From assembly GCA_965205855.1 (NCBI GenBank), contig OZ242184.1, positions 32,001 through 96,000 on the forward strand: a stretch of DNA of 64,000 nucleotides. Direction: 5' to 3'. This document shows positions 1-64,000 of this stretch, piece by piece. Every line of letters starts with the position of its first letter. Positions within the stretch are counted from its first letter, which is position 1. The DNA comes from Thermodesulfobacteriota bacterium (GTDB taxonomy: Bacteria; Desulfobacterota_D; UBA1144; Nemesobacterales; Mycalebacteriaceae). A model generated the notes under the pieces. It ran no database searches, had not been told where the DNA came from, and was given only the letters and a program-made list of their open reading frames with translations. Position numbers and translations under genes: made by a program.

Positions 1-1312
1 TCTTTCCCGTAAGCGCGACCCTGAGCGGCTGTGCCATCTGTTTCATCTTTATCCCCGTCTCTTCGGTAATCGCGGAAAATACCGCTTTCAAACCGTCCAT
101 ATTAAAATCCCGGTCTTCCATTCCGGCAAACTTGGAATGTAAGGTTTGCAACGCTTCAAGAGTTTTACCGTTTATAAATTTGTCCTTTGCCTCGCTGTCA
201 AACTCCACTTCATCACGGAACAGAAAAACGCTTTTCTCCGCCATCTTAATAACAGTTTCCGCTCTTTCCCTGAAAAGATGATACGCCTTTTCCGCATCCT
301 CTGCGGAAACATCAAAGCCCAGGCCGGAAAGGGTTGCGCGCAGCGGGGTTGCGACATCGCTTTTTCCTTCGCGTATATGAATGGCATTGACCCAGTGCAT
401 TTTTTTCTCGTCAAAATTGGACGGCGAGGTTCCAAGTCCTTTTATGTCAAACTTCTTAATCAGTTCGGGTATTGTAAAAATTTCCTCATCCCCGCAAGAC
501 CAGCCGAGACGCGCGATATAGTTTGCGACACCAGAAGGAAGAAAACCCTGCCCGCGCAAGCCGGATACCGAAGCCGCCGCACCGTGCCGTTTGCTCAGTT
601 TTGAGCCGTCCGGCGCGAGGATAACGGGAAGATGAACAAAAGCGGGAATGGAAAAACCGAGTGCTTTCAAAACTAAAATCTGTTTCGGCGTATTAACCAA
701 ATGCTCATCGCCTCTTATCACATGTGTTATTCCGGTAAGCGCGTCATCAATCGCCGAGGCAAAATTGTAAGTCGGCACGCCGTCAGAGCGGACGATGACA
801 AAATCCTCTATGTCGCTTGTGGAGAATCCCATGTTCCCGTGAAGCAGATCGGTGAAAACAACCTCGCCAGAATCATCCTGGGATACGGCAAAACGCAATG
901 CAAAAGGGGCTTCGTCTCTCTTCCCGCGCTCCGCCCATTCTCTTTTATAGTGGAAATGCCCAGCTTCGTTTTTGGCTTTTTTCTTCTCGCCCTCAAGGTC
1001 TTCGGGCGTCATATAACACTTGAACGCAGACCCGGCTTTCAGAAGTTTTTTCGCATATTCACTGTAAATACCCAAGCGGTCAGACTGGCGTAAAGTCTTA
1101 TTTTCATCCCAGTCAATTCCAATCCACCGCAGAGACTCCTTAATTTCCAGAAGCGATTCCCCGGTTGACCGCTCCACGTCCGTGTCTTCAATGCGCAGGA
1201 CAAACTCGCCGTTGTTACGGCGCGCGAAAAGCCAGCTGAAAAGCGCGGTTCGCGCCCCGCCGATGTGAAGCAATCCGGTCGGAGACGGAGCAAACCTTGT
1301 TCTGACTTTCAC
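1..1312 (-). CDS. gltX: Glutamate--tRNA ligase, truncated by window edge
   Basis: Not in the ORF track because it runs off the edge. Manual translation from GTG at 1312 gives MKVRTRFAPSPTGLLHIGGARTALFSWLFARR...LRIEDTD, later HVIRGDEH and KLSKR (HIGH/KMSKS-type motifs). Confidence 0.97.
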   Translation of the reverse strand, partial: MKVRTRFAPSPTGLLHIGGARTALFSWLFARRNNGEFVLRIEDTDVERSTGESLLEIKESLRWIGIDWDENKTLRQSDRLGIYSEYAKKLLKAGSAFKCYMTPEDLEGEKKKAKNEAGHFHYKREWAERGKRDEAPFALRFAVSQDDSGEVVFTDLLHGNMGFSTSDIEDFVIVRSDGVPTYNFASAIDDALTGITHVIRGDEHLVNTPKQILVLKALGFSIPAFVHLPVILAPDGSKLSKRHGAAASVSGLRGQGFLPSGVANYIARLGWSCGDEEIFTIPELIKKFDIKGLGTSPSNFDEKKMHWVNAIHIREGKSDVATPLRATLSGLGFDVSAEDAEKAYHLFRERAETVIKMAEKSVFLFRDEVEFDSEAKDKFINGKTLEALQTLHSKFAGMEDRDFNMDGLKAVFSAITEETGIKMKQMAQPLRVALTGK

Positions 1313-1563
1313 TTGGAGCCGTCAAGACCGCCCAAACGGGCGAGTTCCTGCAACTCGTTGAAACCTCCGACAAATTCATCGTCTTTCAGAATAAGCGGAA
1401 CGGTTCTCCAGTTGAATTTTTCCATAAGCCTGGCCCTCTCCTCGGGGTTTTGTGTGAGGTCTATCTCCTCAAATTTTATCCCCTTGCTGGCAAGCAGCGC
1501 TTTGGAAGCTTTGCAGTAAGGGCAGGTTGTTGTTGTGTAAATTTTGAATACGGGGTTGGCCAT
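1309..1563 (-). CDS. grxC: Glutaredoxin
   Basis: CPYC active site, TVP and GG motifs, 84 aa. Its stop overlaps the gltX start (GTGA). Confidence 0.9.
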   Translation of the reverse strand: MANPVFKIYTTTTCPYCKASKALLASKGIKFEEIDLTQNPEERARLMEKFNWRTVPLILKDDEFVGGFNELQELARLGGLDGSK

Positions 1564-1677
1564 TGTTCACTCTCCAAATCGGATAGAATCAATATACTTG
1601 GCTTTGCGCAAGCGCGAAAGTATGTTTTATCCGTTTGTGCAGATTTAAGCCGCGGACAAAATCAGAGGAAATTCAAA

Positions 1678-2802
1678 TTGGACTCAAAACAGTTAAACAA
1701 ACTCTCGCCGCCGGAGCGTATTCTCATGGGACCCGGCCCCAGCAATGTGAGCAAAGCGGTCTATGACGCGCTCGCAACGCCAATCATCGGACATCTCGAT
1801 CCCGATTTTCTTACGACTATGGACGAAATCGGTAATATGCTGCGGGCTGTATTTCAGACAACAAACAAACTTACAATCCCGATGTCCGGCACGGGAAGTT
1901 CAGGAATGGAAACCTCTTTTGTAAATGTTATTGACCCCGGAGACACGGTTGTAGTAGGGGTGAACGGCGTTTTCGGCGAAAGAATGTGCGATGTCGCGTC
2001 CCGTTGCGGCGCTAGGGCTGTTCGCGTTGATGCGGAGTGGGGAGACATAATAGAGCCGGACGTTTTCATCTCCGCGCTCAAAAAACACCCCGAAGCGAAA
2101 TCGGCGGCGATTGTTCATGCGGAAACCTCAACCGGAGCCCGCCAGCCGCTTGAAGAGATAGGAAAGTATATAGCGGGAACGGACACGCTTTTTGTTGTGG
2201 ACGCGGTAACATCTCTTGCTGGATGCGACTTGAAGGTGGACGACTGGGGAGTGGATATCTGCTACAGCGGAACACAGAAATGTTTGAGCGTTCCACCGGG
2301 AATATCGCCCGTAACTTTCAGCGAAAAGGCACAAAACGCGCTTGTTGCCAAGAAAAACAAGGTTCAGAGTTGGTATATGGACCTCTCAATGATTTGTAAA
2401 TACTGGGGCAGCGAGAGGGTTTATCACCATACCGCTCCCGTATCAATGCTTTTCGCGCTGAGAGAGGGCTTGCGCGTTATTCTCGATGAAGGACTCGCGG
2501 AACGGTTTGAGCGGCATGAAAAAACGGGAAACCTGCTTTGCGAAAAACTCGCCTGTCTCGGTTTTACGCCTTTTGCGCGCGAGGGGTACCGGCTTCCGAT
2601 GCTTGCCTCGGTTTTACTCCCCAAAGGACTGCCCGACGCCGAAACAAGACGGACGCTTTTGAACGACCACGGAATTGAAGTGGGTCCGGGGCTTGGAGAG
2701 ACAAAAGGTAAAATCTGGAGAATAGGGCTTATGGGGGAAAGTTGCACATTGGAAAATGTGGAGTTGATAACGAACGCGCTCTCAAATGTTACGGTGGGCT
2801 GA
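1678..2802 (+). CDS. Class V PLP aminotransferase (alanine-glyoxylate/serine-pyruvate type)
   Basis: LMGPGPS, HAETSTG, VDAVTS and SGTQKCLS motifs. Start moved to TTG 1678 because the longer ORF overlaps grx. Confidence 0.9.
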   Translation: MDSKQLNKLSPPERILMGPGPSNVSKAVYDALATPIIGHLDPDFLTTMDEIGNMLRAVFQTTNKLTIPMSGTGSSGMETSFVNVIDPGDTVVVGVNGVFGERMCDVASRCGARAVRVDAEWGDIIEPDVFISALKKHPEAKSAAIVHAETSTGARQPLEEIGKYIAGTDTLFVVDAVTSLAGCDLKVDDWGVDICYSGTQKCLSVPPGISPVTFSEKAQNALVAKKNKVQSWYMDLSMICKYWGSERVYHHTAPVSMLFALREGLRVILDEGLAERFERHEKTGNLLCEKLACLGFTPFAREGYRLPMLASVLLPKGLPDAETRRTLLNDHGIEVGPGLGETKGKIWRIGLMGESCTLENVELITNALSNVTVG

Positions 2803-2863
2803 GCGATTTGCTCAGGTTGACTTGTTTGGAGCTTTTGTTATAATGGCAATCCCGTAATTCTCT

Positions 2864-3292
2864 ATGAAAACATACGTTGAAAAAGCGAATATCCGTTCAA
2901 GGCGGTGGCAGATTGTTGACGCGGACGGGAAAACCCTCGGACGCCTTGCGACAAGGCTTGCCACGATTCTGCGCGGCAAAAACAAGCCTGAGTTCACACC
3001 CCATGCGGACACGGGAGACTTTGTTGTTGTTGTCAATGCGGCAAAGGTTCATATGACCGGAAAAAAAGGCGAAAACAAGATGTACTACCGCCACAGTGGA
3101 TATCCGGGCGGGCTGAAATCTGTATCGGCACAAACTCTGTCTGTCGCGAAGCCGGAGGAGATTTTGAGAAAAGCGGTGTGGGGAATGCTGCCGAAAAACA
3201 AGTCGCAGAAAAAGCTGATAAAAAGACTTAAAGTTTATGCGGGAGAATCTCATCCTCATGCGGCGCAGAATCCGAAAGCCGCGGAGCTGTAG
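2864..3292 (+). CDS. rplM: 50S ribosomal protein L13
   Basis: [39 protein letters not shown]. Confidence 0.99.
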
Positions 3293-3312
3293 GTTCTAAA
3301 AAGAGACAAAAC

Positions 3313-3714
3313 ATGGCTACGGGTCAAAAAAACATTTTCAACGGAACGGGCAGGAGAAAAAACTCCGTTGCTTCGGTATGGCTAAAGCCCGGTTCGGGAA
3401 AAATCACCATCAACAAAAGGGATATGAAACAGTATTTTCCCCGTGAGACATGGCAGATAAAAGTAAATGAACCTCTTGTGATAACAGGTTCACTCGGTCA
3501 GTTTGATGTGTATGTCAACGTGAGAGGCGGAGGATTGACTGGACAGTCCGGCTCAATAAGTCACGGGCTTTCCAGAGCTCTTTTGAAATACGATGAGACT
3601 TTAAGGAAGAAACTGAAGTCCGCGGGTCTTTTAAGACGCGACTCGCGCATGGTGGAAAGCAAAAAATACGGCCGCAAAAAGGCACGTCGCGGACAGCAGT
3701 TCTCAAAGAGGTAA
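3313..3714 (+). CDS. rpsI: 30S ribosomal protein S9
   Basis: [18 protein letters not shown]-terminal [12 protein letters not shown]. Confidence 0.99.
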
Positions 3715-3719
3715 CCTAT

Positions 3720-5075
3720 TTGCCCTCTAAACCGCCCTCCAAAAAGCCACGCAGGAAGAGCAAAGGCATAAATATCGCCTCTCCCGAAGGGAAGCTCGGT
3801 GTTCTTATTCCCGGCATAGGCGGAGCCGTAAGCACAACATTCATAGTCGGTGTCGAGTCGGTTAACAAGGGTGTCGGAGAACCTATAGGCTCCCTGACTC
3901 AGATGGGAACCATACGATTGGGCAAACGCACAGAGGGCAAAAGTCCGAAAATCAAAGAGCTTTTCCCTCTCGCCAATTGCAAAAACCTTGTCTTCGGAGG
4001 CTGGGATATTTTCCCCGAAAACTGCAATAAGGCAGCTATCAAGGCGGGTGTACTTAATCCTTCAACCCTTACGGAAGTGGAGAAAGAGACTAGTCTGATA
4101 AGCCCGATGAAGGCGGTTTTTAACAAGCAATATGTGAAAAACCTCTCCGGTAGCCATATAAAAAAAGGCAAAACAAAAATGGATCTTGCCAGACAGCTGA
4201 TTGAAGACATCGCAAGATTCAAAAAGGAAAACGGACTCAAGCGCGCCGTTATGGTCTGGTGCGGGAGCACTGAAACATACATTCAACCGAAAGCGGTTCA
4301 CTCTACCGTGGCAAAGTTTGAGCAGGGGTTGAAGAAAAATGACCCGGCAATAGCTCCGAGCATGATATACGCTTATGCTGCCATAAAATCGGGCGTTCCC
4401 TACGCAAACGGGGCTCCAAACCTGTCCGCCGATATTCCCGCTCTCACGGACCTTGCAAAGAAACACAAAGTTCCGATTTGCGGAAAAGACTTCAAAACCG
4501 GACAGACTCTTATGAAAACCATTCTGGCTCCGGGATTAAAGGCGAGAATGCTGGGCTTGAACGGCTGGTTTTCAACAAACATACTCGGCAACAGAGACGG
4601 CGAGGTGCTTGACGACCCCGGCTCATTCAAAACAAAAGAGGAAAGCAAATTAAGCGTGCTTGAATACATACTCCAGCCGGAACTTCACTCCGAGCTTTAC
4701 TCGGACTACTATCACAAGGTGAGAATAAACTACTACCCGCCGCGCGGAGATGAAAAAGAGGCGTGGGACAACATAGACATATTCGGTTGGTTGGGCTATC
4801 CAATGCAGATAAAGATAAACTTCCTGTGTCGCGACAGCATTCTCGCCGCGCCGGTTGTGCTTGACCTTGTGCTGTTTCTTGACCTCGCCAAACGGGCGGG
4901 AATGAGCGGAATACAGGAGTGGCTTTCCTTTTACTTCAAAAGCCCTATGGTTGGAGAGGGATTATATCCCGAACACGATTTATTCATCCAGCTGACCAAG
5001 TTGAAAAACACCCTGCGCCATATCGCGGGCGAAGAGCAAATCACCCATCTTGGGCTTGAATACTACGAGAAATAG
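3720..5075 (+). CDS. ino1: myo-inositol-1-phosphate synthase
   Basis: NGAP, GKDFKTGQT, NILGNRDG, YYPPRGDEKEAWD and CRDSILAAP motifs. Confidence 0.95.
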   Translation: MPSKPPSKKPRRKSKGINIASPEGKLGVLIPGIGGAVSTTFIVGVESVNKGVGEPIGSLTQMGTIRLGKRTEGKSPKIKELFPLANCKNLVFGGWDIFPENCNKAAIKAGVLNPSTLTEVEKETSLISPMKAVFNKQYVKNLSGSHIKKGKTKMDLARQLIEDIARFKKENGLKRAVMVWCGSTETYIQPKAVHSTVAKFEQGLKKNDPAIAPSMIYAYAAIKSGVPYANGAPNLSADIPALTDLAKKHKVPICGKDFKTGQTLMKTILAPGLKARMLGLNGWFSTNILGNRDGEVLDDPGSFKTKEESKLSVLEYILQPELHSELYSDYYHKVRINYYPPRGDEKEAWDNIDIFGWLGYPMQIKINFLCRDSILAAPVVLDLVLFLDLAKRAGMSGIQEWLSFYFKSPMVGEGLYPEHDLFIQLTKLKNTLRHIAGEEQITHLGLEYYEK

Positions 5076-5139
5076 TTAGAGATACCCGGAAACGTCAAGA
5101 GGTAGGAGACTGAACAAACGCTTCCGGGGTTCTCACAAA

Positions 5140-5775
5140 TTAAAATCTGACTTCCAATTTCGGGCCGATACTCAGTCCCCAAATATCGTCAATACTGTTG
5201 TCATTTGTCCACAGCGAATAAACAAACTGTCCGTCAATACCTATTGTTGCTCTCTCGGAAACTGAAAAACCAAATCCCAATTTTCCGACAAATGGTATGG
5301 ATGTTGTGGCACTGATTTTATCTCCGACATCGTAGAAATTTACTCCGGTTCCCACTCCAAGGTTGAACTCTACCGAACCGTTTCCGGCTTTCAGAACCAA
5401 AAGGGCTGGAAGCAGAATATGGTTTAAAGTTTCTCCGTCCACAGTAACCATTACATTAGCCCCTCCGCTTGTACCCGTGACATCAAATTTGCTTGAACTA
5501 ACTGTCCATCTTGGTTCAAATTCCAGGGCAAAACTGCTTTCTCCGAGAAAAACTCCGAGTTTGGGAGCCAGATAAAAACCGTTTTCTTTTACTTCTACAT
5601 TCGTCACGGTAACGCTACCGATTGTCAAGGAACCTTTGGAATCCAATTTTTGATAGGCATACCCCGAACTTAAACCAAAATAAGCTTTTGGCGAACCTGT
5701 CTGAGCCTTTGAAATACAAAACGGAAAACCCGTCAAAAACAATACAGAAACAGCGAGAATTAAAGATTTTCTCAT
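5140..5775 (-). CDS. Outer-membrane beta-barrel protein (small, OmpW/porin-like)
   Basis: Signal peptide, alternating amphipathic strands, C-terminal LEVRF. SD GGAGG 6 nt upstream of ATG. Confidence 0.75.
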   Translation of the reverse strand: MRKSLILAVSVLFLTGFPFCISKAQTGSPKAYFGLSSGYAYQKLDSKGSLTIGSVTVTNVEVKENGFYLAPKLGVFLGESSFALEFEPRWTVSSSKFDVTGTSGGANVMVTVDGETLNHILLPALLVLKAGNGSVEFNLGVGTGVNFYDVGDKISATTSIPFVGKLGFGFSVSERATIGIDGQFVYSLWTNDNSIDDIWGLSIGPKLEVRF

Positions 5776-5825
5776 TTGAAACCTCCGTTAATTTAGACTT
5801 GCACAGCTTTAAGGCGCCGGGCCTT

Positions 5826-5952
5826 GTCCACACCAAACGAAGGTTTGAAATGTTCCCGCCTATTCCCCAACGGAAGGGATCAAGCTCCCGCTTAGTCAGG
5901 TTTTCTATTTAGCAGGAGACCCGACAAAGGGTCTCCTTCGTTCAATGTGGAC
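5826..5952 (-). ncRNA. Structured leader RNA, copy A of a 3-copy family (unnamed)
   Basis: 18-bp closing helix (5935-5952 with 5826-5843, three G-U pairs). 27-nt core ACCCTTTGTCGGGTCTCCTGCTAAATA (5906-5932) identical to copy C. Confidence 0.8.
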
Positions 5953-5958
5953 GTTGCA

Positions 5959-5988
5959 ATTATAAGGTAAGAAAACCGGATAAGTCAA
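5959..5988 (-). promoter_or_regulatory. Sigma70 promoter for leader copy A
   Basis: TTGACT-18 nt-TATAAT. The closing helix begins 7 nt after the -10. Confidence 0.75.
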
Positions 5989-6043
5989 TTAAAAAAAAAG
6001 GTTTTTCCATTTTCATCCGGCTGACGGGCGAAGAATATCTAAG

Positions 6044-7285
6044 TTAATTCCGCATAAAACTGTAAAGATGTCCTCCGATTTCGGAGTTTTTCAGTTTGTT
6101 CAGAGAGTGCTTCTCAATCTGCCTGATGCGTTCGCGCGTCAGGTCAAACATCTTGCCGATTTCGTCAAGTGTAAATGTTCCCGAATGGTCTATGCCGAAA
6201 CGCAGTTTGATTATCTTCTCTTCCCTTTCGTTGAGATGGAGTTTCAACGCCTCGCGCAGTTTTTCCGAAAGGTCGTTTTTTGCCATAAGAGAGTCCGGAA
6301 CCAACTCCTCCTGATCCGGAACGGAATCAAGCAAAGTGGCGTTCTTGCCCTCAAGAATAGGTGTGTCAAGACTTATGGCGTCGTTTGTTGAGTTCAAAAT
6401 CCTTTTCACAACCTCAATGGTTATTCCAGATTCCTCGGATATCTGTTTCGGAGTCGGCTTTCTGTCCAGTTTTTTGGAAAGTTTGGCAACCGTTTTATAT
6501 ACGCGATTCGCCTGCTCAAGCAGATAAACCGGTACCTTAATTGTTCTGGTCTGCCCCTGAAGCGCCCTGAGTATGGCCTGATGTATCCACCATGAGGCAT
6601 ATGTTGAAAACTTGTATCCCTTTGTGTGGTCAAACCTCTCGACCGCTCTCATAAGTCCGAGATTGCCTTCCTGAATCAAGTCGGGCAGGGGAAGTCCCCT
6701 GTTTGTGTATCTCCTTGATATTGTTATCACAAGCCTCAGGTTGGCTTTGACAAATTTCTGTTTCATCCTCTGCGCCTTTTTTTTCTGGGCAATTCGCGCC
6801 AGCTTCCAGAGAACTTCTATTCTTTTGTTATATTCGGTCTTTTTCGCGGAACTTCTCGACATTTTCGTCTTTTTGACAAGCCGTTCAATTTTTGTAAAAT
6901 TTTTGTATGTTTTGTCCTTTTTTCTGTAGCTCCAGTCAGTATCTTCCGCGACCGCTTCGTATTTTTTTATCTTGGACGATATCTCAACTTCCTGCTTCGC
7001 TGTGAAAAGATCCTCCGAAGACATGTCCTTGAAATAAACATAAAGAAGGCGCATATGCTCATCTGGGCTGAAATCAGCCTTCTTTTTCTTTGTTTTTAAG
7101 GCTTCAAGAAAAACCTGGGCCGGAGGAGGTTCGGGAAAGTCATCGTCCGGAGAATTAGCGGTTCCCCCTATTTTCCCAAATTTGACTTCACTGTCCTCAT
7201 CCTCAGCAACGGACGATGCCTCAGATTCCAAGCTCCGGGAGTCATTTTTCATGTTTATCTTAAGTTTTTTTTCCTTATCTGACAT
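6044..7285 (-). CDS. RNA polymerase sigma-70 family factor (RpoD/RpoS-like)
   Basis: ANLRLV, DLIQEGNLGLMRAVERFD, KFSTYASWWI, TRERIRQIE. Confidence 0.93.
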   Translation of the reverse strand: MSDKEKKLKINMKNDSRSLESEASSVAEDEDSEVKFGKIGGTANSPDDDFPEPPPAQVFLEALKTKKKKADFSPDEHMRLLYVYFKDMSSEDLFTAKQEVEISSKIKKYEAVAEDTDWSYRKKDKTYKNFTKIERLVKKTKMSRSSAKKTEYNKRIEVLWKLARIAQKKKAQRMKQKFVKANLRLVITISRRYTNRGLPLPDLIQEGNLGLMRAVERFDHTKGYKFSTYASWWIHQAILRALQGQTRTIKVPVYLLEQANRVYKTVAKLSKKLDRKPTPKQISEESGITIEVVKRILNSTNDAISLDTPILEGKNATLLDSVPDQEELVPDSLMAKNDLSEKLREALKLHLNEREEKIIKLRFGIDHSGTFTLDEIGKMFDLTRERIRQIEKHSLNKLKNSEIGGHLYSFMRN

Positions 7286-7335
7286 AGTTGCAAAAACTCC
7301 GCAAAGAAAACCGCGAAATACGCTATTTATAAAAA

Positions 7336-7941
7336 TCAGGCGGCGGAGAGATTCTTCTCAACCTGCTTCCAGTTGACAACATTCCACCACGATTTGATAT
7401 AGTCGGGACGCCTGTTTTGGTAGTTCAGATAGTAGGCATGCTCCCACACATCAACCCCCAGAATCGGGGTCAAACCTTCCGAAACGGGGTTATCCTGATT
7501 TGGAGTGGAAGTAACCACGAGCTTGCCAGAATCAACGCAAAGCCATGCCCAACCGCTTCCGAAACGGGTTGCCCCCGCTTTTGAAAACTCGTCTTTGAAC
7601 GAGTCGAAACTTCCGAAAGTCTTGTCTATCTCCATTGAAAGGTCTCCCGACGGAGAACCACCTCCGTTGTCAGACATGCAGTTCCAGAAAAACGTGTGAT
7701 TCAAATGTCCACCACCGTTGTTCCTCACCGCCACTCTTATGTCTTCGGGCAGGGAATCCAGACCTTTCACAAGATCATGCGCGCTTTTTTCAAAAAGTTC
7801 GGGATGCTTTGCCAGTGCGGCGTTCAAATTCGTAACATATGCGTTGTGATGCTTGGAGTGATGTATTTCCATTGTCTTTGCGTCAATGTGCGGCTCCAAA
7901 GCGTCATAGCCGTAAGGCAGTTCGGGTAAAACATACGCCAT
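7336..7941 (-). CDS. sodA: Superoxide dismutase, probably Mn-type
   Basis: [25 protein letters not shown]. Confidence 0.95.
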
Positions 7942-8160
7942 TATTCTATCTCCTTGTTATTAATATAAAAATTCGGTTTATTGCCTCTCACCAAATAGGC
8001 ATTCTATCACAAAAAATTTTAATAAGAAACAGAAAAAAAGGGGACTTATACAAAGTTACCCACTGACTTCATAATTGAACCGCTTGGGGTCGTGCCAAAA
8101 CCAACCTATACAAGAACCGTGATAAATGCCATTTCCCTTGATTTGTTCGACATTTTGACC

Positions 8161-8189
8161 TTGACAGGGCAGCCACCCCTGTATATTTT
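8161..8189 (+). promoter_or_regulatory. Sigma70 promoter for leader copy B
   Basis: TTGACA-17 nt-TATTTT. The closing helix begins 8 nt after the -10. Confidence 0.65.
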
Positions 8190-8196
8190 GATCTTC

Positions 8197-8295
8197 GGCA
8201 CTTACTCACAGATACCCGCTTGTCGGGTCTCTGATAAATAGAAAACTCTGCTTACAGAGGAATAATCAGGCTTCTCAATCTGTTGGGTAAGTGCC
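8197..8295 (+). ncRNA. Structured leader RNA, copy B
   Basis: GGCACTTACTCA-CAGAT pairs with ATCTG-T-TGGGTAAGTGCC. Core ACCCGCTTGTCGGGTCTCTGATAAATA. Inner hairpin CTCTG-CTTA-CAGAG. Confidence 0.8.
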
Positions 8296-8337
8296 AAGAC
8301 CCGGCGCTTTGCGCCCAACCATGAGGAGGTGGTAATT

Positions 8338-8706
8338 ATGGTCAAAAATGTAAAAGAAGTGGGGACGAAGATTGTAATTTGTTTGCTAATTGTTTGTGTG
8401 GTAACAAGTTGCGGCAGGATAGCATCACCTGTCAGTTCTACAATACTGGGAGATAAGGTGCTACCCTGCGAGACTATCAGTTTAGAGATAGCCGATAATA
8501 ACAAAGCTATCAGTGAATTAAGGGGTGAGGTAAAAGGTAGAAGGGCGAAGAATATCATTCTCGGCATTACTGGCTTTTTCTTGATTGTTCCGCTTTTCTT
8601 TATGGACTTTGGAAGCGCGGCGGAGACGGAAATCATTGCTTTCCAAAAACGCAATAGCGCGTTGAAGCGTCTTGCGGGTTCAAGGGACTGCGAAGCAACT
8701 TATTGA
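8338..8706 (+). CDS. Hypothetical lipoprotein with one internal hydrophobic segment
   Basis: SD GAGGAGG at 8323-8329, ATG 8338, lipobox VTSC. Confidence 0.7.
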   Translation: MVKNVKEVGTKIVICLLIVCVVTSCGRIASPVSSTILGDKVLPCETISLEIADNNKAISELRGEVKGRRAKNIILGITGFFLIVPLFFMDFGSAAETEIIAFQKRNSALKRLAGSRDCEATY

Positions 8707-8726
8707 GCGCGTTTCAACCTCTTATT

Positions 8727-8757
8727 CGCAAACCCTTGCTTCGGCAGGGGTTTTGCG
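8727..8757 (+). terminator. Intrinsic terminator-like hairpin
   Basis: CGCAAACCCTTGC-TTCG-GCAGGGGTTTTGCG (UUCG tetraloop) just after the lipoprotein gene. Confidence 0.65.
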
Positions 8758-8848
8758 TATGGGTTGGGTGGGTATAATTGACATTGTAATACAGGTTGTT
8801 GAATACATATGGGGTTAGGTAATGGGGACTTATATACCTTGTTAGACA

Positions 8849-10255
8849 TTATCCCGCGCGGCAACTTTCAAGAATATCCATGACCGTCCCTTCAAGCAGT
8901 ATTCTAAGGTGCTTTTTCCCCTTTACCGCTTTGTGGGAATCACTCAGCGCCACTCCACCGGCCCAGATTATATCGCCCTTGTGAGTAAATACCGGTAACT
9001 GCTTTCTCAAAAAAAACGGTATTTTTCTGTTAACAAAGATGGATTTTAGTTTCTTTTTTCCTTTCATACCGAGCGGAATCGTTCTGTCTCCGGGCCTGAA
9101 ATTTCTGACTTCAATCGGAAAACCGGTTCTTTCAAGAGAAAAATGCCCGACATTTTGCCTACCCCACAGGGATGTATCGGCGGTTTTTTCAAAATGCGTC
9201 CGAATGCCGTCCGGAAGTTCGTGCATTCCTTCTTTTGTTACGGTCAGTTTGTAGTCGCCCGAAGAAGAGCTCCCGCGGCTCAGACGGAAAATATCGTAGC
9301 CTTTTTCCATTGTTACACCGCAAGGAAGACTCACCGCGCCGGAGGTTTTACCCGAAACCAAAAGAGTGTCCATTGCTTCCAGATGTGAAAACTCAAGTCT
9401 TTCAAGACCGCCCTTGATCGTTGAATACGCCGTCCTTAAAACCTCCGACCTCACGGCCTTGTGAAAACACGCGTATCCAGAAACCGACCCGACCGCAAAT
9501 CCGGCCGGGTTACCGTGAAAAAAAATCCGGTCAAAAGCGTCTACGGCTTGCAGCGATATGTATGAAGACTGCTGGCCGGCGGTGTCGGCAAGACGGTTGA
9601 GCGCGGAATTTATCTGCGGGTTGAATTTTTCAAGTAACGGAACAAGCGTCTTCCGGATTCTGTTTCTTGTAAAAACTGTTGACTCATTGCTGGTATCTTC
9701 AACCCATTTTTCATCTTTGTTTTTTATGTATTCGCCAACCTCTTTCCGCGAAATCATGACAAAGGGCCTTATCAAGTTGCCGGAACGCGGTTTTATTGAC
9801 GAAATTCCAAGCGTCCCGCTTCCTCTCAGAACTCTCATTAAAACCGTCTCGGCTCTGTCATCCATTGTGTGGGCGGTCGCGATTCTGTCCGCTCCGTTTT
9901 TTTCACAAACTTCGCGAAAAAAAGCGTACCTGAGTTCTCTTGCGCCTTGCTCTATCGAAAGCCTGTTGCGCTTTGAGAATGTTTTCGTATCTTCGGAGCG
10001 TATCTCAAACGGCAGACCTTTTTTTTCGCAAAGCGCGGCGACAAAATCGGCGTCACGCAGGGACTCACGCCCGCGCAGGCAGTGGTTGAAATGGCAAACA
10101 AAAATTTCGGGAGCATATTCCTCAAGTTCTCTCAGAGCCAGAAGAAGCGCGACTGAGTCCATGCCGCCAGAAACGCCCACAATCACCTTCATGCCGGGGC
10201 GGGGCAGCATATCAAAATCTCTGATGGCAACCCTGATTTTGTCTTGAAGGCTCAA
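8849..10255 (-). CDS. tilS: tRNA(Ile)-lysidine synthase
   Basis: VGVSGGMDS PP-loop, ARELRY, TAHTMDDRAETVLMR, RNRIR. Confidence 0.96.
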   Translation of the reverse strand: MSLQDKIRVAIRDFDMLPRPGMKVIVGVSGGMDSVALLLALRELEEYAPEIFVCHFNHCLRGRESLRDADFVAALCEKKGLPFEIRSEDTKTFSKRNRLSIEQGARELRYAFFREVCEKNGADRIATAHTMDDRAETVLMRVLRGSGTLGISSIKPRSGNLIRPFVMISRKEVGEYIKNKDEKWVEDTSNESTVFTRNRIRKTLVPLLEKFNPQINSALNRLADTAGQQSSYISLQAVDAFDRIFFHGNPAGFAVGSVSGYACFHKAVRSEVLRTAYSTIKGGLERLEFSHLEAMDTLLVSGKTSGAVSLPCGVTMEKGYDIFRLSRGSSSSGDYKLTVTKEGMHELPDGIRTHFEKTADTSLWGRQNVGHFSLERTGFPIEVRNFRPGDRTIPLGMKGKKKLKSIFVNRKIPFFLRKQLPVFTHKGDIIWAGGVALSDSHKAVKGKKHLRILLEGTVMDILESCRAG

Positions 10256-10899
10256 TCTTTTGACGCGGCCAGCCCGCCGGAAATAATTACATTAAAAGCG
10301 TGCTCAACGGACATGGGAATTTCCCTCACTTTGGACTCCGGAACCATCACATAAAAACCGCTTGTGGGATTTGGAGTTGTGGGCAGAAAAATATTCACAA
10401 GGGTTTCGTCAAGAATGTTATGTCCTTGTCCAGGCTTCATTTTGTTCATAAGAAAACCTATCGCGTAGACTCCCTCCTTAGGGTACTCAAAAATCACAAC
10501 TCTTCTGTTTTGCTCCTCTCCAGAACCTGCTGTGAAGAAAAGCGTTTTTAATATCTGTTTTGAGGCGTTGTAAGCGGTTCTGACAAGTGGAATTGTAAGT
10601 ATTATGGACTCAACAAAACTCACAAGCCGGTTGCCTATTATATTTCTCGCCGTGTATCCGGTGAGAACGACAAGAAAAACCGTACAGAAAACCCCTATTG
10701 AGAAAGAAATAAGTTTGAAGACCCAGTCGGGAAAAGAGTAGTTGTAAATTGAATTTTCAAGCACCATTGCCGGCACGGCGCTGACAAGCGAGTATATCCA
10801 GAGTGAAACTTTGTAAGTAAAAAAAAGCGACAACCCAAACGGAACAATGACCACCAGCCCCGTCAGAAAACCCGCTCTAATCCAGTTAACTAAACGCAT
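10252..10899 (-). CDS. DUF502 family membrane protein
   Basis: EYPKEGVYAIGF, FLPTTPNPTSGF, ISGG. Start moved to ATG 10899. Confidence 0.88.
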   Translation of the reverse strand: MRLVNWIRAGFLTGLVVIVPFGLSLFFTYKVSLWIYSLVSAVPAMVLENSIYNYSFPDWVFKLISFSIGVFCTVFLVVLTGYTARNIIGNRLVSFVESIILTIPLVRTAYNASKQILKTLFFTAGSGEEQNRRVVIFEYPKEGVYAIGFLMNKMKPGQGHNILDETLVNIFLPTTPNPTSGFYVMVPESKVREIPMSVEHAFNVIISGGLAASKD

Positions 10900-10900
10900 A

Positions 10901-11200
10901 TCAGTCGGGTTTGGAAACCTTGGAACCAGCTGCCGTACGCAAAATCCTGCTGGATTTAAAAACAACCTCATTTCTTGAGGGAATTTCCACTACCTCCCCA
11001 GTGGAAGGATTTCTCCCTTTTCTGGGCTTTCTTTTTTTTACATAAAGGCTCCCAAAACGCGGCAGTTTCACAGAATTGCCTTTTTTCAGGGAGTTTTTTA
11101 CGGTGTCAAAAAAATAGTCCACAATATCGGCGGCTTCTCTTTTTGAAAACCCCAGTTTTGTGTTTATCGGGTCCGCCAGGTCTTTTTTTGTTATAGCCAT
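10901..11200 (-). CDS. ihfA: Integration host factor alpha subunit
   Basis: HU/IHF fold (VKLPRFG, RKGRNPSTGE) at the usual position after pheT. Confidence 0.9.
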   Translation of the reverse strand: MAITKKDLADPINTKLGFSKREAADIVDYFFDTVKNSLKKGNSVKLPRFGSLYVKKRKPRKGRNPSTGEVVEIPSRNEVVFKSSRILRTAAGSKVSKPD

Positions 11201-11206
11201 TGTTTT

Positions 11207-13639
11207 TTATCTGGTTGTGGCTCCGAAAGTGTCTCCGAGAACGCGAACGGCTTTTTCACGAACCGTGTTCGCTTCCTCGTCGGTAAGGGTTTTTTCCGAA
11301 GACCTTAAAAGCATTGAAATTCCCACGCTTTTCATATTTTTACCTATGGACTCATCCTCAAAAAGGTCAAAAATCCAAACATCCTCAACAAGAGGACTTG
11401 TCTCTTTAACTCCCGATATTATACTGCCGATTTCAAGGTCTCTGTCCACAAGAAAGGCCACATCGCGCCTTACCGGGGGAAATTTGGGGAACGGAGAAAA
11501 AACAGGATTTCCACCCGCCGCGCAAACGCGGAGTTTCTCAAATTTGAGTTCAAGCGCGACAATGCGTTTCGCATCAAAATCAAATCCGCATGCCGTCCGA
11601 GGATGTATTTCCCCTATGTCTCCGAGCTCCGTTCCGTCCTTGAAAACAATCCGCGCGCTTTTTCCTGGATGAAAATAACCTTTGTCCGAGCCGGAAAGGA
11701 AATCAACCGCACCGGCAAAAGAATCGCCGCCGGGGAAAACCCCAAGGGCCTTTTCAACAAGACCCTTCATATCAAAAAAATCAAAATCCCCCGCGTCCCA
11801 CAATTCACTTGCACCTTCGCCTGCGGCAATCGCGGAAAAAACCCTTTCCTCTCCGGGCAACTGTCCTTCGCCCTTGTGGTAGAAAATCTTGCCGAGCTCA
11901 AAAAGCCTCACATCCGCGCGTTGTCTGGAAAGATTGAATCTCAGGTTCCTAATTAAACCCGCGAGAAGGGTTCCTCTCATTGCCGAAAGCTCCTTTGATA
12001 TGGGGTTGAGAACCTCAACCATCCCGCCCGAGTCAAACATCCGTAAAATATCGGGACTGTCAAACCCGTAGTTCACCGCCTCTGAAAAACCGTTAAGAAT
12101 AAAGACATTTTTCATTGAGTCTTCCGCATCGCCACCGTGGTCGGTTTTCAGCACGCTCATGCCGAATTTCGGCTCGGTTTTTGGTATGTTGTTGTATCCG
12201 ACAAGACGGGCAATTTCCTCGGTAATATCGGCGGGCCGTGAAATGTCGGTCCTGAAAGAGGGAACTTTGAGGGACAGAACATCGTCTCCGCAATCCGACA
12301 CCTCAAAACCCAGAGAGACCAACATTCTTTCGGCTTCCCGCCTTCCGACACCGATTCCGAGAAAATTTCCGGTTTTTTCAAGCGAAATATCAACCTCGCG
12401 CGGTTTTATCTCAACCGGATAGACATCGGTGAATCCTCTCATATCCAGACCGCCCGCGATTGATTTTATAAGAGATGCCGCCCTTTGAAGAGCCACGGGA
12501 GCAAGAGAAGGGTCAACGCCTCTTTCAAACCTGTAAGAAGATTCCGATGACAACTTCAGGCGTTTGGAAGCACGCCTTATAACCGCCGGATTGAAGCACG
12601 CCGCTTCAAGCAGAACATTTTTTGTCGCTTCGCTCACCCCGGAAGTTTCACCGCCCATTATGCCGGCAATTGCGACCGGCGCGTCCGAATCCGCTATGAC
12701 AAGATCGGCCGGTTTCAATTGATACGCTTTGGAGTCAAGAGCCTTGACGGACTCTTCCTGCGCAGCATTCCTGACCGTCAGACACCCACCCTTGAGAAGG
12801 TCGCGGTCAAATGCGTGAAGGGGTTGACCGAACTCAAGAAGAACAAGGTTTGTAACATCCACAATGTTATTAACCGGCTTGATTCCGCACGCGGAAAGCC
12901 GCGCCCTGAGCCACAACGGCGATTGCCCAACTTCAACTCCGTTCACAACTCCGCAACAGTAGCGAAGACATGCGTCTTTGTTCTCAATCCGCGCCGTAAC
13001 CGCCTTTTCATCGGGTTCGGGGTCAGGTCTTTTAACACCGCCCGGTTTAAGAACGCCGGGAACTTTAAGCATTCTGCCAGTCGCAACGGCGATTTCCCGC
13101 GCAATCCCCAAAATACCCAGACAATCCGGTCTGTTCGGCGTAACGGCCACTTCAATAACAACATCTTCAACGCCGGGAATATCCCCAAGCGGTGTCCCCG
13201 GCGCAACCAAGTCCGGCAGTATCATAATTCCTTCGGATTTGGCGATGGAGATTCCAATCTCTTCTTCGGCGCAAAGCATACCGCCAGACTCGTATCCCCG
13301 TATTTTGGCGCGTTTTATCGTCATCCCTTCCGGAAACACAGGAGTTTTCGGCAACACCGCGCCCGGAAGCGCAAGCACGGCGATGTCTCCGGCCTTCATG
13401 TTTGATGCGCCGCAGACAATTTTATGAATATTTTTCCCGTCCGTAACAGAGCAAAGAGACAAACGGTCAGCGTTCGGGTGTGGTGTTATATCTTCTATCC
13501 GAACTGCGACAACGCCGGACGGAGCAAGAAATGAAATTGACTCCGTCTCAAGGCCCGCCATTGTGAGCGTTTCACCCAACTCGGCGGGAGAAAGATCAAA
13601 ATCCACATATTCTTTCAGCCATTTTACAGTTGCTCTCAT
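11207..13639 (-). CDS. pheT: Phenylalanine--tRNA ligase beta subunit
   Basis: HPNADRL, TPNRPDCL, GQPLHAFD, RFERGVD, C-terminal FDX-ACB domain. Confidence 0.98.
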   Translation of the reverse strand: MRATVKWLKEYVDFDLSPAELGETLTMAGLETESISFLAPSGVVAVRIEDITPHPNADRLSLCSVTDGKNIHKIVCGASNMKAGDIAVLALPGAVLPKTPVFPEGMTIKRAKIRGYESGGMLCAEEEIGISIAKSEGIMILPDLVAPGTPLGDIPGVEDVVIEVAVTPNRPDCLGILGIAREIAVATGRMLKVPGVLKPGGVKRPDPEPDEKAVTARIENKDACLRYCCGVVNGVEVGQSPLWLRARLSACGIKPVNNIVDVTNLVLLEFGQPLHAFDRDLLKGGCLTVRNAAQEESVKALDSKAYQLKPADLVIADSDAPVAIAGIMGGETSGVSEATKNVLLEAACFNPAVIRRASKRLKLSSESSYRFERGVDPSLAPVALQRAASLIKSIAGGLDMRGFTDVYPVEIKPREVDISLEKTGNFLGIGVGRREAERMLVSLGFEVSDCGDDVLSLKVPSFRTDISRPADITEEIARLVGYNNIPKTEPKFGMSVLKTDHGGDAEDSMKNVFILNGFSEAVNYGFDSPDILRMFDSGGMVEVLNPISKELSAMRGTLLAGLIRNLRFNLSRQRADVRLFELGKIFYHKGEGQLPGEERVFSAIAAGEGASELWDAGDFDFFDMKGLVEKALGVFPGGDSFAGAVDFLSGSDKGYFHPGKSARIVFKDGTELGDIGEIHPRTACGFDFDAKRIVALELKFEKLRVCAAGGNPVFSPFPKFPPVRRDVAFLVDRDLEIGSIISGVKETSPLVEDVWIFDLFEDESIGKNMKSVGISMLLRSSEKTLTDEEANTVREKAVRVLGDTFGATTR

Positions 13640-13710
13640 ATAAAAAACCCTCGCAGGACGGTTATTATTGTAAAATAATTGGAATATAAATCAAACCACG
13701 GACGGCACTT

Positions 13711-14877
13711 ATGACAAAGAGGAATCGGCGTTCGGAAAGCGCCGTGCCTGAAAACGAACTGTCGCGCGCGGTTGCGGACGAAATATGCAAACGCGGCGCA
13801 ATCACCTTTGAACGCTTTATGGAAAGGGCTCTTTACGACAAGGGGTTCGGATATTACTCAAGTGGCGCGGCGGAAATCGGAAAAAAAGGGGATTTTTACA
13901 CAAGTCCGGCGGCGCATCGGGCTTTCGGGGAAACACTTGCGCGGCTCATAGGAGTTTTGAGAAAACATATTGACTCGGCTTTGTACGCGGAAAAAATGAC
14001 CGTTCTGGAAGTCGGCGGCGGAAACGGCGGACTTGCGCTTGATATTCTCTCCGCTCTTGCAAAAACCGACCCCGATGCTTACAACTCCGTCGAATACATA
14101 ATTGTTGACCGTGCGAAACCGCGAAAATGCGTAGTCTCGGGCAAGCACTCAAACTTCCGCAGAGTGGAGAGTTTTTCCGATATTGGAAAACAGATAAGCG
14201 GAATTGTCCTTTCAAATGAGTTGTTTGACGCTCTCGCGTTTCACCGGCTTGTGTTCAGAAACGGACGCATAAGGGAGATTTGCGTCTCAAAATCTGAAGA
14301 CGGATTTATTGATATCGAAACCGCTCCTTCAAAGGACAAGCTGGTTAAATACTTTGACAGATGCGGCGGTGTGGAAAAAATGGGTTTTGCCGAGGGGCAA
14401 CGGTTTGAGGTTTCAACCTCTGCGGCGAAAATGCTCAAACAGATGTCCAGAATACTGAAAAAGGGCGTGATTCTTATAATAGACTACGGGTTTCAAACGG
14501 ATGAGCTGTTCAGCCCAGACAGAATGGCGGGAACCTTCAAATGCGTTTCGAGCCACCAGATAAACGAATCCCCCTATGAAAACATAGGAAAACAGGACAT
14601 TACAGCGCATGTTGATTTCGGAAACCTTGAAAAAACCGGCGAGGTGTCAGGTCTTGAAACCTTGAAATACACAACACAGGGGCAGTTTCTTGTTGACTGG
14701 GGAATAATGGAGATAGCCGAGCGCAATCCAGACGACATATTCGCGATTAAAAACCTGTTTATGCCCGGAATGATGGGCGACCGCTTTCGGGTTCTGATGC
14801 AGATAAAAAACGCCAGAAAACTGAAAAACGGGTTTTACCCCGAAAGTCCGGTCAGAATTTCGTTCGGAGTGAGTTAG
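13711..14877 (+). CDS. SAM-dependent methyltransferase, MidA/NDUFAF7 family
   Basis: GDFYTSP, EVGGGNG, SNELFDAL, IDYG, QDITAHVDF. Confidence 0.92.
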   Translation: MTKRNRRSESAVPENELSRAVADEICKRGAITFERFMERALYDKGFGYYSSGAAEIGKKGDFYTSPAAHRAFGETLARLIGVLRKHIDSALYAEKMTVLEVGGGNGGLALDILSALAKTDPDAYNSVEYIIVDRAKPRKCVVSGKHSNFRRVESFSDIGKQISGIVLSNELFDALAFHRLVFRNGRIREICVSKSEDGFIDIETAPSKDKLVKYFDRCGGVEKMGFAEGQRFEVSTSAAKMLKQMSRILKKGVILIIDYGFQTDELFSPDRMAGTFKCVSSHQINESPYENIGKQDITAHVDFGNLEKTGEVSGLETLKYTTQGQFLVDWGIMEIAERNPDDIFAIKNLFMPGMMGDRFRVLMQIKNARKLKNGFYPESPVRISFGVS

Positions 14878-15011
14878 TCCGCAATGTATAATTTCCAACG
14901 GTTTTAACTTCAAATCAATTTGAGAAAAAATATACGGATAAAAGACACACTTGACACCTGACCCTCTGCCGTTACAGTAAATCTCATACTAAAACTGCGA
15001 GGTGAAGACTG

Positions 15012-15695
15012 ATGGCGGATTCAATCTACAAAAACAACATCGGCCCCGAAATGGGCAAATTTAAAGATGCAAACTCTGAGTTGTTTAACTCATGGATGGC
15101 TTATCACGATAGTGTTTTTACCGACGGCGCTCTCTCTGTAAAAGAAAAACAACTGGTTGCGCTTGCCGTTGCGCACATCACATCATGCCCTTATTGCATA
15201 CGCTCACGCGCCGCCGCTTCAATGAAAGCCGGAGCGACAGAGCAGGAGATTGTTGAGGTAATCTATGTCGCAATGCGTCTCGCAATGGGAGCGCCATACG
15301 CCTTTTCAAGCATAGCGTTTGAGGCGTGGGACCACCTTGAGGCGGGAGTTCCGCTCAGCGAAGGGCATTTTTTCAAGAAAAACATCGCCCATGAGATTAG
15401 CTGTTTCAAAGAGGAAAGCGGCGACATAGCGGACCAGTTCGGCAAATTTCACAAAAAGACCTTTGAAGACGGTGCGCTTACAAAGAAATTCAAGCGCGGC
15501 ATTGTTGCCACCGCTTGCGCGCTTGTAACAAAATGCCCTTACTGCATAAGGTCCTGCGTAAAAGACGGCAAAGCGGACGGAGTTACATCCAAAGAGATAG
15601 CCGAAACCATCAATGTGGCGATGGTTATGGCCGCAGGGGCTTGCTGGGCGCATTCTTCCATAGCAATGGAGGCGGTTGCGGCGGCAAAAAAATGA
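15012..15695 (+). CDS. Carboxymuconolactone decarboxylase/AhpD-like protein with two tandem domains
   Basis: Two repeats of DGAL...K...A...CPYCIRS...G.T..EI.E.I.VAM. Confidence 0.85.
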   Translation: MADSIYKNNIGPEMGKFKDANSELFNSWMAYHDSVFTDGALSVKEKQLVALAVAHITSCPYCIRSRAAASMKAGATEQEIVEVIYVAMRLAMGAPYAFSSIAFEAWDHLEAGVPLSEGHFFKKNIAHEISCFKEESGDIADQFGKFHKKTFEDGALTKKFKRGIVATACALVTKCPYCIRSCVKDGKADGVTSKEIAETINVAMVMAAGACWAHSSIAMEAVAAAKK

Positions 15696-15722
15696 CCGCA
15701 AGCGCCGTTTGACAACCCCGCA

Positions 15723-17096
15723 ATGGCGGGCGAAACCATATCAGCAATAGCAACGCCGCCCGGAAAGGGCGGCATTTGCGTTATACGAATAAGCGGAGAG
15801 AACACCCTTTCCGTAATAACCAAGCTCTTTATGTTTCACGGGAAACATCGGGAATTTAAGCCGCGGATGCTGTATACCGGAAACATTGCCGATCCTGCGG
15901 ATAAAACCGTTGTGGACAGCGCAATGTGCGTTTTTATGAAATCCCCGAGCTCATACACGGGAGAAGACTACGCCGAAATTCATTGTCACGGAGGGCTTGC
16001 CTGCTCCGCGGCAATTATGGACCTGACACTGAAACACGGTTGTAGAACCGCAAATCCGGGAGAATTTACGCAAAGGTCGTTTCTTAACGGCAAGATGGAT
16101 CTCTCCCAAGCTCAGGCTGTCGCAGATATAATAAACGCACAGACCGGACTTGGACTCAAACAGGCGGGTTTGCAGCTTGCGGGCGGGCTTTCGGACAAAA
16201 TCAACAGCGAAAAAGCGCAGTTGCTTGAACTGCTTGCCGAGATTGAAGCGCGAATAGATTTTCCCGAAGAAAAGACAGGCAAAGTTAAGAACAAAGCAAT
16301 GAGAAAAACCGCTCAAGATGTGGGCGAAAACTTCAAATCGCTACTTTCCACATATACAACAGGACATTTGATACGAGAAGGCGCAAGCATAGCCATAACC
16401 GGAAGACCGAATGTTGGAAAATCAAGTCTTATGAACTCTCTGCTCGGAAGAAAGCGTTCCATAACAAGCCACGAACCCGGAACGACAAGAGACTACATTG
16501 AGGAACAGTCTTCAATAGGTGGCATAGCGGTACGTTTTACCGACACTGCGGGAATCAGGGAAGCTGAAAGTGAGGCCGAAAAAACGGGAATAGATATGGC
16601 TCGCGACAAGGCGCTCGGTGCGGATATACGGATTTTGGTTGTTGACGGAAGCGTTCCGGCTTGTGTAGAAGACATAAAAACAGTTAAAAACGCTTTGGAA
16701 AACACAGTGCTGGCGGTCAACAAGGCGGATTTGGGCAAATACGCGATAAAAGCCTTTCTGGAGAGATTTCCAAAAGAAAAGACCGTTTCCACATCGGCAA
16801 AAACAGGCGAAGGTATAAAAGAACTGAAAAAAACAATAGGCACAATCCTCATGTCAGACTCCCGACCCATAGAAAGCAACGAAGCCGTACTAACGGGGAT
16901 ACGGCAGAAAAAAGCGGTTGAAAAGGCGCTTGACGCAATCAACATCTTCCTCGAGCTTCTCAAAGACGAAGAATCGCCTGAAATACTGTCAATAAAGGTC
17001 AGAGAAGCAATGGATGCTCTCGGGGAAATAACCGGAGAGACCACAACGGAAGAACTGCTTGGCGTTATTTTCGGAAAGTTTTGCATCGGAAAGTAG
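15723..17096 (+). CDS. mnmE: tRNA modification GTPase MnmE
   Basis: TISAIATPPG, GRPNVGKSS, GTTRD, DTAG, NKAD, C-terminal FCIGK. Confidence 0.98.
   Translation: MAGETISAIATPPGKGGICVIRISGENTLSVITKLFMFHGKHREFKPRMLYTGNIADPADKTVVDSAMCVFMKSPSSYTGEDYAEIHCHGGLACSAAIMDLTLKHGCRTANPGEFTQRSFLNGKMDLSQAQAVADIINAQTGLGLKQAGLQLAGGLSDKINSEKAQLLELLAEIEARIDFPEEKTGKVKNKAMRKTAQDVGENFKSLLSTYTTGHLIREGASIAITGRPNVGKSSLMNSLLGRKRSITSHEPGTTRDYIEEQSSIGGIAVRFTDTAGIREAESEAEKTGIDMARDKALGADIRILVVDGSVPACVEDIKTVKNALENTVLAVNKADLGKYAIKAFLERFPKEKTVSTSAKTGEGIKELKKTIGTILMSDSRPIESNEAVLTGIRQKKAVEKALDAINIFLELLKDEESPEILSIKVREAMDALGEITGETTTEELLGVIFGKFCIGK
15832..15847. promoter_or_regulatory. parS centromere-like site inside mnmE
   Basis: TGTTTCACGGGAAACA matches the canonical TGTTTCACGTGAAACA at 15 of 16 positions. 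Confidence 0.75.
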
Positions 17097-17112
17097 GTTG
17101 TTTTACAAATGG

Positions 17113-17298
17113 TGTTTCATGTGGAAAATTGGGTACTTCTCTATACAAGTATCCCAACGTTTTTTGAATCTTGTGGATGGACACGGCTTATCTCTGGTTG
17201 TATCCACAAATTTTTTAAGATATTCACTCTCAAATAATCAATAATCCCTCTCTAGTAGAATTGAAGTTTTCCACACTTTCCACAAAGTTGTGGAAAAC
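17113..17298. promoter_or_regulatory. DnaA-box-like cluster plus degenerate parS downstream of mnmE
   Basis: TGTGGAAAA 17120, TGTGGATGG 17172, GTATCCACA 17200, TTTTCCACA 17267, CTTTCCACA 17276, TGTGGAAAA 17290. parS-like TGTTTCATGTGGAAAA at 17113-17128. Confidence 0.7.
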
Positions 17299-17327
17299 AT
17301 TATTAAAAAGAAAGGGTCAAGTCTTGT

Positions 17328-18176
17328 TCATACCCATTTAAAATACTGATACAAAAGACTTTTCAAGATTTTATAAGAGTTTTGAACAGATGTTGAAAAA
17401 GTAAGGGTCATGTCTTGGATTTTCAACTTTTCCACAAGAGTCATTCCTTCCAAAGAGTTTGTGGCAAAAACAAAATCCGCCTGCATCATATCTTCGGGGC
17501 GGAAGAGGCGTTGTGATACCGCAAAGCCGTTTTCAGAGGCAATTTCAATCAGAGTTTCCCGTGTAATGCCCGGCAGTATTCCACAGCCCAGCGGCGGAGT
17601 GAAAATATCACCGTCTTTTCCCCAGAAGATATTGCGGCAGGTTGTTTCGGTAACAAAGCCGTCTGGGGTGAGGAAAAGGGTGTCGTCAAAATGTCTTTTT
17701 TTCGCCGCTCTCATTGCAAGCACATTTTCCAGATAATTGAGCGATTTAATTCCCGAAAGCGGAGAATAATTCCTTGAATATTCCATGCCGGAACAAATTA
17801 TTTTCAAATTTTGCTTCAATAATTGTTCGGATATTTCTGTTACGGAAATTATTGTTTGAAAAGAATCGGGTTCTGCGAAAAAAGGCGTGCAAGAACCGCC
17901 GGCAACCACACATAGTTTTACTGCGCAATCTTGAAACTCGCTTTTTTGCACAGCTTCGAAAATTTCTTCAGTTATTTTTTCGCCGTCCGGTTCGGGAATT
18001 TGAAGAACGGAAGCTCCGTGCAAAATTCTTTTTATGTGTTTTTTCAAACAAACGGGACAGGAGCCTTTCCATCTCATCGTTTCAAAAACTCCGTCTCCGT
18101 AGAAAATTCCCTTTAAAGAAATTCCCCCGATGTCGGAAATCTCTTTTCCTTTAATATAGACACGCTGATTTTTCAT
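17328..18176 (-). CDS. pabC: Class IV aminotransferase / 4-amino-4-deoxychorismate lyase-like
   Basis: YGDGVFETMR, IKSLNY, ILPGITR. Overlaps the pabB-like gene. Confidence 0.8.
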   Translation of the reverse strand: MKNQRVYIKGKEISDIGGISLKGIFYGDGVFETMRWKGSCPVCLKKHIKRILHGASVLQIPEPDGEKITEEIFEAVQKSEFQDCAVKLCVVAGGSCTPFFAEPDSFQTIISVTEISEQLLKQNLKIICSGMEYSRNYSPLSGIKSLNYLENVLAMRAAKKRHFDDTLFLTPDGFVTETTCRNIFWGKDGDIFTPPLGCGILPGITRETLIEIASENGFAVSQRLFRPEDMMQADFVFATNSLEGMTLVEKLKIQDMTLTFSTSVQNSYKILKSLLYQYFKWV

Positions 18177-27532: not shown

Positions 27533-28222
27533 TCACAGCAAACCGTTTTCAACGAAACTGAAATGCTCGTGCGAGCAGACGATAATGTGGTCAACCAGCC
27601 GTATGTCAAGCGATTTACAGACCCGCGCGAGTTCTTTTGTTATATCTTTGTCGCTTTGCGAAGGGTCGGAGTGGCCGCTCGGATGGTTGTGGACAACTAT
27701 TATTCCGGAGCACCGTCCGATACCAAGCGCCTTCTTTACAACATCCCTTATGTTCATATCGACGCTGCTTACGGACCCTTCGGCAATAACTTCATGCTCA
27801 AGAAACTGGTTTTTTGTGTTGACAAAAATCAGCATCATAAACTCCTTGCTTTCCCTTCCTATCCGTGACTTAGCAAACGAGATTACCGACTGCGGAGAGG
27901 TCAGATAGTCTTCGCGGCGGATTCTTGTTTCCATATAGCGCCAGTTCACCTCCCTTATAAGTCTGATAAATGCGGCGGTGGAATCTCCAACCCCGTCGGC
28001 TTTTTTCAGGTCTTCCGCTCCGGCGTCAAGAACCTCAACAAGGGTCTTGAATTTTCCAATCAGGTTCTTTGCCGCGGGTTTCACATCCCTGCGCGGTATC
28101 GAGTAGGTAAGAAGAAGCTCCAGCGTCTCGTAGTCTTCAAAGGAGGACAGCCCTTCCTTAAGAAACCGTTTTCTGATACGTTTCCTGTGCTCTTCGTAGT
28201 GTTTGCTGATTCTCCGGCTCAC
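27533..28222 (-). CDS. radC: RadC / JAB-domain protein
   Basis: HRKRIRKRF, HhH motif, HNHPSG...PSQSD, LVDHII. Start probably GTG 28222. Confidence 0.93.
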   Translation of the reverse strand: MSRRISKHYEEHRKRIRKRFLKEGLSSFEDYETLELLLTYSIPRRDVKPAAKNLIGKFKTLVEVLDAGAEDLKKADGVGDSTAAFIRLIREVNWRYMETRIRREDYLTSPQSVISFAKSRIGRESKEFMMLIFVNTKNQFLEHEVIAEGSVSSVDMNIRDVVKKALGIGRCSGIIVVHNHPSGHSDPSQSDKDITKELARVCKSLDIRLVDHIIVCSHEHFSFVENGLL

Positions 28223-28281
28223 AATCTGGTAGTTTATCAAGCCGTGTGGAAAAAAGACCAAATTTCTGGAGCATTTGTCAA

Positions 28282-28944
28282 ATGAGAATAGTTCTTGTTC
28301 CCGTAAAAAGATTTTCAAAAGCCAATGAGAGACTTTGCGCCGTACTGTCGCCGGGTCAACGCGAAGGGCTTGCCCGCGTCATGCTTGAAGATGTACTCTC
28401 AAGCATATCGCTCTGCAAACACGTGGACAAAGTTGTTATAGTAACCGCGGAACCCGAAGCGATGGAAATGGGGCGAAGGTTCGGCACGGAGGCAATCGCC
28501 GAGCAAACACAGTGGAGCGAAAGTTCATCGGTTGAGTTTGCAATGAAAAAATGCGGCCAGACGGGAGCCGGGTCGGTTCTTGTGGTTCCGGGAGACATAC
28601 CCCTTGCGCAACCATGGGAATTTGACTCTGTAATGGAAAAAGACGATGGCGAAAAACGCATCGTTGCGGTCCCGTCGCGGGACGGCACGGGAACAAACGC
28701 GCTTATGATGAGGCCTCCGGGCGCCGTGTCTCCGAGTTTCGGGGAAAACAGTTTTATGCGGCACAAAAAAATCGTGTCGGATATGGGAATTGAATTTTCA
28801 TCTCTTATCCTGAGCGGCATAGGGCTCGACATAGACGCGCCGGAAGATCTGGAAACCTTTATGAGCTCCGGCGCGGAGACAACAAAAACGCACAGATATA
28901 TCAACAGCCTAGGAATAAAAACAAAAACCGGAAAACCGGCTTAA
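28282..28944 (+). CDS. cofC: 2-phospho-L-lactate/PEP guanylyltransferase (F420 pathway)
   Basis: VPVKRFSKANERL, MLEDVL, PGDIP, DGTGTNAL, FGENSF, LDIDAPEDL. Confidence 0.88.
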   Translation: MRIVLVPVKRFSKANERLCAVLSPGQREGLARVMLEDVLSSISLCKHVDKVVIVTAEPEAMEMGRRFGTEAIAEQTQWSESSSVEFAMKKCGQTGAGSVLVVPGDIPLAQPWEFDSVMEKDDGEKRIVAVPSRDGTGTNALMMRPPGAVSPSFGENSFMRHKKIVSDMGIEFSSLILSGIGLDIDAPEDLETFMSSGAETTKTHRYINSLGIKTKTGKPA

Positions 28945-28948
28945 CAAT

Positions 28949-29836
28949 ATGGGGTTTGTCAATTTCAATTTTCTCGGTCTTGATTCGGAAGAAGCAGATT
29001 TCAAAAGGTCAAAAACGGTCGTTGTTCCGGTCCCTTACGAAAGAACCGTGTCATTTCGAGGAGGCTGCTCGGGTGGCCCGATGGCGATAATAGAGGCGTC
29101 CCGCTCAATTGAGCTTTACGATGACGAACTGGAGTGTTGCCCGTCGGAATCGGGAATACACACATTAAACGAGCTGGAATGCGACATAAACCCCGCCGCA
29201 ATGGTGAAATTGGTGAGGAAAACCTGTCTGGACGCGGCGCAAAAGGGAAAGTTTGTCGCAATGGTGGGAGGAGAACATTCCGTAACACTGGGAGCGTTTC
29301 TGGCGCAAAAAGAGGTTCATCCCGAAATATGCTTTCTCTCGGTGGACGCTCACTGTGACCTGCGGGATAGTTATCAGGGGTCGGATTTTAGTCACGCATG
29401 CGTAACGCGCAGAATTTTGGAAACGGGCGCACAGGTCGTGGAGGCTGGCATAAGAAGTATGTCCTCGGAGGAGGCGGCGTTCGCGCAAGGCCGCAAAGAC
29501 CTTTCAATCTTCAGGGCGGACGACATGGTTGGCCACAACCCTGAAAAATGGATTTCCGAGATTGTGGAAAAACTCGGAGAGGAAGTATATCTCAGCATTG
29601 ATATTGACGGGCTCGACCCTTCATTGATGCCTTCGGTTGGAACCCCGGAACCCGGAGGGCTGGGCTGGCATGACATAACCGCGCTTATACGCGCGGTTTT
29701 TTCCAAAAGAAAAGTTGTGGGCATTGACATAGTTGAGCTATCTCCTATACCGGGCGTTTGCGCGCCAGATGTTACGGCCGCCAAGCTTCTTTATAAAGCC
29801 GTGGGATACAAGTTTTTCGGGTCAGTGAAATCTTGA
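28949..29836 (+). CDS. speB: Agmatinase
   Basis: GGEHSV, DAHCD, SIDIDGLDP, GTPEPGG. Confidence 0.92.
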   Translation: MGFVNFNFLGLDSEEADFKRSKTVVVPVPYERTVSFRGGCSGGPMAIIEASRSIELYDDELECCPSESGIHTLNELECDINPAAMVKLVRKTCLDAAQKGKFVAMVGGEHSVTLGAFLAQKEVHPEICFLSVDAHCDLRDSYQGSDFSHACVTRRILETGAQVVEAGIRSMSSEEAAFAQGRKDLSIFRADDMVGHNPEKWISEIVEKLGEEVYLSIDIDGLDPSLMPSVGTPEPGGLGWHDITALIRAVFSKRKVVGIDIVELSPIPGVCAPDVTAAKLLYKAVGYKFFGSVKS

Positions 29837-29889
29837 TAAACCCCATGCCGGTATGCTACAATCGGGTTTTCCGAATTTTTCAAACAAGC

Positions 29890-29961
29890 GGCGGCGTAGC
29901 TCAGAGGTAGAGCAGGGCTCTCATAAGGCCCCTGTCGGAGGTTCGAGTCCTCCCGCCGCCA
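29890..29961 (+). tRNA. tRNA with CAT anticodon, probably elongator Met, CCA not encoded
   Basis: GGCGGCG/CGCCGCC acceptor stem, GGGCT-CTCATAA-GGCCC, TTCGA loop. Ile2 is not excluded. Confidence 0.9.
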
Positions 29962-29986
29962 AAGCAAAAAGTTTTCAGATGAAAAC

Positions 29987-30391
29987 CTAATCTTCCTTTT
30001 TTTTAAAATCCAAAGAAACGGAGTTGATGCAGTATCTCATTCCGGTTGTTTTAGAGGGACCGTCGGGGAAAACATGTCCTAGATGCGCGTCGCAATTTGA
30101 GCACATAACCTCGACTCTACTCATTTCAACCGAGTCGTCCTGTTCGGTTTTGACATTTTCGCCTTCCGCTGGACGGTCAAAACTCGGCCATCCCGTTCCC
30201 GAATCAAATTTTGAATCGGACTTAAAAAGAGCCTGTCCGCAACATACGCAGACATACTCTCCCTTCTCTTTATGGCTGTTGTATTCTCCGGTGAAAGGTT
30301 TTTCCGTTCCCTTCTTGCGCGCAACGGCAAATTGCTCGTCCGTTAGCTCCTTTTTCCACTGCTCGTCTGTTTTTACCACTTTATCCGACAT
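29987..30391 (-). CDS. msrB: Peptide-methionine (R)-S-oxide reductase
   Basis: GTEKPF, KFDSGTGWPSF, HLGHVFPDGP, RYCINS. Confidence 0.97.
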   Translation of the reverse strand: MSDKVVKTDEQWKKELTDEQFAVARKKGTEKPFTGEYNSHKEKGEYVCVCCGQALFKSDSKFDSGTGWPSFDRPAEGENVKTEQDDSVEMSRVEVMCSNCDAHLGHVFPDGPSKTTGMRYCINSVSLDFKKKED

Positions 30392-30423
30392 GGCAATCAA
30401 CCTAACAAGGCAAAGACTCCATG

Positions 30424-31281
30424 TCAAAACCTCCGGTCTTTTTTGAGAAAACGCGATTTCGCTTCGCGTCCGCGCTTAAGGAGTTTTACAAGCTCTTTTT
30501 TGTTTCCGGATCTGACCGCTCCGCCAATCGCGTCAACTTCACGGGAAAACCCTTCCAGCGCCTCAAGAACCGGGCCGGAATTTTGAATAAGTATTCCCGC
30601 CCACATCTCCGGTTCGCTCATCGCGATTCTGGTTGTGTCTCTGAGTCCGCCGCCGGAAATGGAAAAAACATCAGGCCCTTCAGAGCGCGCAGATGCGGCG
30701 GCGGAGGCGAGAGAGTAGGCGCACACATGGGGAAGATGGCTTACAAAAGCAAACATCCGGTCGTGCTTTTCGGGAGACATTCTCAGTATCCGGGCTCCCA
30801 TTTTTTCCCAAACGGCTTCAACCTTTTTTGACGCCTCGTCGGGCTCGCATGCGACTACCACGGGGTTGTCCTTAAAAATGCCCCTTTTGTAGTTGCGCGC
30901 ACCGTGGGTTTCGTCTCCCGCAATCGGGTGCGCGGGCACAAAACTCACATCTTCGGGCAAAATACGGTTTATACTCGCGACAATCGGGGCTTTGACGCTT
31001 CCCACATCTGTCAAAATCAGACCGGGACGGGACGAGGCGAAAATCCCGAGCGAGATCGTTTCCATAAAATCAACCGGAACCGCAAGCACGCAGATTTCCG
31101 TGCCCGGTGGAATCTTTCCGGGATCGTCAAACCCCTTATCCACAAGACCCTCCGAAACGCAGAAGGCGACCGCTTCGGAGTCTTTATCCACACCCGTAAC
31201 TTCAGACGCGATACTCAGCGCCTTGAGGTCGGCGCAGACCGAAGCTCCCATCTTTCCAAGTCCCACAACGGCAATTTTCAT
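30424..31281 (-). CDS. tyrA: Prephenate dehydrogenase
   Basis: GLGKMG, DVGSVK, HPIAG, SHLPH, RDTTRIA. Confidence 0.93.
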   Translation of the reverse strand: MKIAVVGLGKMGASVCADLKALSIASEVTGVDKDSEAVAFCVSEGLVDKGFDDPGKIPPGTEICVLAVPVDFMETISLGIFASSRPGLILTDVGSVKAPIVASINRILPEDVSFVPAHPIAGDETHGARNYKRGIFKDNPVVVACEPDEASKKVEAVWEKMGARILRMSPEKHDRMFAFVSHLPHVCAYSLASAAASARSEGPDVFSISGGGLRDTTRIAMSEPEMWAGILIQNSGPVLEALEGFSREVDAIGGAVRSGNKKELVKLLKRGREAKSRFLKKDRRF

Positions 31282-31288
31282 TCTTTTC

Positions 31289-32377
31289 TCACTTCCCCAT
31301 CACTCCGACGACGGCTTTTATGAAAGCCGCGTTATGCTCGGCGGTTCCCACAGTGACTCTTATGTGATTGGCAAGCCCATATGCCGAAGCCGGGCGCACA
31401 ATAACGCCTTTGCGCAGAAGTTTTTCATAAACCCGCGCCGAATTTTCCCCCGTATCGGCAAGAACAAAGTTTGCTTTCGATTCCGTATGGAATATTCCCA
31501 GAGAGCCAAGTTGAGAGAAAAGATAGTCAAGCCCGGCAAGGTTTGTCTCCCGCGAAAAGGTGGTGTGAGAGTCATCTTTTAAAGCCGCTAGCGCCGCTAT
31601 TTGGGCCGGGGAATTGACGTTGAAAGGCTCTTTGGCACGATTTAAAAACGCCGCCACCGGTTGCGAGGCAACCGCGTAGCCTATTCTCATTCCCGCAAGC
31701 CCATGAATTTTTGAAAAGGTTCTGACGGTTACAATTCCCTCCCTGGTTCGGTGATAATCAAGGGAGTCAGGGTAGTTTTCGTCCTCTACATACTCAAAAT
31801 AAGCCTCATCCATAACTATGAGAACATGTTCGGGAACTTTACCGAGAAAATCCTCGAACTCGCTTCGCGAGAAAATCGTGCCGGTTGGGTTGTTAGGGTT
31901 CGCGAGAAAAACAACCTTCGTCCGTGGAGTCAAACGCGCCGCAAAGTCTTCAAGGTCGTGCTTTAAAAAAGGCATCGGGGAAACAACCCCTTTCGCTCCC
32001 GCCGCCGTAGTGACTATCGGATAAACAACAAAACCGTGCGCGCCGTATACAGCCTCATCGCCCGGTCCGAGAAAAGCCTTCGCAATAAGGTCCAGAACCT
32101 CGTTGGAACCGTTGCCGACAACCAGATTTTCCGGCATGACGCCGAGATTTTCTGAAAGCGCCTCCTTGAGCGCGCCGCAACCTCCGTCGGGATAGAGATG
32201 TATTTGAGAACCGAAGGACTTCAAAGCTTCAACCGCCATCGGCGAAGGGCCGAAAGGGTTTTCATTGGAAGCCATTTTGACCGCACCTTTTATGCCAATC
32301 TCTTTCTCAATCTGCTCCGAAGTTTTTCCCGGCACATAGACGGGAAGATTTTTTATGTTTTCTTTCGGGGTAATCAT
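31289..32377 (-). CDS. hisC: Histidinol-phosphate aminotransferase
   Basis: SNENP, NPNNPTG, DEAY, RTFSK. Confidence 0.95.
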   Translation of the reverse strand: MITPKENIKNLPVYVPGKTSEQIEKEIGIKGAVKMASNENPFGPSPMAVEALKSFGSQIHLYPDGGCGALKEALSENLGVMPENLVVGNGSNEVLDLIAKAFLGPGDEAVYGAHGFVVYPIVTTAAGAKGVVSPMPFLKHDLEDFAARLTPRTKVVFLANPNNPTGTIFSRSEFEDFLGKVPEHVLIVMDEAYFEYVEDENYPDSLDYHRTREGIVTVRTFSKIHGLAGMRIGYAVASQPVAAFLNRAKEPFNVNSPAQIAALAALKDDSHTTFSRETNLAGLDYLFSQLGSLGIFHTESKANFVLADTGENSARVYEKLLRKGVIVRPASAYGLANHIRVTVGTAEHNAAFIKAVVGVMGK

Positions 32378-33510
32378 CAAGGGCTCGTTTGTGTTTTTTT
32401 ACCGGAAAAATAACATCCGAGAGTTTTGAAAGACGAGCTTTTGCTCTCAATTTTCTCCAGAAGAGCATCGGTTTTCCGCTGCCCGGGGCTTCCTTCAAAA
32501 TCCACAAAAAAGATGTACTCCCAAGGCCTTTTGCCCGAGGGTCTTGACTCAATTCTGGTAAGGTTGACCCCGGCCGAAGCAAGCGGAGAGAACAGGGTTT
32601 TTTGCAAAGCCCCCGGCTCGTCTTTTGTTGAAAAAATTATGGATACCTTGTTTCCCTCTCCCATTTCCCGGGAAGCGGAGGATTTTTCCACCGTCACAAA
32701 ACGTGTGGCGTTGAGCGGGTTGTCTTCTATATTTTCCGCAACGACGCGCAGTTTGTATATGGAGGCGGAATAAGTGCTTGAAACCGCGGCCGTATATCCG
32801 TCCGTCGCGGCAATGGCGGCTGCGGCCGCGGTGCTTGGGGTTTCCACTAGTTTCGCACCCGGCAGGTTTGTCAAAAGCCACTTTCTGCACTGACCGAGGG
32901 CTTGCGGGTGAGAGGCAACATTTCTGATGCTTCTCAGGTTTGCGGTTTTGGACACAAGAAAATGGCTTATGTTCTCAAAATACTCCCCCACTATTCTGAC
33001 TTCACTTTCGGCTATTATTTCAAGAACCCTCGCAACGGAGCCCTCCGTGGAATTCTCTATTGGCACAAAGCCCTTTGAAACAGACCCCGCCAAAACCCTG
33101 TCGAAAACATCCTCAAGGGTCTTGCAGACTATAAGCTCATTGGGCACGCGAAAGACCTTTGACGCCGCCTGATGGGAAAAACTTCCCTCGGGGCCAAGGT
33201 ATGAGACCCTTCCCCGGGACTGAAGATTCCTGCAGGAGTGTATTATCTCCCTGAAAATGGAAAGCGCCGCAAAATCGTCCAGAGGCCCTTTGTTGAGGCG
33301 GACTATTTTTTTCTCTATCTCTTTTTCCCTCTCCGGATCGTAAACGCCTTTTGACATCTCTTTCTTCACATCCATTATTCCAACGGCAAGCGAAGCTCTT
33401 TTGTTTACTGACTTCAGTATTCCTTTGTCAATCGCGTCTATCTCAGCCCTCAGAGCCGAAAGGGTCGCGGAACGTTGTTTTTTTGAAGGTTTCTTTGCCA
33501 TCTTTCTCAT
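32377..33510 (-). CDS. pheA: Chorismate mutase / prephenate dehydratase (P-protein)
   Basis: LRAEIDAID, YLGPEGSFS, SHPQALGQC, TRF, IESRP. Confidence 0.96.
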   Translation of the reverse strand: MRKMAKKPSKKQRSATLSALRAEIDAIDKGILKSVNKRASLAVGIMDVKKEMSKGVYDPEREKEIEKKIVRLNKGPLDDFAALSIFREIIHSCRNLQSRGRVSYLGPEGSFSHQAASKVFRVPNELIVCKTLEDVFDRVLAGSVSKGFVPIENSTEGSVARVLEIIAESEVRIVGEYFENISHFLVSKTANLRSIRNVASHPQALGQCRKWLLTNLPGAKLVETPSTAAAAAIAATDGYTAAVSSTYSASIYKLRVVAENIEDNPLNATRFVTVEKSSASREMGEGNKVSIIFSTKDEPGALQKTLFSPLASAGVNLTRIESRPSGKRPWEYIFFVDFEGSPGQRKTDALLEKIESKSSSFKTLGCYFSGKKTQTSP

Positions 33511-33560
33511 CGGGAACCGTGCAAGTCGGTTTTTTCTTATAAATCAGCGGTTTTACAAAG

Positions 33561-34325
33561 TCAAATTACCGTTCTGAAAACCGTGAGCACTTTTACCTCG
33601 CGAGCTCCGGCGCAAAGAAGCGCCTCCGCACACTCGTTGACCGTTGAGCCGGTGGTAAAAACATCGTCAAAGAGCATTACTCTTTTATTTTTTAGGTTTT
33701 TCCTTTCCGAACCCCTGGTTGAAAAGGCCCCACGCACGTTTTTTCTCCTTTCGTTTATCCCAGAAAAAGAAGCCTGTGGAGTCGTGTTTAAAACTCTTTC
33801 AAGGGCAAAAGGCACATGTGGTTTTTTCATTGAAAGGGCGAGTTTTGAAGAAACAAGAGCCGACTGGTTGAACTCCCTCTGCCTGAGCCTTGCAGGATGA
33901 AGAGGAACTGGCACAACAACGTCAAAACCTCCAAAATCCGCCGGAAAAAAATCCAAGACCAACATAGATAGAAAACCGCCCAACTGAAATTGGCCGGCGT
34001 ATTTCAGAAGCTTCACCGAGTCGGCTGCGGGTCCGGCAAAGGCAACAACCGAACGAGCAAGGGAAAAAATGTGTTTTCCACCAATACAGGAGCCGCAAAC
34101 AGAACCCGTAGTGTTTGCGGCAAGAACATTTCCGCAGCATTTGCATATCTCCTCGGCTGAAAGAAAAATAAACCCTCTTTCGCACCCGACGCACAAATTG
34201 CCTTTGATGAATTTTTCTTCCCGCACACGGGATGTCAAAAACAGACCACAGACAGAACACCTGCGCGGGAAAAGAGATTCAAGTAGCCCTTCCGTCATAC
34301 GGTGAAAAATTTCCAAGGTTGTCAT
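33561..34325 (-). CDS. comF: ComF family (zinc ribbon plus PRTase) protein
   Basis: CxxC pairs, PVPLHPARLRQREFNQS, DDVFTTGST. Start ATG overlaps the dnaN stop. Confidence 0.9.
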   Translation of the reverse strand: MTTLEIFHRMTEGLLESLFPRRCSVCGLFLTSRVREEKFIKGNLCVGCERGFIFLSAEEICKCCGNVLAANTTGSVCGSCIGGKHIFSLARSVVAFAGPAADSVKLLKYAGQFQLGGFLSMLVLDFFPADFGGFDVVVPVPLHPARLRQREFNQSALVSSKLALSMKKPHVPFALERVLNTTPQASFSGINERRKNVRGAFSTRGSERKNLKNKRVMLFDDVFTTGSTVNECAEALLCAGAREVKVLTVFRTVI

Positions 34326-35458
34326 GGAAGAAGCGGCATCAATACGCAAAAGAAGTCTTCGTTGTCAACCATTTTCATAACGGCGGGTTTTTTGCCGTCC
34401 CCGACTCGAAACTCAATATCGGCGCCATCGAGAAAGTTAAGGGAGTCAACAATGAACTCAGGGTTAAAAGACGCTTTTGCCTCATCAACGGCGGAATTCA
34501 GGGCGATTGTCTCGATTCCCTCTCCATACTCTGTTTGGCCACTCGTAAAAGACAGGGTTAACCCCTCTGCTTTAACATCAACTCTTTTTGAGTCATGAGA
34601 GAAAACACTGACTCTCCTCACTGTACCAAGCATCTTGTTTCTGTCGGTCACGGCAGGATTTAAATCAAGTGAGGATATGTCGGGCACGGCTCTTGTGTAT
34701 TCAGGAAAAGGAATATCAACGGGAGTGGAAATAACGGTCGTGTCTCCGGATTTGAAAAAAGCCTTTTCCTTGTCGAAAGACACATGGACATTGCCGTCCT
34801 GGTCTTCTTTTTCCTTCTCGGAAGACTTGACTATCTTTGCCAGCTCCGCAACTGCCTTTCTGGACAGAACAACTTTCTCAAAATCGGGCTTTTCTCCAAC
34901 ATCTCTCTGAAAATAAGCAAGCCTGCGGCTGTCTGTCGCCACAAGTCTGATTTTTCCGTCCATCGGCTCAAAAAGGACACCGTTGAGGTTGCGCATTGAT
35001 ATTTCCTTTGAAGAGAAGTTCAAAAGGGACGGTATTGTATTTGAAATGCTTGAAGCCGGGATATTGAACTGCCGATTTGAGGAGGAAAATGAAACATTTG
35101 GGAACTCGCTACCGGGGATATAAGGAAACTTGAATTTGGCAGAAGGTATGACAACTTCCATCCAGTTGTTTTTGTGTACTTTGATTGTTACCTCGTCGGT
35201 GTCTATGTTTCTTATTGTTTCCATAAAAATCTGCGCTGGAACTAGAATGTCAAAATCGGCTTTAGGGCAGTCTTCTGACCTGAAGAAACTTACAATGGTG
35301 GACTCAAGATCTGTCGCGGCGATAAAAGCCTCTTTTTTCTTCAAAGACCCTCTTATAAGAATATTTTTGAGGATATCGTTCGGAGAATTTGACTCCGTAA
35401 GTCCTATGACCAAAGACAATTTTTCCAGGAGAGGTTGTCTCTTTACTTTTATGTCCAT
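34322..35458 (-). CDS. dnaN: DNA polymerase III beta clamp
   Basis: ATDLE, LNGVL, VATDSRRLA, FPEY, C-terminal VLMP. Lies downstream of dnaA. Confidence 0.95.
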   Translation of the reverse strand: MDIKVKRQPLLEKLSLVIGLTESNSPNDILKNILIRGSLKKKEAFIAATDLESTIVSFFRSEDCPKADFDILVPAQIFMETIRNIDTDEVTIKVHKNNWMEVVIPSAKFKFPYIPGSEFPNVSFSSSNRQFNIPASSISNTIPSLLNFSSKEISMRNLNGVLFEPMDGKIRLVATDSRRLAYFQRDVGEKPDFEKVVLSRKAVAELAKIVKSSEKEKEDQDGNVHVSFDKEKAFFKSGDTTVISTPVDIPFPEYTRAVPDISSLDLNPAVTDRNKMLGTVRRVSVFSHDSKRVDVKAEGLTLSFTSGQTEYGEGIETIALNSAVDEAKASFNPEFIVDSLNFLDGADIEFRVGDGKKPAVMKMVDNEDFFCVLMPLLP

Positions 35459-35727
35459 AAGTTTTCCACCTTTTTACCGGGGATCTGCTACTTTTTCTAT
35501 TATATATTTATATTTAATATAAACAACAGTGGTAGTAAGGGGATGTTGAATTGTTTAAAAATAGGAAACTTCCTTAAATACAAAGGGGTTTTTATTTTTT
35601 TCTCTGTTTAAAACTTGTTCAAAGTCTGTGGAATTATTCTGAATAACTTCCCGTTATTTGGGGAAGAAAATCCTCTGGAAAAACTTTTCCACATTTTTCC
35701 ACAATCTTTCCCCAAAAAAAATGAGAT
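35459..35727. other. Putative oriC
   Basis: dnaA-dnaN gap with TTTTCCACA at 35685 and 35695, four box-like 9-mers phased every 11 bp (35605, 35616, 35627, 35638), a trio-like tract at 35521-35538 and a pure A/T run at 35498-35523. Confidence 0.8.
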
Positions 35728-37125
35728 TTAAGCTCTCATTCTGTCCTCAATTTCTTTTATGGCGCTCACTGTCACATTATCTTCCATTGAGATGTTTTTC
35801 TCTATCTTGGAAACGGCATACATAACGGTTGAGTGGTCTCTATTGCCGAAAACCTCGCCGATTGAAATATATGGCATATGAAGGTGTTTCTTGATGAGAA
35901 ACATAGCTATCTGTCTTGGAAATGTGATTGTTCGTGTTCTCTTTTGTGATTCAATTTGGCCTTTTGTCAAATTGAAAACGGTTTCAACGGTGGCTTTGAT
36001 TATCTCTATGGAGATATCCTCTTTTCTATTTCCCCCATCTGCCCTTGATTTGGACATATAGATTATGTCTTCCCGATCGTCAATAACCTGATGAGCGGTT
36101 CTTATGTCTATCGGTTTTCCCCATACTTCGGCGAGAATCACAAGTTTTGTGAGAACTCCCTCAAGTTCCCTGACGTTTTTGTGCACTTTTTCGGATATAA
36201 ACTCCACAACTCCTTCGGGTATTTCCACATTTCTTTCCTTGGCTTTTTTTGTTAAAATAGCGGTTCTTGTCTCTATGTCTGGCGGTCTTATGTCAGCTAT
36301 CAGACCCCACATAAACCTTGATGTTATTCTTTCCTCGAAATTTTCCATTTCCTCTGGCACTTTGTCGCTTGTAACGACTATCTGTTTTCCCGAGTCGTAG
36401 AGCGCATTGAAAGTGTGGAAGAACTCTTCAAGGGTGCTTCTTTTGCCTTCTATGAACTGAATGTCGTCAATCATAAGAAGGTCGCAACTACTCCTCAGTT
36501 TTTTGCGCATCAGCGCTGTGTTTCTGTTTCTTATGTGCTCAACGACAAGGTTTGTGAAATCTTCGGAAGAAATGCAGCAGATTTTAAGGTTCGGATGCCT
36601 TTTTAAGAATTCGTTTCCAATCGCGTTCATAAGGTGGGTTTTTCCTAGCCCGGAAGCGCCCCTTACAAAAAGCGGGTTGTGCTGTCCCGGATTCTTGACG
36701 CAACCGAGAGCCGCAGCGTTTGCAAAGTTGTTGCTTTCACCTACGACAAAACTGTCAAATGTGTACTTTGAGTTCAAATACCCGAGAAAGACATCCTTTG
36801 TCATGTTTTTTTCGAGTTCGGAAACAACCCCGTCGGACGCATTTCCCCCCCTGGAGGGATTTTTGACTTCAACCTGTTTTATGTTGTGGTATCTCTCAAA
36901 ATAGCGGGATATTTCAAACATTGAATTGCCGAGATTACCCTTCAGGAAATGAACACCCAGCTCGTCCCTGGGGCATATCTCAACAATGCTCTCTTTTTCA
37001 TCAATCCTTGCAATGCTTGATTTAGAAAGCAGGTCAAACATCTCGGTCGACATCTCGTCGCCCTGACTGATGTTTGCCAGAAACATATCCCACACCTTTT
37101 TTAGGCTTTCTTGTTCTTTTTCCAT
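35728..37125 (-). CDS. dnaA: Chromosomal replication initiator
   Basis: YTFDSFVVG, GASGLGKTHL, IDDIQF, EEFFHTFN, NVRELEG, RDHSTV. Confidence 0.99.
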   Translation of the reverse strand: MEKEQESLKKVWDMFLANISQGDEMSTEMFDLLSKSSIARIDEKESIVEICPRDELGVHFLKGNLGNSMFEISRYFERYHNIKQVEVKNPSRGGNASDGVVSELEKNMTKDVFLGYLNSKYTFDSFVVGESNNFANAAALGCVKNPGQHNPLFVRGASGLGKTHLMNAIGNEFLKRHPNLKICCISSEDFTNLVVEHIRNRNTALMRKKLRSSCDLLMIDDIQFIEGKRSTLEEFFHTFNALYDSGKQIVVTSDKVPEEMENFEERITSRFMWGLIADIRPPDIETRTAILTKKAKERNVEIPEGVVEFISEKVHKNVRELEGVLTKLVILAEVWGKPIDIRTAHQVIDDREDIIYMSKSRADGGNRKEDISIEIIKATVETVFNLTKGQIESQKRTRTITFPRQIAMFLIKKHLHMPYISIGEVFGNRDHSTVMYAVSKIEKNISMEDNVTVSAIKEIEDRMRA

Positions 37126-37276
37126 TCCGCCGTTATCAAGAGAGAAAGCCTTTATAGTTTTTCTGGAAAAAAAGGAAAACAACTCTCACTCGTACTCACC
37201 TGACTGAAGTCTAAACTGGAAAACAATTGTGTCAACCCCGCGTTTCCACGCCCCTGTTTTGTGTAAAGTAAACCCC

Positions 37277-38809
37277 ATGACTTCCAATATCCTTAGTTGC
37301 GCCGTGCTTGGAGTTGACGGCTATGTGGTGGAGGTTGAGGTGGACATGAGTCCCGGCCTGCCTGTTTTCACGACTGTAGGTCTGCCGGAGGGAGCCGTCA
37401 GGGAAAGTAAGGAAAGAGTCCGCTCCGCGATTAAAAACAGTGGCTACAAAATTCCACCCAAGAGAATCACCGTCAATCTTGCGCCCGCAAACATAAGAAA
37501 AGAAGGGTCTTCATTTGACCTTCCAATATCGGTGGGGATGCTCGTTGCGTCCGGTTGCATATCCGGCGGCGCGAACATAAAAGACTTTCTCATACTGGGC
37601 GAGCTTTCCCTTGACGGCAGGGTGAAAAAAATAGGCGGGGTTCTGCCCATGGCTGTTTGCGCAAAAGAAAAGGGCCTGAAGGGCGTGGTGGTTCCGAAAC
37701 AGAACGCTGGGGAGGCCGCCCTTGTCTCCGGTATTGAGGTCGTCGCGGTTGAGACTCTTGCGCAGCTTGTTGAGCATATTGAGGGACTGAAACGTATAGA
37801 GTCTGAAAAGTTTGACGCGGAGAAATTTTTCACGTCAAAGCCCGTTTACGGGTCGGACTTTGCGGATGTCAAAGGACAGCATCAAGCAAAACGCGCGGTT
37901 GAGATTGCCGCAAGCGGCGGACACAACGTTCTCATGGTGGGCCCTCCCGGTTCCGGCAAAACCCTTCTTGCCAAGAGGATACCGACCATACTTCCCGACA
38001 TGAATTTTGACGAAGCAATGGAAACTTCAAAAATATATTCCGTGTCCGGTTTTCTTAAGGAGGGATGCCCGTTTGTAATGGAACGCCCCTTCAGGTCTCC
38101 CCACCATACCGTGAGCGATGGCGGACTCATCGGCGGCGGTTCCGTGCCACGCCCCGGTGAGATCAGCCTTGCTCATAACGGGGTTTTGTTTCTTGACGAA
38201 ATGCCGGAATTTAAAAAAACTGTGATAGAAGCGTTACGCCAGCCTCTTGAGGACGGCGAGGTTGTCATATCAAGGGCCGCCACAACCCTTACTTATCCGG
38301 CAAAATTTATGCTTGTCGGCGCCATGAATCCGTGCCGGTGCGGCTTCCTCGGAGACAGTGTGAAAACCTGCACTTGCCGCCCGGACCAGATTAAAAAATA
38401 CCGCGACAGAATATCCGGCCCTGTTCTGGACAGATTTGACATCAACATAGAGGTTCCGTCTCTCAATTACAGCGAGCTTTCGGATGAAAGGCGCGGCGAG
38501 AGTTCAAGCGAAATCAAGGCGCGGGTAAACCGGGCAAAGGGTATTCAGAATGAGCGGTTCGGGGGTACGGGTATATTTTCCAATTCACAAATGCCGCCCG
38601 AGATGCTGAAAAAATTCGCGCCGCTTTGCGATTCGTCAAAGAAATTGCTTGAGACCGCGGTAGAGAAGCTTGGGCTTTCCGCAAGGGCCTACGATAGGAT
38701 AATAAAGGTTTCCAGAACAATAGCCGACCTTTCCGGCTCCGCCGATATTCTGCCGGAGCACATTGCCGAAGCGGTTCAATACAGACGCCTTGACGTCTAT
38801 TTTCAGTAA
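37277..38809 (+). CDS. comM: YifB/ComM Mg-chelatase-like AAA+ ATPase
   Basis: VNLAPA, GELSLDG, GPPGSGKT, LAHNGVLFLDE, AMNPCRCG. Confidence 0.95.
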   Translation: MTSNILSCAVLGVDGYVVEVEVDMSPGLPVFTTVGLPEGAVRESKERVRSAIKNSGYKIPPKRITVNLAPANIRKEGSSFDLPISVGMLVASGCISGGANIKDFLILGELSLDGRVKKIGGVLPMAVCAKEKGLKGVVVPKQNAGEAALVSGIEVVAVETLAQLVEHIEGLKRIESEKFDAEKFFTSKPVYGSDFADVKGQHQAKRAVEIAASGGHNVLMVGPPGSGKTLLAKRIPTILPDMNFDEAMETSKIYSVSGFLKEGCPFVMERPFRSPHHTVSDGGLIGGGSVPRPGEISLAHNGVLFLDEMPEFKKTVIEALRQPLEDGEVVISRAATTLTYPAKFMLVGAMNPCRCGFLGDSVKTCTCRPDQIKKYRDRISGPVLDRFDINIEVPSLNYSELSDERRGESSSEIKARVNRAKGIQNERFGGTGIFSNSQMPPEMLKKFAPLCDSSKKLLETAVEKLGLSARAYDRIIKVSRTIADLSGSADILPEHIAEAVQYRRLDVYFQ

Positions 38810-38818
38810 GCATCCGCA

Positions 38819-39916
38819 TTGACAAAGCGCATGCGGTTTGCATACAATTTTTCCCAAGAGATGAGCGAAGACACAGATCCTTCCGACGATACTGATTTTT
38901 TATACAAAGCCCCGCTGGCAGACGAGGCGTTTGTCATTGCCGAGGCAATTGACAGATTTGGTTCCGGTGGCGGTCGCGAAATTGTGGTTGGTCCCGGAGA
39001 CGATGCCGCTGTGCTTGATTTTGGCGGTCCCGAGTTTCTTGTGGACAGTTGCGACTGCATGGTGGAGGGAGTCCATTTCAGAAAGGAGTGGTTGAAACAC
39101 CATGAATTCGGTGCCCGTGCCGTTGGAGCCAAAGCGGTTCTCTGCGCCGCAAGCGACATAGCGGCGATGGGAGCGGCTCCAAAAACCGTTCTTGTAAGTG
39201 CGGGGCTTCCGCCACAAACTCGCGCCGCTGTGGTTGTGTCTCTTCTGGACGGAGTCGCCCGGGGGTGTGAAACGGTCGGTGCTGTTGTTGCCGGGGGCAA
39301 CACTTCCTCCTCGCCTGCAATGTTTGTTGATGTGAAAATAACCGGCGAGACCGCGGGACGCGGTTTTGTTCGCAACAGCGGAGCGGAGGAAGGCGATGGG
39401 ATCTTTGTTACGGGACAGATTGGTTGCGCGGCGGCGGGTCTTGTGATTTTTGAAAAAATGTTTGAATCAGGCGCGCGTGCGCCTGATTCCCGTGCGCGTG
39501 AAATGGTTGAAAAATTTCATTTCCCCCATCCGCGAATACGGGTGGGTCTAGCTCTGGTGGGAGTAGCCACGGCAATGGCGGATTTGAGTGACGGGCTTCT
39601 TTCCGACTTGAGGTGCATAACCTCTTCGTCGGGAGTCGGGGCCGAGGTGTTTTTTGAAAACCTTCCTGTCTCTCCCGGTTTTGCTGGCGGTCCCGCCTCC
39701 GCACTTACCGCAGGCGGAGACTACGAACTTGTCTTTACAGCTCCCGAACGGTGCGCGGAGAAAATAAGGGAGATTTCGAAAAAAACCGCAATGGAGATAA
39801 CAAACATAGGAAGAGTTACAAAAGGCGGCGAAGTAAGGTTGTTTGACAGCGGTCGCGAGGTTGAGACGGAACGGCTTGGAGCGGGCGGATTTGTTCATAA
39901 CAGTGGAAAGGCATGA
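38819..39916 (+). CDS. thiL: Thiamine-monophosphate kinase (start uncertain)
   Basis: GPGDDAAV, EGVHF, SDIAAMG, DLSDGL, GGDYEL. Confidence 0.93.
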   Translation: MTKRMRFAYNFSQEMSEDTDPSDDTDFLYKAPLADEAFVIAEAIDRFGSGGGREIVVGPGDDAAVLDFGGPEFLVDSCDCMVEGVHFRKEWLKHHEFGARAVGAKAVLCAASDIAAMGAAPKTVLVSAGLPPQTRAAVVVSLLDGVARGCETVGAVVAGGNTSSSPAMFVDVKITGETAGRGFVRNSGAEEGDGIFVTGQIGCAAAGLVIFEKMFESGARAPDSRAREMVEKFHFPHPRIRVGLALVGVATAMADLSDGLLSDLRCITSSSGVGAEVFFENLPVSPGFAGGPASALTAGGDYELVFTAPERCAEKIREISKKTAMEITNIGRVTKGGEVRLFDSGREVETERLGAGGFVHNSGKA

Positions 39917-41268
39917 GTGATGTTTTTATAGGCACGGCATCCGCGCTTGTTTTCCTCGGTTTGTCCGCGTTTTTCTGTTTTGCCGAGGGTTCGCTTTTCT
40001 CTCTGGGAAGGCATCAGAGGGAAAGTGTAAAAAATGAGGGCGGAAGAAAAGCCGAAATTATAGACGAGCTTCTTAAAAAGCCCGGAGAACTCATCGTTAC
40101 AGTGCTTTTTGCGGACGAGGCCGTCAACATAGCCTATTCCGCAATGGTTGCGATAGCGGTCGCGAGCGTTATGGATTCCCACTCGTCCAAAGAGATTGCC
40201 GCCGTCTCTATTGTCATTGCGTCTCCGGCGCTTCTGGTGTTCGGTGAGACGGTTCCGAAAACTCTTGCCGTAAGGTTTCCCGTCGCGGTTGCGAAGGCGG
40301 TGGCCTTGCCGCTGAACCTTTTCCACAGGCTTATTACACCGGTTCGTTGGGTGATAATAAAGTTTTCAAACCTTTTCATTCACATGTATGAGAGCGATGA
40401 GGACCCGTATGGAGGGCTCACTCAGGAATTTAGCGATGAAGACATGGAAGTGCTCGTTATGATGGGCAGGGAAGAAGGGGTTGTCAATGATATTGAAAGC
40501 CATCTTACGGAAAGGCTTTTCCGCCTGCGCCACACATCGGCGCGACAGATAATGACTCCCAATGTGGAATGTACGATATTCAGCGACTCTCTTTCCCCGA
40601 AACAGATGCTTTATGAGGTAAAAAGGGCCGGGTATTCCAGAATACCGGTCTATTCGGGCGACAAAAACGACATCAGGGGCATACTATACAGCAAGGATAT
40701 GCTCCTCAATGTTCCCTCTGAACGGGCGCTGCTTGAGGATTTTCTTCACCCCCCCTACTTCATACCCGGAAGCAAAGACGCTTTTGATCTTCTTAAAGAG
40801 TTCCGCCGCCGTAGAATTCACATGGCACTTGTGGTTGATGAATACGGAAGGTTTGACGGGATTGTGACAATGGAAGACATACTTGAGGAAATTGTCGGCG
40901 AAATAGAGGACGAGAGAAGTGTCAGCAGGGACAACCCGGCTCCGAAATGGGAAGACAGCAAACTGATTTTGCCCGGAAGTTTCAGGGTTGAGGAATTCAA
41001 CAGCATGATGCTGTTTCCGCTTATCAAATTTGTGGGAGTTGAGAAATTCTCCGAGGCTCTTTGCGCATCGGCTGTTCCTTCACTCAAAAACGGTCATGGA
41101 ACAATAGCGGGTTTTGTTTTTGACAAGTTCGGCGCGCTACCCTCGGTCGGGCACACAATATCGCAGGGGAGTCTGTGTTTTACGGTAACAAAGGTGTCGG
41201 GAAAAAGAATCACCGAAGTAACGGTCCAGGCCCGTCCGGAGGCGGGGAAAAAAGAAAATGGGTCTTGA
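39913..41268 (+). CDS. Hemolysin/CNNM (DUF21-CBS-CorC) family protein
   Basis: [31 protein letters not shown]. Confidence 0.92.
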   Translation: MSDVFIGTASALVFLGLSAFFCFAEGSLFSLGRHQRESVKNEGGRKAEIIDELLKKPGELIVTVLFADEAVNIAYSAMVAIAVASVMDSHSSKEIAAVSIVIASPALLVFGETVPKTLAVRFPVAVAKAVALPLNLFHRLITPVRWVIIKFSNLFIHMYESDEDPYGGLTQEFSDEDMEVLVMMGREEGVVNDIESHLTERLFRLRHTSARQIMTPNVECTIFSDSLSPKQMLYEVKRAGYSRIPVYSGDKNDIRGILYSKDMLLNVPSERALLEDFLHPPYFIPGSKDAFDLLKEFRRRRIHMALVVDEYGRFDGIVTMEDILEEIVGEIEDERSVSRDNPAPKWEDSKLILPGSFRVEEFNSMMLFPLIKFVGVEKFSEALCASAVPSLKNGHGTIAGFVFDKFGALPSVGHTISQGSLCFTVTKVSGKRITEVTVQARPEAGKKENGS

Positions 41269-42481
41269 AGCCATAGTTGCGGTGGTGTTTTTCTGCCTTT
41301 GTCTTCAGGCGTTTTTCGCCGGTTCGGAGATAGCGCTCATATCCTGCGACAAGATAAGAATGAAAACCCTTGCCGGCATGGGTTCGCGCGCGGCGAAGCT
41401 TGTGCTCAAATCCCACTCCGAGGTGGACAGATTCCTCAGCACAACTCTTGCCGGAATAAACCTTTCGCTTATAACTTCAACGATACTTTTAACCTTCTAC
41501 ATAGACAGCCGTTTCGGAGGGGGTGAGTATTACGCGGTGTTGATTCTGTCTCCCCTTGTTGTTGTCTTCGGGCAGGTTGTGCCAAAGTCCATCTTCCGGA
41601 GAAAAAGCGATTCCATGATACTGTGGGCCATATACCCGCTTTGGTTTTTAACAAGGCTGTTTTTCCCCCTCACATGGATAATAGGGTTTTTCACGCGCAC
41701 CGCGCTTCGCTTTGCCGGGCAGCGCGCCTCAATCACAAGAGAGGAAATTCTTGACGTCGTAAGGGCGCATGCTCTTAAAAGCACGGAATCCGGAAAAAGG
41801 CAGATGCTCAGAAGGGTGTTCTCCTTCTCCGGTGTTACGGTCGGAGAGGTTATGATACCGCTTTCTTCGGTCAATGCGCTTCGGGAGACCGCGACTGTTT
41901 ATGAGGCAACCGAACTTGTGAGAAGTTCGGGACATACAAGGATACCGGTTTACAAAGACAGGGTTGACAACATAACTGGCGTGTTGCACTCGTTTTTTCT
42001 GCTGTGCGGCTCGGAAAAAGGTTCACAAACCGCCGTTGGCGAATACTCTTCCCAGGCTTTCTATGTTCCCGAGAGCAAGCCGATAAATGAACTTCTGGAA
42101 GAGATGAAAGCCGGAACCTCAATGGCGATAGTTGTTGATGAATACGGCGGAGCGGTGGGAATAGTAACCCTTGAGGACATCCTTGAGGAGATAGTGGGCG
42201 AGATAGAGGATGAACACGATAAGGGAAAAACTTTGTGGACACGGACGGGAGCTTATGAATATATGGTTTTTCCGCATATAAGTTTGGAGCGTATAAATGA
42301 GGACATCGGCATCTCAATACCGGAAAGCGAAAACTACGAAACCCTTGGAGGTTTTTTGCTTGACCGCTTCGGCCGCATACCGTCCGAAGGTGAAACCATT
42401 GAGGCGACGGGTGCGATTTTCACCGTTGAGTCCGCTAGTTCCCGGCTAATCCAGAGGGTGAAAATTGTCAAGACGGGTTGA
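41258..42481 (+). CDS. Second hemolysin/CNNM family protein
   Basis: [38 protein letters not shown]. Confidence 0.92.
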
Positions 42482-42524
42482 TATTGGAGATTTCCCGTAT
42501 CATAATTGCCTTGTTTTCAAATAA

Positions 42525-42598
42525 GGGGATGTAGCTCAGCCTGGGAGAGCGCTGCCTTCGCAAGGCAGAGGTCGGGGGTTCGATTCCCCTCATCTCCA
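42525..42598 (+). tRNA. tRNA-Ala(CGC), CCA not encoded
   Basis: GGGGATG/CATCTCC acceptor with G3-U70, CTGCC-TTCGCAA-GGCAG. Confidence 0.95.
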
Positions 42599-42666
42599 CA
42601 AGCAAAAACGGTTTGATTTTTCTGTATGTGCGGATACAATCCAATTTTAAGTTGGCGGATATTCAA

Positions 42667-43314
42667 TTGAGAACTTTACTGCTTTTCATACCCATTTTTT
42701 TTCTGCGAATTCAAGAGGCTTTAGCCCACCACCCGTGGGAAGGACGCGCTCTTTCCGAGTGGCATCAAGGGTTTCTTTCGGGTCTCGCTCATCCGGTACT
42801 GGGTTTTGACCATCTGGCTTTTCTTGCCGCCGTTGCGATTTTATGCGCGGTTTTCTTCGGCGATAAAAAAACTCTCCTGGCTTTTATTCCGGCAACGATT
42901 GCGGGTGTTTTCATTTACCTTCTTGCAGGGTGGGAGTTTGAGCTCCGGTTTTACGAAACCGCCGTGAGTCTTACGGTTGCGGTTGCGGGTGTTTTTATCT
43001 TTCAAGGTAGCCTTTCAGCCAAAGCCGCGCTGTTTTTCTGCGCTTTGTTCGGGCTTTTCCACGGATACGCCTACGGCGGTGGAATTGTCGGCGCGGAAAC
43101 TTCCCCTCTTGTTTTCTATCTGGCCGGACTTACCTTTGTTCAGACCGCGCTTGTGCTTACAATGTCATTTTTCATTATAAAGTTTTTGCGGGTAGTCACT
43201 CAACAATCCTCAAAATCCCGCTTGTCCGCGAGCCGGTTTTCAAAGGTCGCCGGGGTTTTTCTTTTTACGGTGGGGGCCGTTATGTCGGTTCAGTCCGCAA
43301 TCACCCTATTTTGA
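42667..43314 (+). CDS. HupE/UreJ family Ni/Co permease
   Basis: ALAHH, SGLAHPVLGFDHL, FGLFHGYAYG. Confidence 0.9.
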   Translation: MRTLLLFIPIFFLRIQEALAHHPWEGRALSEWHQGFLSGLAHPVLGFDHLAFLAAVAILCAVFFGDKKTLLAFIPATIAGVFIYLLAGWEFELRFYETAVSLTVAVAGVFIFQGSLSAKAALFFCALFGLFHGYAYGGGIVGAETSPLVFYLAGLTFVQTALVLTMSFFIIKFLRVVTQQSSKSRLSASRFSKVAGVFLFTVGAVMSVQSAITLF

Positions 43315-43347
43315 TAAGGTCGCCGGCTTCAATATAATTTTCTTCCC

Positions 43348-45957
43348 ATGAGCATAAGTGACTCAAGCACACCGATGCTTGGACAGTACAGAAACATCAA
43401 AAGCAGTTATCCGGATTCCATACTTTTTTTCCGTCTCGGAGATTTTTACGAGATGTTTTTTGAAGACGCGAAAAAGGCGTCTTCAATTCTGGGCATTACA
43501 CTCACGGCGCGTAACAAGAAATCGGACTCTCCCATTCCGTTCTGCGGCGTTCCTTTTCATAGCGCGGACGGCTATCTGTCGAAACTGCTTGAAAGTGGCC
43601 TTAAGGTGGCCATATGCGAGCAGGTGGAAAGCCAGAAAGCCGGCAAACTTATGGAAAGGCGAGTTGTGAAAGTTCTGACTCCGGGAACGGTTCTCGGTTC
43701 TGAAAATCTTGATTCAAAAACCAACAACTACATAGCGTGCGTAAATTCGGACTCAGAGGGTTTTCATCTTGCGCACTGCGACATCTCGACCGGAGAGTTC
43801 CGGGTCTGCTCTTTTGAAACGGAAGTGGACACCCTGTCCGAACTGCACAAACTCAGGCCGTCTGAAATTCTGTTCCGTTCCGAACCTCCCCTCCCCGGTA
43901 TGGCGGACTCAGATGTTTCCCCGTCGCCGCTTCTTACCTCAAGGGAGGATCTGTTTTTCTCAAGCGACCCCGCGGCGGCGGTTATGTCGCATTTTGGAAT
44001 ATCGTCCCTCGGAGCGTGCGGCTTTGAGGAAACATCGGGCGCCGCGCTGGTCTGTTCGGCGCTTATTGAGTATATGCGCGAAACCCAAATGGAGTATATG
44101 CCTTCCATAAAACTGCCGGTTTTCTACTCCGTTGACTCTTGTGTCCGGATAGACGACTCAACGAGAAAAAATCTTGAGCTTTCAATCTCCGCCACTTCCG
44201 ATGACGGCCCCACGCTTGTCAAGGCGATTGACCGCACTCTTACTCCAATGGGTGGAAGACTTTTGAGAAGATGGATTGACTATCCCTTGAAGGATGTTGA
44301 AGAAATAGAAACAAGGCTTGAGGCGGTTGAAAATTTTTCAGACGACCCAGTCCTTACGGAAAATACAACTGCGGAACTCAAAGGTGTGAGCGACATGGAA
44401 AGACTCATCGGGCGAATATCCACACCGTCTTACAGACCCAGAGATATGGCTGCCCTGAGGGATTCTCTTCTGCGGGCGGAGGAGTTGAAGCGCATTCTGC
44501 TTGAGGCAAAGGCGCCGCTTCTTTGCCGTATGCAAAAAGAAATCGGCGGGCTTTGCGATGTTGCCGAAGATATAACCGCGACAATTTCCGATGAGCCACC
44601 CGCCAATTTTGCCGAAGGTGGCGTGATAAGAGACGGCCGCGACAGTCGCCTTGATGAATTAAGGTCGCTCAGACGTAACGGCAGAAAATGGATATCCGAT
44701 TTTGAAGCCCGCCAGAAACAGGAGACGGGAATATCCTCTTTGAAGGTCGGGTATAACAGGGTTTTTGGATACTATGTTGAGGTTAGAAAGTCCGGTATTG
44801 ACAGTGTTCCCGACACATATATGAGAAAGCAGACGCTTGCCTCGGCGGAGAGGTTTACAACGCTGGAGCTTGCCGAGTGGGAAGAGAAGATAAAAACCGC
44901 CGAAGACAAGATACTGGTCGTTGAAAGGGAAATTTTTGACCGGCTCAGACTGAAAATTGCCTCCTTTTCGGACGAGGTACGCTCATGCGCGCACAGGATT
45001 GCCGTGCTTGATGTTATCGCCGGTTTTGCGGAAGTCGCCGCGCGCAGAGGATATAAAAGGCCTCAGGTGAACAACGGCGGCTCAATAGAGTTTGATGAAA
45101 GCCGCCATCCGGTTCTCGAGCAGATAAACGGGGCGCCCGCGTTTGTGCCAAACAACATCAAAATGGATTGCGGAGAAAACAGGTTTTTTCTCATAACGGG
45201 CCCGAATATGGCGGGAAAATCCACTTTGATAAGACAGGTTGCGCTTACTGTTCTTATGGCTCAGGTTGGAAGTTTTGTCCCGTGTTCAAGTGCTGTTGTC
45301 GGGGTGGTGGACAAGATTTTCACCCGTGTCGGAGCGTCGGACAATCTTTCCAAGGGGCTTTCCACCTTTATGTCCGAGATGGTTGAAACCGCCTATATAA
45401 TAAGAAACGCCACACCTCAAAGCCTTGTGATCTTGGACGAAATAGGTCGCGGCACGGGAACCTTTGACGGGATGAGTATAGCGTGGGCTGTCGCCGAACA
45501 TCTTTGCAACCTTGGAGCAAGGTCTCTTTTTGCCACTCACTACCACGAACTTGCCAATCTTTCGGTGTCAAACAAGGGGGTCAAAAACCACAACATTGCC
45601 GTGAAAAAAAGCGGAAATAAAATAGTTTTTCTAAGAAAACTCGCCCCCGGCCCTTCAAGCCACAGTTACGGAATTCAGGTTGCCGCGCTTGCGGGCGTTC
45701 CGCCCGAGGTTTTAAACTCCGCGCGCGTGATGCTTTCCTCGCTTGAGAAAATGAGTTCCAAGATGAGCGAGTTGATGGGAACAGACCAGATGTTGCTTTT
45801 TCCCGAAATGGCAGAAGACAATGAGGTTTCCTTTCAAGAAGGCGTCTTGCACTCAATCGCCGGGCGGTTGTCGGCTGTGGACACAATGAATCTCACTCCT
45901 GCCGAGGCGATAAAGACAATTGAGGAGCTCAAAAAGAAGATTGAAGGCCTTGGCTGA
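43348..45957 (+). CDS. mutS: DNA mismatch repair protein MutS
   Basis: GDFYEMF, TGPNMAGKST, STFMSEM, DEIGRGT, ATHYHEL. Confidence 0.99.
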   Translation: MSISDSSTPMLGQYRNIKSSYPDSILFFRLGDFYEMFFEDAKKASSILGITLTARNKKSDSPIPFCGVPFHSADGYLSKLLESGLKVAICEQVESQKAGKLMERRVVKVLTPGTVLGSENLDSKTNNYIACVNSDSEGFHLAHCDISTGEFRVCSFETEVDTLSELHKLRPSEILFRSEPPLPGMADSDVSPSPLLTSREDLFFSSDPAAAVMSHFGISSLGACGFEETSGAALVCSALIEYMRETQMEYMPSIKLPVFYSVDSCVRIDDSTRKNLELSISATSDDGPTLVKAIDRTLTPMGGRLLRRWIDYPLKDVEEIETRLEAVENFSDDPVLTENTTAELKGVSDMERLIGRISTPSYRPRDMAALRDSLLRAEELKRILLEAKAPLLCRMQKEIGGLCDVAEDITATISDEPPANFAEGGVIRDGRDSRLDELRSLRRNGRKWISDFEARQKQETGISSLKVGYNRVFGYYVEVRKSGIDSVPDTYMRKQTLASAERFTTLELAEWEEKIKTAEDKILVVEREIFDRLRLKIASFSDEVRSCAHRIAVLDVIAGFAEVAARRGYKRPQVNNGGSIEFDESRHPVLEQINGAPAFVPNNIKMDCGENRFFLITGPNMAGKSTLIRQVALTVLMAQVGSFVPCSSAVVGVVDKIFTRVGASDNLSKGLSTFMSEMVETAYIIRNATPQSLVILDEIGRGTGTFDGMSIAWAVAEHLCNLGARSLFATHYHELANLSVSNKGVKNHNIAVKKSGNKIVFLRKLAPGPSSHSYGIQVAALAGVPPEVLNSARVMLSSLEKMSSKMSELMGTDQMLLFPEMAEDNEVSFQEGVLHSIAGRLSAVDTMNLTPAEAIKTIEELKKKIEGLG

Positions 45958-46357
45958 CGGCGTTTTAAAAAAGATTTCCCGCCTGTTTGCGAAACCTCCC
46001 GCCGCCGAGCCCGGCGAGGCCATCGCCGCCGTTTTCCTGAAACGCAAAGGGTTTGTGATTCTGGAAAGAAACTTCAGACGCAAGTACGGCGAGATAGATA
46101 TTATCTGTTCCGATGGCGGAACTTTCTGTTTTGTTGAAGTCAAATCACGCTCAAACTTCAGCCACGGATTCCCGCAGGAATTTATTGACCGGCACAAAAG
46201 AAGGAAACTCACACTTGCCGCGCTTCAATATATCAGGGAAAAGCGCATTGAGTCCGAACAGATGCGCTTCGATGTTGTGGCGGTTGATCTGTTAAAAAAA
46301 GAGGTTTGCGCTTTTATAAAGGGAGCTTTTGACGCGGAATTTGAGGATTTCGGATAA
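45920..46357 (+). CDS. YraN family (UPF0102) putative nuclease
   Basis: ILERNFR, GEIDII, FVEVKSR, RFDVVAV. The true start may be TTG 45950. Confidence 0.9.
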   Translation: MRSSKRRLKALADGVLKKISRLFAKPPAAEPGEAIAAVFLKRKGFVILERNFRRKYGEIDIICSDGGTFCFVEVKSRSNFSHGFPQEFIDRHKRRKLTLAALQYIREKRIESEQMRFDVVAVDLLKKEVCAFIKGAFDAEFEDFG

Positions 46358-46371
46358 TTTTCAAAAAAGTG

Positions 46372-46400
46372 TTGACATTTAATCTGAGTCTATTTACTAT
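46372..46400 (+). promoter_or_regulatory. Near-consensus sigma70 promoter with no downstream plus-strand CDS
   Basis: TTGACA-17 nt-TACTAT. Confidence 0.75.
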
Positions 46401-46406
46401 ATCGTA

Positions 46407-46490
46407 TTAAGTTAGGTGAACTACTTAACTTTTACTCCTCCTTACCACAAAAAAAGATTGTCTGGACAACGGACAGTCTTTATATTTTTT
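46407..46490 (+). ncRNA. Candidate trans-acting small RNA (about 85 nt)
   Basis: 9-bp hairpin, single-stranded ACTCCTCCTTACC, then a 12-bp hairpin and T-tract. Confidence 0.6.
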
Positions 46491-46545
46491 GCTCTGTCTG
46501 TTTTGAGAGGTTTTATTTCCGTTTCAGGGGTTTGCGGCACAGTTG

Positions 46546-47361
46546 CTACTTTTTGTACCTGGACAGTTCCGCAAGTTTTTTGAGGGTCATTGCTCCCGTA
46601 TGGAGCGCTCCGTCCATTTCCCATGTCGGATAGGCTTTTATCTTTTTTTCATCGCACAGTCGCGGATTGGCATTTTTCCCGGCGGGGTGGCATTCAACAT
46701 ATTCCAGCTCTTTGGCGTATCTGCCGAAATAATCCTTCTGCCTGTTGCATGCCGGGCAGTTGAACGCGCCGTACATGATGGCCCCGTTCTCCTTCAGATG
46801 CCTCGCGAGGTTTTTTTGAAAATCGTCAAGTTCCCGGCTGACCCGGTTGGCGCTGATTGCCGGCTTCGGCTCGCTCAAAACCGAGGACGCATACCCGGCA
46901 ATCGCCACAAGCATGATGATTGCAATGCCAGATAAAATCTGTGTAACCCTCGCCCCTGTTACGGACAGAATCCATATTGAAAGCACAATCAGGGCTGACG
47001 CCAAGCAGAAAGGGCATATCTCTTGTATAACGAAAAACTCCGCCCACGAAAGATATGCGGATATTCCCACTCCCGCGCTTGCCAGACCGATTATGAAAGA
47101 GCGCTGTTTTTCAAGTCCGCCCCGTATGCACGCGATAATAATAACGGCGTATCCGACCGCCCCGACAAGCGATGCGGGAACGCCGAACAGTTGTGAAAAC
47201 CTGCTTTTCAAAACCGCGCCGCACTGCCAACCCCTTAAGCAATATTCCCCGGCTTCGCCCGTTGTGTAGTATACTGCCGTCAGATAGAAGCAGACTATGA
47301 AACCAAGAGTCGCGAGAATTACTACGGCAACCGACAACCTGTCTGTTTTGCTATTAAGCAT
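46546..47361 (-). CDS. Vitamin K epoxide reductase (VKOR) fused to a thioredoxin-like domain
   Basis: Loop cysteines, ICPFC in the membrane part, MYGAFNCPAC, YVEC, AYPTW. Confidence 0.9.
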   Translation of the reverse strand: MLNSKTDRLSVAVVILATLGFIVCFYLTAVYYTTGEAGEYCLRGWQCGAVLKSRFSQLFGVPASLVGAVGYAVIIIACIRGGLEKQRSFIIGLASAGVGISAYLSWAEFFVIQEICPFCLASALIVLSIWILSVTGARVTQILSGIAIIMLVAIAGYASSVLSEPKPAISANRVSRELDDFQKNLARHLKENGAIMYGAFNCPACNRQKDYFGRYAKELEYVECHPAGKNANPRLCDEKKIKAYPTWEMDGALHTGAMTLKKLAELSRYKK

Positions 47362-47424
47362 AGGCGGTTTTGATTCTAACTTTAATTTGAAGAGAATTCA
47401 CAAAAAAGAATTAAGGAGGCTGTT

Positions 47425-48042
47425 TTGATTTCCGGTCAATACTCAAAAACCGCGGCACTTTTTCTTTCGACGGCTTTTTCTCCGCCCCTTGTGGTCTGTT
47501 ACGGGGCGGCTCTGATTGCACTTTCTCCCGTTTCCGCGGGCGGTTTTACATGGGCGGCGCTTATAGTGGCGGTTTTTGTTCTCCCGCCTGTTTTCTACGT
47601 CCTGTTTCTCATGCGAAGCGGCGCGGTGTCGGGCTTTCACATGTCAAAGCGCGGAGAGCGGGCACGCCCACTCAAGTTTATGGTCATCAACACCTCGGCG
47701 GGAATACTTCTTTTTAATTATCTGGAAGGGCCCACACTGCTGGTTGATGTTGCGCTCGCCTGCCTTATGTCTCTTCTTGCCGTGTTCGCGGTGACTTTGT
47801 ATTACAAGATAAGCGCACACAGCGCGGCGGTTTCTTCTCTGTGGGTTCTCGTGGTCATGCTTTTCCAAGGCACGGTTTTTCCGCTTTTGTTTCCGGTGTT
47901 TCTTTTCCTTGTGTCGTGGTCGCGAGTGCGGCTTTCTTTGCACACCCTCGCGCAAACGGTAACGGGATGCCTTTTGGGCAGTTGCATTACTTTTACCGTT
48001 CTCGCAATCGAGGGATATTTCAATTTCATAGGATATTTCTGA
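47425..48042 (+). CDS. PAP2-like membrane protein
   Basis: Multiple TM helices, KISAH and WSRVRLSLHT motifs. Confidence 0.7.
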   Translation: MISGQYSKTAALFLSTAFSPPLVVCYGAALIALSPVSAGGFTWAALIVAVFVLPPVFYVLFLMRSGAVSGFHMSKRGERARPLKFMVINTSAGILLFNYLEGPTLLVDVALACLMSLLAVFAVTLYYKISAHSAAVSSLWVLVVMLFQGTVFPLLFPVFLFLVSWSRVRLSLHTLAQTVTGCLLGSCITFTVLAIEGYFNFIGYF

Positions 48043-49090
48043 TTGAAAAAGCGAGAGGCTCCGCTCCGTCCTCTGCGGCCTCGAAGATTTTTTCCACTAT
48101 GTGGGGGGAGTTGTCCTCGTATCCAAGCCTGCGCGGTCCTGGCGAATTGACCAGATTTTCAAGTGCGGAGACAAGTTGCGGAGTAAGCTTCGTTTCCACA
48201 TTGACGCCCATTTTTTTCAGTGCGGCGGCGTTGCATTTCTGCTCATACTGACCTTTCATCGGCATAACAAGAAGTTTTTTCCCGAGGAAAAGCGCCTCAG
48301 ACGGTGTTTCAAAACCGCTGTTGCAAAATACTCCCTCGGAGCTGCAGATGGAATTCGCGAAAGGTTCATTTTCTATCGGGAAGATGAAAACATTGCCCTT
48401 TCTGAAGGGTTTTGAGGTGCCGTGTTTTGAAAACAGATGCCATTCAACATCCACTTTGCGGAGATAGGGAACTATCTTTTCATAATCAAAAGACGGCAGA
48501 TAGACCGTGTAGTGTCCTTTGCCTGAGGGGTCGCGTTTGCGTATCTCTTTTCTTATAATCGGCGTTTCTATGAAAGAGTCGTATTTTTCAAAATGTATGC
48601 CCAGCGGGATTGAAACTGGCGCGTACCAGTTTAGAATTGCTTCGCCCATGCGGTCGATTCTTGCCGGTCTCGGAGTTTTTTCGGACATAAAAGCAGTCTG
48701 GTGGGAAAGCGACACGCATTTTTTCCCTTTTATGAGGCAAGCCCATGATGTAACCGGCTCAAAATCGCTGACCACTATGTCGTATTTTTCAAGCGGCAGA
48801 TTTCTTATATTGGAAAAAAGCGAGTGCGGACGGGCTTTTTTGATTGAGGAAACAAAGTCTATGCCCCCTTTTTTACCGAATACAAACCCGACACCGTGCG
48901 GACGATATTTCACCTCCGCTCCCACGTCTATTTCGCTGTGGGAATCACTCAGCAATATTTCCACCTCCGCACCTTGGAGTTTCAAAAGGGATATAATCTC
49001 GCGCGACCGTGTTATATGCCCGTTTCCGGTTCCCTGAATTCCGTAGAGAATTTTCATGCGTCCGCGTGTCATAATATTTCTAATTTTCAT
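48026..49090 (-). CDS. GT-B glycosyltransferase (MJ1255/VC2487-like)
   Basis: MKILYGIQGTGNGHITR, SDFEP, NSGFETPSEAL, GQYEQ. Confidence 0.88.
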   Translation of the reverse strand: MKIRNIMTRGRMKILYGIQGTGNGHITRSREIISLLKLQGAEVEILLSDSHSEIDVGAEVKYRPHGVGFVFGKKGGIDFVSSIKKARPHSLFSNIRNLPLEKYDIVVSDFEPVTSWACLIKGKKCVSLSHQTAFMSEKTPRPARIDRMGEAILNWYAPVSIPLGIHFEKYDSFIETPIIRKEIRKRDPSGKGHYTVYLPSFDYEKIVPYLRKVDVEWHLFSKHGTSKPFRKGNVFIFPIENEPFANSICSSEGVFCNSGFETPSEALFLGKKLLVMPMKGQYEQKCNAAALKKMGVNVETKLTPQLVSALENLVNSPGPRRLGYEDNSPHIVEKIFEAAEDGAEPLAFSIRNIL

Positions 49091-49163
49091 TAAATCAACC
49101 TTATTTGCCTGCCCCGTTTTTTATCTGTAGAATGCTTTAGCTTTTTAGAGGAGAGGGTTTTTT

Positions 49164-50330
49164 ATGGATATTGAATGGTCTCGTAGAATATCAGATTTAC
49201 CTCCATACCTTTTTGCCGAGATAGACAGAAAAAAAGCCGAGTGCATGGCGAAAGGGGTTGATGTGATAGACCTTGGTGTCGGCGACCCGGATATTCCAAC
49301 ACCCGCCAACATAGTCACCGCGGCTGCAAAAGCCCTTGACGACCCGTCCAATCACAGATATCCGTCATACGCCGGAATGGACGAGTTCAGAAGCGCGGCG
49401 GCGCGGTGGTGCGCAAAAAGATTCGGCGTTGAACTCGATTCCGAAAGCGAGGTTCTCGCCCTTATCGGCTCAAAAGAGGGAGTCGCGCATGCGCCGATGG
49501 CTTTTGTCAATCCCGGAGACTACGCCCTTGTTCCCGATCCCGGATATCCGGTCTATCCGGTTTCGGTATCTTTCGCGGGAGGTATCAGCTACCGGATGCC
49601 TTTGCGCAAGGAAAACGGTTTTCTTCCGGATCTCAAGGCCATCCCCGAAGATATTGCCCTACGGGCGAAAATTATGTTTCTGAACTATCCGAACAACCCG
49701 ACCACCGCGGTTGCGGAAGGTTCTTTTTTTGAGGAAGTCGTGGAGTTCGCCGTCCGGCACAACATAGTAGTGTGCCACGACGCGGCGTATACGGAAGTTA
49801 CCTTTGACGGCTTTGTGGCTCCCAGTTTTCTTCAAACGCCGGGCGCGAAAGAGGTGGGAATTGAGTTTCACTCGCTTTCAAAGACTTTCAGCATGACCGG
49901 CTGGCGCATTGCTTTCGCCGCCGGTTCGAAGCGCGCAATCGCCGCCCTCGGCAAGGTAAAAACAAACATAGATTCCGGCGCGTTTCAGGCGGTTCAGATT
50001 GCCGGTATTGAGGCGCTTGCGGGAGACGACGGCGGGTTTGAAAGCAGAAGCGGAACATACAGGGAGAGAAGGGACATATTCTGCTCCGGTCTGGACAGGG
50101 CGGGGCTTTCATATTGTAAGCCGCTTTCAACTTTTTATGTCTGGTTTGAGACTCCGGACGGCATGAGTTCAGCGCGGTTTGCGTCTCTGATTCTTGACCG
50201 GTGCGGCGTTGTTGTAACTCCCGGAAACGGTTTCGGAGAATTCGGCGAAGGATATGTGCGTGCCTCAACAACATTTGACACCGAAAGGCTGGCGCAGGCG
50301 GCGGACAGAATAGCGTCCCTGTCCCTATGA
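49164..50330 (+). CDS. dapL: LL-diaminopimelate aminotransferase-like class I PLP enzyme
   Basis: LPPYLFAEID, LIGSKEG, NYPNNPT, HDAAY, SLSKTFSMTGWR. Confidence 0.8.
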   Translation: MDIEWSRRISDLPPYLFAEIDRKKAECMAKGVDVIDLGVGDPDIPTPANIVTAAAKALDDPSNHRYPSYAGMDEFRSAAARWCAKRFGVELDSESEVLALIGSKEGVAHAPMAFVNPGDYALVPDPGYPVYPVSVSFAGGISYRMPLRKENGFLPDLKAIPEDIALRAKIMFLNYPNNPTTAVAEGSFFEEVVEFAVRHNIVVCHDAAYTEVTFDGFVAPSFLQTPGAKEVGIEFHSLSKTFSMTGWRIAFAAGSKRAIAALGKVKTNIDSGAFQAVQIAGIEALAGDDGGFESRSGTYRERRDIFCSGLDRAGLSYCKPLSTFYVWFETPDGMSSARFASLILDRCGVVVTPGNGFGEFGEGYVRASTTFDTERLAQAADRIASLSL

Positions 50331-51832
50331 TACCCGAAGCCATGACTTCAGGTTTTTCCCCCGGTCCGTTTTTCGCCTTTGAGGTTTTGTACTTTGCGTC
50401 CCTGATATTTCTCTCGGTTTTGGGTTTCCACAGATACCGTCTTTGCTGGCTTTATCTCAAATCCCGTATCTCGCGAAAAACGGTTGCCCCAGTGCCGGAT
50501 TCACACCTTCCGTCCGTAACGGTCCAGATTCCCGTCTACAACGAGGTCTGCGTTGTGAAAAGAATCATAGAAGCGGCTTGTGACATGGAATATCCGAGGA
50601 GTCTGATCGAGATTCAAGTGCTGGACGACTCTACCGACCAAACTTCGCAAATCGCGCGCGGGGTGATTGAGGACAAGAGCCGCGAGGGTTTCAAAATAAC
50701 CCATATCCGGCGCGGGACGCGGCGCGGATACAAAGGCGGAGCGTTGCGGGACGCTTTTGACAATGCCCGCGGTGAGTTTACTGCGCTTTTTGACGCGGAC
50801 TTTATTCCACCCCGCGATTTTCTTCTCCGCACGGTCGCGCGTTTTTCAGACCCCCGTGTCGGAATAGTGCAGGCGAGGTGGGGACATCTGAACCTGAGGC
50901 AGTCTCTCCTTACCCGTTTGCAGGGGATTTTGCTCGACGGTCATTTCGCGGTGGAGCAGACAGGGCGTTCGGGTTGCGGGCTTTTTCTAAACTTCAATGG
51001 AACCGCTTCGGTTATCAGAAAGCAGTGCATACTCTCTTCGGGAGGATGGCAGGAAGACACGGTGGCGGAAGACCTTGATCTCAGTTGCCGCGCTCAGTTG
51101 AACGGGTGGAAGATAGATTATATTGAAGACCTTGTGTGCCCGGCCGAGATTCCTTCGGGTATTGATGCGTTCAAGTCCCAACAAAGCCGCTGGGCAGAGG
51201 GTGGAATACAGAACGCGAAAAAGTTTCTTCCGGAGATATTTTCAAGAAAAGACATATCCGCGGGTTTTAAAACCGAAGCCGCGTTCCATATGCTCGGCAA
51301 TTTTTCAAGCCTGCTGTTTCTCGCGGTTCTTTTCTCCGCCGCGGTAATAAGCATCGGAGGGCGGTCGGTGCCGGGAAATATCTATTCGTCAATAGGCGCG
51401 GTGACTTTTGCGTCGGGCAGTGGAATCTTTTTTTTCTATGTTTTCGCGGTTCTTGACTCGCGTTCCGGCGGAAACGTTGCCGGGCGGCTCGCGATTGTGC
51501 CTCTTGCCATGGCGCTCTGGGCCGGAATGTCGGTCAACACCACAAACGCGCTTATAGGCTCCTTTGCGGGTCGGAGAGGGAAATTTGAAAGAACCCCGAA
51601 AACCGCTTCCACCGAAGCCAAATCCCTCCCGGTTGCCATATACGGTTCGCGCTTTCGCTTTGCCGCGCTGGTTGAAATGGCAATTTCACTCATCCTTGTT
51701 TTCTGTGCCGTGAAAACCAACATCCCGGATTCTTTTCTCAAAGGGTTTTTGTGCGTTTTCGCGGCGGCGTTTTTCTATGTTTCACTTCTCTCGCTAAAGC
51801 AGGGGCTGGGTCATTTTGCCGCGGGTTCTTGA
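50327..51832 (+). CDS. GT2 glycosyltransferase, cellulose-synthase-like
   Basis: QIPVYNE, KGGAL, FDADF, EDLDLS, QQSRW, TM helices. Confidence 0.9.
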   Translation: MIPEAMTSGFSPGPFFAFEVLYFASLIFLSVLGFHRYRLCWLYLKSRISRKTVAPVPDSHLPSVTVQIPVYNEVCVVKRIIEAACDMEYPRSLIEIQVLDDSTDQTSQIARGVIEDKSREGFKITHIRRGTRRGYKGGALRDAFDNARGEFTALFDADFIPPRDFLLRTVARFSDPRVGIVQARWGHLNLRQSLLTRLQGILLDGHFAVEQTGRSGCGLFLNFNGTASVIRKQCILSSGGWQEDTVAEDLDLSCRAQLNGWKIDYIEDLVCPAEIPSGIDAFKSQQSRWAEGGIQNAKKFLPEIFSRKDISAGFKTEAAFHMLGNFSSLLFLAVLFSAAVISIGGRSVPGNIYSSIGAVTFASGSGIFFFYVFAVLDSRSGGNVAGRLAIVPLAMALWAGMSVNTTNALIGSFAGRRGKFERTPKTASTEAKSLPVAIYGSRFRFAALVEMAISLILVFCAVKTNIPDSFLKGFLCVFAAAFFYVSLLSLKQGLGHFAAGS

Positions 51833-51919
51833 CAAAGCCAAACTGAAATTTAGTATTAAAGGTCTCAACGAAAGACGAGAAGGCGTTTTGTCAACACGGG
51901 CGCCCCGGAGGTTTTAGAT

Positions 51920-53095
51920 ATGTCAGAAAATTACCGCTTCAGTTCAAGGACGAAACATTTTGTTCAGCCCAAACAGTGGGCAAGCATGAGGGTGGCAAAA
52001 GATATTGAGAAAAAGACGGGACAAACCATAATACATTTTGAAAAAGGCGATTATCAGGGACCGGATTTTGAAACCCCCCGGCACATAATAGAAGCGACCA
52101 CGAGAGCGGTTGAGGAAGGTTATGTGCGTTACGATCCCGGACCCGGCCTGCCGGAACTCAGAGAGGCGATTGCGCAAAAAACAACCGGACAGGGACGCAA
52201 AACCAGCCCCGAAGAGGTCATTGTTACCGCCGGGGCCAAGCACGCGCTTACGGCTTCGCTGAACATCTTTCTTGAGAACGACGACGAGGTCATATTTCCC
52301 AATCCGGGTTATCCGCCAGACGAGGTATGGGCGAAGTATCTCGGAGCGGTGATAAAGCACACCCCGCTTACGGATCCGGACTGGCAGTTTGATGTTGAAA
52401 AACTTGAATCCCTTATAACTCCGAAAACCAAACTGCTTATAATCAACACTCCGCAACGCCCCAACGGACACCTTGTTGAAAACGCCGAAGAGATAGCGAA
52501 GATGTGCGAAAGACATCCGCATGTTACCGTTATATCGGACGAGATTTTCTCTCAAGTAACCTTTGACAAGCCGCACAAAAGCATAAGCGCGATTGACGGC
52601 ATGGCGGACAGGACAATTGTCATAGACACTTTTTCAAAAACCTGGGCCATGACCGGATGGAGAATCGGATGGGCTGTCGCTCCGAAGCCGATAATAGAGA
52701 AGATGTCCATTTTTCTTCAGGACTCAATCACCAATGTCGCCGCTTTGATACAGCGCGCCGCATATTCCGCCATCACCGGCCCGCAAGACTGGGTTGAACA
52801 GAAGCACGCCCTTCTTCAAAGCAAAAGAGACAGAATGGTTGCCGCTCTGAACGAGGTTCCTGGAGTGAAGTGTGACAGTCCGGACGGCGCTTTCTATGCT
52901 TTTGCCGACATAACCGGAACGGGTCTCACATCTCAGCAATACACCGACCGGCTTGTGGAGCGCGCTGGAGTCGCGGTTGTTGCGGGAACCGCATTCGGAG
53001 ACCGTGGCGAGGGTTTTGTGCGCGTAACATACGCGTGTTCCGACGAAGACATAGACGAGGGAACGCGTAGAATGAGTGAAGCGGACTTGAAATAG
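51920..53095 (+). CDS. Class I/II PLP aminotransferase (aspartate aminotransferase-like)
   Basis: GAKHAL, SDEIF, FSKTWAMTGWRIG, GAFY. Confidence 0.88.
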   Translation: MSENYRFSSRTKHFVQPKQWASMRVAKDIEKKTGQTIIHFEKGDYQGPDFETPRHIIEATTRAVEEGYVRYDPGPGLPELREAIAQKTTGQGRKTSPEEVIVTAGAKHALTASLNIFLENDDEVIFPNPGYPPDEVWAKYLGAVIKHTPLTDPDWQFDVEKLESLITPKTKLLIINTPQRPNGHLVENAEEIAKMCERHPHVTVISDEIFSQVTFDKPHKSISAIDGMADRTIVIDTFSKTWAMTGWRIGWAVAPKPIIEKMSIFLQDSITNVAALIQRAAYSAITGPQDWVEQKHALLQSKRDRMVAALNEVPGVKCDSPDGAFYAFADITGTGLTSQQYTDRLVERAGVAVVAGTAFGDRGEGFVRVTYACSDEDIDEGTRRMSEADLK

Positions 53096-53223
53096 ATTGA
53101 ATTGTAGGCGCAAGTAACCCGTCCCTGCCGGGCTTGCGTGTCGGTTTGGTTGTTTTCTGTTTTTCCCGAGCCGGGTGCTGGGTTTGTTCCGGCTTGAAAG
53201 AGGTTTCGCAGTGCGGTTTTTTC

Positions 53224-53261
53224 TTTACCTGTCCTTAACTTTGAATTAACGGTTTTTCAAC
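53224..53261 (+). promoter_or_regulatory. Pho-box-like direct repeats upstream of pstS
   Basis: TTTAC, TTAAC, TTAAC, TCAAC at 53224, 53235, 53246, 53257 (exact 11-bp period). Confidence 0.65.
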
Positions 53262-53333
53262 ATTTATCTGATTTACTAACTTCCGAATTCAGGCAGTTGT
53301 CCTGTTATTTTTTCTAACGGAGGAAAGAAGAAA

Positions 53334-54311
53334 ATTCAGAGAAAAAGTTTTTACGTCTTTTTCATCGCTGTTTTGGCATTGGTTTTTGTGGCTCCCGCCG
53401 CATTTGCGGTCGTAGAGGTTGATAAGAATCTTACGAGATACAGTAAGGCAAAGAAATCCGTGGCCGGCAAGATAAACAGCGTCGGTTCGGACACGATGAA
53501 CAACCTTATGGCGCTGTGGTGCGAGGGGTTCAAAAAACGTTACCCCAGAGTCAAATGCCAGATAGAGGGCAAGGGATCAGGCACCGCACCGCCAGCGTTG
53601 ATACAGGGCACTTCGCAGTTCGGCCCCATGTCACGCGAGATGAAATCAAAAGAGGTTGACGCTTTTGAGAAGGAGTTCGGATACAAACCGGTCGCCATAC
53701 CAACCGCGATTGATATGCTTGCCGTTTTTGTCAACAAGGACAATCCGGTCAAATGTCTTGATATAAAACAGGTTGACGCCGTTTTCTCGAAAACAAGAAG
53801 ATGCGGCGCGCGCAAACCCGTTCAAAAATGGGAAGACCTCGGCGCCGGTGGCTCATGGAGGGTGCGCGCGGTAACACTTTACGGAAGAAACTCCGCTTCG
53901 GGCACTTACGGATATTTCAAAAAGAAAGCTCTTTGCAAGGGGGACTTCTCGGATTCCGTTAAGGAGCAGCCGGGTTCCGCATCCGTTGTCCAGGGCATCA
54001 GCAAGGACAAATACGCGATAGGATACAGCGGAATCGGATATCAAACATCGGGCGTGCGCGCGATTGCGCTTTCCAAAAAAGGCAGAAAATGTATCGAGCC
54101 GTCCCCGCAAAGCAGGAGCTATCCGCTTGCGAGGTATCTCTATCTGTATGTGAACAAATCGCCCGATAAGCAGTTTGACACTCTGCGCAGAGAGTTTCTC
54201 AAGTTCGTTCTGAGCAAAGAGGGGCAGAAGGTGGCCGTAAAAGACGGCTACATACCGCTGGATGCCAAAACAGTGAACAATCTCAGGAAGGAGCATTTTC
54301 TAAGCAGGTAA
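53334..54311 (+). CDS. pstS: Phosphate ABC transporter substrate-binding protein (probable ATT start; first conventional start is TTG 53373)
   Basis: VGSDTM, GKGSGT, GRNSASGTY, YPLARYLYLY. Confidence 0.93.
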   Translation: MQRKSFYVFFIAVLALVFVAPAAFAVVEVDKNLTRYSKAKKSVAGKINSVGSDTMNNLMALWCEGFKKRYPRVKCQIEGKGSGTAPPALIQGTSQFGPMSREMKSKEVDAFEKEFGYKPVAIPTAIDMLAVFVNKDNPVKCLDIKQVDAVFSKTRRCGARKPVQKWEDLGAGGSWRVRAVTLYGRNSASGTYGYFKKKALCKGDFSDSVKEQPGSASVVQGISKDKYAIGYSGIGYQTSGVRAIALSKKGRKCIEPSPQSRSYPLARYLYLYVNKSPDKQFDTLRREFLKFVLSKEGQKVAVKDGYIPLDAKTVNNLRKEHFLSR

Positions 54312-54329
54312 GTTTTTGCGGGTTTTGAT

Positions 54330-56540
54330 TTGAAAGCAAAAAAACAGCTTTATGACAAACTTGCCGGGCTGTTTATTGTCTCTGGCGGGGTGGCGATTAT
54401 AATTGTAATACTGGCGGTTTTCGCTTTCATACTTCTGGAGGTTCTGCCTCTTTTTTCAAAACCGTCCCACGGCCCTTTTGTTAAAACCGTTTCCGCTCCG
54501 GTTGCGGCCGGAGCCATTGGGATTGGCGTTAACGAGCATCGGAAGACCGCGTATGCGGTCTTCCCCGAAGGGGTTGCAAGGTTTTTTTCCCTTGAGACCG
54601 GAAAAACCGAAAATGAATTTTTCTTCGAAGGAGCCGCCTCGTCTTTTTCGACTCTCACAAACGCAAAGGTGTTTGCTCTTGGCGGTGTTGACGGAGTTCT
54701 GCGGCTGTTCACCATCAGTTACAAAGACACTTACGCGGGCGGGTCGAAGGAAAGGAAGGTGGTTGCAGACATCAAACCCCTTGCCGCGTCGCGGGTTGCC
54801 GACTCCGCTTTGTTGAAAACGGATTTTATCCTCAACGATTCCGAATCCTACTCCGCTGCCGCATACACAAAGGACGGCAGGCTGTTTTTTGTGCCGGCAA
54901 TCGGCTCGGAGCCCGAAGAGTCAGTATTCGGCGAGGATGAGGAATTTCGCGACGCCGCGACGCCGGTTCCGGCAAGCGAGATTACAACGGATATTTCGGA
55001 CGAAAAAATCACGGGGCTTGTCCTTGCCGAAGAGGGCAATGTTCTTTATGTCTCCACGGCTTCGGGTCTGATTTTCCAGTGGGACACCTCCGAATCCGGA
55101 TCGCCCGTTTTTCTGGGTTCGCAGGACGCCACCGCAGACCGTTCGGTCGGCGTAACAACAATGGGTCTTCTTCTCGGCGACCGCTCAATCGCGGTCGGAG
55201 ACGCTTCGGGGCGCCTTTCGGTCTGGTTCCGTTCCTCCGGTTCCGCAAAGCTCATGCGCGTTCACGAGTTTGAGAGTTTTCCGGGCGCGGTCTCTCTTTT
55301 CTCAAACTCTCTGAGAACCAGAAATTTTGCCGTTTCGGATTCTCTTGGCAATTTGGGTGTTTTTCATGCCACCACCTCAAGAAGGCGTTTGCTTATTGAA
55401 AGCCCTGAAAAACTTTCCGCGATTGTTTTCACCCCCAAAGGAGACTCCATTGCCGCAATCGCCGAAGACGGAGGCATTGCCGAGTGGGAGATCCGAAACG
55501 ACTATTCGGAGATAAGCATCAGGTCAATTTTCTCCCGCATCTGGTATGAGGGATACGATTCACCGATTTACATGTGGCAGTCAACCGGCGGCACGGACGA
55601 ATTTGAGCCGAAGCTCGGGCTTGTTCCTATAATATTTGGCACTTTCAAGGGCGCGGTGTATTCGCTTCTCTTCGCCGTCCCGATAGCGGTGCTTGCAGCT
55701 CTGTGTGTTTCGCAGTTCATGCACCCGTCGTTTTCGGGTGTCATTAAGCCCGTTATAGAGATAATGGCGGGTCTGCCGAGCGTTGTGATAGGATTTTTCG
55801 CGGGCTTGTGGCTTTCCCCCGTTCTTGAGAGGGTATTTTCCGCCCTTGTTATAATGCCTTTTCTGATAATCGTTTTTTCGATTGTCTGCCTTTATCTTCT
55901 CAAGCTGTTTGGCGGAGGGTTGCGACGGTATTTCAGACCCGGAGCGGAATACCTGTTTCTTGTACCCGCGATTGCCGGCGCGGTCGCCGTTTCGCTCTGG
56001 CTGAACGCGCCCGCGGAGCGGTTTCTTTTTCAAGGGGATTATAATGCGTGGCTCGCCGCCGTGGGGCTGGACTTTGACCAGAGAAACGCCCTTGTGGTCG
56101 GATTCGCAATGGGGTTTGCGGTCATACCGATAGTTTTTACAATAGCGGAAGATTCAATGTCGGGGGTGCCGAAATCGCTTATTGCGTCATCTCTTGCACT
56201 CGGGGCGAGCAAATGGCAGACCGCAATCAGAATTGTCGTGCCGTCCGCAAGTCCGGGGATACTGTCGGCGGTCATCATCGGTTTCGGTAGGGCGATAGGC
56301 GAGACTATGATAGTTCTTATGGCAACGGGAAACACGCCGCTTCTTGACTGGAACATATTCAACGGCTTCCGGGCGATGTCGGCAAACATAGCCGTGGAGC
56401 TTCCCGAAGCCCCACAGGGCGGCGGTCTTTACAGACTTATATTTTTAACAAGTCTCCTTTTGTTTCTTTTCACTTTCTTCCTTAACACGGTTGCGGAGTT
56501 TATGAGAGCCAGACTGAGCAGGAAATACGGCGCATCCTGA
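54330..56540 (+). CDS. pstC: Phosphate ABC permease with large periplasmic domain
   Basis: IKPVIEIMAGLPSVVIG, GRAIGETM. Confidence 0.93.
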   Translation: MKAKKQLYDKLAGLFIVSGGVAIIIVILAVFAFILLEVLPLFSKPSHGPFVKTVSAPVAAGAIGIGVNEHRKTAYAVFPEGVARFFSLETGKTENEFFFEGAASSFSTLTNAKVFALGGVDGVLRLFTISYKDTYAGGSKERKVVADIKPLAASRVADSALLKTDFILNDSESYSAAAYTKDGRLFFVPAIGSEPEESVFGEDEEFRDAATPVPASEITTDISDEKITGLVLAEEGNVLYVSTASGLIFQWDTSESGSPVFLGSQDATADRSVGVTTMGLLLGDRSIAVGDASGRLSVWFRSSGSAKLMRVHEFESFPGAVSLFSNSLRTRNFAVSDSLGNLGVFHATTSRRRLLIESPEKLSAIVFTPKGDSIAAIAEDGGIAEWEIRNDYSEISIRSIFSRIWYEGYDSPIYMWQSTGGTDEFEPKLGLVPIIFGTFKGAVYSLLFAVPIAVLAALCVSQFMHPSFSGVIKPVIEIMAGLPSVVIGFFAGLWLSPVLERVFSALVIMPFLIIVFSIVCLYLLKLFGGGLRRYFRPGAEYLFLVPAIAGAVAVSLWLNAPAERFLFQGDYNAWLAAVGLDFDQRNALVVGFAMGFAVIPIVFTIAEDSMSGVPKSLIASSLALGASKWQTAIRIVVPSASPGILSAVIIGFGRAIGETMIVLMATGNTPLLDWNIFNGFRAMSANIAVELPEAPQGGGLYRLIFLTSLLLFLFTFFLNTVAEFMRARLSRKYGAS

Positions 56541-56558
56541 GCGCGCGGAGACATTTGA

Positions 56559-58142
56559 ATGAAACGGGTTTCTTTCGGTGAGATGTTCAAAAGCGGCGAT
56601 GTGTATACGTGGCTTACGGCAATAGCGCTTGTAATTTCCCTGCTCATGATAGCAGGGCTGCTGTTTCTTATCACGGCAAAGGGGCTGGGTTTTTTCTGGC
56701 CCTCGTCGGTTGCGAAGGTAACTTTTGCGGACGGAAGCTTTCTTCTGGGACAGTTTGCTGGAAATGAGAAAAGCGAAAGCGGAGCCAAAACAAGGTTCAG
56801 GGTCGGAAACAGGGACATATATGGACTTGCGTTCCGGTGGGTGGACGACCGTGACATAGAGTCGGTTGAGTATCCGCCTTCGGTCTTTGTCATTGAAAGG
56901 CTGGAATGGGGCGACATGATAGGGCACATAAAGGAAGTAAGGTCGGGAGGAATTCCGGTCGCCTTTTCGGGAGACAAACCCCTTCTTTCGGGTTTTCTTT
57001 CCGAAGTGCGGGCGCTGAGCGCGCGGGCGAAGAAAATAGAGTTGTCCGATGTCGGGGACATTGTGTATGAGATTGAGAAAATTCAGAAGCGGATAAAAAA
57101 ATCCGGCGATGAAAACGGGGTTCTTGCCTCTCGTGTTGCTTTGCTTGAAGCGCAATACGCCCGCAAAGAGGCCGAGCTTGGGGAGATTTACTCAGAAGCC
57201 GATAAAAACACAATGCTGGTTGTTACCGCGGAAGGGGAGGAAAAAGAGGTCTTTTTCAGCAACATAGAGAGAATTTACGCCCCCAACGCAATGGGAGTTG
57301 TCGCCAAACTCGGACTTTACACTCAGAGGTTCTGGTCTTTTGTTTCCGATGAGCCGCGCGAGGCGAACACCGAAGGGGGAGTTTTGCCCGCTATACTCGG
57401 CACGGTGATTATGGTTGTTCTTATGAGCATAATGGTTATGCCCCTCGGCGTTCTTGCCGCCCTTTACCTGAGCGAGTATTCAAGGCAGGGGGTGTTTGTC
57501 AGAATCGTGAGGATATGCGTCAATAACCTTGCAGGGGTTCCGTCCATTGTTTTCGGGGTTTTCGGTCTAGGGTTTTTCATATACGGAATCGGAGGTCTTA
57601 TAGACTCCGTTTTCTATAAGGAAGCCCTTCCGGCACCGACATTCGGAACAGGAGGAGTTCTCTGGGCGTCTCTCACTCTCGCCCTTCTAACCGTACCCGT
57701 GGTGATAGTTTCAACCGAAGAGGGGCTTTCGCAGGTGCCAAAAAATATGCGGGAAGGCTCTCTCGCGCTCGGAGCGACAAAGTTTGAAACCGTCTGGAAG
57801 ATAGTTCTCCCCGGTGCGATGCCGGGAATTCTCACCGGGCTTATACTTGCGGTCGCCAGAGCCGCCGGGGAGGTTGCCCCGCTTATGCTTACAGGCGTTG
57901 TGAAGCTCGCCCCCGATGCCATTGTCGACGGAAGGTTTCCGTTTTTTCACGCCGAGAGAAAATTCATGCATCTGGGTTTCCACATATACGATGTGGGTTT
58001 CCAGTCTCCCAATGTGGAAGCCGCAAAAGACATAGTTTACGCAACGGCGTTTCTTCTTATAATTCTCGTCGCAGTGCTGAACCTTACGGCGATTCTGATG
58101 AGAAGCAGAATAAGGGGAAGGAAATTCGGTTCGGAGATTTAG
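56559..58142 (+). CDS. pstA: Phosphate ABC permease
   Basis: NLAGVPSIVFG, ARAAGEVAP. Confidence 0.95.
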   Translation: MKRVSFGEMFKSGDVYTWLTAIALVISLLMIAGLLFLITAKGLGFFWPSSVAKVTFADGSFLLGQFAGNEKSESGAKTRFRVGNRDIYGLAFRWVDDRDIESVEYPPSVFVIERLEWGDMIGHIKEVRSGGIPVAFSGDKPLLSGFLSEVRALSARAKKIELSDVGDIVYEIEKIQKRIKKSGDENGVLASRVALLEAQYARKEAELGEIYSEADKNTMLVVTAEGEEKEVFFSNIERIYAPNAMGVVAKLGLYTQRFWSFVSDEPREANTEGGVLPAILGTVIMVVLMSIMVMPLGVLAALYLSEYSRQGVFVRIVRICVNNLAGVPSIVFGVFGLGFFIYGIGGLIDSVFYKEALPAPTFGTGGVLWASLTLALLTVPVVIVSTEEGLSQVPKNMREGSLALGATKFETVWKIVLPGAMPGILTGLILAVARAAGEVAPLMLTGVVKLAPDAIVDGRFPFFHAERKFMHLGFHIYDVGFQSPNVEAAKDIVYATAFLLIILVAVLNLTAILMRSRIRGRKFGSEI

Positions 58143-58156
58143 AACAGAGGTGAATT

Positions 58157-58951
58157 ATGGACGCTGAATTTGAGTCAATGGACAATACGAAATTTGAGGA
58201 TGTGATAGCCGAAGCGAAAAATGTGTTTCTGAGATACGGAGACATTTTTGCTCTCAGAGACATATCCATGAGCGTTCCGACAAACAGGGCGACCGCGCTA
58301 ATAGGTCCCTCCGGTTGCGGAAAATCAACTTTTCTGCGCTGCTTTAACCGCCTCAACGATCTCATAGACGATGTTTCAATAGAGGGCACAATAACGGTGT
58401 CGCGGCAGAACATCTACGCCCCAGACCTTGAGCCGAGCGATTTGCGCAGAAGGGTTGGAATGGTATTTCAGAAATCAAACCCGTTTCCGCTGTCAATATA
58501 CGAAAACATCGCATACGGTCCGCGCATAGCGGGAACCGGAAACAAAAACGACCTTGACGAGATTGTGGAGTCAAGCCTCAGACAGGCGGGACTGTGGAAG
58601 GAGGCGCGCGACCGGCTTGGTGACACTGCGTTTGCGCTGTCGGGCGGGCAGCAGCAGCGTCTTTGCATAGCGCGCGCGATTGCGGTTTGTCCCGACCTTC
58701 TGCTTATGGATGAGCCGTGCAGTGCGCTTGACCCGATAGCGACCGCGAGTATCGAAGATTTGATAAGAGAGCTCAAAGAGAAATACACTGTGGTGATAGT
58801 AACCCACAATATGCAGCAGGCGGCGCGGGTTTCGGATTACACTATGTTTATGTATCTCGGACGGATGGTTGAATACGATGAGACTGAAAAGATTTTTCTC
58901 AATCCGTCATTGAGACAGACCGAAGATTACGTATCGGGGAAATTTGGATAA
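58157..58951 (+). CDS. pstB: Phosphate ABC ATPase
   Basis: [40 protein letters not shown]. Confidence 0.98.
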
Positions 58952-58968
58952 CGCACCGGAGGAATATC

Positions 58969-59634
58969 ATGGCGATCACACAGACAAGACTCGGAGAGGG
59001 AATTGAGAACCTGAAAAAATCACTGCTTGATATGGCACAGTTGGTTGATGCCATGCTTGACAGTAGCATCGGGCTGATAAGAGACGGCTCAAACGCACGG
59101 GCGCGCATAAAGGAGATAAAGGAGACCGACAACGAGGTTGATTCAAAAGAGGTGGGTTTGGACCTTGATTGCGTCCGCCTGCTCGGGCTTTACGCCCCAG
59201 AAGCGGAGATGCTCAGAACAATTGTCGCGACAATGAAGATAAACAACGACATTGAAAGGGTGGGAGACCATGCGGTCAATGTCGCCCGTCTTGTGGGGAA
59301 AAGTCGCGACTATCCGCCCATGGGACTTTTCACAAAGGCCGCGGAGATGGGAGACGTTGCGCTTGAGATGTTCAGAATGAGCATTGACGCTTTCATAAAC
59401 AAGAAAAAAGACCTTGCGTTTGAGGTTTCAAAAAAAGACGAGGAGGTTGACCGCATGGAAAAGAAAATAGTGAAGAAAACGCTCGCGCATTTGAAAAAAT
59501 TCCCCGAATCCACGGAGGCGTCCACCTGCCTTATATCCGTTGCGAGAAATCTGGAAAGGGCGGCGGATCTGTCAACCAACATAAGCGAGGACACCCACTA
59601 CCTTATAACGGGCGAAGTCAGAAAACACTCCTGA
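58969..59634 (+). CDS. phoU: Phosphate signalling protein PhoU
   Basis: ERVGDHA and ERAADLS repeats, located after pstB. Confidence 0.95.
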   Translation: MAITQTRLGEGIENLKKSLLDMAQLVDAMLDSSIGLIRDGSNARARIKEIKETDNEVDSKEVGLDLDCVRLLGLYAPEAEMLRTIVATMKINNDIERVGDHAVNVARLVGKSRDYPPMGLFTKAAEMGDVALEMFRMSIDAFINKKKDLAFEVSKKDEEVDRMEKKIVKKTLAHLKKFPESTEASTCLISVARNLERAADLSTNISEDTHYLITGEVRKHS

Positions 59635-59646
59635 AAAACGCGCCGT

Positions 59647-60978
59647 TCAGTTTTCCGGTTTTGCCCTTTCAAAATCAACCGTGAAAACGCTTCCCTTGCC
59701 CGGTTCGCTTTCAACATTTATCGCGCCGCCGTGAATTTCAACCGTCTGGCGGGCGATGCTGAGCCCAAGCCCGTTCCCGCGTCCGCCCTGCGCTCCCCTG
59801 TAGAAACGCTCAAAAATTCTTCCTATATCCTTGCGCTCAATGCCCTCACCACGGTCCCTCACGGAGACTTTTACGACCTCGCCGCCCTTCGCGCCCGGAC
59901 TGACCTCAACCCTGCCGCCGTCCGGGGAGTGTTTGACGGCGTTTTCAATCAGGTTGACAAGCATATTTTCAATCATCAGCCGGTCTCCCTTCATCGGGAG
60001 TTCCGGGCTTTGCACAACCTCCACCGTTATGTTTTTTCTCTCCGCCTCCGCTCTCATTATCTCTGCCGCGTTCACGGCCGCTTCGGCAAGGTTGAAAGAG
60101 ATAAACCGGGACTTATCGTCGCTTCTTTCCTCAAGTTCCGCAAGGGTGATGACGCGCGAGCAGAGTTCTGCGAGCCGTTTTGAGTTTCTTTCAAGCATGG
60201 CGGCGAGTTTGACCGTTTCGCTATCCGCGCCGCGCGTGCGCTCGCAGATGTTCTCCGCCGCTCCGACTATGGAGGTGAGAGGCGTGCGTATTTCGTGGGA
60301 TATGTTTGTTATCAAATCCTTTTGCGCCGTTTCAAGTTTTTTGAACTCAGTTGAGTCAAAAAGAACAAGCACGAGCTCGCCGTTTTTTTTTGCGGGGGGA
60401 ACCGCACTTGCCATATAGAAATTTTTGGACGGGTAGAGGTTTATTATCTCGCGCCGCACGGGGGCGTCCGATTCAAGTGCGTCTCTTATGACTTGCCGCA
60501 TCGGCGAGCTGAAAACCGCCTCCCAGTAGTTTTTTCCTGTTATGTCGCCGTCTGCGGCAAGCATTGCGCGCGCCGCGGTGTTTGCCATTGTTATCCGTCC
60601 GCCCGGCGAGACGCACAGCACTCCCTCGCTTGTGGCGTTCAGAATGGCGGAAAGTCTCGCTTTCTGCCTTTCTGCGGTTTCAAAGCGGTTTTTCATTGTT
60701 TGCGCCGCAAGGTTGAGGGTTTTTGTCATTTCCTCGGTTCCTTCCGACACGGCGGGAACATAGCGCGGGAATTGTTTTGAGATAAGGGCTTTTGCAAAGC
60801 CGGTTACATCGCGGGCTATTTTTCTGCCCCGGCTTACCGAAGACACTTTGACCGCCGCGCCCGCAATCGCGGCAACGGCAACGGAGAGTATAAAAGCGTC
60901 CCGCCCTCCCGAAGAGTTAAAATATGAAATCACACCCGCGATGGCACAGAAAGATGCCTGCAGAAAGAAAATCCTCAA
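59647..60978 (-). CDS. phoR: Sensor histidine kinase (PAS-HisKA-HATPase)
   Basis: SHEIRTPLT, NLIENAVK, GNGLGL, pst context. Confidence 0.85.
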   Translation of the reverse strand: MRIFFLQASFCAIAGVISYFNSSGGRDAFILSVAVAAIAGAAVKVSSVSRGRKIARDVTGFAKALISKQFPRYVPAVSEGTEEMTKTLNLAAQTMKNRFETAERQKARLSAILNATSEGVLCVSPGGRITMANTAARAMLAADGDITGKNYWEAVFSSPMRQVIRDALESDAPVRREIINLYPSKNFYMASAVPPAKKNGELVLVLFDSTEFKKLETAQKDLITNISHEIRTPLTSIVGAAENICERTRGADSETVKLAAMLERNSKRLAELCSRVITLAELEERSDDKSRFISFNLAEAAVNAAEIMRAEAERKNITVEVVQSPELPMKGDRLMIENMLVNLIENAVKHSPDGGRVEVSPGAKGGEVVKVSVRDRGEGIERKDIGRIFERFYRGAQGGRGNGLGLSIARQTVEIHGGAINVESEPGKGSVFTVDFERAKPEN

Positions 60979-61679
60979 GTTTTTGCGTCCGCCACTTCTA
61001 TTTTATAGCCAATGCCGCGCACGGTTTGAATTTCCACGCCGCTGCCCGCTATTTTGTCCCTCAGGTTTTTTATATGCACATCAACGGTGCGGTCGTATGC
61101 AAGCCGGTCGTCCATTGAGGTCTTTTTCTTGAGTATCCGGTCTCTTGTCATTACCCTTCCCCGGTTTTGTGCGAGAAACTCAAGTATCCTGAACTGTGTC
61201 GCCGTAAGGTCAACGGGTTTTCCGCAGACGCTCACAACAAAACTTTCCGGATCTATGGTCAGGTTTGCAATTTGAATCACATCCCCGTCGCCGGATTTTT
61301 CCCTGAGTTTGCACCTTCTAATCACCATTTTGACGCGAGCCGCAAGTTCCCGCGGGCTGAACGGCTTTGTTATGTAGTCGTCCGCTCCCAACTCAAGTCC
61401 CAGCACTATGTCCAGCTCGGTCGCCTTTGCGGTAACCATTATCACAGGGATTGAAGCGGTTTTCTGCGCGCTTTTGAGATGTCTGCAAATCTCAATCCCG
61501 TCCGTTTCGGGAAGCATCAGGTCAAGAAGAACCAAATCCGGCGAAAATGAGCGCAGCGAGAGAAGGAACTCCCTGCCGTTGCGGAAGGTTTTTGTTTTGA
61601 AACCCTCGCTTTTGAGCGAAGACGAGATGATTTCAAGAATATCCTTCTCGTCATCAACGATTGCTATTGTTTCCGACAT
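60975..61679 (-). CDS. phoB: OmpR-family response regulator
   Basis: LLDLMLP, GADDYITKPF, RTVDVHI, TVRGIGY, pst context. Confidence 0.85.
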   Translation of the reverse strand: MSETIAIVDDEKDILEIISSSLKSEGFKTKTFRNGREFLLSLRSFSPDLVLLDLMLPETDGIEICRHLKSAQKTASIPVIMVTAKATELDIVLGLELGADDYITKPFSPRELAARVKMVIRRCKLREKSGDGDVIQIANLTIDPESFVVSVCGKPVDLTATQFRILEFLAQNRGRVMTRDRILKKKTSMDDRLAYDRTVDVHIKNLRDKIAGSGVEIQTVRGIGYKIEVADAKT

Positions 61680-61827
61680 TGCGCCGTATTGGAATATACA
61701 TACCCCGCACTCAGGTTTCAGCGGCGCGGGTTTTTTTTGCGATTTGCCTTTTTGTTGTTACGGTTTAACATTGTGCTTCAAAATGGGAGCGTGTCTCCCG
61801 CACCAACTCACGGTAGGAGTTTCAGAT

Positions 61828-63114
61828 ATGGTTATTTCAAGGAGTTTCACGGTTCTTGTACTTGCGGTTTTTGCCGCCGCCGCGATACCCGCTCAATCTT
61901 TTGCCGTCGCCGGTTCGAACGGCGAATACGGCTACGAAAAAGGGCTCTACTACGAAAGCGGTGACGGAAAGTTCAAAATCAAACAGAACTTCCGCATACA
62001 GTTCAGGGCGGATGTTGAGAACACCAACGAAAACGATGAGGACGCCGTAACCGACTTTATGATACGCAGACTCAAGTTGAAATTCGGCGGACATGCTTAC
62101 GAAAAGTGGCTGAAATGGGAATTCCAACTCGCAGGAAGCGCCGGACGGGAAGACAGGGATGAAGATTTGTCTGTAGAAGACGCCTTTATTGTGATTGCAA
62201 AACAGGAGTGGTCGGATGTAAAAGTCGGAAGACACAAATTTTCCTACGGAAGAGAGTCTCTCAATTCCTCTTCCACGCTTCAGTTTGTTGACCGTTCAAT
62301 TGCAAGGGAGTTCGGCGTAGGCGCGTCCAGAGCAGACGGAATTTCTTTCGGCGGCATTTTAGGAAACCTCATCGCCTACAGAACCGGATTGTTTCAGCTT
62401 GGCAATAATAAATTCAAAGACCTGCGTAATATGCTTGCGGCCGGAAGGGTTCAGGTGAATGTCTGTTGCGGCGAGTTAAAATACTCAAGCGGAGGTTTCA
62501 CGGCGGGCGGGGATTATAAAATCTCCCCGAATTTTGCCGGAAAAACCGCGATTGCCTTCGGCGCGGGCGGTTATTACTACTACGGCGAGAGGTCGGATGC
62601 GGTAAACGTTTTTTTCCTTCCCGCCGCGGGCGCGGTTTTGGTTGGGAGAAGTTCCACTCCGGATGATAACAGACACTACGGTGTGACAGCCGATTTTGCC
62701 GCCAAGTTTTCAAGGTGGAATCTTGAGGCCGCTTTCTACTATTTCAACGAGCGGGAGTTTGAGAGTCGGGACGCGGATTTGGGAGCCGATGGAGTTGTTG
62801 GCGGAACGGGAGCAAATGCCGACACCGAAGGCGCGGCGGGACTCAGATACTACAACAACTACGCATACAGGGTTCAGGGCGGGTTCTTTGTTCTGCCCTC
62901 AGTTGAGATTGCGACACGGTATGCGGGCAAGTCGTTTGACAGCGATTCAAGCGAAAATGACGAATGGGCCTGGACAAGCGGCGTGAACTACTATATCGCA
63001 AAGCACCGCGTGAAGATTCAGCTTGACTACACCTACGGCGCCGAGAAGAATGCTCTGAACGGCGGCGACCTTGAGAAAAACATCTTCAGGGCTCAATTTC
63101 AGGTGTATCTGTAA
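61828..63114 (+). CDS. Phosphate-selective porin (OprO/OprP-like)
   Basis: SD AGGAG, signal peptide, IRRLKL, SSSTLQFVDRS, C-terminal RAQFQVYL. Divergent from phoB. Confidence 0.85.
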   Translation: MVISRSFTVLVLAVFAAAAIPAQSFAVAGSNGEYGYEKGLYYESGDGKFKIKQNFRIQFRADVENTNENDEDAVTDFMIRRLKLKFGGHAYEKWLKWEFQLAGSAGREDRDEDLSVEDAFIVIAKQEWSDVKVGRHKFSYGRESLNSSSTLQFVDRSIAREFGVGASRADGISFGGILGNLIAYRTGLFQLGNNKFKDLRNMLAAGRVQVNVCCGELKYSSGGFTAGGDYKISPNFAGKTAIAFGAGGYYYYGERSDAVNVFFLPAAGAVLVGRSSTPDDNRHYGVTADFAAKFSRWNLEAAFYYFNEREFESRDADLGADGVVGGTGANADTEGAAGLRYYNNYAYRVQGGFFVLPSVEIATRYAGKSFDSDSSENDEWAWTSGVNYYIAKHRVKIQLDYTYGAEKNALNGGDLEKNIFRAQFQVYL

Positions 63115-63293
63115 TATCCCTCAGAGCCCAGTTTCAGTTGTTTCCAGTAGGCGTTTTGTCTGTTCTTTTCGCCGTTAGCAAAGTATGAAAAAAACCCTTG
63201 AATAAACTGACCTCTTGCTATATCATTTCCCACAAACCGATTTGAGGTTGGATTCGGTTCGCTTTTCATCCTTAGGTGATTGTTAGATTCTTC

Positions 63294-63323
63294 TTGACAC
63301 TTGGGTCAAGCGTTACTTATAAT
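63294..63323 (+). promoter_or_regulatory. Sigma70 promoter (second candidate at 63198-63226)
   Basis: TTGACA-18 nt-TATAAT, and upstream TTGAAT-17 nt-TATCAT. Confidence 0.7.
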
Positions 63324-63377
63324 TGCCCTGATGTTGCGGACTCAAAGTCCGACAAATCGTAAAGGAGGTAAGGAGAC

Positions 63378-64000
63378 ATGAGGAAGGCTAAATGGCTTAT
63401 AATGTTTCTAATTGCTTTTGCGGTGGCTGCTCCGGCATCCGCTGTTGAAGTGAACCTGGGAGGATTTCCCAGTTATATGTCCACTGTGGCGCGTTATATT
63501 GAAGGCGCGACTTACAGATCGGCGTCCGCTAATGAAAGTGACGATCGCATCTTTTTTGTGGACACCACCCTTCGCGTTACACCGCAGCTTGTTTTGAGCG
63601 ATGCTGTAACGATTAGGGCACAGGTTGATATTCTCGACAATAATGTATGGGGCGGATTCACAGACCAGCTTCTGGGCGGCGGTTCCACTATTGTCAATTC
63701 CGGCGCTTCACCGGGCGACACATTCAGAGGCACAATTCTTCACGGAAATGCCACTGACGACTGTCTTACATTCGGCAACTTCTGTGCCGTTGAGAGAGAC
63801 AACGGATTTTTCAACATCCGTATGTTGCACGCTGACATTGTTCTTCCGAACAATCTCGGATTTGTCAGGGTTGGACGCCAGCCGTTTGACTGGGGACTTG
63901 GTATCCTCGCCAACGGCGGTTGGGACCCCGACAGCGACCGTGGTTTCCTTGTTGACAGGTTCCTGTGGCTGAAAACCTTCGGACTTGGCGTTGACCAAAG
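63378..64000 (+). CDS. Exported, probable outer-membrane beta-barrel protein, truncated by window edge
   Basis: Manual translation: MRKAKWLIMFLIAFAVAAPASA-VEV...GFVRVGRQPFDWGLGILANGG. Strong SD. Confidence 0.75.
   Translation, partial: MRKAKWLIMFLIAFAVAAPASAVEVNLGGFPSYMSTVARYIEGATYRSASANESDDRIFFVDTTLRVTPQLVLSDAVTIRAQVDILDNNVWGGFTDQLLGGGSTIVNSGASPGDTFRGTILHGNATDDCLTFGNFCAVERDNGFFNIRMLHADIVLPNNLGFVRVGRQPFDWGLGILANGGWDPDSDRGFLVDRFLWLKTFGLGVDQ

What the first reader, a model, noticed from the sequence alone, without database searches (positions are those of the whole stretch)
5773..5952. Copy A: P1 3' strand is also a 17-nt anti-RBS/anti-AUG for the outer-membrane protein gene
On the minus strand CATTTCAAACCTTCGTT (5836-5852) is complementary to AACGGAGGTTTCAAATG (5773-5789), which holds the GGAGG SD and the ATG. 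16 of 17 positions pair, one as G-U. Eight of those bases also form P1, so the two helices are mutually exclusive: P1 formed leaves the RBS largely free, P1 open blocks it. This is the logic of a translational expression platform (inference).
Basis: partly seen in the sequence, partly recalled or inferred. Interest (0 to 1): 0.85.

Follow-up and report, generated by a model that had tools for sequence, protein, structure and literature searches.

The report
RBS-blocking helix in new leader RNA
The leader of an outer-membrane-protein gene can fold in two mutually exclusive ways, one of which hides the ribosome-binding site, and it belongs to a widespread structured RNA family that matches no catalogued family.

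Summary
On the minus strand, 5852-5836 pairs with 5789-5773 (GGAGG and ATG) at 16 of 17 positions: 15 Watson-Crick, 1 G-U, 1 C.C. Only 1 of 5000 shuffles reaches 16. Of 730 crude gene starts in this genome, only this one does.

It is the core of a longer helix. The whole P1 3' strand plus the junction before it (5852-5826) forms 24 pairs with 5798-5773. That downstream stretch imitates the P1 5' strand. The alternative fold lies 3.6-4.8 kcal/mol above the P1 fold. In an ortholog it is the lowest-energy fold.

The leader belongs to an RNA family with no Rfam 15 match. I found 86 copies in related and other genomes. P1 shows compensatory changes at all 19 pairs. The genes behind it mostly encode exported proteins.

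Leaders pair with their own ribosome-binding site better than with those of other family members: 0 of 20000 permutations and 1 of 50000 in other phyla. In this phylum, however, only a subset shows it: 10 of 60 are clearly specific.

Most likely this is a translational ON-type switch with an unknown trigger. Nothing has been tested at the bench.

The parts
5959..5988 (-). Sigma-70-like promoter: TTGACT, 18-nt spacer, TATAAT. The expected start is about 7 nt downstream, at or next to G5952, the first base of P1.
   Evidence: 11 of 12 matches; sequence. The transcription start is inferred, not measured.
5935..5952 (-). P1 5' strand (GUCCACAUUGAACGAAGG).
   Evidence: 18-bp P1 in the MFE fold. Family covariation.
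5918..5933 (-). P2 hairpin (GACCC / GGGUC). It overlaps the near-invariant box UGUCGGGUCU (5926-5917).
   Evidence: The box is nearly invariant in 86 aligned copies. P2 has no covariation support because it barely varies.
5854..5917 (-). P3 (UCCUGCU 5917-5911 with GGCGGGA 5860-5854, by the family alignment). It encloses conserved AAAUAGAAAA, the variable P4 hairpins and GGAAUA.
   Evidence: Family alignments A7 and A8 and pair counts. The single-sequence MFE pairs 5917-5911 with the other AGCGGGA at 5892-5886 instead.
5844..5853 (-). Junction J3/1 (ACAUUUCAAA). It is unpaired in the P1 fold. Its CAU faces the AUG and its UUUCAAA faces the SD-AUG spacer in the alternative fold.
   Evidence: Related junctions starting RACAU occur in other phyla.
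5826..5843 (-). P1 3' strand (CCUUCGUUUGGUGUGGAC), the strand that switches partner.
5836..5852 (-). It is the core of the 27-nt stretch 5852-5826 that forms 24 pairs.
5813..5825 (-). Conserved tail AAGGCCCGGCGCC directly after P1. It is complementary over 10 positions to UGUCGGGUCU (a pseudoknot or an alternative pairing). It can also form a small hairpin with 5807-5801.
   Evidence: 92% paired, but no covariation beyond shuffles. Hairpin in the folds. The role is unresolved.
5782..5798 (-). Mimic of the P1 5' strand (GUCUAAAUUAACGGAGG), ending in the SD GGAGG (5786-5782).
   Evidence: comparison by eye of sequences printed there.
5773..5789 (-). ATG is at 5775-5773.
5140..5775 (-). Regulated gene: a 211-aa protein with an N-terminal signal-like sequence and a C-terminal ...LEVRF. 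It is probably an outer-membrane beta-barrel.
   Evidence: ORF; no Pfam hit at E<=0.01; 44% identity to the L008 protein; the L008 protein has a sub-threshold OMP_b-brl hit (E 0.014), and two other leader-linked proteins have hits above threshold. The beta-barrel assignment is therefore tentative.

Best explanation
Window 5952-5773 (minus strand) is the 5' leader of an exported-protein mRNA. It belongs to a widespread structured RNA family that is not catalogued in Rfam 15.

The family has:
- a long P1;
- a P2 hairpin carrying the box UGUCGGGUCU;
- a P3/P4 arm with conserved A-rich internal loops;
- a pyrimidine-rich junction;
- a conserved tail, AAGGCCCGGCGCC.

In copy A the junction plus the whole P1 3' strand has two possible partners. 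One is the P1 5' strand, which gives the structured fold and leaves the SD and AUG outside any long helix. The other is a downstream imitation of that strand that runs through the SD to the AUG, which gives a 24-bp helix that buries the ribosome-binding site.

Whatever stabilises the structured fold would therefore switch translation ON. Most likely this is a small ligand bound at the conserved junction. That step is inferred and the ligand is unknown.

Shown here: the two helices, their exclusivity, their near-equal predicted energies, the RNA family and its covariation, and the co-variation of the switching strand with its own RBS.

Inferred: that the switch operates in the cell, its direction, and that a ligand drives it.
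For: 1. Pairing and chance. 16 of 17 positions pair. 1 of 5000 shuffles reaches that. 1 of 730 genome gene starts does, and it is this gene.

2. Energies. The helix extends to 24 bp and the alternative fold is -67.6 against -71.2 kcal/mol. The ensemble difference is 4.8 kcal/mol.

3. Orthologs. In L177 the MFE has 18 of 19 RBS positions paired to the junction/P1 3' strand and no P1. With P1 enforced the difference is 2.5 kcal/mol. L008 keeps 15 of 19 such positions in its alternative fold. It changes CG to AA in both the P1 5' strand and the mimic, with UU in the shared strand.

4. The family is real. The model R2 finds 81 matches in 33 of 150 related genomes. 86 copies were aligned. All 19 P1 pairs show changes on both sides, and 94.9% of cells pair against 69.8% in shuffles, 0 of 500. 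G-U pairs in P1 fit only the sense strand.

5. Cognate against non-cognate duplex energies.
- 15 loci: permutation p = 0.00022.
- 60 of 86 loci with a confident start: -12.34 against -10.70 kcal/mol, 0 of 20000 permutations.
- 12 of 24 distinct loci from three genomes of other phyla: -22.4 against -17.7, 1 of 50000. Three of these 12 repeat loci from the 60-locus set.

6. Balance of the two folds. In 7 of 9 further other-phyla loci the two folds lie within 5 kcal/mol and at least 8 of 19 RBS positions pair with the junction/P1 3' strand. The same holds for 8 of the 60.

7. Leader position. A promoter-like site lies just before P1. No terminator-like site lies between the RNA and the ATG. Among the 60 loci with a confident start, which the selection capped at 75 nt, the motif ends 22-59 nt before the start codon.
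Against: 1. In the 60-locus set the feature is not general. The median rank of the cognate RBS is 26.5 of 60. Only 10 of 60 have a residual z below -2. 37 of 60 alternative folds pair fewer than 8 RBS positions with the switching strand. The median energy gap is 11.4 kcal/mol.

2. For copy A the P1 fold is predicted more stable by 3.6-4.8 kcal/mol. It is complete as soon as 128 nt are made. A direct refolding path has a barrier of about 22-26 kcal/mol. By secondary structure alone the leader would sit in the ON fold without any ligand.

3. In the P1 fold the SD is not naked. It pairs with codons 2-5 in a weak hairpin, with unpaired probability 0.02-0.3 for GGAGGUUUC.

4. The inner P1 5' strand is SD-like (GGAG) in many members. 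Some complementarity of the P1 3' strand to any SD therefore comes for free.

5. The proposed tail pseudoknot has no covariation support, so the architecture of the sensing fold is incomplete.

6. The genes behind the motif point to no ligand. They are lipoproteins, beta-barrels, a pilin-like protein and a DNA methylase.
Confidence: 0.6

Rival explanations
1. The structured RNA is real, but the RBS complementarity has no regulatory role. P1 always forms and the leader is constitutively open. On this view the likeness between the pre-start region and the P1 5' strand comes from the SD-like make-up of the inner P1 strand, or from an old local duplication.
For: - P1 is favoured by 3.6-4.8 kcal/mol, forms first in growing-chain folds, and the refolding barrier is 22-26 kcal/mol.
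- 37 of 60 family members lack an RBS-pairing alternative fold.
- The inner P1 5' strand is GGAG-like in many members.
- In copy A the likeness extends 5 nt (TGCAA) beyond the helix, into what should be untranscribed DNA. This fits a duplication.
Against: - A 24-bp helix reaching past the SD to the AUG is far more than SD-likeness gives: 1 of 730 gene starts.
- Orthologs keep it through changes on three strands.
- The TGCAA extension is absent in L177 and L008.
- Cognate pairing beats non-cognate pairing in two partly independent sets.
- Unrelated phyla show the same design with different sequences.
Confidence: 0.15
2. The leader is a switch, but a macromolecule or a physical cue drives it instead of a small ligand. 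Candidates are a protein or small RNA that captures the P1 5' strand or the conserved boxes, RNase III cutting one of the long helices, or temperature.
For: - P1 (18 bp) and the alternative helix (24 bp) are long enough to be double-strand RNase substrates. This rests on general knowledge and was not tested.
- The conserved single-stranded boxes could be protein sites.
- The high barrier suggests that a helper or co-transcriptional timing is needed.
- The energy gap shrinks from 5.4 kcal/mol at 15 C to 2.1 at 55 C.
Against: - A three-way junction with invariant unpaired bases, kept across at least four phyla, is what ligand-binding RNAs look like.
- No shared neighbouring protein gene was seen next to the copies, although I did not study neighbourhoods systematically.
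- The temperature effect is small, and no Rfam thermometer family matched.
Confidence: 0.17
3. The element is an independent small RNA or a DNA-level repeat that merely lies upstream of genes.
For: - There are several copies per genome, up to 12.
- At least 4 copies in G219 score identically. Three were fetched and are identical in sequence, with no ORF of 40 aa or more starting within 160 nt.
- Each copy has its own promoter-like site.
Against: - There is no terminator-like site between motif and start codon in copy A.
- Among the 60 loci with a confident start, the motif ends 22-59 nt before the start codon and lies on the gene's strand.
- P1 sequences differ completely between copies while the pairing is kept, and G-U pairs fit one strand only. 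This argues for RNA structure and against a DNA repeat.
- The switching strand co-varies with the RBS.
Confidence: 0.05

Closest known systems
add adenine riboswitch of Vibrio vulnificus (translational ON switch)
   Same: The design is the same. [quoted passage not shown] P1 and that helix are mutually exclusive, and the ligand-bound fold exposes the RBS. I read passages of PMC5847336 (find mode only).
   Different: - The sensing domain is unrelated. No purine or any other Rfam family matches.
- P1 here is 18 bp and the blocking helix 24 bp, both much longer than I recall for add.
- A conserved 3' tail complementary to an internal box has no counterpart in add.
- The ligand is unknown.
- By secondary-structure modelling the ligand-free balance already leans towards the ON fold.
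Multi-copy second-messenger riboswitch regulons (c-di-GMP-I/II, cGAMP)
   Same: There are many copies per genome, placed before genes for surface and exported proteins. Here that is 1-12 copies per genome, before lipoproteins, beta-barrels, a pilin-like protein, a collagen-like repeat protein and an RTX-repeat lipoprotein. The comparison with c-di-GMP regulons is recalled from general knowledge and was not checked in a paper here.
   Different: No sequence or structure match to GEMM-I, GEMM-II or any Rfam family. No ligand evidence at all. This is a lead, not a test.
Translational OFF riboswitches with anti-SD strands (such as thiM TPP, SAM-II, preQ1-II)
   Same: Control is by hiding the SD in RNA pairing within a 5' leader (recalled).
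   Different: In those, the ligand-bound fold hides the SD. Here the SD partner is the P1 3' strand, so the structured fold frees the SD.

Membership tests
Riboswitch (cis-acting ligand-sensing leader RNA), as a kind | Conserved structured domain supported by covariation | tested here: met
   86 aligned copies. P1, P3 and P4 all have pairs with changes on both sides. 94.9% of cells pair against 69.8% in shuffles, 0 of 500. The alignment was fitted to the model, which favours the structure. Slid controls give 34-48%.
Riboswitch (cis-acting ligand-sensing leader RNA), as a kind | Lies in the 5' leader of the gene it controls | tested here: met
   Promoter-like site ends 7 nt before P1. Among the 60 of 86 loci with a confident start, which the selection capped at 75 nt, the motif ends 22-59 nt before the start codon on the same strand. 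The transcript ends were not measured.
Riboswitch (cis-acting ligand-sensing leader RNA), as a kind | Expression platform with pairing that excludes part of the sensing fold | tested here: met
   In copy A, 5852-5826 pairs either with 5952-5935 or with 5798-5773. At family level this holds for a subset: 23 of 60 in the first set and 7 of 9 further loci from other phyla.
Riboswitch (cis-acting ligand-sensing leader RNA), as a kind | Direct, selective binding of a small ligand | not testable with these tools
The downstream genes give no clear ligand lead.
Any family of Rfam release 15 | Score at or above the family's gathering threshold | tested here: not met
   The whole window at gathering thresholds gives 3 tRNAs only. 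5700-6100 at E<=10 gives 0 matches. Six loci of other phyla at E<=1 give only tmRNA and tRNA. Four of those six hold the motif by the model (L025, L036, L064, L074). L108 and L125 only resemble it.
Purine (add-type) riboswitch | Purine aptamer fold and conserved core | tested here: not met
   No Rfam match. Only the logic of the expression platform is shared.
RNA thermometers (ROSE, fourU and the like) | SD held in a simple hairpin that is the default fold and melts with heat | tested here: not met
   In the default fold the SD is not paired with the switching strand. No Rfam thermometer family matched. The energy gap between the folds changes only from 5.4 to 2.1 kcal/mol between 15 and 55 C.

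The most novel reading that the evidence does not exclude
This is a new riboswitch class found in at least four bacterial phyla, most of them known mainly from metagenomes. It senses one signal, perhaps a second messenger or an envelope-related metabolite, and turns on translation of a whole set of exported proteins: lipoproteins, outer-membrane barrels, pilin-like proteins and adhesin-like proteins. It does so by a long strand-swap between P1 and an RBS-covering helix. The conserved 3' tail and the UGUCGGGUCU box would form a second switching pair.
Probability: 0.4. Interest if true: 0.85.

Novelty: new variant of a known kind. Interest (0 to 1): 0.72.

Why it matters
If the switch works as read, copy A is a clear worked example of the expression platform of a structured RNA family that I found in no catalogue. 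There is no match in Rfam 15, and my paper searches found no description.

The family is large:
- 33 of 150 genomes related to this one;
- 40 of 121 sampled genomes of another phylum;
- copies in MAGs titled Longimicrobiales and Binatia.

Nearly all copies sit before genes for exported proteins of unknown function. This would give a handle on how little-studied bacteria regulate their cell surface. It would also supply a ready orphan riboswitch candidate for ligand hunting.

The near-equal energies of the two folds and the three-strand co-variation make direct predictions for mutational tests.

Tried and rejected
- **Rfam.** Whole window at gathering thresholds, the locus at E<=10 and six loci of other phyla at E<=1: nothing but tRNA and tmRNA.

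- **RNAalifold on MAFFT alignments.** It missed P1 because MAFFT put the non-homologous P1 strands out of register. It reported the box-tail helix instead. I then used covariance models.

- **Box-tail pseudoknot.** 92% of cells pair, but shuffles give the same (262 of 500). It is neither shown nor excluded, and I could not decide whether it can coexist sterically with an 18-bp P1.

- **Pattern scan of genome contigs.** Only L025, L036, L064 and L074 passed the model. L108 and L125 resemble the 5' half but did not pass.

- **Repeat search.** The search of this genome's phylum repeated the genomes and added nothing.

- **RNA evidence.** No RNA holder was listed for 5700-6100. I did not lay reads, because the holders are contigs and cannot show RNA ends.

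- **Literature.** Terms on riboswitch candidates and lipoproteins, the conserved 10-mers as strings (only unrelated primer hits), and taxa plus riboswitch terms. Word searches inside one 2026 preprint and two Weinberg surveys gave 0 occurrences of lipoprotein, outer membrane, signal peptide or secreted. Supplements are closed, and motif lists in supplements could hold this RNA.

- **Not done.**
  - The metagenome scan, protein-database searches, structure prediction and complex prediction were not used.
  - I did not study gene neighbourhoods for a trans-acting factor.
  - I did not name the phylum of the window's genome.

Full report
**What is at the locus**

On the minus strand the intergenic space between a sigma-70 family gene (6044-7285) and a 211-aa ORF (5140-5775) holds a promoter-like site: TTGACT, 18 nt, TATAAT, at 5988-5959, with 11 of 12 matches. 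A highly structured stretch follows it. Folded alone, 5955-5760 gives -71.2 kcal/mol, z = -4.2 against 200 shuffles.

The fold has these parts:
- an 18-bp P1 (5952-5935 with 5843-5826);
- a hairpin, P2;
- an arm, P3/P4;
- an unpaired junction (5853-5844).

P1 starts where transcription is expected to start. This is inferred from the promoter spacing.

**The observation**

They pair at 16 of 17 positions: 15 Watson-Crick, one U-G and one C.C. Eight of these bases (5843-5836) are also part of P1, so the two helices exclude each other.

Chance is an unlikely explanation:
- 1 of 5000 shuffles of the upstream 166 nt reaches 16 of 17.
- Among 730 crudely called SD-bearing gene starts of the whole 1.40-Mb genome, only this gene reaches 16; 8 reach 15.

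The helix is longer than reported. With the 17 positions enforced, the best fold extends it to 24 pairs between 5852-5826 (the junction plus the whole P1 3' strand) and 5798-5773. The reason is visible in the sequence. The stretch before the start codon, GUCUAAAUUAACGGAGG, is a close imitation of the P1 5' strand, GUCCACAUUGAACGAAGG.

**Energetics of copy A**

- The RBS-blocking fold lies 3.6 kcal/mol above the P1 fold by MFE.
- The ensemble free-energy difference is 4.8 kcal/mol.
- With a cruder constraint the difference is 3.9 kcal/mol.

These differences are within the error of nearest-neighbour models for a 194-nt RNA. The leader is therefore close to bistable.

Three results cut against a simple equilibrium switch:
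- Growing-chain folds show P1 complete at 128 nt, before the RBS exists.
- A direct refolding path has a barrier of about 22-26 kcal/mol.
- In the P1 fold the SD pairs weakly with codons 2-5.

**The RNA family**

The same architecture recurs in the window at 21577-21714 (+) and 8197-8308 (+). Elsewhere in the genome it recurs at about 350376-350489 and 652478-652592. A truncated copy lies at 30602-30680.

No Rfam 15 family matches:
- the window;
- the locus at E<=10;
- six loci from other phyla, four of which hold the motif.

I built covariance models from 5 and then 20 copies. The second model finds 81 matches in 33 of 150 related genomes. By group, this is 5 of 5 other genomes of the genus, 24 of 36 in one other genus, and none in most families.

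Copies in other phyla:
- 9, 3 and 5 copies in three genomes whose public records are titled Latescibacterota, Longimicrobiales and Binatia;
- matches in 40 of 121 sampled genomes of the first one's phylum, with up to 12 per genome.

On 86 aligned copies, all 19 P1 pairs and all P3 and P4 pairs show changes on both sides. 94.9% of cells pair, against 69.8% in shuffles (0 of 500) and 34-48% when partners are slid (similar on 20 copies). The alignment was fitted to the model, which favours the structure, but the effect is large.

Near-invariant unpaired or barely varying elements are UGUCGGGUCU, AAUA.AA, GAAUA and the tail AAGGCCCGGCNCC. The tail is complementary to the box over 10 positions. Both barely vary, so covariation cannot decide whether they pair.

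**The genes behind the motif**

Of the 86 copies, 60 have a start codon with a good SD within 75 nt. Their products almost all begin with a signal-like hydrophobic stretch, and 27 of 60 match a crude lipobox pattern.

Pfam finds the following:
- OMP_b-brl above threshold in two products;
- RTX repeats in one;
- weak or no hits in the other seven.

Copy A's product has no Pfam hit. It is 44% identical to the L008 product, which has a sub-threshold OMP_b-brl hit. 'Outer-membrane protein' is therefore plausible but not established.

A DNA methylase follows the motif in L014 and L142. A broken version follows copy B.

**Is the RBS pairing a property of the family?**

For each leader I folded the 32 nt before the tail against the 27 nt around each start codon. 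I then compared own-RBS pairs with foreign-RBS pairs.

- With 15 loci, own pairs are better: -14.1 against -10.8 kcal/mol, permutation p = 0.00022.
- With 60 loci: -12.34 against -10.70, and 0 of 20000 permutations reach the observed mean.

The distribution is two-humped, however. 19 of 60 own pairs rank in the top tenth, but the median rank is 26.5 of 60. After removing row and column effects, 10 of 60 have z below -2, against about 2 expected.

Copy A (z -3.3) and its ortholog L177 (z -4.0) are among those ten. In 23 of 60 loci the best fold without the P1 5' strand pairs at least 8 of 19 RBS positions with the switching strand. In 8 of 60 that fold is also within 5 kcal/mol of the P1 fold.

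In loci from the three other-phyla genomes the design is the rule:
- 12 of 24 distinct loci had confident starts.
- Own pairs average -22.4 against -17.7 kcal/mol, with 1 of 50000 permutations reaching this.
- 5 of 12 rank first.
- Three of the 12 repeat loci from the 60-locus set.
- 7 of the 9 new loci are bistable within 5 kcal/mol and sequester the RBS.

In several of those the junction begins RACAU, facing the AUG, as CAU does in copy A.

Kinship between loci makes these permutation figures rough. Close paralogs make non-cognate pairs look good, which works against the effect. Shared descent of a leader with its own RBS works for it.

**Orthologs of copy A**

L177 and L008 precede the orthologous gene. 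For L008 this rests on 44% protein identity. For L177 it rests on the similar N-terminus and leader, and its ORF is cut after 31 codons.

L177 differs from copy A at several positions of the junction and the spacer, yet it keeps a -21.1 kcal/mol duplex, ranked first of 60. The RBS-blocking fold is its MFE.

L008 has GAAAAGAGG in the P1 5' strand where copy A has GAACGAAGG. It has CCUCUUUUU in the shared 3' strand where copy A has CCUUCGUUU. It has UAAAAGGAG in the mimic where copy A has UAACGGAGG. The change on the shared strand is thus matched on both of its partners.

This is the most direct comparative sign that both helices are under selection. It rests on only three sequences, and I read it by eye.

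**Mechanism**

The partner swap means the structured fold exposes the RBS and the unfolded aptamer hides it. This is ON logic, as in the add adenine riboswitch. [quoted passage not shown]

What stabilises the structured fold is unknown. A three-way junction with invariant unpaired bases, kept across phyla, suggests a small ligand. The surface-protein regulon and the many copies per genome recall second-messenger riboswitches. That comparison is recalled from general knowledge and is only a lead.

Because P1 is predicted to form first and to be slightly favoured, other readings remain open: the switch could depend on co-transcriptional timing, on a helper, or on processing.

I put 0.6 on a functional RBS-blocking switch of ON type, and about 0.4 on a true ligand-sensing riboswitch.

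**Novelty**

The mechanism is of a known kind. The RNA family appears undescribed. It has no Rfam match, and five library searches or in-paper word searches plus one string search found no description. Supplements could not be read and may list it.

Noticed in passing
window 21577-21714 (+) and 21740-22200: Copy B of the motif precedes a broken N6_N4 DNA methylase gene: a stop after about 33 codons, with the Pfam hit in a later frame. Its P1 3' strand (CAUCUGUUGA) is perfectly complementary to UCAACAGAUG, which holds the ATG. Intact methylase genes follow the same motif in L014 and L142. There, a second GUCGGGC box 9 nt before the AUG can pair with the tail.
   Followed up: partly
window 8197-8308 (+), gene 8338-8706: Copy C precedes a 122-aa lipoprotein-like gene. 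Its alternative fold pairs 13-14 of 19 RBS positions with the switching strand, but it lies 12.5 kcal/mol above the P1 fold.
   Followed up: partly
genome G000:C1:30602-30680 (about 1.3 kb left of the window): A truncated copy keeps the P1 5' strand, P2, the box and P4, but lacks the P3 3' strand, junction, P1 3' strand and tail. An SD and a lipoprotein gene follow directly. Its P1 5' strand is nearly the same as that of copy C.
   Followed up: no
all copies, e.g. window 5825-5801; L008, L177, L229, L232: The conserved tail (CCCGGCNCC) is regularly followed within 4-10 nt by its own complement (GCCGGG, GGAGCCGGG, GYGYCGG). This gives a GC-rich hairpin that would compete with the tail-box pairing, and it could be a second switching pair. 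I read it by eye from the printed sequences and did not count it.
   Followed up: partly
L025 / L210 (Longimicrobiales MAG record), 42-198 and 562-709 of L025: Two copies of the motif lie in tandem about 360 nt apart. A short ORF follows the first. A hairpin that repeats the P1 strands follows the second.
   Followed up: no
G219:C1 (L226, L227, L228 and further places): At least four copies have the same score, and the three fetched are identical in sequence. No ORF of 40 aa or more starts within 160 nt downstream. They may be part of a repeated or mobile element.
   Followed up: no
L012, L015, L018 (G002): Three copies lack an obvious downstream gene. Instead they are followed by a shared inverted-repeat-like element (GAGTCCCC ... 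GGGGACTC).
   Followed up: no
L064 / L212 (Latescibacterota MAG record): The motif precedes an ORF made of collagen-like G-x-x repeats (GEKGEQGEEG...).
   Followed up: no
window 5953-5958 versus 5799-5803: In copy A the likeness between the P1 5' strand and its downstream mimic extends 5 nt further upstream (TGCAA), into DNA expected to lie before the transcription start. It is absent in the orthologs L177 and L008. It could be chance or a trace of a local duplication.
   Followed up: partly

Follow-up and report, generated by a model that had tools for sequence, protein, structure and literature searches.

A structured leader upstream of a lipoprotein gene

In the 64,000-nucleotide stretch of DNA analyzed here (the window), an open reading frame at 8338..8706 on the + strand encodes a predicted lipoprotein of 122 amino acids with a VTSC lipobox and a second hydrophobic stretch, and with no Pfam or NCBIfam match that would place it in a known family. 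The translation start region of this gene (8314..8340, + strand) contains CCCAAC at 8314-8319, TGAGGAG at 8322-8328, the Shine-Dalgarno sequence GAGGAGG, and an ATG at 8338-8340 that begins 8 nt 3′ of GGAGG. A consensus scan reveals a sigma-70-type promoter upstream at 8161..8189 (+ strand), in which a 17-nt spacer separates TTGACA (8161-8166) from the −10 hexamer (8184-8189) and 10 of 12 positions match the consensus. Between promoter and gene lies a leader, here named copy B, and the region 8190-8345 folded as a single sequence at −58.4 kcal/mol (z = −4.88), with 0 of 200 shuffles as good. An earlier note on this DNA had proposed that two segments of the leader pair with the start region and that a GGCGC-TTT-GCGCC hairpin sits in the connecting loop. 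Direct reading of the sequence located every base that it named and bears out both pairings: CTTCTCA (8271-8277) and TGAGGAG form 7 bp including one G-U, CCCAAC is the exact complement of GTTGGG (8282-8287), and the hairpin occupies 8303-8315. No terminator-like T run was seen after copy B on the + strand. At the gathering threshold, Rfam annotates only three tRNAs in the 64-kb window, at 24112-24182 on the − strand and at 29890-29961 and 42525-42598 on the + strand.

In the minimum free energy fold of copy B, helix P1 joins 8197-8213 with 8278-8295 in 17 pairs. The P1 5′ strand (strand a, 8197..8213, + strand), which is variable in sequence between copies, covers the anti-RBS strand and is followed by the P2 hairpin (8214..8228, + strand; ACCCG, loop CTTGT, CGGGT) and the P3/P4 arm (8231..8269, + strand), formed by P3 CTGAT/ATCAG, P4 CTCTG/CAGAG and a conserved internal loop, AAATAGAAAA / GAATA. 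The anti-RBS region (strand a′, 8270..8295, + strand) consists of a junction with CTTCTCA and the P1 3′ strand (8278-8295) with GTTGGG. Further downstream, the GGCGC-TTT-GCGCC hairpin, P5 (8303..8315, + strand), shares bases with the CCCAAC target and with the 3′ strand of a competing helix X described below.

Copy B belongs to a family of leaders. Exact and gapless repeat searches missed the other copies, and nhmmer with B as query recovered two more in the window, both also matched by a covariance model. Copy A (5952-5826, − strand; fold z = −6.6) lies upstream of a gene for a 211-amino-acid secreted protein (5140-5775), and copy C (21571..21707, + strand; fold z = −9.4) lies upstream of a broken DNA methyltransferase gene. 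The P1 3′ strand of copy C includes ATCTGTTGA, perfectly complementary to TCAACAGAT at a site overlapping the ATG. The methyltransferase gene (21738-22550, + strand; N-terminus ...GDNLPIMRG...DPFP) is split into at least four reading frames, and sister genomes (L021, L049) carry intact orthologues behind the same leader. Outside the window, the 1.40-Mb genome holds two further copies, E and F. A truncated remnant, D, lies a short way before the window (L001:1103-1186, genome 30602-30685). Remnant D has a B-like 5′ half (P1 5′ strand, P2, P3 5′ strand and P4) without the P1 3′ strand or flank, and runs directly into the Shine-Dalgarno sequence of a CC0125/CC1285-family lipoprotein gene (NCBIfam E = 1.3e-20).

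Starting from copies A and C and then rebuilt with 22 matches, a covariance model recovered 81 copies (78 distinct). They come from 34 genomes, out of 101 in the order and 120 in the Dadabacteria phylum, and are spread over 5 of 32 genera, no genome holding more than 7. When start codons were picked by a fixed rule, 61 of the 78 distinct copies had one no more than 70 nt from the flank and 17 had none. Three B-like copies without such a start, L057, L061 and L074, all in one genome (G002), are either stand-alone RNAs or decaying loci. The leaders are associated with genes for exported proteins: 56 of the 61 downstream proteins have a hydrophobic, export-type N-terminus, 27 with a lipobox as well and 29 with the hydrophobic N-terminus only, and the remainder comprises 3 methylase-like and 2 other proteins. 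At locus L011 (genome G007), the gene behind the leader encodes a product with a prepilin-type N-terminus (GFTLLELLIV...), not a lipoprotein.

Two mutually exclusive conserved folds

Across 76 copies the promoter keeps a fixed register relative to the leader, with T in 59/76 at both −35 and −12; the bases from −12 to −7 resemble TATAAT, 52 copies having A at −11 and 49 having T at −7. This register predicts that the RNA begins at the foot of P1, about 8196-8197 in copy B, and ~25 nt upstream of helix X. P1 has a median length of 15 pairs in the family and reaches 22, and the 5′ and 3′ strands of the same copy pair at −18.8 kcal/mol compared to −6.3 kcal/mol for non-own strands, the own strand being the best partner in 43 of 48 representatives. 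In alignments that were fitted to a model, and whose pair counts lean towards the modelled helices, the 6 modelled outer pairs of P1 all covary and 97.8% of their cells are paired; P2, at 84.9% paired cells, shows compensatory changes in 3 of its 5 pairs; and P3 covaries at each of its 3 pairs, again with 97.8% paired cells. P1 is a real helix. Throughout the family, P3 is joined through its conserved internal loop to a variable P4, and in 63 of 75 copies local folding pairs the conserved flank that follows P1 with downstream sequence, as P5. The conserved bases directly after P1 are C-AAG; a CCA after the P1 stem is not conserved among family copies. Many copies (L015-L018, L027, L043, L068, L070, L081, L083) also carry a conserved CGGAGAUCA-like element after P5 that is complementary to the core GGUCUCUG, making it a further possible partner of the core strand. 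Two other candidate features of copy B were dropped: a hammerhead-like CUGAU...GAAA, which is absent from the other copies, and a small upstream open reading frame starting in the P2 loop, whose would-be start codon is not conserved.

A second fold draws on the same strands. The helix X 5′ strand (8221..8230, + strand; TGTCGGGTCT), the best-conserved stretch in the family, overlaps P2, and its 3′ strand (8297..8306, + strand; AGACCCGGCG) lies within the conserved flank CAAGRCCCGRCRCC. RNAalifold pairs CAAGRCCCGRCRCC with the invariant core UGUCGGGUCU as helix X, and returned no helix other than X when run on a MAFFT alignment of five copies in which P1 was misaligned. All 10 pairs between 8221-8230 and 8297-8306 are possible in copy B, and across 78 sequences the two halves of the helix have 96.3% and 89.2% of cells paired in the model-fitted counts. 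The flank is almost invariant, and its only variation, R opposite U and Y opposite G, is pairing-neutral. The anti-RBS region of copy B folds on its own into a hairpin, H (CTCAA, loop TCTG, TTGGG; −5.4 kcal/mol), formed from the junction and the inner P1 3′ strand. H has at least 5 pairs in 69 of 77 copies (mean z −1.59), its loops are 77% pyrimidine (290/376 bases), and its arms are copy-specific, pairing at −5.8 kcal/mol with their own partner versus −3.1 kcal/mol with non-own arms (0/20000 shuffles reach the observed mean). Helix X crosses P1 and uses strands that also belong to P2 and P5, and H uses one that also belongs to P1, so the two folds exclude each other, with P3/P4 common to both. 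Both P1+P2+P5 and X+H are conserved and under selection.

Kinship with sRNA-Xcc1

Permissive Rfam scans of copies B, A and C returned chance-level matches only, and copy B had no match to sRNA-Xcc1 (RF02221) even at E up to 10. The same model matched 10 of 18 other leader loci scanned, at 32.9-39.7 bits against a threshold of 53 and always on the leader. Over 40 genomes it gave 24 matches in 10 genomes (27.7-46.3 bits), all on leader copies; the gathering score of 53 bits was reached in 0 of the 40, and 14 control genomes gave no match. The RF02221 consensus fold in the printed alignment is exactly X + P3/P4 + H. Its closing helix (~9 bp, with a G/C-rich 5′ strand and a CC.GGC 3′ strand) is helix X in copy B, its first hairpin is the P3/P4 arm, and its second hairpin, set between that arm and the closing 3′ strand, is H. 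The internal loop of the first hairpin reads AAUACAA.ACCC...GGGGAAUAA in RF02221 and GAAUAYAA.ACCC...GGGAAAUAA in most Dadabacteria copies; copy B keeps AAAUAGAAAA and GGAAUAA, but CUCUG/CAGAG replaces the CCC/GGG stem. The sub-threshold matches and the shared fold together identify the Dadabacteria leader as a distant relative of sRNA-Xcc1 to which a 5′ strand of ~30 nt has been added. On these sequence comparisons, copy B appears to be a member of a Dadabacteria-specific offshoot of the sRNA-Xcc1 kind of RNA that lies below the family threshold. Its X + P3/P4 + H core is known; the masking 5′ strand and the envelope-protein cargo on an sRNA-Xcc1-like RNA are new.

sRNA-Xcc1 was first found in Xanthomonas campestris pv. 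campestris, and the accessible text of PMC2996969 documents it as a separate RNA species of 88 nt by Northern blot and RACE. This RNA corresponds to the X-closed domain, not the P1-closed domain. The accessible parts of later reports call sRNA-Xcc1 trans-acting and place it before symE in integron cassettes (bioRxiv 10.1101/2025.06.18.660453), ahead of an ORF6N protein in APSE phages (10.1101/2020.03.17.996009), and in multiple copies in Xylella, including a five-copy array (PMC12189769). In the portions of this literature that were covered, sRNA-Xcc1 is a trans-acting, virulence-linked small RNA with no mechanism given. The main texts searched, in which the main 2011 sRNA-Xcc1 paper is represented through other papers, contain no description of the Dadabacteria leader and nowhere describe sRNA-Xcc1 as an antirepressor leader.

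We searched viral contigs with a pattern made from the Rfam consensus and obtained at least 103 stretches. Among 20 loci scanned, 19 carry RF02221 above threshold, and the canonical phage copies score 57.7-77.5 bits. At least 66 distinct canonical copies were reduced to 29 representatives, in which the H region pairs with the start region of its own downstream gene at −17.4 kcal/mol compared to −11.3 kcal/mol for non-own regions (0/20000 shuffles); in 17 of the 29 the own region falls within the top 10%. Eight of ten examined proteins encoded downstream of canonical copies have antirepressor-type domains (P22_AR, AntA, KilA-N, Bro-N, pRha). A P1-like strand is absent from canonical copies, with the own pairing at −13.2 versus −12.6 kcal/mol and 3828/20000 shuffles reaching the observed mean. 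C4 and isrK lie beside sRNA-Xcc1 in 2 of the 20 loci scanned (L202 and L219), both of which the C4 model matches. There, isrK, C4 antisense RNA and sRNA-Xcc1 stand in a row within ~800 nt (L202:2362-3141, L219:843-1672), and the L202 row also includes c4-a1b1, so that several small immunity-type RNAs occupy one prophage region. Two other contigs carry sRNA-Xcc1 copies in tandem ~250 nt apart (L234:1183-1515, L244:7044-7310), an arrangement that recalls the Xylella array in the accessible text of PMC12189769.

The mapped Xanthomonas RNA and the phage loci bear on an explanation that we consider unlikely, in which the X-closed domain (about 8221-8310) is released or made separately as a C4-like small RNA whose H region pairs with the downstream start region in cis or in trans, the 5′ strand being a trimmed part of the precursor. 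The discrete 88-nt product described in the accessible text of PMC2996969, the X-to-X span of the Rfam model, the position of canonical copies before antirepressor genes and, in 2 of 20 loci scanned, beside C4 and isrK, and the tracking of own start regions by canonical H regions all fit such an RNA. The conserved Dadabacteria promoter, however, lies upstream of the 5′ strand and not at X, and this strand co-varies with the 3′ strand and is therefore selected, not discarded; the lack of a terminator-like T run after copy B on the + strand and of a C4 match on B, A and C also counts against a separate product.

A riboswitch-like aptamer is less probable still. Here the core (P2 loop, P3/P4 internal loop and junction) would bind a small molecule or protein that reports envelope state, and P1 would be the switching helix. 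Conserved bases concentrated in loops and junctions, as many as 7 copies in one genome, the prevalence of export-type N-termini in the cargo (56/61) and a P1/anti-RBS layout that is typical of translational riboswitches are all in keeping with an aptamer, but P1 is far longer than usual switching helices, and the same core precedes phage antirepressor genes, with which a shared metabolite signal is hard to picture. No aptamer matched among the riboswitch classes of Rfam 15, where the only matches were at chance level (COG2908, E = 1.2; NCRUPAR_2, 9.7); MIR5229, at 0.035 on the opposite strand, was likewise a chance-level Rfam match.

Matching to the downstream gene and a proposed switch

We compared each anti-RBS with the start region of its own gene and with those of other copies. 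In copy B, the junction and P1 3′ region pairs with its own start region (−25..+6) in a 14-bp RNAduplex of −19.4 kcal/mol, rank 1 of 61; the 60 non-own regions give a mean of −10.2 (sd 2.5) and a best value of −15.9 kcal/mol. The match in copy B is more than chance. Copy A uses a different sequence (AACCTTCGTT versus AACGGAGGTT) and reaches −20.2 kcal/mol with its own region (rank 4/61), so that, as the earlier note had claimed for these two copies, the sequence differs and complementarity to the local Shine-Dalgarno sequence is kept. The other copies of the source genome with a nearby start behave similarly: copy E pairs at −19.3 kcal/mol (rank 1/61) and copy F at −15.8 kcal/mol (rank 2/61), and non-own means for B, A, E and F range from −9.4 to −12.7 kcal/mol. 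Because 48 of the 61 copies fell together when start regions were grouped at 0.70 identity, stricter thresholds were used. Among the de-duplicated copies, own means are −11.2 to −12.6 versus −9.8 to −10.1 kcal/mol for non-own regions, and 0-54/20000 shuffles reach the observed mean, depending on the clustering threshold. A generic pyrimidine-rich anti-Shine-Dalgarno sequence explains the baseline of about −10 kcal/mol.

The broader claim that the anti-RBS follows its cargo gene holds for part of the family. It stands for B, A, E and F, in the permutation tests and for canonical sRNA-Xcc1, but it is not universal: the own start region beats 90% of foreign ones in 9 of 19 copies of the genus of copy B and in 2/3 and 1/1 copies of two other genera, but in only 4 of 37 copies of the largest Dadabacteria genus, which is chance level, and among all 61 copies it has a median rank of 27. 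Literal copying of the start region by the P1 5′ strand is at best weakly indicated, the longest shared word averaging 4.5 nt for own versus 4.2 nt for non-own regions (329-478/20000 shuffles reach the observed mean).

An anti-RBS that matches its own ribosome-binding site and is covered by a long stem suggests that the leader probably switches translation of its gene. We give about an even chance to a model in which copy B is the 5′ leader of the lipoprotein mRNA and acts as a cis-acting anti-RBS switch on its own gene. The anti-RBS would consist of the junction CUUCUCA and the inner P1 3′ strand, complementary to the leader's own Shine-Dalgarno region. In a full transcript starting at the foot of P1, the 5′ strand would pair with the anti-RBS to form the 17-bp P1 while P2 and P5 would occupy the two strands of helix X, leaving the ribosome-binding site about half open and the gene, we propose, on. 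If the 5′ strand were removed or occupied, or if a factor stabilized the X + P3/P4 + H fold, the anti-RBS would be freed to pair with the start region and turn the gene off. Masking of an inherited anti-RBS by P1 would thus make on the default state, and 5′ processing, a protein or a ligand are candidate triggers. The complementarities with their covariation, the two exclusive conserved folds, the promoter register and the link to exported proteins are shown; that switching occurs, and its direction and trigger, we infer.

We modelled this step by removing the 5′ strand in silico and reading out the unpaired probability of the Shine-Dalgarno window, which fell from 0.52 to 0.17 in copy B, 0.34 to 0.01 in A, 0.82 to 0.28 in E, and 0.54 to 0.18 in F. 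With the anti-RBS shuffled, the window was unpaired at 0.73, 0.20, 0.43 and 0.41, respectively. Family means over 61 copies were 0.44 for full-length and 0.35 for truncated leaders; truncation lowered the probability by more than 0.2 in 15 of the 61 and raised it in 4. Several points count against the switch. Family-wide, truncated leaders differ from truncated leaders carrying a shuffled anti-RBS only at p = 0.057; the largest genus matches its genes at chance level, and the own region has a median rank of 27 among the 61; 17 of the 78 copies have no start close to the flank; the pair counts lean towards the modelled helices; and in copy B at 37 °C the P1 state, at −58.4 kcal/mol, compares with −42.0 kcal/mol when the 5′ strand is blocked and −40.7 kcal/mol when X is enforced, a gap of ~16 kcal/mol across which no switching is expected without an outside agent.

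This strongly favored P1 state, together with an RNA that starts at the foot of P1, the lack of gene-specific matching in the largest genus and the occurrence of remnants and cargo-less copies, would also suit a 5′-terminal stabilizer, in which P1 tucks in the 5′ end against 5′-end-dependent decay and the match to the ribosome-binding site is a relic inherited from sRNA-Xcc1 that now does little. We consider such a role improbable, on a par with an aptamer: B, A, E and F match their genes at about 14-20 kcal/mol through sequences that differ between copies, which requires co-evolution after the copies diverged, and the X flank and H are still conserved although P1 alone would suffice for protection.

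The cis-acting switch is our preferred reading. With somewhat less confidence, we suggest that the sRNA-Xcc1 kind comprises widespread, upstream-encoded anti-RBS RNAs, analogous to C4 and tuned to the next gene (in phages, mostly an antirepressor gene), in place of a general trans-acting small RNA, and that Dadabacteria took up this module for envelope genes and added the masking 5′ strand. If so, masking of the anti-RBS by an additional strand converted a repressing module into a leader with two states, an example of how a module can be rebuilt by the addition of one strand. The analysis places an unannotated RNA, found at the head of dozens of envelope protein genes in an uncultured phylum, both structurally and evolutionarily, and suggests a testable job for the sRNA-Xcc1 family, in which each copy would control the next gene downstream through a matching loop. 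Since anti-RBS and target co-vary, the design is easily tested by compensatory mutations.

Comparison with known systems

C4 of phages P1 and P7 and CI of P4 are leader-encoded RNAs whose exposed segments pair with a ribosome-binding region farther along their own transcript; antisense and target vary in concert from one heteroimmune phage to another, and C4 is released by RNase P from a tRNA-like stem. The analogy to C4 and CI drawn in the earlier note fits the way of working, as some canonical relatives of the leader adjoin C4 and isrK and precede antirepressor genes, but not membership: even with E allowed up to 10, the C4 model (RF01695) matched none of copies B, A and C, and the CCA is not conserved. 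Canonical sRNA-Xcc1 copies share prophage regions with C4 and isrK in L202 and L219. Unlike C4, the Dadabacteria leader lacks a tRNA-like end, and most of the anti-RBS of copy B is held within P1, not in loops. That part would therefore be double-stranded in a P1-closed domain, and the note's further model of that domain as the C4-like antisense fits less well for this reason and in light of the 88-nt Xanthomonas RNA mapped in the accessible text of PMC2996969, which corresponds to the X-closed domain.

The combination of P1 and anti-RBS resembles, in its arrangement, translational riboswitches, and the add adenine riboswitch and the refolding of hok mRNA are established examples of fold-back control. 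As in these, one strand of the leader can pair with a 5′ partner or with the Shine-Dalgarno region, giving two exclusive folds. Unlike in these, P1 is much longer, and the gap of ~16 kcal/mol in copy B argues against simple equilibrium switching.

The closest likeness is to sRNA-Xcc1 itself. Both RNAs have closing helix X, a hairpin with internal loop AAUA.AA...GGRAAUAA, hairpin H with its pyrimidine-rich loop, a CRCCYUU tail after H, and an H region complementary to the start region of the gene directly downstream. In contrast to sRNA-Xcc1, the Dadabacteria leader has the extra ~30-nt 5′ strand that forms P1 and P2, its promoter sits before this added strand, and its cargo consists of chromosomal envelope protein genes, where canonical copies precede genes for antirepressors, symE or an ORF6N protein.
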